Positions 1-64,000 of a DNA stretch of 64,000 nucleotides are shown piece by piece (position 1 is the first letter of the stretch; each line of letters starts with the position of its first letter). The notes under the pieces were generated by a model, which worked only from the letters and a program-made list of their open reading frames with translations, had not been told where the DNA came from and made no database searches. The stretch is from assembly GCA_964489885.1 (NCBI GenBank), contig CAZAZX010000001.1, positions 98,790 through 162,789 on the forward strand, written 5' to 3'. This stretch comes from an uncultured Lachnospiraceae bacterium (GTDB taxonomy: Bacteria; Bacillota; Clostridia; TANB77; CAG-508). The position numbers and the translations under genes are program-made.

Positions 1-2168
1 TGATAATATCCTGAATCCATAAAAATGTTCCAAATTAGTTCTTCTAATCCAAGATATTTAGTTTCATCTTTCCATTTATTTAAATATTTAAAAAATCTAT
101 CTACTTTCTTTTTTAAATTTAAATCTTCACTATTTTTTGCCATTTCTAATGCTTCATAAAAATATGAATTTTTATTGAGTAATCTAATTTTTATTAATTC
201 ATTATCTGTAAATCCACCAATATATGATCTTAATACGCTTACCAATGGAATGTCTTGCAATGGATTATCTAAAATTTTTAAAACTGAAATTATTGTTTGT
301 ATTTCTATTGCATTTAAATATTCTGATGATGTGTCACTAAATACAGGCATTTCTAAATCAGAAATTGCTTTTTCAAAAATTGGAGCACTAGCAGATGTTG
401 CTCTTAATAAGATTACTATATCCTTATAAGTTACTTTTCTATATGTTTTTATATTTTTATCATAAACATAATAATCACTATTTAAAAAATCTTTAATTTT
501 TTTTGCAACATATTTTGCTTCAAGTTCGGTATTTTCAATTTTTTCTAATTCTTCGCCTTCATTATCTTCATCTAAGTCATCTTTTGCTAAATCTATAATA
601 CTTAATTCTGCCTTACCTCCAAAATTTAGTATATTTTTATTTGGTGCTTCATAGTCATTTTTTTGTCTTAAATATTCTTTTTCGTTATATTCAATATCAC
701 CTAATTTTTTTGTCATTATAGAATCAAAAACTAGATTTGTTAAATTTAATATATTACTCCTACTTCTAAAATTTTGAAATAATTGTATTTTTACATTATC
801 ATTTTCTTTTTTATCTTCTATTAATGAATATTTCTCATATTTATCCAAAAATAGTTCTGGTCTTGCTTGTCTAAATTTATAAATACTTTGCTTAACATCT
901 CCAACCATAAAGATATTATTTTTCCTTGATATTGTAGTTAAAATATATTCTTGCACTAGATTGCTATCTTGATATTCATCAACTGCTATTTCTTCGAATT
1001 TTTCTTGATATTTTTTTGCAACTTCTGTTTGAACATATTCTCCATTTTCTTCTTTAACAAGTATTTTTAATGCTAAATGTTCAATATCATTAAAATCTAC
1101 ACAATTTTTTTCCCTTTTCATAGATGTAAATTTTTCGTCAAATAAGTTTATTATTTTTTCAAATTCTTTTAGGACTCCATATACAGAACTAATATCCATA
1201 AATGTATCTTTTGAATCATATAATAGTGTTTTGCCTATACATGAAAAAACTTGCTTTTTAGCATTATCTCTAATTTGCTTTGCTTCCGTTTTTAGTTCTG
1301 ATACAATTTTTTTATCAACAGGCCATTTTAAATAGTTTATTAAATTAGCCTTTTTATATAGCTCATCCCAATTATTAACTGATTCTAAAAGACCTTTATA
1401 TATATTTATATCGTCGCCAATTACAATTTTAAATTTTTCTAATTCATAAGACAAATCCATTTTTCTATAAATATATTTTAATTGGTCAATTGCCTGTATC
1501 AAATTTTCAGCTAGTTCTTTTGTTAATATCTGTCCCCATATAGTTTTTGCAAAATCTTGATTTGTATCTACATTAAAAATCTCTGTTTTTTCATGCAACC
1601 ACTTTTGTGGAAATGGCGTACTCTGCATATATTGATAAATTCTAAGAACTGTATTTTTTAATTCTTCATCTCCTCTATATCCTGCATAATCATTGACCAA
1701 TTTTAAAAATCCACTTTCCTGTTTTTCATAAAGTTCATCAAAGACTTCATCAATTGAATCTTGTTTCAAAAGTTCCATTTCGGCGGTATCTCCAATTCTA
1801 AAATTAGGCGATATATCTATCTCATAAAAGTTATTTTTTATGACTTCAAGACAAAAGGCATGAATTGTAGAAATATTTGCTCTATTTAAAAGTATTACTT
1901 GCTTTTGCAAGTGAGCATTATTAGGATGTTCCTCTATCTTTTTGTAAATTGCTTTTAAAATTCTTTCTCTCATCTCAGAGGCTGCTGCATTTGTAAAAGT
2001 TACAACTAAAATTTTATCAACGTCAATTTTATTCTTAATTATCTTTTCAATAATTCTTTCAACTAAAACCGCCGTTTTTCCACTACCTGCAGCTGCTGCA
2101 ACTAATATATTTTCTCCATTTTCTTCAATAGCTTGTTTTTGCTCCTTTGTCCATTCAACTTCACTCAT
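1..2168 (-). CDS. addA: ATP-dependent helicase/nuclease subunit A (3' end runs off the window start; missed by the ORF track)
   Basis: Manual translation from ATG at 2168: MSEVEWTKEQKQAI...ILVAAAAGSGKTAVLVERII (Walker A), VVTFTNAAASEMRERI, AVDEYQDSN (Walker B), VGDVKQSIYKFRQA, QNFRS. No stop before position 1. Confidence 0.93.
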   Translation of the reverse strand, partial: MSEVEWTKEQKQAIEENGENILVAAAAGSGKTAVLVERIIEKIIKNKIDVDKILVVTFTNAAASEMRERILKAIYKKIEEHPNNAHLQKQVILLNRANISTIHAFCLEVIKNNFYEIDISPNFRIGDTAEMELLKQDSIDEVFDELYEKQESGFLKLVNDYAGYRGDEELKNTVLRIYQYMQSTPFPQKWLHEKTEIFNVDTNQDFAKTIWGQILTKELAENLIQAIDQLKYIYRKMDLSYELEKFKIVIGDDINIYKGLLESVNNWDELYKKANLINYLKWPVDKKIVSELKTEAKQIRDNAKKQVFSCIGKTLLYDSKDTFMDISSVYGVLKEFEKIINLFDEKFTSMKREKNCVDFNDIEHLALKILVKEENGEYVQTEVAKKYQEKFEEIAVDEYQDSNLVQEYILTTISRKNNIFMVGDVKQSIYKFRQARPELFLDKYEKYSLIEDKKENDNVKIQLFQNFRSRSNILNLTNLVFDSIMTKKLGDIEYNEKEYLRQKNDYEAPNKNILNFGGKAELSIIDLAKDDLDEDNEGEELEKIENTELEAKYVAKKIKDFLNSDYYVYDKNIKTYRKVTYKDIVILLRATSASAPIFEKAISDLEMPVFSDTSSEYLNAIEIQTIISVLKILDNPLQDIPLVSVLRSYIGGFTDNELIKIRLLNKNSYFYEALEMAKNSEDLNLKKKVDRFFKYLNKWKDETKYLGLEELIWNIFMDSGYY

Positions 2169-2328
2169 AAATTACTTTCACATTCCTTTAAATTAAAACT
2201 AAAACAAGTATATAATTTTTTTCAAAAAAAGGCAAATAATATTTAGATTTTTAGAAATAATATATATAATCTTTCATATTCAGTAATTATTTTGTTAATG
2301 AATATAATTTTTAAATGGAGGTTTATAT

Positions 2329-2763
2329 ATGGATAATGAAAACAATATCAAGGTTTTAGATGAAGTTCATAAAGGTTTAGTTATGGGAATGGAATCAATT
2401 TCTGTTATTTCAGCCAAAGTAGGTGACCGAAATTTTAGAGATGACTTAAATTATCAATATGATCAATATGGAAAAGTACTTGATAAAATAGATAAAAAAT
2501 TCCAAGAAGTTGGTATAAAACCAACAGATACTAGTCCAGGAGAAAAATTTATGGGTTGGACAAGTCTTCAAATGAATACAATGACAGATAAAAGCAATAA
2601 TAAAATTTCAGAGCTTTTAATACGTGGTAACACAATGGGAATAATACAGGGAAGAGAATTGTTGAACCAAAATCCTGATATATCTCAAGAAACTAAAAAC
2701 ATTCTAAATGAATTTGTAAAACTTCAAGAAGATAATATAGAAAAATTGAAAACATACTTGTAA
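2329..2763 (+). CDS. conserved hypothetical protein, probable ferritin-like four-helix bundle
   Basis: 144-aa ORF with GGAGG RBS and helical pattern (E..KG..MG, RG..MG...E). Family assigned from recall only. Confidence 0.5.
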   Translation: MDNENNIKVLDEVHKGLVMGMESISVISAKVGDRNFRDDLNYQYDQYGKVLDKIDKKFQEVGIKPTDTSPGEKFMGWTSLQMNTMTDKSNNKISELLIRGNTMGIIQGRELLNQNPDISQETKNILNEFVKLQEDNIEKLKTYL

Positions 2764-2790
2764 GAACTTTATTGCTTTTGCAAGAAAATA

Positions 2791-2821
2791 TTTTAGGAGA
2801 CCTATTTTTGGTCTCCTAAAA
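2791..2821. terminator. bidirectional intrinsic terminator between convergent genes
   Basis: TTTTAGGAGACC / GGTCTCCTAAAA inverted repeat with A/T flanks. Confidence 0.7.
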
Positions 2822-2857
2822 TAATATTTTTATCCGTCCACTTGTCCATATTTTTTC

Positions 2858-3259
2858 TTATTTACCTATATTTACTCCAACTATTCCCCCTATCATTCCA
2901 GCAATCGTTCCTAAAATCATCATTATTACTGCATTTAAATTTAAACTAAACCCTACTGATAATATACTTGATAATAAATATAAAACTATTATATATGTAA
3001 AGCCTATTATTCCTCCATTTATCATTCCATTTTTATGCAATTTTAATGTCGAAATTGATGTGCATATTAATATAGTAAATGCCGTTATTCCTATTATTAC
3101 TGGTGCAATATTTTTTTCTGGAAAATTTGTATATGTTAGAATAAGTGCAAAAAAGAATATAGATATCAAAGTAATCAACATTGACAAAGCCAATCCCTTT
3201 AGTATAACAAATAAATTACTATCTTTATCTATATTCGCATTTTCAATAACTTTGTTCAT
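2858..3259 (-). CDS. TIGR04086/YrzE-like 4-TM membrane protein
   Basis: Four hydrophobic segments, NGMINGGIIG and GMIGGIVGVN motifs. Start moved to ATG 3259, downstream of the AGGGGTG RBS. Confidence 0.7.
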   Translation of the reverse strand: MNKVIENANIDKDSNLFVILKGLALSMLITLISIFFFALILTYTNFPEKNIAPVIIGITAFTILICTSISTLKLHKNGMINGGIIGFTYIIVLYLLSSILSVGFSLNLNAVIMMILGTIAGMIGGIVGVNIGK

Positions 3260-3316
3260 CTCTCTCAACACCCCTTTATAAATTATATGGTTTGCTAATT
3301 GAGAATAGAACAAAAT

Positions 3317-4261
3317 TTATAAACTTTCTTCGCTATCTATCTTAGTTAAATTATCATTCCAACTGCTATAGTTCTCATCATTTTTGTGATTTTCTAAAAC
3401 ATTTTTTTCATTTAAATACTTACCAAGGTAGGCTGTTGCTTTTAAAGCTCCAGAATGATTCAAATGATCTCCTTCGTCTCTTGTTTCATTTTGCCAATCT
3501 ATATTAATTTCATCTTTAGCAATATTCATATCTAAAAATTCTATTCCTTCTTTATTTGCAAATTTTTCTACACCATTATGTCTTTCATAGTTCCAGTTTT
3601 TTACACTAGGTGTACTTAATATAATTAGCTTTGCATTATTATTTTCACAGTACTTATTTAAAAGTTTTAAATAGCATTTATTTACAAATGGTATTTCCTC
3701 AGCTTTATCCGAATATTGCATATAATTACTATCATCAGCAGAATCTATTTCATTTGAGTAAGTATATCCTTTGTTCACATCTGACCATGAATAATCAAAC
3801 TTTGGAACAAAATCGTATGCTTTTATTTTTTTACATCTACTATGATATTCACTTAATGGGAAAACATAGTTCACTATTTTTTCAAACGAGTTATCAAGCC
3901 CTAAATCTCTATAAATTGAATTTGATTCTAATATTACAAGCTTTGGATTTTGCTTTTTAAAAGCTTTATTTAAAAATATCATTGATTCTTGCAAGCATTG
4001 ATTGGGTGTGCCACAAATATAGCTGGTAAAACCATAGTCGTTCCATAATTTTAATGGAATTATTGCTGCAAATGATTCACTATCTCCAACAACCAAAGTA
4101 TCTATTGTATTTTCTTTTTCTCCCATAATTCCATTTGCTTTAGCATTATGAATTCCATACTCTACAGAATTTTTTTTAGGAATTACTATATATGTTAAAA
4201 TTATAATAAATACCAAAAGAATTGCTATAAATACTACTGATTTTATTATTTTCTTTTTCAC
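3317..4261 (-). CDS. membrane-anchored SGNH/GDSL-fold protein (DltD/PatB/AlgJ-like acyl-transfer partner)
   Basis: N-terminal TM, VGDSES (GDS nucleophile), C-terminal DEGDHLN. Last gene of the MBOAT operon. Confidence 0.75.
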   Translation of the reverse strand: MKKKIIKSVVFIAILLVFIIILTYIVIPKKNSVEYGIHNAKANGIMGEKENTIDTLVVGDSESFAAIIPLKLWNDYGFTSYICGTPNQCLQESMIFLNKAFKKQNPKLVILESNSIYRDLGLDNSFEKIVNYVFPLSEYHSRCKKIKAYDFVPKFDYSWSDVNKGYTYSNEIDSADDSNYMQYSDKAEEIPFVNKCYLKLLNKYCENNNAKLIILSTPSVKNWNYERHNGVEKFANKEGIEFLDMNIAKDEINIDWQNETRDEGDHLNHSGALKATAYLGKYLNEKNVLENHKNDENYSSWNDNLTKIDSEESL

Positions 4262-4273
4262 TTATTTTCCCCC

Positions 4274-5863
4274 TTAAAATTCTGCATACATTGGGTCAAC
4301 TGGAACATATCCATCTCCATATGCACCAAATACTATAATTATTAATATTAATGCATAAAATATTGACCATCTAAATATTATATTTTTCTTTGATAAAGCT
4401 TCTCTTATGTTTATTCCTTTCTCTTTTAAAATACTTATTATAAATACAACTACCAGCATAGTTATAACAATTAAAAAGTCATATCTGCCCATTCCAAAGC
4501 CTAAAATTGTTTTATTAAATATTGATTCTAATGAAAATTCAGAAATCATTTTTTTAAACATTTCTAATCCAGCTAAAAATCCATTAGCTCTAAAGAACAA
4601 CTCTCCAACTAAAACAAAACAAGTTGTTTTAATTATCTGCAAAACCTTATAATAAAAACTTTTTCTATCTATATGTAATTTAGTAGTAATCTTTTCAATA
4701 ATCGGTTCAAAAAATCTGCCAGTCATTATTAATACAAAATAATATAAGCCAAAGAATATATAATTCCAAGCTGAGCCATGCCAAATACCATTACATAGCC
4801 ATACTAAAAATAGTGCAATAGAACTTGAAATTAATGGTCCATAATAATTTCCCCATTTTTTTCTTGAAAAGGAAGTAAACTTTTTACATTTGTTTGTAAG
4901 AGAAACTGGATAAAAAATATAATCTCTAAACCATGCTCCTAAAGTAATATGCCATCTTTTCCAAAATTCTGATGTTGTCTTTGAGAAAAATGGCTGTCTA
5001 AAGTTTTCAGGCAATTTAACCCCAAATATCTCTCCTATACCTATAACAACATCAATAGTTCCTGAAAAATCCATATATAACTGTATTGTATATAAAATCA
5101 TACCAAGTGCAACGACTCCACCATCATAATAGCTATAATTATTAAACACATTTGCAACAAAAGAATTAAGTCTATCTGCAATTACTATCTTTTTCATTAA
5201 TCCCCAAAGTACCCTTTGCAAACCAAATGTAAGTCTTTCGTAAGTTACCTTTTCACACTTCCATAATGAATCTGCAATTTGAGAATACCTACTAATTGGG
5301 CCTTCCATCAATTTAGGGAAAAAGCCTATAAACAATGCTATCTTCGGTAAATTTTTATCTGCGACGATTTTTCCTTTATATACATCATAAATATATGCAA
5401 TTGCTTCCAAAGTATAAAAAGATATACCTATAGGCATAACTAAATGTGGAATATCAAATTGATATTCTATATTTAAAGTATGCATTAATGAATTAATATT
5501 AGTTGTTAAAAATGCGGAATACTTAAGAATAATTAACATTGCTAATAAGGCTATAATAGCTAAAACACAAAATATTTTTTGTCGTTTATTAAAATACGCC
5601 TTTACTTCTTTTTTCTTTTCTTTATCAATTTCTTTTAGTTTAGCTTTTTTCTTATTTTGTAAATAATTAAATGCTTGACCAAAAATGTACATTATCAATG
5701 TTGTTATAATCAAATATATAAGTAATTTTCCACTTATTGACCAAAAGAAAATATAACTTGATGCTAATAAAACCTTCCATCTATGTTTTTGAGGTACTAG
5801 ATTATATATTATTATTGTTAACGGCAAAAACACGCCTAAAAATAAAGCACTAAAATAATTCAT
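4274..5863 (-). CDS. MBOAT-family membrane-bound O-acyltransferase (DltB/AlgI/PatA-like)
   Basis: PIGISFYT, GPISRY, QLYMDFSG, ENFRQPFFS, EFWKRWHITL and GIWHG (catalytic His) motifs; multi-TM. Confidence 0.92.
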   Translation of the reverse strand: MNYFSALFLGVFLPLTIIIYNLVPQKHRWKVLLASSYIFFWSISGKLLIYLIITTLIMYIFGQAFNYLQNKKKAKLKEIDKEKKKEVKAYFNKRQKIFCVLAIIALLAMLIILKYSAFLTTNINSLMHTLNIEYQFDIPHLVMPIGISFYTLEAIAYIYDVYKGKIVADKNLPKIALFIGFFPKLMEGPISRYSQIADSLWKCEKVTYERLTFGLQRVLWGLMKKIVIADRLNSFVANVFNNYSYYDGGVVALGMILYTIQLYMDFSGTIDVVIGIGEIFGVKLPENFRQPFFSKTTSEFWKRWHITLGAWFRDYIFYPVSLTNKCKKFTSFSRKKWGNYYGPLISSSIALFLVWLCNGIWHGSAWNYIFFGLYYFVLIMTGRFFEPIIEKITTKLHIDRKSFYYKVLQIIKTTCFVLVGELFFRANGFLAGLEMFKKMISEFSLESIFNKTILGFGMGRYDFLIVITMLVVVFIISILKEKGINIREALSKKNIIFRWSIFYALILIIIVFGAYGDGYVPVDPMYAEF

Positions 5864-5864
5864 A

Positions 5865-6095
5865 CTATTCTTCTTCTTGTAACCTATTTATTAAATCCCA
5901 TATAGCTTTAGCTGAATTAAAGTTATCTGGTATAATTTCAACTGTAGGTATTTGTACATCAAATGTTTCCTCAATTTCTGCAACTAAAGATATTATTGCA
6001 AGAGAATCTAAATATCCCTCATCTATTAAAGTTGTACAATTTTCATAATCTACCTCTGAATCTATATCTTTTAAAATTTCTATTAATTCTTCCAT
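5865..6095 (-). CDS. acyl/aminoacyl carrier protein (DltC-like)
   Basis: 76 aa, acidic, GYLDSLAII phosphopantetheinylation Ser motif. Confidence 0.9.
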   Translation of the reverse strand: MEELIEILKDIDSEVDYENCTTLIDEGYLDSLAIISLVAEIEETFDVQIPTVEIIPDNFNSAKAIWDLINRLQEEE

Positions 6096-6109
6096 TTTTT
6101 ATCCTCCAT

Positions 6110-7264
6110 TTACATATTAAATTTATAAGTTTCTAAATCTTTTCTAAGTAACTCTATTCTTCCATCTTCGTTGATTTTTAATACCTGTGGTAAATTTCTA
6201 CTTAAAAATAAGGAAATTCCCTCTGTCATACAATAAGCACCAGTATTTTTAAAAATAAATGCATCACCTACTTTTAAATCGTTTACAGGATATTGTTTAA
6301 CTAAAATATCATTTATTGTACATAAAGAGCCACATACATTCCATTTTTCCGCATTTTCATTATCTCTTTTTGGATATACCTCACTCTTTGGAATTTTCAT
6401 AGCCATTGACTGTCCATAATAAACTAAATGATTCATTCCTCCATCTACTATGGCATATCTTTGATTTTTGTTTATCTTTTTATCTACTACTTTTGTAACA
6501 TATGTTCCACAAGTTGCGGCTATGCTTCGTCCAATTTCTAAATATACTTTTCCTTTAAATTGAATGCTGTTTACTATATTTGAAAATTCCTTTAAATATT
6601 CATCTTCATCAAATTCTTTATCTTTAAAATAATATACTGGAAAACCTGGTCCAAATTCTAATTCTTTTGCATCATAATCAAATTCATCGTGCAACTTTGA
6701 AATTACATTATCTGCATATTGAAATTCTCTTGCAATTATTTTTAGTGAATTCTTCTGTGTTCCAGAAAAATACTGTATTCCTATGAATTCCAAATTTGGA
6801 TAATCAGCTCTGTTTTTTATTATTTGCCTTAGTTCATCTTCATTTATTCCAAATTGATTTCCACTTGTAAGCCTTATAAGAATTTTTAATTTGCTATCAC
6901 ACTTTATGCTTTTAAAAAGTTCAAATTGTTCCATAGACTCAATTGTAAAATGTCTAAGATTTCCATTGTTTGTAATGATTTGTTTAATATGTTCTGGAGT
7001 CTTATATACACCAGAAATTAATACTTTATTTAAATCAACATTTTTTTCAGAACAAATATTAAATTCTCCAGGTGAACATACTTCAAATCTATCAATATAT
7101 TTTTCTATATCTTTTACAATAAAAGGATTAGCCTTAATTGCATAACATAAAGAAATATTTTTAGGTAAATTCTTTTTTAAATAATTTACTCTATTTTTTA
7201 AAGTATTAATATCAAATATATACAATGGTGTGTTATATGTATTAATTATTTTTTCTATATCCAA
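6110..7264 (-). CDS. PLP-dependent fold-type III decarboxylase (LysA/BtrK-like)
   Basis: TPLYIFD, YAIKAN (PLP lysine), EFGPGFP, EIGRSI, VDGGMNH, GSLCTIND, TGAY. Confidence 0.85.
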   Translation of the reverse strand: MDIEKIINTYNTPLYIFDINTLKNRVNYLKKNLPKNISLCYAIKANPFIVKDIEKYIDRFEVCSPGEFNICSEKNVDLNKVLISGVYKTPEHIKQIITNNGNLRHFTIESMEQFELFKSIKCDSKLKILIRLTSGNQFGINEDELRQIIKNRADYPNLEFIGIQYFSGTQKNSLKIIAREFQYADNVISKLHDEFDYDAKELEFGPGFPVYYFKDKEFDEDEYLKEFSNIVNSIQFKGKVYLEIGRSIAATCGTYVTKVVDKKINKNQRYAIVDGGMNHLVYYGQSMAMKIPKSEVYPKRDNENAEKWNVCGSLCTINDILVKQYPVNDLKVGDAFIFKNTGAYCMTEGISLFLSRNLPQVLKINEDGRIELLRKDLETYKFNM

Positions 7265-7276
7265 AACAACACCTCC

Positions 7277-8785
7277 TTACTTTATTAATGTATTTCTTAA
7301 AGCTTTTCTATCTATTTTACCATTTTTAGTAATTGGTAATTCATCTATTTGTTTTAAAATATTAGGTATCATAAAAACTGGGAGTTCTTTTTTAAGGTTA
7401 TTATGTAAAATATCCTTTGGAACATTTCCAACATAAAATGTACATAGTTTTTTCTTTTCTTCAAGATATATACAACATACCCTATCTACACCATCCATAT
7501 CATTAATTGTAGTTTCAATTTCCTCAAGCTCAATTCTATGCCCCATATGCTTAATTTGAAAATCTTTTCTTCCTGCAAAATATAATAAATCGTCATCTCC
7601 CATATATGCCATATCACCAGTTTTATATATTAAATCAATATATTTATCATTAAGCGGATTTTGTACAAATTTTTCTTTTGTCTTATTTAATTCATTATAA
7701 TATCCAAGTGCGAGTGCTGTACCCTTGACACAAATTTCTCCTATTTTATTTTTTTCTTTTACAAGTGTATTATTTTCGTCCAATAAAAATACTCTTTCAT
7801 TATCAAAATTGCTTCCTATAGGTATTTGTTTTTCATAAGGTAAACTTTTATCTATTACATGATATGTACAGTTGCAAGTTATTTCTGTTGGTCCATATAC
7901 ATTTACATAGTTAGCATCTGGTAAATATTTTATCCATTCTTTTAAGTGTTTTAATGGCATTACTTCGCCACTAAAAATAACTTTATTAATATTTTTAGGT
8001 GTTTTATATTCTAAGCCATGAAAAGTTGTTATTAAGCACAATGCCGAAACTGCCCAAATTAACGTTGTAGCTTTATTTTCATCTATATAATCTAGTAATT
8101 TTGCTGGCATTGAAAAAAATTTCTTTGGCACTATTAAAAGAGTTGCTCCTGTTTTTATACATGAATAAATATCCTTAACAGAAACATCAAAGTCAAATGG
8201 TGCTTGATTTGCTATTATATCGCTATTATTTATATTAAACTTATCTGTAAATATATCTATAAAATCAATTGTTGAACGATGGCTAATAAGTACACCCTTT
8301 GGTACACCTGTTGACCCTGATGTAAAATTAGCATATAAAGGATCTAAATCTAATAGTCTACTTCTAATTTCAAGCAATTTTTCTTCGTTAATTTTTGTAT
8401 TTTTTATTTCATCTATATCTAGAATTTTCTCTTTTGTTGCTAGTTGATTTGCAAGTTCTATATTATTTTTATCTGTAATTAAAAGTTCTGAATCTAATAC
8501 TTGTAATATTTTTTCAAGCCTTTTTGCTGGTAATCCAGGATTTAGTAATATATAAAATCCCCCTGAATACAATACCCCAAAAAAAGAATATAAGCAATTT
8601 ATACTCTTTTCCATTAATATCGGAATCGGTTTATTTATTTCTGTTTCATTTACTAAATAACTTCCAACTTTCTGACTGTTTTCTAGTAATTCTGAATATG
8701 TACAAGTTAGATTTTCTTCAATTACTGCAATTTTTTGTGGTAATTTTTTTGCTGTGTTTTCTAAATACTCTAATACATTTTTCAT
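7277..8785 (-). CDS. stand-alone amino acid adenylation enzyme (DltA-like A domain)
   Basis: FTSGSTGVPKG (A3), NQAPFDFDVS, FSGE, NVYGPTE, YKTGD, GRKDFQIKHMGHRIELEEIE, TKNGKIDRK (A10 Lys). Confidence 0.92.
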   Translation of the reverse strand: MKNVLEYLENTAKKLPQKIAVIEENLTCTYSELLENSQKVGSYLVNETEINKPIPILMEKSINCLYSFFGVLYSGGFYILLNPGLPAKRLEKILQVLDSELLITDKNNIELANQLATKEKILDIDEIKNTKINEEKLLEIRSRLLDLDPLYANFTSGSTGVPKGVLISHRSTIDFIDIFTDKFNINNSDIIANQAPFDFDVSVKDIYSCIKTGATLLIVPKKFFSMPAKLLDYIDENKATTLIWAVSALCLITTFHGLEYKTPKNINKVIFSGEVMPLKHLKEWIKYLPDANYVNVYGPTEITCNCTYHVIDKSLPYEKQIPIGSNFDNERVFLLDENNTLVKEKNKIGEICVKGTALALGYYNELNKTKEKFVQNPLNDKYIDLIYKTGDMAYMGDDDLLYFAGRKDFQIKHMGHRIELEEIETTINDMDGVDRVCCIYLEEKKKLCTFYVGNVPKDILHNNLKKELPVFMIPNILKQIDELPITKNGKIDRKALRNTLIK

Positions 8786-9009
8786 AGCATTATCCTTTCA
8801 CCGCAATAGTATATCACTAATTTTATAAAGTGACAACTAATCAAAAGGAATTATTGAAGAATTTTAGGGAAAATTAGTAACTAACACTTACATATCCACT
8901 TTTTATTATCTATTCTTTTTGTTTTTATTGTGAAAACAAACTAGTATAAATTAATCAAGACCAATTCAATTATGAATTGGCCTTGTGAAACAATTGTAAA
9001 GTGGTTCTC

Positions 9010-9333
9010 TTATAGACTTTCACAGGCCTTTTCAAGGCCTTTTCTAACTTCAGGGTTCCTTGCCGAAATAGCATAAACCGTCTCTAATGAACTGCCTCCA
9101 ACAATTGCCATACCTACGACCAGTCCATCTTCTGTTTTAGCAACAAGAACATCAGCAATTCCCATAAAGATTCCAGGAAGAACTTGGTCTATATACCATA
9201 CCAAATCAACCATATTTGGCTGGACATACCACGCTTGCATGAATAACGTCAAAAAAACTCCGGGCTCATCTTTATAATCAGAAACCCTAAAAATCCCAAC
9301 TACTACCTTTTTGTTATTTTCTTGCGATTCCAT
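9010..9333 (-). CDS. hypothetical protein (orphan; possible partial GNAT-like fold)
   Basis: 107-aa ORF with GGAGG RBS upstream; visibly less AT-rich than its flanks. Confidence 0.5.
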   Translation of the reverse strand: MESQENNKKVVVGIFRVSDYKDEPGVFLTLFMQAWYVQPNMVDLVWYIDQVLPGIFMGIADVLVAKTEDGLVVGMAIVGGSSLETVYAISARNPEVRKGLEKACESL

Positions 9334-9421
9334 AAGTTGCCTCCATTTCTCGCCAAAAAAATCGCATCACTTTAATCAATTATCTTTTATTATTTTATCA
9401 TATCATCGCTGTTTTTTCAAT

Positions 9422-9468
9422 AAAAAAGAAGCAAAATGCAATTAAATTAAGCATTTTGCTTCTTTTTT
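9422..9468. terminator. intrinsic terminator downstream of dnaJ
   Basis: AAAAAAGAAGCAAAATGC...GCATTTTGCTTCTTTTTT inverted repeat. Confidence 0.75.
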
Positions 9469-9470
9469 AT

Positions 9471-9535
9471 TTTGAAACAACAAGGCTTTTTTAGACCCCG
9501 CTTATTGCTTTAGCCGTGCTTTTAGGGCAGATTCC
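9471..9535 (+). mobile_element. degenerate copy of ~65-bp IS200/IS605-end-like mini-element (family 1)
   Basis: TTTAT|TTTGAAACAACAAGG...AGACCCCGCTTATTGCTTTAGCCGTGCT; aligns with the copies at 37741, 55785 and 62232. Confidence 0.55.
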
Positions 9536-9541
9536 TCTAAC

Positions 9542-10681
9542 CTAACCGAAAAATCCACGTTTTTTTACAGGTGGTTGTTCGTTCATTGTTTTTGCAAGTT
9601 TTGTTAGCAACTCTTTTTGTTCTGAAGATAATTTTTTCGGAACTTGAACTGTTACAGTAAATATAAAATCACCCCTAAAGCTTCCATTTACACTTTTAAA
9701 TCCCTTATTTTTTATTACAAACTTAGTTCCTGTTTGTGTTCCATTTGGTATCCTATATTTTTCTTTAGTTCCATCAACCATAGGTATTTGTAAATCCGCT
9801 CCCAAAGTAGCTTGTGTAAATGTTATAGGTATTTCACAAAAAACATTTGACCCATTTCTTGTATAAATACTGTGTCTTTTTAAATGAACAACAATATATA
9901 AATCTCCCTTTTGTGCGCCAACATCTCCAACTTCTCCTTCATGCTGTAAAATTATTGTCTGTCCATCATCAATACCGGCAGGAATTTTTATTTTAATCTT
10001 CGTAGCCTTTCTTACCTTACCTCTACCTCTACATTCTGGGCAAGGTTCTTGAATTATTTTTCCTTCACCATGACAAGCACTACAAGTTCTTGCTGTCTTC
10101 ATTTGTCCCAAAATTGTTGTTACAACTTGTTGAATTTGACCTGTTCCACCACAAACTGAACAAGTTACAGGATGTGTTCCTGGTTTTGCTTTTTCTCCGT
10201 GGCAAGTATTACATTGCTCATAACGATTAATAGAAATTTCTTTTTCTACTCCAGAATATGCCTCTTCAAAAGTAATTTCAATATTATATTTTAAATCAGT
10301 ACCCCTTTTAGGTCCCTGAGTTCTTCTATTATTGCTTCCACCAAAGTCAAAACCAAAACCTTTAAAGAAATCAGAAAAAATATCGTCTCCAAATCCACCA
10401 TAATTAGTATAGGTATATGTTCCGTTTTGCCCATTGAATCCATTAAATCCCTGTGGACCAGCTGAACCAAATTGGTCATACATTTTTCTCTTTTGGCTAT
10501 CAGATAAAGTTTCATACGCTTCATTTAATTCTTTGAACTTTGCTTCGGCTTCTTTTTTGTTATCAGGATTAGCATCTGGATGATATTTTTTAGCAAGTTT
10601 TCTATATGCTTTTTTTATTTCCTCATCAGTTGCATTTTTACTAACACCAAGCACTTCATAATAATCTTTTTTCTCAGCCAT
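9542..10681 (-). CDS. dnaJ: molecular chaperone DnaJ
   Basis: J domain with HPD, G/F-rich region, four CxxCxGxG zinc-finger repeats. Confidence 0.98.
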
Positions 10682-10702
10682 CTACTTCATTCCTTTATAG
10701 TA

Positions 10703-12562
<1,860 letters not shown>

Positions 12563-12577
12563 TTAAAATTCCTCCTT

Positions 12578-13129
12578 TTAATTTGCCACTACTACCATAG
12601 AATGGCGTATTACTTTATTTCCTATTTTATAACCTTTTCTGTATTCAAGTGTAATTTCTTTTTCGCCTAAGGTTTCATCTTCAACATGGCTTACAGCCTC
12701 GTGTAATTCTGGGTCAAATGTTTTACCTACTGTCTCAATTTCTTTAACATTTAATGTTGTAAAAATATTTTGCAATTGTTTGACAACCAGTTCTACACCT
12801 TGTTTGTATTGTGTATCTTCAGTTTTAACAGTAACTGCTTTTTCCAAATTGTCAACTGCCGGCAAAATTGCTGAAATTACATCTGCAAGAATAGAGTCAT
12901 ACATACTTTCTCTTTCTTTTGCATTTCTCTTTTTGTAATTTTCAAACTCTGCCATAACTCTTTTATATCTGTCATCTGTTTCGTCAAGTTCTTTTTTTAC
13001 TCCTTCAAGCTCCTTTTTTATATTATCTAAAGAAGCATCAGAAGTATTTTCTTCATTTTCATTAGAGTTTTGTGTTTTAAGTTCTTCTTGTTTTTCTTCG
13101 TTAATGTTGTCTTCTTTTGATTTTTCCAT
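12578..13129 (-). CDS. grpE: nucleotide exchange factor GrpE
   Basis: AEFENYKKR, FDPELHEAV, GYKIGNKVIRHSMVVV; lies between hrcA and dnaK. Confidence 0.97.
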   Translation of the reverse strand: MEKSKEDNINEEKQEELKTQNSNENEENTSDASLDNIKKELEGVKKELDETDDRYKRVMAEFENYKKRNAKERESMYDSILADVISAILPAVDNLEKAVTVKTEDTQYKQGVELVVKQLQNIFTTLNVKEIETVGKTFDPELHEAVSHVEDETLGEKEITLEYRKGYKIGNKVIRHSMVVVAN

Positions 13130-13151
13130 TTTTTACCTCACTTTCTTGAAT

Positions 13152-14171
13152 TTATTCCATATTGTTATATTTTTCGTTCAGTAATTGCTTTATATATTTC
13201 ATTACAGAAATTACTTTTGAATAATCCATTCTTGTTGGTCCAATAATACCAATAGTACCTAAATCTTTATTGTCACATATATTTTTTATAGTAACAATAC
13301 TTAGGTTTTTAAGCTCATCATATTCATTTTCATTTCCAATATATACATTTACCCTTTGTACTCCACCATTCATTAATATATTGTATACTAATTCTTTTGT
13401 ATCTAAGATTTTTAACAGATTTTTTGCAATATCTACATCATTAAATTCAGGAAAATCAAATACTTTATCTTTCCCTTCTAAGTATATATCCGTGCTTTGG
13501 CGAATTACTTTATTCATTTCTGTAATTATAGGTTTAATAATTTTTAATTCATAATTCATTTCTGAATTAATAAATTCCTCCATCGGTAAATCAATCTGAC
13601 TTAATGATTTTCCCCTTAACTTTGCATTAAAAATATAATTTAGATTTTCAACTTGTAATTGAGTAATATCAGAGTCAAACTTTATAATTGATTCTTTTAT
13701 TAAACCTGTATCTGTAAGTATTACAGCCATTAAAACTCTAGAACCTAAAAGAACAAATTTAATGTCTATTATGATATGTGTATCTGTTTTAGGTCCTGTT
13801 GCAATTGATGTATAGTGTGTTATTTCAGATATTGTATTTGATGCAATTTTAGTTAAATCTTCTATTGCATCCACTTTTGTTTGCAATCTTTGACGAATAT
13901 ATGAAATTTCATCATAGCTAAGATTGTCCTCTTTTAGTAATTCATCAACATAAAATCTGTACCCCTTAGCAGAAGGAACTCTTCCAGCTGATGTATGTGG
14001 TTTTTCCAAATAACCTATTTGCTCTAAATCGCTCATTTCGTTTCTAATCGTAGCACTGCTTAAATTTATATCGTAATTTTTTAATATACTTGCTGAGCTA
14101 ACAGGCTCTGCTGTTCCAATATATTCTTCAATGATGGCTTGTAAAATTCTTCTTTTTCTATCATCAAGCAT
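13152..14171 (-). CDS. hrcA: heat-inducible transcription repressor HrcA
   Basis: SSATIRNEMSDLE, PHTSAGRVPSAKGYRFYVD, GIIGPTRMDY. Confidence 0.97.
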   Translation of the reverse strand: MLDDRKRRILQAIIEEYIGTAEPVSSASILKNYDINLSSATIRNEMSDLEQIGYLEKPHTSAGRVPSAKGYRFYVDELLKEDNLSYDEISYIRQRLQTKVDAIEDLTKIASNTISEITHYTSIATGPKTDTHIIIDIKFVLLGSRVLMAVILTDTGLIKESIIKFDSDITQLQVENLNYIFNAKLRGKSLSQIDLPMEEFINSEMNYELKIIKPIITEMNKVIRQSTDIYLEGKDKVFDFPEFNDVDIAKNLLKILDTKELVYNILMNGGVQRVNVYIGNENEYDELKNLSIVTIKNICDNKDLGTIGIIGPTRMDYSKVISVMKYIKQLLNEKYNNME

Positions 14172-14186
14172 ATATTATCACCTCTT

Positions 14187-14213
14187 TTAGCACTTTAATG
14201 TATCGAGTGCTAA
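14187..14213 (-). promoter_or_regulatory. CIRCE operator (HrcA site)
   Basis: Minus strand TTAGCACTC-N9-AAGTGCTAA, one mismatch to consensus, directly upstream of hrcA. Confidence 0.93.
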
Positions 14214-14222
14214 ACTGCTATT

Positions 14223-14251
14223 ATATTATAACCATAATTACCCTTTGTCAA
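14223..14251 (-). promoter_or_regulatory. sigma-A promoter of the hrcA operon
   Basis: TTGACA-17 nt-TAATAT on the minus strand, just upstream of CIRCE. Confidence 0.75.
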
Positions 14252-14295
14252 TACTTTTTAATTAAAATTCACACAATGGACATAAAAAAATCTGT

Positions 14296-14329
14296 AAAAC
14301 AACATCGCCAACTTCGGCGATGCTGTTTT
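14296..14329 (-). terminator. intrinsic terminator after the S4-domain gene
   Basis: AAAACAACATCGCC-AACTTC-GGCGATGCTGTTTT. Confidence 0.7.
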
Positions 14330-14564
14330 ACAGTATTTTAATTATTTCTCCCATATCTTTTACTTGTCTTTCTGGAACCTTTATTATTTCAAATTGTGAT
14401 GTTTTATCTCCAAACTTGATTGTTACTATATCTCCTACTTTTACATCATAACTTGGCTTTACCACTTTTCCATTTATAAGAACACGCCCATTATCTACAA
14501 CTTCATTTGCCACTGTTCTTCTCTTTATCACTCTACTTATTTTTAAAAATTTATCTAATCTCAT
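14328..14564 (-). CDS. S4-domain RNA-binding protein (YabO/RqcP-like)
   Basis: MRLDKFLKISRVIKRRTVA...GRVLINGKVVKPSYDVKVGD. Confidence 0.9.
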   Translation of the reverse strand: MRLDKFLKISRVIKRRTVANEVVDNGRVLINGKVVKPSYDVKVGDIVTIKFGDKTSQFEIIKVPERQVKDMGEIIKIL

Positions 14565-14576
14565 ATAATCCCACCT

Positions 14577-16190
14577 TTAGCTTTCTCTTAATGCTTTTGC
14601 ATGTGCAAGTGCAACCTCTGTTTGTTCACCACTTGCTATTCTTGCAATTTCATTTATTATTTCTTCTTCATTTAATTTTTTTATATGTGTTTTTGTTTGT
14701 TCATTTATAACTTCTTTTGAAATATAAAAATTATCATCTCCTTTTGCAGCAATAACAGCCAAGTGAGTTATGCAAATAACTTGATGTTTTTGTGCTATTA
14801 ATTTTAGCTTTTCTCCCACCTTATTTGCCGCAATTCCGCTAATTCCAGTATCAATTTCATCAAACACTAAAATTGGAACTTGATCTATATCTGCTAATAC
14901 TGTTTTAATTCCAAGCATTATTCTTGAAAGTTCTCCACCTGATGCAATTTTAATTAAAGGTTTATATGTATCTCCAACATTTGTTGCAATTAAAAATTCT
15001 ACCTTATCTAATCCATTTTTATTATATGTTTCTTCAGTACTCCATACTATATCTGTCTTAAACTTAGCATTAACCATTTCCAAATCAACAAGCTGTTCTG
15101 TTATATTTTTATCTAATTTTTTAGCAGTTTCCATTCGTAGTTTATGTAGTTGTTTCGAGATTTTAAGCATTTCAACTTGCACTTTAGAAATTTCTTCTTT
15201 TAAGTTATTATTATATTCTTCTATATTTTCCAATTTTGAAATTTCTTTTTTTAAATCTTCTGCATAATTTAATATTTCTTCTATAGAATTTCCATATTTT
15301 CTTTTTAAAGAAAATATTAAATCCAATCTTTCTTCTGTTTGTTGTCTTTCATTTTCATCAAAGTATATTTCTGATTGTAAATCCGCAATATCTCTTGCAA
15401 GCTCTTCCAAATTATAGTATAGTTCTTGAATATTTTTTAAATTTTCAGAATATTTTGAATCCAAATTTTCTATTTTTTCTAAGTTTCTTTTTGCAATATT
15501 TATTGAATCTAATGAAACCTCTGACAATTGGTAATTTGCACTTGCTAAATTTTCAGATATAGTTTCAGAATTTAACATTAACTTTCTTTGAGCCTCAAGT
15601 CTTTCATCTTCACCAATTTTTAGATTTGCATTTTCAATTTCTTCTAATTGATATTTCAATAAATCTAGCCTTCTTTGTTTTTCTTTATCATCTCCAAAAT
15701 GCTCCTCTAAATCTTTTTTTAATCCATTCCAATGTATATAAAGTTTTAAATATTGTTCTTTTAATTTTAAAAGAGTATCTCCTGCAAATCTATCTAAAAA
15801 TTGTATATGCATTTGTGAATCTAAAATAGATTGATTATCATGCTGACCATGAATGTCTATTATATTTAGCATAAACTCCCTTAGGTCGTTAACATTTACC
15901 ATTCTTCCATTAATTTTGCATACGTTTTTTCCACTTAAATTAATTTCCCTAGAAACAATGACTGAATCTTCATTATTTTCTAAATTAAGACTTGCTTCAA
16001 CAAATGAATAATCTTCACCTGTTCTAATAATTTCTTTTGAAAATCTTCCTCCAGCTAGTATTTTTAAAGCATCTATAATTAAAGTTTTTCCAGCACCTGT
16101 TTCTCCTGTTAACACATTAAAATTAGGTCCAAAATCAATATTTAAATCTTCAATAATTCCTATATTTCTGATGTGTATGCTAGTTATCAT
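14577..16190 (-). CDS. recN: DNA repair protein RecN
   Basis: LTGETGAGKT, IHGQHD, ASGGELSRIML, LVFDEIDTGISG, ITHLAVIAA. Start placed at ATG 16190. Confidence 0.96.
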   Translation of the reverse strand: MITSIHIRNIGIIEDLNIDFGPNFNVLTGETGAGKTLIIDALKILAGGRFSKEIIRTGEDYSFVEASLNLENNEDSVIVSREINLSGKNVCKINGRMVNVNDLREFMLNIIDIHGQHDNQSILDSQMHIQFLDRFAGDTLLKLKEQYLKLYIHWNGLKKDLEEHFGDDKEKQRRLDLLKYQLEEIENANLKIGEDERLEAQRKLMLNSETISENLASANYQLSEVSLDSINIAKRNLEKIENLDSKYSENLKNIQELYYNLEELARDIADLQSEIYFDENERQQTEERLDLIFSLKRKYGNSIEEILNYAEDLKKEISKLENIEEYNNNLKEEISKVQVEMLKISKQLHKLRMETAKKLDKNITEQLVDLEMVNAKFKTDIVWSTEETYNKNGLDKVEFLIATNVGDTYKPLIKIASGGELSRIMLGIKTVLADIDQVPILVFDEIDTGISGIAANKVGEKLKLIAQKHQVICITHLAVIAAKGDDNFYISKEVINEQTKTHIKKLNEEEIINEIARIASGEQTEVALAHAKALRES

Positions 16191-16249
16191 ATATTTTCTC
16201 AACTCCTATTTTATATTAATTTTGTATTTTCTTCAATATTTTTTAGCTT

Positions 16250-16849
16250 TTACCCATATCTTTTGTTAAATAAACCATTATAATTGTTTTGACCTATTTT
16301 AATAATTTTTTTATTATTTTTTCTATTTAAAATTAGCATTTTTATTATATGTATTAAATCAAATACGATAATACAGCTAAAATCTAAATCTATGGTATTT
16401 TTATTTGAATATATTGGTGTCACAACAAAAAAATGTTTTTTGGGATTATATTTTTTTGTATGATTACCAATAAATATCCCAATAAATGTTGAAATCATAG
16501 CAATTAGCATTGATGTTAATATTGCATCTTCGGTTCCTATATGCAATGATAAATTAAACTTATCAATATTGTAATCTATTTTTTTCATTTTCTTTAGTAA
16601 TTTGCTTGTACTATTATTTTTTGGATTATATTTTACGATTTTTTTTAAAGGCTTAATCTTCCTTTTATTAATTGAAATTCCTGCATATTTTATTTTATTT
16701 GCAATTAACAATTGTATTTTTATTAAAAAATCCAATTTAATATCATTAGACTCTGGCTTTTTGATTATTCTTATATAATTAACATCTATTCTAACTTTTG
16801 TTATTGTTAATAAAATAATAAGAATTAATAATAAAAAGACTAAAATCAT
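16250..16849 (-). CDS. DUF2953/YtfI-like protein
   Basis: N-terminal TM, LHIGTEDAILT motif; typical position downstream of scp genes. Confidence 0.6.
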   Translation of the reverse strand: MILVFLLLILIILLTITKVRIDVNYIRIIKKPESNDIKLDFLIKIQLLIANKIKYAGISINKRKIKPLKKIVKYNPKNNSTSKLLKKMKKIDYNIDKFNLSLHIGTEDAILTSMLIAMISTFIGIFIGNHTKKYNPKKHFFVVTPIYSNKNTIDLDFSCIIVFDLIHIIKMLILNRKNNKKIIKIGQNNYNGLFNKRYG

Positions 16850-16905
16850 AGATATCCTCCATAATAATTAGTCTTTCCATTCATTTATGTTTTATTCAAA
16901 TATAA

Positions 16906-17664
16906 CTATTTACTTTTTCGGTTTACTTTACTAACTACAATGTCTCCAAAAAGTTCATTTTGTTCTACAGTTACTTTATTTCTTCTATTTAGCTCAAGTA
17001 GTCCAGAAAAAGCAGTTATAATTTCCATTTTCGAACATTTGCTTGTTGAAAATAATTTTCCAAAAACAAAACTAGAATTCCTAATAAGTTCTCTAAAAAT
17101 ATCCTTTAATTTGCTCGTAACGCTTATTGTTTCTCTAATTGCTATTTTTTCAATATTTTTTGAATTTTCATTGATTCTCTCTTTACTTATTTTTATCAAC
17201 TTCAAATATATAGTTTCCAATTTTTCTTTTTCGTATACATTCTCTAATTTTTGCGGTTTTAATGCTATTTCGTCTTGCTTTTTAAATAATCTATTTTTAT
17301 ATTTATCATAATTTTCTTTTAACATTTGCGATACTTGTTTATATCTTTTGTATTCAATAATTTTATTTAGCAATTCTTCTTCAGTCAACTCTGCTTCATC
17401 TTCTACCTCTTTTGGCAAAAGGCTTTTTGACTTTATCAAAACCAAATTTGATGCCATTATTAAAAACTCACTTGCGATTTCTAGATTCATTTTCTCATTA
17501 GCACTTAGAAATTCTAAATATTGGTCAGCTATTTCTGAAATTTTTACTTCTGAAATCTCCATTTTATTTTTATCGATAAGATAGCAAAGCAAATCTAAAG
17601 GTCCTTCAAAGTTATCAATTTTTATAGCATATTTATTTGTTTCCAATGTTAAAACATTGTTCAT
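16906..17664 (-). CDS. scpA: segregation and condensation protein A
   Basis: FEGPLDLLCYLI, EFLIMASNLVLIKSKSLLP, FSGLLEL, EQNELFGDI. Confidence 0.93.
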   Translation of the reverse strand: MNNVLTLETNKYAIKIDNFEGPLDLLCYLIDKNKMEISEVKISEIADQYLEFLSANEKMNLEIASEFLIMASNLVLIKSKSLLPKEVEDEAELTEEELLNKIIEYKRYKQVSQMLKENYDKYKNRLFKKQDEIALKPQKLENVYEKEKLETIYLKLIKISKERINENSKNIEKIAIRETISVTSKLKDIFRELIRNSSFVFGKLFSTSKCSKMEIITAFSGLLELNRRNKVTVEQNELFGDIVVSKVNRKSK

Positions 17665-17704
17665 TACTTAAATCATTCCTTTCTGCCTATTAAATATTGA
17701 ATTT

Positions 17705-18148
17705 TTATTCCTCTTCTATAGCATAGTTTATGCTTTCCTCTCTATATCCTTTTTTCTTCAGAAATATTATTATATCTTTTTTATCTAAGTTTGATGATTT
17801 TTTTATATATATTTTTTTTGCACATTTTTTTTCATATTCTTCTAATTTTTCTTCGTTTTTTTCAAAGTAATCATCTATGATTTTACTGCTTAAACCTTTT
17901 GAAAATAATTTATATGAAATTTCTTTTATAGAAAGAGTTCTTAAATACATAAATTCGTTTACAGCTCTTTCTATATAATTATTGTCATTTATATAACCCA
18001 ATTCTTTTAAATAGTCTATAACATCATCAAGCATATTTTCGCTAACATCTTTAAATTTTAGCCTTATTTCATATTCTGTTCTTTTCTTATATAAAACATA
18101 TTTTAGTACTTTGGTTTTTAGTGCATCAAACTCTACTAATTCATCCAT
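17705..18148 (-). CDS. recX: regulatory protein RecX
   Basis: RTEYEIRLK, LKELGYINDNNY, KLFSKGL, FLKKKGY; directly downstream of recA. Confidence 0.85.
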   Translation of the reverse strand: MDELVEFDALKTKVLKYVLYKKRTEYEIRLKFKDVSENMLDDVIDYLKELGYINDNNYIERAVNEFMYLRTLSIKEISYKLFSKGLSSKIIDDYFEKNEEKLEEYEKKCAKKIYIKKSSNLDKKDIIIFLKKKGYREESINYAIEEE

Positions 18149-18174
18149 AAAATCTTACCTTATTTATATTTTAT

Positions 18175-19227
18175 TTATTCCTTTTCATCATCATCTTCTT
18201 TTTTATTTCCACCATCTAAACTCTGTTCAAAAGCTTGTTCAAAGTTTTCTCTAATTTTTGCTTCAATTTCATTCATAAATTCTGGATTATCTTGTAAATA
18301 CTTTTTAATATTTTCTCTACCCTGTCCTAATCTATTTCCATTATAGCTGAACCATGATCCGCTCTTCTCAATTATATCTAAGTTCACAGCCATATCTAAG
18401 ATATTTCCAGCTTTTGAAATTCCTTCTCCATAAATAATATCAAATTCAGCCTCTCTAAATGGTGGTGCAACCTTGTTTTTTACCACTTTAACTCTTGCTC
18501 TACTTCCTATTACATTACCATCTTGTTTAATATTTTCAGTCCTTCTAATATCCATTCTAACAGATGCATAGAATTTTAATGCTCTACCACCAGTTGTTGT
18601 TTCTGGATTTCCAAACATAACACCAATTTTCTCTCTTAATTGGTTAATGAATATTAAAACTGTTTTTGATTTGTTTATGACACCTGCAAGTTTCCTTAAT
18701 GCTTGTGACATTAATCTAGCTTGCAAACCCATGTGAGAATCTCCCATATCTCCATCTATTTCAGCCTTTGGAACAAGGGCTGCAACAGAATCAACAACAA
18801 CAACATCTAGTGCTCCGCTTCTTACTAATGCTTCAACTATTTCTAAAGCTTGTTCTCCAGTATCAGGTTGTGAAACAATCAAATTATCAATGTCCACTCC
18901 TAATTTTTTTGCATAAACAGGATCTAAGGCATGTTCAGCATCTATAAAAGCTGCCTCTCCTCCATCTTTTTGTGCTTCTGCAATTATATGCAAAGCAAGT
19001 GTTGTTTTACCTGAAGATTCTGGTCCATATATTTCTACTATTCTTCCTCTAGGAACTCCACCAATTCCTAAAGCTACATCTAAACTAAGTGCACCTGTTG
19101 GTATGGCTTCAACATTCATTGCAGTATATTCTCCTAGTTTCATAATTGAACCTTTTCCAAATTGTTTTTCAATTTGGTTCATAGCAACATCTAATGCTTT
19201 TTTCTTTTCTGCATTCTCTATACTCAT
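18175..19227 (-). CDS. recA: recombinase RecA
   Basis: [32 protein letters not shown]. Start at ATG 19227 after a GGAGG RBS. Confidence 0.99.
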
Positions 19228-19245
19228 TTTTATTTCCTCCCATTT

Positions 19246-19259
19246 CAAACATTTGTTTG
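19246..19259. promoter_or_regulatory. probable LexA/DinR (Cheo) SOS box upstream of recA
   Basis: CAAACAAATGTTTG (minus strand), close to Firmicute CGAACRNRYGTTYG. Confidence 0.6.
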
Positions 19260-19300
19260 CATTAATTATATATCTTAAATTTTATTTGTCAACAATTTTT

Positions 19301-20894
19301 TTAATTTTCTCTATACCAATTTTCTATATTATAAAAAATGTTATACCAAGTTGGACTTAAATCCCCTACTAAACTAGAACTATATATTAAATATTCACGA
19401 CTTCTGTATAATGAAATATAAGGTACTTCTTCTTGATATTTCTCTTGCATTTTTTTATAATATTCTTTAATCATTTTTGAATCGCTAATATTTCTAATTG
19501 AATTCATAATTTTGCTAATTTCATCATTTGAATAATTTGCTAAATTACCATTACCAAAATAGCGTGTTAAATCTGGATTAGTTCCCAAATTTGTTCCTGC
19601 TAATATCAAGTCATAATTTTTATTTTCTAAATAAGCTCTATATTGGTCATCAGAAACTTGTCTAATATTAACTATAATTCCTATGTCTGCTAACTGATTC
19701 TTTATGCTTTCAGCAACTGCACACCTATGTACATTTGAGGCATTTACAATAAGGCTGAAATTTGTTTTTAAAGTTCTATAGTTTTCAAATTTAGACCATG
19801 TTCCATATTGAAGTAACCATCCATTATCTTCTAAAATTTTCTTTGCTGCTTCAGAATTAAATTGAATTACTCCAACATCATTTGAATATAGTCCATTTCC
19901 ATAATCTAATGGATCATTTGCAATATAATAATTATTATTAAAAATTGTTGCAATAATATTATTCTTATCTATTGCAGATGCTATAGCTTGTCTAACTTCT
20001 TTTTTAGCTAAAACAGTATTTTTTAGATTCATTACCAAAAAATCATATTCTCTTCCTTGATAGTCTTTTACCTCAAAACCTATTTTACCAATATATTGAC
20101 TAAAATTTACATTAGTAGTTGGAATTAAATCTATGTTTCCAATTTTAAATGCGTTATATACCTCACCCATTGAACTATATAAATTAAGTGTTATTGTATC
20201 TAATTTTGCATTTTTTTCTGAAATATTCCACCATTGGTCATTTTTTACAATTCCTATATATGTACCTTGCACATCTTTTATTTTGTACATTCCTGTACCC
20301 ATTGGAACTTTTGCACTTTGTACAAAATCGTCATCTATGTAATAATGATATGGCATAATTGGAAAAATTAAATTATATTCAAAAAAAGGGTCATCTTCAC
20401 TTAAATTTATTTTTATCGTATGGTCATCAATAATATTTAAACTTGTAATATCCTTCACATTTTCTTGATATATTGATGCAAATGTCCCTTCCTTTAATTT
20501 GTCAATTGTAAATTGAACATCTTGTGCAACAAGTGGCATTCCATCATGCCAAGTCACATCATCTCTAAGTTTAATTAAATATGTGTTATCACCTGTTTTT
20601 GAATATTCTTTTGCTAAACAATTACTAAGAGTAAAATCATTATTAAGAGTTAACAATGGCTCAAATATCAATTTGTCTACATATTGCACTGTTTTATTAG
20701 TACTGATTAGCGGATTCATAGTATCATACTTAGAAACACCCATTCTTAAATTTGTTAGAACTTGTTTTTTTGGTTCTTCAGCGACTTGACTTTCTCCGAA
20801 CATTTTCTTTGTGATTTTGTTGATAAATTGTATATGAAGCAAAAACAACTAAGCCTATTACAACAATAATAAAAATATATTTAAATACCTTCAA
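19301..20894 (-). CDS. ABC transporter substrate-binding protein, family 5 (OppA/NikA-like); reconstructed across +1 site at CGG 20796-20798
   Basis: TTG start at 20894 gives a signal/anchor (MKVFKYIFIIVVIGLVVFASYTIY...ENV), then GTT-C-GGA joins the long ORF (GESQVAEEP). Motifs LIFEPL, WHDG.PL.A.DV.FT, PMGTGMYK, VRQAIASAID. Confidence 0.8.
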
Positions 20895-21039
20895 AATATC
20901 CACCTCTAACTTTACAGTATCATATACTAAAAGCATAAAATTTTCAAGTGAATTAAATCATAAAAAATACAAAAAGGGGGCTAAACATAAAATAAAATGC
21001 TTAACCCCCATATAACTTGAATAAAGCAACAAATGCTTT

Positions 21040-21303
21040 TTATTTTCTTGATTCAACAATCAATTTTATTCCAGTTCTATCTTCTCCTTCAACTTGAACT
21101 TCAGCAAATGCAGGTATGCAAACCAAATCAACTCCAGCAGGAGCAACGAATCCTCTTGCTATTGCAATTGCCTTAACTGCTTGATTCAATGCACCAGCAC
21201 CTATTGCTTGCATTTCTGCCTTTTGAGTTTCTTTTACTAATCCTGCTATCGCACCAGCTACTGAATTTGGATTTGATTTTGATGAGATTTTTAAAATTTC
21301 CAT
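21040..21303 (-). CDS. spoVS: stage V sporulation protein S
   Basis: MEILKISSKSNPNSVAGAIAG...QAIGAGALNQAVKAIAIARGFVAP. Confidence 0.96.
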   Translation of the reverse strand: MEILKISSKSNPNSVAGAIAGLVKETQKAEMQAIGAGALNQAVKAIAIARGFVAPAGVDLVCIPAFAEVQVEGEDRTGIKLIVESRK

Positions 21304-21473
21304 TTTTACGACCTTTCCTTTCATAAAGTCAATTCTTAATTTTTGACTTTCATAAATATTTTTGTTTTACAAACTACAAATATATTTATAATATATTTTA
21401 TATAAAAAGTCTAGTGATTTTATGGTAAAAAAAGGAAATTTCATCGCGTATAATTACTGTTTTTCGGCACATT

Positions 21474-22244
21474 CTACAATTTTATTCTACTTATTTTAAT
21501 TGTTCGACAATCTTCATCATTAATATCAAAAATACATGCATTAAACATTGCCTCTCCTCCAGCTACTGCATATCTTTCTGGTAAAGAAGTAGTAAATCTT
21601 TTTAGTGATGCTTCTAAATTCATTCCAATAACAGATTTTTTTGGTCCTGTCATACCTATATCTGTAATATAAGCTGTACCTTTTTCAAGTATTGTTTCAT
21701 CAGCTGTTTGTACATGAGTATGTGTACCATAAACAACATTTACCCTTCCATCTAGAAAATAACCCATAGCAATTTTCTCAGCCGTAGCTTCAGCATGAAA
21801 ATCTACAATTATAATATCTACATTTTTTCCTATTTTTTTTATTATTTCATCTATAGCAGTAAATGGGTTATCTGACAATACATTTAAGGAAGCTCTGCCT
21901 ATTAAATTTATTACAGCTATTTTCTTTCCATTACATTCATAAATTCCATATCTATTTCCTGGAACACCTTTACTATAATTTGCTGGAACCAACAATTTTT
22001 TGTTATTTATAATTTTAAATATATCTTTTTTTCCCCAAGTATGGTTTCCCATTGTAATTACATCTACACCTGTTTCTATCAATTCATAAAATATTTTTTC
22101 AGTAATTCCCATTCCATCTGCTGAGTTTTCTGCATTTACAATTATAAAATCTATTTTTTCTTTTTCTCTAATATTTTTTAACACTTCTTTTGCTTTATTT
22201 ACTCCAGCTTGCCCAACTATATCTCCTACTGCAATAACTCTCAT
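21474..22244 (-). CDS. ymdB: YmdB-like metallophosphoesterase (TIGR00282)
   Basis: GDIVG, NAENSA, TMGNHTW, VDFHAEATAEK, GTHTHVQTADE, TDIGMTGP. Confidence 0.92.
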   Translation of the reverse strand: MRVIAVGDIVGQAGVNKAKEVLKNIREKEKIDFIIVNAENSADGMGITEKIFYELIETGVDVITMGNHTWGKKDIFKIINNKKLLVPANYSKGVPGNRYGIYECNGKKIAVINLIGRASLNVLSDNPFTAIDEIIKKIGKNVDIIIVDFHAEATAEKIAMGYFLDGRVNVVYGTHTHVQTADETILEKGTAYITDIGMTGPKKSVIGMNLEASLKRFTTSLPERYAVAGGEAMFNACIFDINDEDCRTIKISRIKL

Positions 22245-22456
22245 ATTGCCACATCCTTTCAATTAATTATTAAATTTAAAATATCAATCATTATTATATG
22301 TATTATATTATAACACATATTTTTTTAATAATATATTAAAAGTAAAAAAATAAGCCGATGTAAATCGACTTTTAAAAATGATATAATATCAAATTGTGAT
22401 TTGTGAAAACTCGCTTGTATCAATGTTCTCCACGTTGTTCTAAGTAAATCCATCAT

Positions 22457-22539
22457 TGGTGCCCGAGGTGGGACTCGAACCCACATGGTTTCCCGCACGA
22501 TTTTGAGTCGTGTGCGTCTGCCAATTCCGCCACTTGGGC
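22457..22539 (-). tRNA. tRNA-Leu (anticodon CAA)
   Basis: GCCCAAGTGGCGGAATTGGCAGACGCACACGACTCAAAATCGTG...GGTTCGAGTCCCACCTCGGGCACCA; long variable arm, encoded CCA. Confidence 0.96.
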
Positions 22540-22603
22540 AAATATATACAAAACTTTTAACGTCTTGTATATACTAACATATTTTTTTAATATTGTCTAG
22601 CTT

Positions 22604-43009: not shown

Positions 43010-44372
43010 AAAAAACCTCTTTTCTTAATATCTCATTTTGCTCGTCTGTTAAATTATTTTCATTATTATATCTTTTTGTTATATCATCAGAAGTATCTAC
43101 TAAATCAAAATGTTTTTTATAATATTTTAATAAATATGGTAAAGGTTTATCTTTCATATTTTCTATAGTTTTTGTAATTGCAAAATTTACTTCTTCAAAA
43201 GTACCAACGCAATCAAATGGTTTAGCATCTCCATTTCCAGTTAAATCAATAAAAATTTTTAACATATTTTTATTTTCAAACATATCTTCTCCAAAAATTT
43301 TAATCAACTTATCTTTATATAAATACGGACTCAAAATTGTAAATGCAAACATACATTTTGCACAATTGCAACACCATTTCCACTCTTTTTCTTTACTTCC
43401 CAAATTGCAACTCTTAAAAACAGAATGATATTTTTCTTGTCTTGAAAATACTTTAGCAATCTGTAATTCATTTAATGGTCTCAAAAAGCTAAAATATTCA
43501 ATAGGTACTTTTAAATATCTATTTGCATAATTTCTAAAATCACTTTCAAATTCAAAGCTTTTTGAATACTGATGATTAATTTTCTCTCCTTCTATATTAG
43601 ACTCATTAGCACTATTTTCATTTGATAAAGCTATATATTTTTTTCCAGATAAATATGCTACAAAATATGAAACAAATGCAAGCATTGCAGAAAAAGGAGT
43701 ATGACCATTTATAAATCCATTTTTATTTAATTCAATTAAATTTGGATCAATTTTTCTATAAACTTCAAAAACATTATTTTCCATACCAGCAATTTGAGCA
43801 CATTTTAAAGTTACTGGTCTTGGATTAATAATTAAACAGTAATCGCTTTTTTTATTAATATCTAATGTTTCAAGTGTAACTACAGAATCCTTTCCACCGC
43901 CAATTGGAACAATATATCCAGAAAAATCATCATTTAATCTATCATAAACTAAATCATTAGATTTTTCAGTACATTGAATGTTCATAAATTCTTCTAATGA
44001 TGTTTCTATATTGTTTCTATAAAACATTTCACCCAATCCAAAAAAGTAAAGTTTTTTCCACCAATTTTTTTGTTCATCATTTAAGTAACCACATTTTATA
44101 ATAACATTAGGAGAACACGTACTTTTCCAATAACTAATAAGTTCAATTAAGCCAATGTGAAATGCTAAGTTCTTTATAATATTTGTTTCTATATTTTTAA
44201 CTCTAAAATCTTTCTTTATAATTTTAAGTTCTGGATTAAAAACTGTTAATCCCTTTATTTCAAAATTATATTTTAAATAAATAGAATTGTCATCTTCAAA
44301 TATTTCGTAGCTGTTATAATAAAAGTCTTTATATTTTTCTCTAAATTTATTAAACTCAATTGATTTATTCAT
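42999..44372 (-). CDS. murL: probable UDP-MurNAc-L-Ala-L-Glu epimerase (MurL-like)
   Basis: PIGGGKDS, NGHTPFS, LSNENSANE, INHQYSKS, SFLRPLNELQIA, FKSCN, WCCNCAKC, KPFDCVG; overlaps murD. Confidence 0.75.
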   Translation of the reverse strand: MNKSIEFNKFREKYKDFYYNSYEIFEDDNSIYLKYNFEIKGLTVFNPELKIIKKDFRVKNIETNIIKNLAFHIGLIELISYWKSTCSPNVIIKCGYLNDEQKNWWKKLYFFGLGEMFYRNNIETSLEEFMNIQCTEKSNDLVYDRLNDDFSGYIVPIGGGKDSVVTLETLDINKKSDYCLIINPRPVTLKCAQIAGMENNVFEVYRKIDPNLIELNKNGFINGHTPFSAMLAFVSYFVAYLSGKKYIALSNENSANESNIEGEKINHQYSKSFEFESDFRNYANRYLKVPIEYFSFLRPLNELQIAKVFSRQEKYHSVFKSCNLGSKEKEWKWCCNCAKCMFAFTILSPYLYKDKLIKIFGEDMFENKNMLKIFIDLTGNGDAKPFDCVGTFEEVNFAITKTIENMKDKPLPYLLKYYKKHFDLVDTSDDITKRYNNENNLTDEQNEILRKEVFCDD

Positions 44373-44522
44373 AAAAAAACCTCTCATATACTTTAATTAT
44401 ATTCTTATTTAGTAATTTCAATCACTTTAATTAAAACATTGCTTTGTTTTAATTTTTTTAATTATATCACACAAGTAAACAAAACATTCATTATTTGTTA
44501 ATAATTATAAATTTACAAATCA

Positions 44523-45604
44523 CTATAAAATAATAGTAAAGCAAGTTCCCTTTTCTTTTTGACTTTCTACTTTAATTTCTCCATTTGATAAATCCACAAT
44601 TCTTTTTACTATAGATAATCCAAGACCGCTTCCCTCTTGAGAATGAGATCTATCTGTTTGATAAAATCTTGTATAAATTTTTTTAACTTCATCTTCGCTC
44701 ATTCCAATTCCATGATCCTTTATCTTAACTGTTACTTTATTTTCAACCTTTTTTATTTCAATATCAATGATTCCATTTTCTTTTGAAAATTTAATAGCAT
44801 TGTCTATTAAATTCACCCAAATCTGATATGTTAACTCTTCATCACCAAAATAAAAAACATCATTTTCTATATCATTTAAGTTAAAACTTATATTCTTTTT
44901 TCTAGATTTTGGCTCTAATAATGCAATAATTCTTCTTATTTGCTCTGTAATATTAATATTTTTTTTTTTTCAATTTTATCTTGATTCTGTAATTTAGAAA
45001 GTCTTAGAACCTTGTTAGATAAATTTAATAATCTATCTACTTCTTCTGTAATTATTCCAACATATTCCTTTCTTTCTTCTTTTGTTATGTTATCATCATC
45101 TAACAATTTAGCAAATCCCTGTATAGAACTAATTGGTGTTTTTATTTCATGTGATACATTGTCTATAAAGTCTTTTTGCAAAATTTCGACTTCGCTTAAT
45201 TCTTTTACCATATCATTAAAATTTTTAGTTAACTCACCAATTTCATCATCTCTAATTGGATTTATATTTACATCAAAATTTCCTTCTGCCACTTTTTTAG
45301 TAGCATTTGATAAATTTTCAATAGGTTTAATAATTTTTCTACTTATAACACTGATAACTAATGCACTAATTAAAACAGTATTTAATATAAGTATTATTAC
45401 AAATCTTTGAAAAATATATGTCAAATCCCTCAAATTATCTCCAGTTGCTAAATTAAGTAAAATTAATCTATTAAGAGATTCTTTGTTTACAAATATTAGT
45501 AACCCAATTAATGAAATTACAAATACAATAGCAACAGACAATATTAAATTAAGTATTAGCACTCTCTTTATCGATTTTTTCTTTCCAAATATCTTTTCAA
45601 ACAT
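44523..45604 (-). CDS. sensor histidine kinase (HAMP-HisKA-HATPase), frameshifted in an A12 run at 44959-44970
   Basis: RDDEIGELTKNFN (HAMP), NVSHEIKTPISSIQG; after the run QIWVNLIDNAIKFS, DHGIGM, FYQTDRSH, GSGLGLSIVK. Confidence 0.85.
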
Positions 45605-45798
45605 ATTTAATCCCTCTTTTTTTCTGCAACATTTTATCATAATTATATAAAATAATAAATAACTTAGTATCAATAAAATTCTAAAGCAATTTTTTTAGAT
45701 AAATTTAATTTTTCTGCTACTAACATATTAAATTATGTTATAATAAGATAACTTAGCTATAATTAGAATATGACTAGAATAAAGATCGGAGAATACGT

Positions 45799-46587
45799 AT
45801 GAAAAAAAGAAAAAGTAAGAAAAATATAAATAAAATACTTATATTGGTAGTTAGCTTATTTTTAATAATTTATAGCTATCATATAAACAATTTTAATATT
45901 CCAAAGCAGTCAATAGCAAGTGCTAACAACATACAAAATGTAGTAAATATTGAAAATTCATTAAATTCAGAAAATATTTATATAGATTTATCTTCAATTC
46001 CTGAATACTCTTCATCTCCCTACATTGAAATAAATAACAACATTCCATATTTTACAGAAACAGATTTAACAACAGAAGTTTTTGAAAAATATAGTGATTG
46101 GGATTCTCTTGGAAGAAGTGGTGTTGCTTTTGCGAATATTTGTAAAGAAACAATGCCAAAAGAAGGAGAAAAACGCGGAGAAATAGGAATGATTAGGGAT
46201 TTATCTGGTTGGGTTCAAAAAAGATATGATAATGTTATAAAGGATAAATATTTATATAACCGCTGTCATTTAATTGGATGGGAATTGAGTTCAGAAAATG
46301 ATAATAAACTTAATTTAATTACTGGAACAAGATATTTAAATATCGAAGGAATGTTACCTTTTGAAAATCTTGTTGCAGATTATATCCGCTATCATCAAGA
46401 TAATCATGTTCTTTACAGAGTTACTCCTATATATGATGGAGATAACAAATTAGCAAGTGGTGTTGAAATGGAAGCCTACTCTGTTGAAGATAAGGGACAA
46501 GCCATTTGTTTTAATGTATATTGCTATAATGTCCAACCAGGAATTGAAATTGATTATGCAACTGGAAATAGCCATGAAGCAAAATAA
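45799..46587 (+). CDS. membrane-anchored DNA/RNA non-specific endonuclease (EndA/DNA-entry nuclease-like)
   Basis: N-terminal TM, DSLGRSG, YNRCHLIG, NLITGTRYLN, YRVTPIY, YNVQPGIEIDYATG. Confidence 0.88.
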   Translation: MKKRKSKKNINKILILVVSLFLIIYSYHINNFNIPKQSIASANNIQNVVNIENSLNSENIYIDLSSIPEYSSSPYIEINNNIPYFTETDLTTEVFEKYSDWDSLGRSGVAFANICKETMPKEGEKRGEIGMIRDLSGWVQKRYDNVIKDKYLYNRCHLIGWELSSENDNKLNLITGTRYLNIEGMLPFENLVADYIRYHQDNHVLYRVTPIYDGDNKLASGVEMEAYSVEDKGQAICFNVYCYNVQPGIEIDYATGNSHEAK

Positions 46588-46595
46588 ATTCTATG

Positions 46596-47271
46596 TTATT
46601 CCTCTACTATACTTCTATACCCAATTCCACGAACTGATTCAATTTTAAAATCATCTACTTCAGCCAATTTTTCCCTAATTCTTTTAATATGTACATCCAC
46701 TGTTCTAAAATCCGATTCACTTTCTAAGCCCCAAATTTCTTCAAAAAGCTCCTGTCTTGTAAAAATATAATTTGGTCTACTTAGTAACTTATATAGTAAA
46801 TAAAATTCTTTTTGAGCTAGTTTATACTCCTTGCCGATTTCTTTCCACACTTAACTGATTATAATCTAAAGTTAATTTTCCTACTTGCATTTTCTGTTCA
46901 AAAACTCTTTTTTCTCTTCTTAACAAAACTTTAACTCTTAAAAGCATTTCTTCAATATCAATTGGTTTTACCATATAATCGTCAGCCCCTAAAGAGAATC
47001 CCTTTCTTTTATCCTCTAGACTATCTTTTGCAGTGACAACTAAAATAGGAACATCATATTTAGCTTTTCTTAGGCTACTAATAAGTTCAAATCCATCCAT
47101 ATCTGGCATCATTAAATCACTAATAATTAAATCTATATAGTTCTCATCTAGTACATTTAAAGCTTCTTCTCCATTAATTGCTTCAAAAGTGTTATAATTA
47201 TTCTTTTTCAAATATGTTGTAATTAATTTTCTTAGGTTTTTATCATCTTCTGCAATCAATATATTAAACAT
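46596..47271 (-). CDS. OmpR-family response regulator; reconstructed across +1 site at CGG 46834-46836
   Basis: ILIAEDD, ISDLMMPDMDG, VTAK, GADDYMVKP, VERN-[C]-GKEYKLAQKEFYLL, RTVDVHIKRIREK, VRGIGY; 224 aa when joined. Confidence 0.92.
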
Positions 47272-47349
47272 AAAAAGCCTCCTAAACATTAGCAATATTA
47301 TACAACAAAAAACCGACAAAAATCAAATTTTTGTCGGTTTTGTATATTA

Positions 47350-48738
47350 TTACTGTTGTACTGTAACTTTTTCTTTTTCCTTTTTTTCTTCTTTGCTATG
47401 TGGATCATCTTCCCATAACTTATCTGCTGTTACCTTCCAATCTCTTGCTATATCATGACATTTAACACATAAGTCATGAACATCCTCAGGATGTGCTAAA
47501 TCTGTTGAATGAGCTCCACATCTATCAACCATTTCAGCTAATTTTCCTTCATTGTCTAGTAATGGACATGGTCTTAATAGATTACCATTAAATGGTTGAT
47601 TTTTTTGATATTCTCTAAATATTGGTTGTTTTAAAGTTTCTAATAAGCTCATATCTTTGACATTTGCATTTGAATAATGTATAAATACACATGGCTCAAC
47701 ATCACCATTTGCATTAATATGCATATAATGTTTACCTCCAGCAATACATCCACCAACGTATCTTCCATCATTCCAGAAATCTACTGTAAATAATGGCTTT
47801 GTTTTTCTATATTCTGCTAATTTATAGTACATATCTTCTCTTTGTTCAGGTGTTGTTAAAAGTTTGTTATCTGAGCCACAGCCAACTGGCATATAGTTGA
47901 AATACCATCCATATTTGCAACCTTTTTCAATCATTGTATCAAAATATTCTTCACTCATAATATATTCTGCATTTGCAGATGTAGCACAGGTTGAAAATCC
48001 AAATAGAATTCCATATTTCTTTAAGATATCCATAGCATTGATAACTTTTTGATAAGTACCTTTTCCTCTTCTCATATCTGTTGATTCTTCCGTTCCTTCA
48101 ACACTTATTGAAAATGATAAATTACCAACCTTTTGAACCTTTTGTGCAAATTCTTCATCAATTAATGTTGCATTTGTAAATGCAACAAATATACAATCAT
48201 TATGTTTCTCACATAATTTTAATATTTCGTCTTTTTTTACTAATGGCTCTCCACCAGTAAATAAGTACCAATAACATCCAATTTCTTTACCTTCTGTTAT
48301 AATTCTATCCATTAAATCAAAACCAAGGTTTAAGCTCTTTCCATAATCTGCTGCCCAGCATCCAGTACATCTTAAATTACATGCTGTTGTTGGGTCCATA
48401 ACAATTGCCCAAGGTGCTCCACAGTGCTCTTTTTCTTTAATTTCATGATTTCTTGATATTCCTTTAATTGCAGAATTTATAATAAAATTACATAAAAATT
48501 TCTCTAAAACACTTTGATCAATATCTTTTAACAAGTCTTTTAAATATTTGTTCCAGTTGTTATCCTTATCAGCAACAACTTTTTCCATAAACTTATATTG
48601 TGGTTCCCACATCTTATCCTTGTCAAATTTTTCAACATATTCTAGTAATTTTGGCAAATTCTTATCTGGATCTTCCTTAATCTTTTCAATGGCATGTTTA
48701 ATGCCAATTTCCATTGCCTTGTCTTTTATAGCTCCCAT
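47350..48738 (-). CDS. radical SAM protein with SPASM/Twitch-like C-terminal domain
   Basis: CNLRCTGC, FTGGEPL, GCIAGG...GDVEPCVF, NLLRPCP. Confidence 0.88.
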   Translation of the reverse strand: MGAIKDKAMEIGIKHAIEKIKEDPDKNLPKLLEYVEKFDKDKMWEPQYKFMEKVVADKDNNWNKYLKDLLKDIDQSVLEKFLCNFIINSAIKGISRNHEIKEKEHCGAPWAIVMDPTTACNLRCTGCWAADYGKSLNLGFDLMDRIITEGKEIGCYWYLFTGGEPLVKKDEILKLCEKHNDCIFVAFTNATLIDEEFAQKVQKVGNLSFSISVEGTEESTDMRRGKGTYQKVINAMDILKKYGILFGFSTCATSANAEYIMSEEYFDTMIEKGCKYGWYFNYMPVGCGSDNKLLTTPEQREDMYYKLAEYRKTKPLFTVDFWNDGRYVGGCIAGGKHYMHINANGDVEPCVFIHYSNANVKDMSLLETLKQPIFREYQKNQPFNGNLLRPCPLLDNEGKLAEMVDRCGAHSTDLAHPEDVHDLCVKCHDIARDWKVTADKLWEDDPHSKEEKKEKEKVTVQQ

Positions 48739-49021
48739 TTAAAACTCCTCCATTTTTATTATTTATATAATACAATCTAAATTGTTGTTTTGTATTATAT
48801 AAAAGAAATATGAACAAAAAATGAACTTTTTTTGACATTAATCGACAATATTAAAAATAATAGATATTTTATTGCGAAACAACCAAGTATCTCTTTATAT
48901 GTTATACTACAATTACATATATATGCATAGTAATTATTTCTTAAAATTACAAAAAAAAGAAGTTCTTGAAACAAACAAGTACTTCTTTTTTAATATGAAT
49001 TCATATTATTTAATATATAAA

Positions 49022-49300
49022 TTATCTTTTATTAACAGCATCTTTTAATGCTTTTCCAGCTTTGAATACAGGAGCTTTTGATGCAGGTATTTTAATTTCT
49101 TCTCTAGTTTGTGGGTTTCTTCCCTTTCTAGCTGCTCTTTTTCTTACTTCAAAAGATCCAAATCCAACTAATTGAACTTTGTCACCTTTTACTAATGCTT
49201 CTGTTATAGCATCTACAACTGCATTAACACTTGCTTCAGCATTCTTTTTTGTTTCATTTGTTTGAGCAGCTACTGCTGCTATTAATTCAGCTTTGTTCAT
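49022..49300 (-). CDS. hup: DNA-binding protein HU
   Basis: [11 protein letters not shown]...[11 protein letters not shown]...[27 protein letters not shown]. Confidence 0.98.
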
Positions 49301-49460
49301 TATAAATTACCTCCTAAAATTTGTGTATGTAGATAGAAAGCATCTACATTAATTCATATTCGCCAATTTTAGATAAAATCCTTCTTTTTTCTTATTATTT
49401 TTTTAAAAAAATAGCGAAATTAAAACACTTTTTGAATTTTATCTATTTTTAAATAGAATT

Positions 49461-51119
49461 TTAATTAATTGCCTTATCCTTATAAAATCCCAATTTGCAT
49501 AGTGTTTTGTAGATTTTCTTGCCATAAGGTAGCATATATATTTCTTCCTTGTTAAATATTTTTAGAACTAAAAGTGCCAAAGTGTAAATTAACACAGCAA
49601 CTAAAAGTGCTATAGTTGTTGCTAACCTTTCTGCTATATAGACTTTTAACACAATATATATAGCATAAGAGCAAATTGACATCATAATTGTTGCAAGTAA
49701 TGGTTTTAAAATGAATTTTGTAAATCCTAAATTTAATTTTATATTTTTCTTTAAAACAGAAAATCCTATTGTAAAATGTATTATATGACAAACAACAGAT
49801 CCTATTGCTGCTCCACAAGCTCCAAGCCATGGTATAGGTACAAGTATTATATTTAATATGCATTTAACCGCAACTCCTATACCAAAAGCAGTTGCAGGTA
49901 CCATTACTTTTCCTATTCCCTGTAAAGCCCCATTCACAGTTTGCGCCAATACTGTGAATATAATTGTAAGAGAACTTATTTGTAAAATTAATTCACCTTG
50001 ATTTGCATTTGGAAATAATAAGTTCAAAATCGGTGCTGCAAATATAAACATTCCTATTGTACAAGGTAAACCTATTAACATAGTTACTAAAAGTGAAAAT
50101 GATACTCTTTTTTCAGCAGTTTCGCTATCTTTTTTTGCTCTTGCTGCAGATAAAGCAGGTACTAATGCTGTTGCAAAAGCAATATTAAATGACAAGGGTA
50201 ATGATGTTAATGTATCCACTTTTCCACTTAATATTCCGTATTGTGCTTTTGCTTCTGCTTCACTCATAAATGTCTTTAAACTTCTAACAACTGTAAATGA
50301 ATCTATATTCTTGTTAATAGCAGACATCATAGAGCTTAATGATATTGGTATTGAAACAGATAATATTCTTTTTACTATAGTTCCTACACTTTCCTGTTTC
50401 ACTTTTATTTGTGGGACTAAGTTTGCATTAATATCAGCCTTCCTAGTTTTATAAAACATATATAAATATGCAAAACTTAAAAATGTTGAAAATGTTGTTG
50501 CTAAATTTGCTGCAGCAGCCATAATTACAGTGTTTGAATTAGAAAATACTGCAATAACTGCAACAAATAAAATAGTTAAGGTTGTTTTAAATAATTGTTC
50601 TAATGTTTGTGAATTTGCAGTTGCCTTCATATTAGCTTTTCCATTAAAATACCCTCTTATTACAGAAGAAATTGAAACAAAAAATATTGATGGTGATAAT
50701 GCAACTAATGTTAATTCAGCTTCAGGTATTTGTAAAAACACATTTGATATATATCTTGCACCAAAGAACAGAATTAAAGTTCCACATAAACCAATTAAAG
50801 CAAATGTTGCAAATGCAATTTTAAATATTCTGTGTGCACCTTTATTATCTCCAATTGCAGTTCTTTCTGAAACGAGTTTTGAAATTGCATTTGGGACACC
50901 TATTGATGAAATAGTAAGTAATAGTGCATATATTTGATATCCACTATTGCAAATTGCATTTCCTGTATCTCCAAAACCTGGTTTATTAGTTAAATATAAT
51001 TTATAAACTAAACCAAGTATTTTAATTAGCACTTGTGAAAGCATTAAAGCTAAAACAGCCTGCATAAAACTTTCTCTTTTATGTGATGTTTCATTATTTT
51101 GCTTTTTGCTCAATAGCAT
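49461..51119 (-). CDS. MOP-superfamily flippase (SpoVB/YabM/MurJ-like)
   Basis: IKILGLVYK, GVPNAISKLVS, IRGYFNG, A.SQTLEQ, LQGIGK; about 14 TMs. Confidence 0.88.
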   Translation of the reverse strand: MLLSKKQNNETSHKRESFMQAVLALMLSQVLIKILGLVYKLYLTNKPGFGDTGNAICNSGYQIYALLLTISSIGVPNAISKLVSERTAIGDNKGAHRIFKIAFATFALIGLCGTLILFFGARYISNVFLQIPEAELTLVALSPSIFFVSISSVIRGYFNGKANMKATANSQTLEQLFKTTLTILFVAVIAVFSNSNTVIMAAAANLATTFSTFLSFAYLYMFYKTRKADINANLVPQIKVKQESVGTIVKRILSVSIPISLSSMMSAINKNIDSFTVVRSLKTFMSEAEAKAQYGILSGKVDTLTSLPLSFNIAFATALVPALSAARAKKDSETAEKRVSFSLLVTMLIGLPCTIGMFIFAAPILNLLFPNANQGELILQISSLTIIFTVLAQTVNGALQGIGKVMVPATAFGIGVAVKCILNIILVPIPWLGACGAAIGSVVCHIIHFTIGFSVLKKNIKLNLGFTKFILKPLLATIMMSICSYAIYIVLKVYIAERLATTIALLVAVLIYTLALLVLKIFNKEEIYMLPYGKKIYKTLCKLGFYKDKAIN

Positions 51120-51202
51120 TTCTTTATTCCTTTCTCAAATTATGATATAAGTATTATATTTTTTTTATATATATTATTCAAGTACTTTTTCAAAATAACT
51201 AT

Positions 51203-51227
51203 GGACAAGGGGACGGTTCTCTTGTCC
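51203..51227 (+). repeat. REP-like palindrome (family 2)
   Basis: GGACAAGGGGACGGTTCTCTTGTCC; near-identical inverted copy at 53300. Confidence 0.75.
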
Positions 51228-51323
51228 ACTTCGCCCTCAAATTGTCTTATTCAAAATTTTTTTCATCTCCTTCCTTAAGGTAAAAAAAGAAGCTATTTTC
51301 ATAAAAAATAACTCCTCTATTGT

Positions 51324-51352
51324 TTGACTTATATTCATTTTAGTTATATAAT
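51324..51352 (+). promoter_or_regulatory. sigma-A promoter driving a putative antisense RNA
   Basis: TTGACT-17 nt-TATAAT with no + strand ORF downstream. Confidence 0.7.
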
Positions 51353-51358
51353 AAGTGT

Positions 51359-51450
51359 AAAGAATGAAACCGCAGTAAGATTGTGTTTCACATTTTATAT
51401 GTAAGAACACGCATCGTCCTTTGGCTAGAAAGATGCGTGTTCTTTTATTT
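51359..51450 (+). ncRNA. putative type I antitoxin antisense RNA (~90 nt)
   Basis: Runs from the above promoter to the hairpin AAGAACACGCATC...GATGCGTGTTCTT-TTATTT; complementary to the 3' end of the toxin mRNA. Confidence 0.55.
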
Positions 51451-51564
51451 ATCTAACTTATGAACTTCTCTATCTACGCATAATGCGAAGATGATAGTCA
51501 AAAGTACAATATTTAAAATTAGCGATATAGTTAAAAATAACATAAATGTTAAAATCAATTCCAT
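51445..51564 (-). CDS. putative type I toxin, 39-aa hydrophobic peptide (not in the ORF track)
   Basis: GGGGAGGTGA RBS; MELILTFMLFLTISLILNIVLLTIIFALCVDREVHKLDK* (one TM plus charged tail); upstream TTGATT-17-TAGAAT promoter. Confidence 0.65.
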   Translation of the reverse strand: MELILTFMLFLTISLILNIVLLTIIFALCVDREVHKLDK

Positions 51565-51720
51565 CGACTATCACCTCCCCTCTCTCAGTATAACCTGAGG
51601 AAGATTGGTGAAACACACATCATCTACTTATCATTCTTTACAAGTAGTATTCTACTATAATTAACTCTGAAAATCAATCATTTTATTTAATTTTTGCAAA
51701 CTTTTGTTTTGTCTTATGTG

Positions 51721-51742
51721 CAAATAGGAACGGAGGATTTTT
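51721..51742 (+). repeat. single REP-like copy (family 3)
   Basis: CAAATAGGAACGGAGGATTTTT matches the 33710 arm with one mismatch. Confidence 0.65.

Positions 51743-64000: not shown

Follow-up and report, generated by a model that had tools for sequence, protein, structure and literature searches.

Gene content and organization of the locus

The window (the whole stretch of 64,000 nucleotides that was analysed) carries five ORFs on its minus strand between positions 3317 and 8785, all of them where a preliminary description of this DNA had placed them. These ORFs and their surroundings are listed below in the direction of reading.

8956-8985, terminator-like hairpin that ends the preceding gene (consensus match only)
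8808-8836, minus strand, promoter-like site TTGTCA-17-TATACT with TG extension (consensus match only)
7277-8785, minus strand, adenylation enzyme (A domain), 502 aa
6110-7264, minus strand, decarboxylase, 384 aa
5865-6095, minus strand, carrier protein, 76 aa
4274-5863, minus strand, MBOAT, 529 aa
3317-4261, minus strand, SGNH-fold protein, 314 aa
2858-3313, minus strand, DUF3792/TIGR04086 membrane protein (family match)

From the A domain to the end of the SGNH gene, the five genes are separated by only 12, 14, 1, and 12 nt, and the promoter-like site precedes the A-domain start by 23 nt. ORF positions, gaps, family matches, and AlphaFold/Foldseek results all agree with the tightly packed operon of A domain, fold-III decarboxylase, carrier, MBOAT, and SGNH protein that had been described. 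The DUF3792/TIGR04086 gene may be co-transcribed with this cassette, because the sole terminator-like hairpin at that end lies at 2789-2823. However, no such gene was found beside the cassette in any other locus and its product thus probably lies outside the module.

Adenylation enzyme and carrier protein

The adenylation enzyme matches the AMP-binding and AA-adenyl-dom families (Pfam/NCBIfam) and is, judging by its sequence, a stand-alone DltA paralogue. It is not DltA itself, scoring 306 bits against NF003417 (cut-off 476) and 289 against TIGR01734 (cut-off 560). Alignment to GrsA (1AMU) and to the DltA proteins of B. subtilis and B. cereus gave the specificity code DVKIISVCNK, in which Asp200, Lys204 (codon 8174-8176), Ser272, Cys304/Asn305, and Lys490 correspond to GrsA positions 235, 239, 301, 330/331, and 517, respectively. 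Both the reading of FDVSVKD where DltA has FDLSVMD and the placement of a lysine at GrsA position 239, previously made by eye, hold in this alignment. Across the cassettes the code reads DVK[I/T/V][L/I/M]S[L/V/I]CNK, compared to DLMT(L/M)CTVAK in DltA, so that five positions differ, including Met239Lys and Cys301Ser. Positions D235, V236, K239, S301, C330, N331, and K517 are invariant in 39 non-redundant cassettes, and the cassettes, by this code, have one conserved A-domain specificity.

Lys239 had also been taken as a mark of acidic-amino-acid activation. The position proved to be invariant, but as an indicator of substrate it is suggestive only: among the known acidic A-domain codes, the canonical Asp codes have their lysine at position 278, not 239. 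The enzyme is more similar to alpha-amino-acid NRPS domains and DltA (E-values of 1e-58 to 1e-67, with GrsA within this range) than to the beta-amino-acid enzymes HitB, IdnL1, and CmiS6 (about 1e-46), and thus similarity does not indicate side-chain activation.

The carrier matches the generic PP-binding domain (Pfam/NCBIfam) and has a conserved phosphopantetheine site, Ser31 in LDSL (codon 6003-6005). It is not DltC, as the DltC models NF003464 and TIGR01688 score 38 and 25 bits (cut-offs 68 and 52).

Decarboxylase

The 384-aa protein is by its sequence a fold-III (alanine-racemase-fold) PLP decarboxylase, with matches to Orn_Arg_deC_N and Orn_DAP_Arg_deC (Pfam/NCBIfam) and, at 31 bits and above the cut-off, to Pfam Ala_racemase_N. 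The PLP lysine Lys44 (codon 7133-7135), Glu243/Arg246, Cys315, Asp319, and Tyr344 are kept and are invariant in the family, which specifically lacks about 15 residues of a loop near the active site. The CTIND motif noted earlier was read correctly (LCTIND, compared to ICETGD in Aquifex LysA). An identity as LysA was rejected: the LysA equivalog model TIGR01048 scores 176 bits (cut-off 298), and Tyr and Ser align with the Arg and Tyr of the LysA "DLIRPxxY" specificity helix, residues that we take to bind the distal carboxylate of diaminopimelate (DAP).

A profile of the family scored highest against L092 (277 bits), followed by BtrK (244), L093 (233), SbnH (217), and LysA (206); L092 and L093 are Bacillus plasmid decarboxylases from clusters that also encode a carrier protein. 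BtrK (PDB 7ru7) was also the best Foldseek match (E 5e-31, TMq 0.86), at a sequence identity of only about 24%, whereas plain phmmer ranked SbnH, BtrK, and LysA equally (E 1e-25 to 1e-27). Among the sequences compared, the nearest characterised relative is therefore BtrK, by modest margins. This supports the earlier comparison of the enzyme with BtrK and its distinction from LysA. The decarboxylase has its own catalytic residues intact, and its gene context, next to the genes of a stand-alone carrier and of a loading enzyme, is that of a carrier-linked enzyme.

MBOAT and SGNH proteins

The 529-aa protein matches the MBOAT family (Pfam/NCBIfam) and has its catalytic His362 in GIWHG (codon 4778-4780), aligned to the DltB histidine, yet it is not DltB (TIGR04091, 156 bits; cut-off 375). 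It has a C-terminal extension that ends in a conserved PMYAEF (4277-4294), which we read as a fused acyl-shuttle motif containing Tyr526. All cassette MBOATs end in [P/F]xYxx[F/Y], with FIYAQF or FVYMQF as divergent variants. As FxYxxF is the acyl-shuttle motif of DltX and PatA (PMC12148441), this match suggests a built-in tyrosine shuttle of the PatA/AlgI kind. Upstream of the A domain, no ORF of at least 20 aa carries the motif as a separate DltX would.

The fifth protein (314 aa) has no Pfam or NCBIfam match, DltD models included; its family, which is unclassified, comprises 87 proteins annotated as "hypothetical." Its AlphaFold model (pLDDT 93.5) matches TesA/GDSL esterases at a Foldseek probability of 1.0, with no DltD among the top 50 matches. 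This fold, together with an invariant Ser61 in a GDS motif (codon 4079-4081) and an invariant His266 (codon 3464-3466), vindicates its designation as an SGNH protein; an N-terminal helix (residues 2-26) forms a TM anchor. A histidine and a C-terminal tyrosine motif in the MBOAT, paired with an anchored SGNH partner that has its serine, point in sequence and modelled fold to an MBOAT-SGNH acyltransferase. Thus, the MBOAT/SGNH export half of the preliminary description stands as such, but it is not DltB/DltX/DltD-like and its SGNH family is unclassified.

Conservation of the cassette

The cassette recurs in loci L001-L004 and L007-L011 and in 80 metagenome loci, and is conserved in many human-gut Clostridia. 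Flanking sequence sufficed to assess linkage in 34 non-redundant loci from metagenomes and MAGs; decarboxylase, carrier, and MBOAT genes occur together in all 34. With the genes abbreviated as A (adenylation), D (decarboxylase), C (carrier), M (MBOAT), and S (SGNH), the order is ADCMS in 24 loci, ADCMSS, MSADC, and ADCM in two each, and otherwise in four. Every cassette has a carrier gene, which in the commonest order lies directly upstream of the MBOAT gene. Since the same cassette recurs across loci, the five-gene linkage is not due to chance. Among the papers and curated families found, there was no description of this combination.

An OmpR-type two-component system lies directly upstream in about one third of the relatives, although none is present within the window, and this suggests envelope-stress control. 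A phosphopantetheinyl transferase gene adjoins the cassette in four loci, and in locus L052 the decarboxylase and carrier are fused in frame by loss of the TGA stop. A census of 252 flanking ORFs revealed no recurrent polymer-synthesis neighbour; only one cassette (L078) lies next to TagF/TarI-like genes.

Proposed pathway and alternatives

The cassette is best read as a self-contained module for carrier-protein-dependent aminoacylation outside the membrane. The A domain would activate an acidic amino acid (in the likeliest case L-Asp, otherwise Glu), with the invariant Lys239 holding the carboxylate that is not activated, and would load it through its side-chain carboxyl onto the phosphopantetheine at Ser31 of the carrier. 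By analogy to BtrK, CtaF, VinO, and FlvO, the cytoplasmic PLP enzyme would then strip the free alpha-carboxyl from the tethered amino acid to leave beta-alanyl-S-carrier, or gamma-aminobutyryl-S-carrier in the case of Glu. As in the mechanisms of DltB and PatA, transfer of the acyl group across the membrane would depend on His362 of the MBOAT and end at Tyr526 of that protein, from where Ser61 of the extracytoplasmic SGNH protein would take the group and esterify an envelope acceptor. The acceptor might be peptidoglycan, a glycolipid, or a wall glycopolymer such as teichoic acid, and the outcome would be a positive charge on the cell surface. We infer substrate, regiochemistry, and acceptor from sequence and from the precedents, in all of which tethering is by the side-chain carboxyl; the chemistry would work only in that way. 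Aspartate is favoured because a GABA thioester would be liable to close to a lactam and no protecting enzyme is encoded in the cassette. We put the probability of this pathway at about 60%. Of the pathway as previously outlined, several parts are upheld, namely the distinction from Dlt and from LysA, a BtrK-like decarboxylase, the conserved linkage of A domain, decarboxylase, carrier, and MBOAT, and the invariant Lys239, but not a Dlt-like export half.

The decarboxylase could instead act first and on a free metabolite (turning Asp into beta-Ala, for instance, or meso-DAP into Lys), leaving the A domain to load the product for export by the MBOAT and SGNH proteins. Most characterised fold-III decarboxylases do use free substrates and phmmer places this one equidistant from LysA, SbnH, and BtrK; even so, we consider this order of steps unlikely. 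An invariant Lys239 makes little sense if the second carboxylate is already gone, the aligned LysA Arg/Tyr are missing, the nearest relatives by profile and fold are carrier-linked, and the strict A-D-C order and the D-C fusion in L052 point to a carrier-bound step. Moreover, CtaF does not decarboxylate free substrates (PMC7183216). A carrier-bound step would also occur if meso- or LL-DAP were loaded via one alpha-carboxyl and its distal carboxyl removed on the carrier, giving a doubly cationic lysyl group. An alpha-type A domain would suit this route, as no side-chain activation is needed; the distal carboxylate could be held by Lys239, and the decarboxylase has common ancestry with DAP decarboxylases (PMC7857480). 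Nonetheless, the pocket is probably small, given its bulky I/T278, L299, and L322, the Arg/Tyr pair of LysA has been lost at the aligned positions, and with free lysine at hand the detour has no evident benefit. The A-domain code moreover resembles the Ser code, DVWHLSLIDK, and we regard DAP loading as very unlikely.

A further alternative concerns the chemistry of the PLP enzyme, which might act on an alpha-linked aminoacyl-carrier and epimerise the amino acid from L to D, or beta-decarboxylate alpha-aspartyl to alanyl, so that an ordinary D- or L-aminoacyl ester is exported. The alpha-type appearance of the A domain would suit this, as would the fold in common with alanine racemase (reflected in the Ala_racemase_N match), and the loop deletion near the active site could mean altered chemistry. 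On the other hand, the two-domain decarboxylase architecture is kept, the Cys315/Asp319 loop and other decarboxylase residues are invariant, and we know of no fold-III enzyme of this subfamily that performs beta-decarboxylation or carrier-bound epimerisation, making this quite unlikely. It is highly improbable that the genes form an ordinary D-alanylation operon with a lysine-biosynthesis gene as an unrelated passenger. The best named NCBIfam matches of the A domain, MBOAT, and carrier do include DltA, DltB, and DltC, but all four Dlt-type models (NF003417, TIGR01734, TIGR04091, and NF003464) score far under their equivalog cut-offs. An identity as a Dlt operon is further disfavoured by the code, with Met239Lys, Cys301Ser, and three further changes relative to DltA, by the lack of DltX and of any match to DltD models, and by a decarboxylase that is present in 34/34 informative loci and is not LysA.

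It is plausible, though less likely than the pathway itself, that a wall or membrane glycopolymer in gut Clostridia and related Bacilli carries beta-alanyl or gamma-aminobutyryl esters, formed by decarboxylation of Asp or Glu on a dedicated carrier and exported through a carrier-dependent MBOAT with its own Tyr shuttle. Such a cationic modification of the envelope would not have been recognised before. It would be chemically stabler than D-alanyl esters and often under two-component control, and it would probably affect cationic-peptide resistance and host recognition.

Comparison with known systems

A loading enzyme, a stand-alone carrier, and a fold-III decarboxylase are likewise combined in BtrI/J/K (butirosin), CtaD/E/F (closthioamide), VinN/L/O (vicenistatin), and FlvN/L/O (fluvirucin), thiotemplated units that convert side-chain-tethered Asp or Glu to beta-alanyl- or GABA-carrier. 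The precedents cited previously, BtrK and VinN/L/O, are genuine: PDB entry 7ru7 names BtrK as "L-glutamyl-[BtrI acyl-carrier protein] decarboxylase," and carrier-bound decarboxylation is described for VinN/L/O, as it is for FlvN/L/O (PMC11284099). In a Clostridium, CtaD/E/F produce carrier-bound beta-Ala from Asp (PMC7183216; PMC11350588). However, these units feed secondary-metabolite assembly and none is coupled to MBOAT/SGNH export; BtrJ and CtaD are ATP-grasp enzymes, whereas the cassette has an AMP-binding adenylation enzyme.

The cassette resembles DltABCD/DltX in its A domain, small carrier, MBOAT, tyrosine shuttle, SGNH transferase, and presumed extracytoplasmic polymer, and of all named families it is the Dlt ones that come closest to its A domain, its carrier, and its MBOAT. 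It differs in having a decarboxylase between A domain and carrier, a code with Lys239 and Ser301, and an SGNH partner that is not recognisably DltD, and its proteins all fall short of the Dlt equivalog cut-offs. There is no DltX gene; the MBOAT itself, about 110 aa longer than DltB, carries the shuttle motif (529 aa ending in PxYxxF, compared to about 400 aa and no C-terminal shuttle motif in DltB). Extra C-terminal MBOAT helices, an FxYxxF-type end, and a separate SGNH protein are features of PatA/PatB, AlgI/AlgJ/AlgX, and WssH-type systems (PMC12148441). Their donor is acetyl-CoA, they lack a carrier, an adenylation enzyme, and a decarboxylase, and the first motif position is Phe in the PatA/AlgI type but Pro in the clade of the window.

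A fold-III decarboxylase also accompanies an AMP-forming ligase in the uncharacterised exosortase-A-associated pair TIGR03098/TIGR03099, which has an exopolysaccharide context. The cassette proteins match the two models from end to end, but with 193 and 174 bits they stay far below the cut-offs (592 and 478); the cassette occurs in other taxa and without exosortase or PEP-CTERM context, and to our knowledge the pair has no link to MBOAT/SGNH proteins. Another system for comparison is AlmEFG of Vibrio cholerae. Unlike the cassette, it has no decarboxylase and modifies Gram-negative lipid A by way of AlmG, a transferase outside the MBOAT family; its re-specified DltA-like enzyme works with a carrier in a glycine modification that adds positive charge.

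Layout of the Operon and Its Surroundings

Five minus-strand ORFs lie at positions 3317–8785 of the window with intergenic gaps of 12, 14, 1, and 12 nt, in line with the tightly packed five-gene operon claimed in a preliminary description made from the sequence alone. The adenylation-domain (A), decarboxylase (D), carrier (C), and MBOAT (M) assignments made there agree with Pfam and NCBIfam.

Features of the operon and its immediate surroundings (window positions)
7277–8785, minus: adenylation enzyme, 502 aa; Pfam and NCBIfam
6110–7264, minus: decarboxylase, 384 aa; Pfam and NCBIfam
5865–6095, minus: carrier protein, 76 aa; Pfam and NCBIfam
4274–5863, minus: MBOAT, 529 aa; Pfam and NCBIfam
3317–4261, minus: predicted SGNH-fold protein (S), 314 aa; no family match in Pfam or NCBIfam, fold from model
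8808–8836: promoter-like site, TTGTCA-17-TATACT; consensus match only
8956–8985: terminator-like hairpin ending the upstream gene; consensus match only
2858–3313: DUF3792 membrane-protein gene
2789–2823: next terminator-like hairpin, past the DUF3792 gene; consensus match only
9010–9333, minus: 107-aa ORF between dnaJ and the operon, G+C above that of the operon

The operon and its low-coordinate flank have a G+C content of about 26%, and the rest of the window is housekeeping DNA from the chromosome of a Clostridia-like organism of low G+C (hrcA-grpE-dnaK-dnaJ, recA, RNase Y). The DUF3792 gene and the 107-aa ORF, the latter without a match in Pfam or NCBIfam, were considered as members of the module and rejected, since neither lies near any other cassette in the related loci.

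Conservation of the Cassette

Further copies of the cassette come from MAGs assigned to uncultured Clostridia, a Clostridium sp., and Bacilli (loci L001–L004), from contigs encoding close homologues (L007–L011), and from 80 metagenome loci, for the most part of human-gut origin. Collapsing the related loci at 80% decarboxylase identity gave 51 clusters, 34 of them with flanks sufficient for judging gene order. The decarboxylase, carrier, and MBOAT genes occur together in 34/34, with the order A-D-C-M-S in 24 loci, A-D-C-M-S-S, M-S-A-D-C, and A-D-C-M in two loci each, and other arrangements in four. The recurring cassette is a conserved module, and chance neighborhood is excluded as a reading.

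At 50% identity (E <= 1e-30), the decarboxylase family comprises 298 clusters. Public names for homologues, where they exist, are generic (“hypothetical protein” or “amino acid adenylation domain-containing protein”), and the latter is the only name that NCBI gives to the A domains of the cassettes. A homology scan of genome contigs with a single decarboxylase as query returned only 6 loci, and the relatives found by tblastn against plasmids were all at or below 28.6% identity. Two of the 6 contig loci, from Halobacillus (28% identity), were set aside as an SbnH-like case and not this system; they adjoin two ORFs of ~650 aa that we tentatively read as IucA/IucC-type siderophore synthetases.

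Relationship to Dlt and PatA/AlgI Systems

Judged by family models, the cassette is not a Dlt operon. Its A domain scores 306 bits against the DltA model NF003417 (cut-off 476) and 289 bits against TIGR01734 (cut-off 560), the MBOAT 156 bits against DltB TIGR04091 (cut-off 375), and the carrier 38 bits against DltC NF003464 (cut-off 68), while none of the NCBIfam DltD models was matched in the cassette. Compared with DltB, the MBOAT has about 110 extra aa; the two align over the catalytic His (GIWHG). The C-terminus of every cassette MBOAT fits [P/F]-x-Y-x-x-[F/Y], with PMYAEF in the window protein and FIYAQF or FVYMQF among divergent variants. The acyl-shuttle motif, defined as FxYxxF, sits on DltX in Dlt systems and is fused to the C-terminus in PatA and other acetyl-CoA-using MBOATs, which belong to systems without a carrier protein (PMC12148441). 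A DltX-like small ORF was sought upstream of the A domain in the window, and none was found. The cassette would be carrier-dependent like Dlt, whereas its shuttle motif is fused to the MBOAT rather than residing on DltX; the C-terminal fusion is shared with the PatA/AlgI type, which lacks the carrier protein that the cassette has. Since it joins carrier dependence as in Dlt to a fused shuttle as in PatA/AlgI, the module would be a hybrid absent from PMC12148441.

For the 314-aa protein, a PDB sequence search returned chance matches to designed proteins and nothing else, and the fold was therefore taken from AlphaFold and Foldseek. The model (pLDDT 93.5, N-terminal helix at residues 2–26) gives TesA and GDSL esterases as Foldseek matches at probability 1.0, which is good evidence for the predicted SGNH fold and bears out the earlier call. 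Among 57 homologues, Gly59, Ser61, His266, and Asn268 do not vary and Asp60 hardly does, and 31 match Lipase_GDSL_2 weakly. The family is small (87 matches); its few members of named source bear the label “hypothetical protein.” Tandem SGNH paralogues, two per cassette, are present in L003 (11008–12920) and L086 (10035–12006). In five divergent cassettes (L073, L076, L082, L088, and L078) the MBOAT partner is 325–377 aa long, carries “GTSHGK” or “IG(A/S)S” instead of GDS, and is without a Pfam match.

Substrate Specificity of the Adenylation Enzyme

The A domain was aligned to GrsA and DltA reference sequences that had been checked against PDB 1AMU, 3E7W, and 3DHV. This alignment places Lys at the GrsA-239 equivalent and FDVSVKD opposite FDLSVMD of DltA, as had been read by eye. 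The ten-residue specificity code in the window is DVKIISVCNK; the consensus of 39 non-redundant cassettes reads D-V-K-[I/T/V]-[L/I/M]-S-[L/V/I]-C-N-K, with positions 235, 236, 239, 301, 330, 331, and 517 invariant. Because these positions are invariant and the code is unlike that of DltA, DLMT(M/L)CTVAK by the same alignment, the family probably has a single conserved specificity other than DltA’s. The pocket resembles what we take to be the Ser code (DVWHLSLIDK), with 6/10 positions identical and Trp239 replaced by Lys, and resembles less closely the presumed Glu code (DAKDLGVVDK). A small pocket with a basic floor, as predicted here, would fit Asp best.

Affinities of the Decarboxylase

The decarboxylase has a two-domain fold-III architecture (Pfam; structure model pLDDT 94.2). 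Across 111 diverse full-length members, Lys44 (AIKAN), Glu243 and Arg246 (LEIGRS), Gly275-Gly276, Cys315 and Asp319 (LCTIND), and Tyr344 are at least 95% conserved, and Asp274 is kept in at least 90%. The preliminary description had singled out CTIND, and LCTIND indeed stands where Aquifex LysA has ICETGD. The enzyme scores 176 bits against the LysA model TIGR01048 (cut-off 298), and in place of two LysA residues of the specificity helix (DLIRPxxY), Arg and Tyr, which presumably bind the distal carboxylate of DAP, it has Tyr and Ser; by its residues and score, the predicted decarboxylase is not LysA.

Local signatures (GTQ, LCT..D, and VDGGM.H...G.SM) are common to the cassette enzyme and BtrK, and a deletion of about 15 residues (RLTSG--NQFG) is specific to the family. 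Plain phmmer did not separate SbnH, BtrK, and LysA (all E 1e-25 to 1e-27). A family profile built from the 111 members ranked a Bacillus plasmid decarboxylase from a cluster with a carrier protein (L092) at 277 bits, BtrK at 244, a second plasmid decarboxylase in A-D-C order (L093) at 233, SbnH at 217, and Aquifex LysA at 206, and the top Foldseek match of the structure model was BtrK (7ru7, E 5e-31, TMq 0.86). The margins are modest and agree in direction, toward BtrK.

The two plasmid loci, from the Bacillus cereus group (NZ_CP043831.1, L093 5522–9659; NZ_CP036072.1, L092 6956–14581), combine an adenylate-forming enzyme, a decarboxylase, a phosphopantetheine-binding protein, and an acyl-CoA dehydrogenase. 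L093 has the A-D-C order of the cassette; L092 has an additional ATP-grasp gene and acpS, and its decarboxylase is annotated lysA in RefSeq. They look like uncharacterized thiotemplated-decarboxylation pathways, are a different system from the cassette, and served as carrier-linked outgroups.

At one gut metagenome locus (L052, 6992–8416), the TGA stop between decarboxylase and carrier has become a sense codon, giving an in-frame 474-aa decarboxylase-carrier fusion; this is a single case, and its near relatives L045 and L047 retain that stop. One homologous protein of 1046 aa (P0237) joins a family decarboxylase, by way of a long, low-complexity linker rich in Ala/Ser/Thr and a TM segment, to domains of the Ig-like/Rib and transglutaminase-core kinds. 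Either an odd fusion or an artifact of gene calling, it was rejected as a carrier or MBOAT fusion; its extra domains are of other kinds and mechanistically uninformative.

Proposed Mechanism and Alternatives

Thiotemplated decarboxylation and MBOAT-SGNH envelope acylation each have precedent. On a carrier, BtrJ/I/K convert Glu to GABA, CtaD/E/F of a Clostridium convert Asp to beta-Ala (PMC7183216, PMC11350588), with CtaF not accepting free substrates (PMC7183216), and VinN/L/O and FlvN/L/O, whose loader is an A domain, turn (methyl)Asp into a beta-aminoacyl-carrier (PMC11284099); PMC7857480 is a further source for such precedents. In every one of them the side-chain carboxyl is the tether, and the alpha-amino-acid end stays free to undergo alpha-decarboxylation. 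By analogy, the cassette would tether its amino acid, preferably Asp, through the side-chain carboxyl, as the scheme of the preliminary description requires, and alpha-decarboxylate it on the carrier; export might then run from the MBOAT His to the C-terminal Tyr, the SGNH Ser, and the acceptor, as in DltB/X/D and PatA/B. We give this mechanism as a whole a probability of roughly 60%. The papers and curated families (Pfam, NCBIfam) searched yielded no description of this pairing, nor of an MBOAT that has a fused shuttle and depends on a carrier.

The invariant pocket Lys suggests that the loaded substrate retains a second carboxylate, which favors decarboxylation after loading; an enzyme working on a free metabolite, before loading, appears rather unlikely. 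In a similarity search the A domain came out nearer to alpha-type domains overall than to HitB, IdnL1, or CmiS6, and there is a small chance that the PLP enzyme epimerizes or beta-decarboxylates an alpha-linked aminoacyl-carrier. Slightly smaller is the chance that DAP is loaded and then converted to lysyl on the carrier, by an enzyme in which the two LysA helix residues are replaced. A true Dlt operon with a LysA passenger gene is scarcely credible, and was rejected on the Dlt-model scores, the specificity code, the missing DltX, and the LysA score and residues.

Within the on-carrier mechanism, we favor Asp to beta-alanyl over Glu to GABA because the pocket is small and basic and because a GABA thioester is prone to lactamization, a problem that a beta-alanyl thioester does not have. 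In butirosin biosynthesis the GABA amine bears a gamma-glutamyl cap as protective group; no enzyme for gamma-glutamyl-type protection is among the cassette genes. The title of the butirosin paper by Li et al. from 2005 mentions “possible protective-group chemistry.” We place a beta-alanyl group at a little under even odds within this mechanism and consider GABA unlikely.

Acceptor and Significance

Among 252 ORFs flanking the non-redundant loci, the recurrent kinds were limited to phosphopantetheinyl transferases of the ACPS type (4 loci), GtrA (3), and ATPases of ABC transporters (8 ORFs); beyond these the neighboring genes are unrelated. No polymer-synthesis gene recurs among these ORFs, and the acceptor therefore cannot be read from context. 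The sole contextual pointer, a hint of a teichoic-acid-type polymer, comes from L078 (35–2576), where abutting genes for a TagF-like CDP-glycerol glycerophosphotransferase, an IspD/TarI-like cytidylyltransferase, and an NAD-dependent epimerase lie upstream of an M-S-A-D-C cassette. Some MAGs of Bacilli have a gene for a 4'-phosphopantetheinyl transferase of the AcpS type directly downstream of the cassette (L003, 12913–13272; L004, 6581–6925, opposite strand), consistent with a dedicated carrier protein in need of priming. In 13/35 informative loci, the genes directly upstream encode a histidine kinase and an OmpR-type response regulator; the window contains neither.

D-alanylation by Dlt is the standard Gram-positive means of tuning surface charge and influences autolysis and host signaling as well as resistance to antibiotics and cationic peptides. 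If the proposed mechanism is true, the cassette would serve this purpose by a second kind of chemistry, in abundant, mostly uncultured human-gut Clostridia. It would also be the first tie between thiotemplated decarboxylation, known to date from antibiotic pathways alone, and cell-envelope modification, and the first case of a fused-shuttle (PatA/AlgI) type MBOAT with a carrier protein, not acyl-CoA, as acyl source. The module is widespread in gut Firmicutes, and the hypothesis is directly testable with four soluble proteins.

Other Features of the Window

The DNA polymerase III alpha (DnaE) gene (34149–37659, minus) is split into two overlapping ORFs, PHP/NTPase (35962–37659) and finger/HhH/OB (34149–35984). 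By eye, one extra base in '...gaagaattgCggactt...' near 35960–35990 disrupts the conserved GLLKMDFLGLRTLT motif, either through assembly or sequencing error or as a real frameshift. Amid housekeeping genes, a TraG/TraD-like coupling protein (53425–55755, plus) and a Replic_Relax protein (55854–56795, minus) look like what is left of an integrated mobilizable element, or part of one. Surface or secreted proteins include one with cadherin-like repeats (22604–24028), one with SH3_3 and dockerin type I domains (24046–25779), which suggests a cellulosome-type or Ruminococcaceae-like organism, and one with G5, SH3_3, and glucosaminidase domains (40051–41289). A radical-SAM/SPASM protein (47350–48738), a Polysacc_synt/MurJ-like flippase (49461–51119), and a Wzy_C O-antigen-ligase-like protein (60871–62205) are possible surface-glycan genes that lie in the window apart from the operon.
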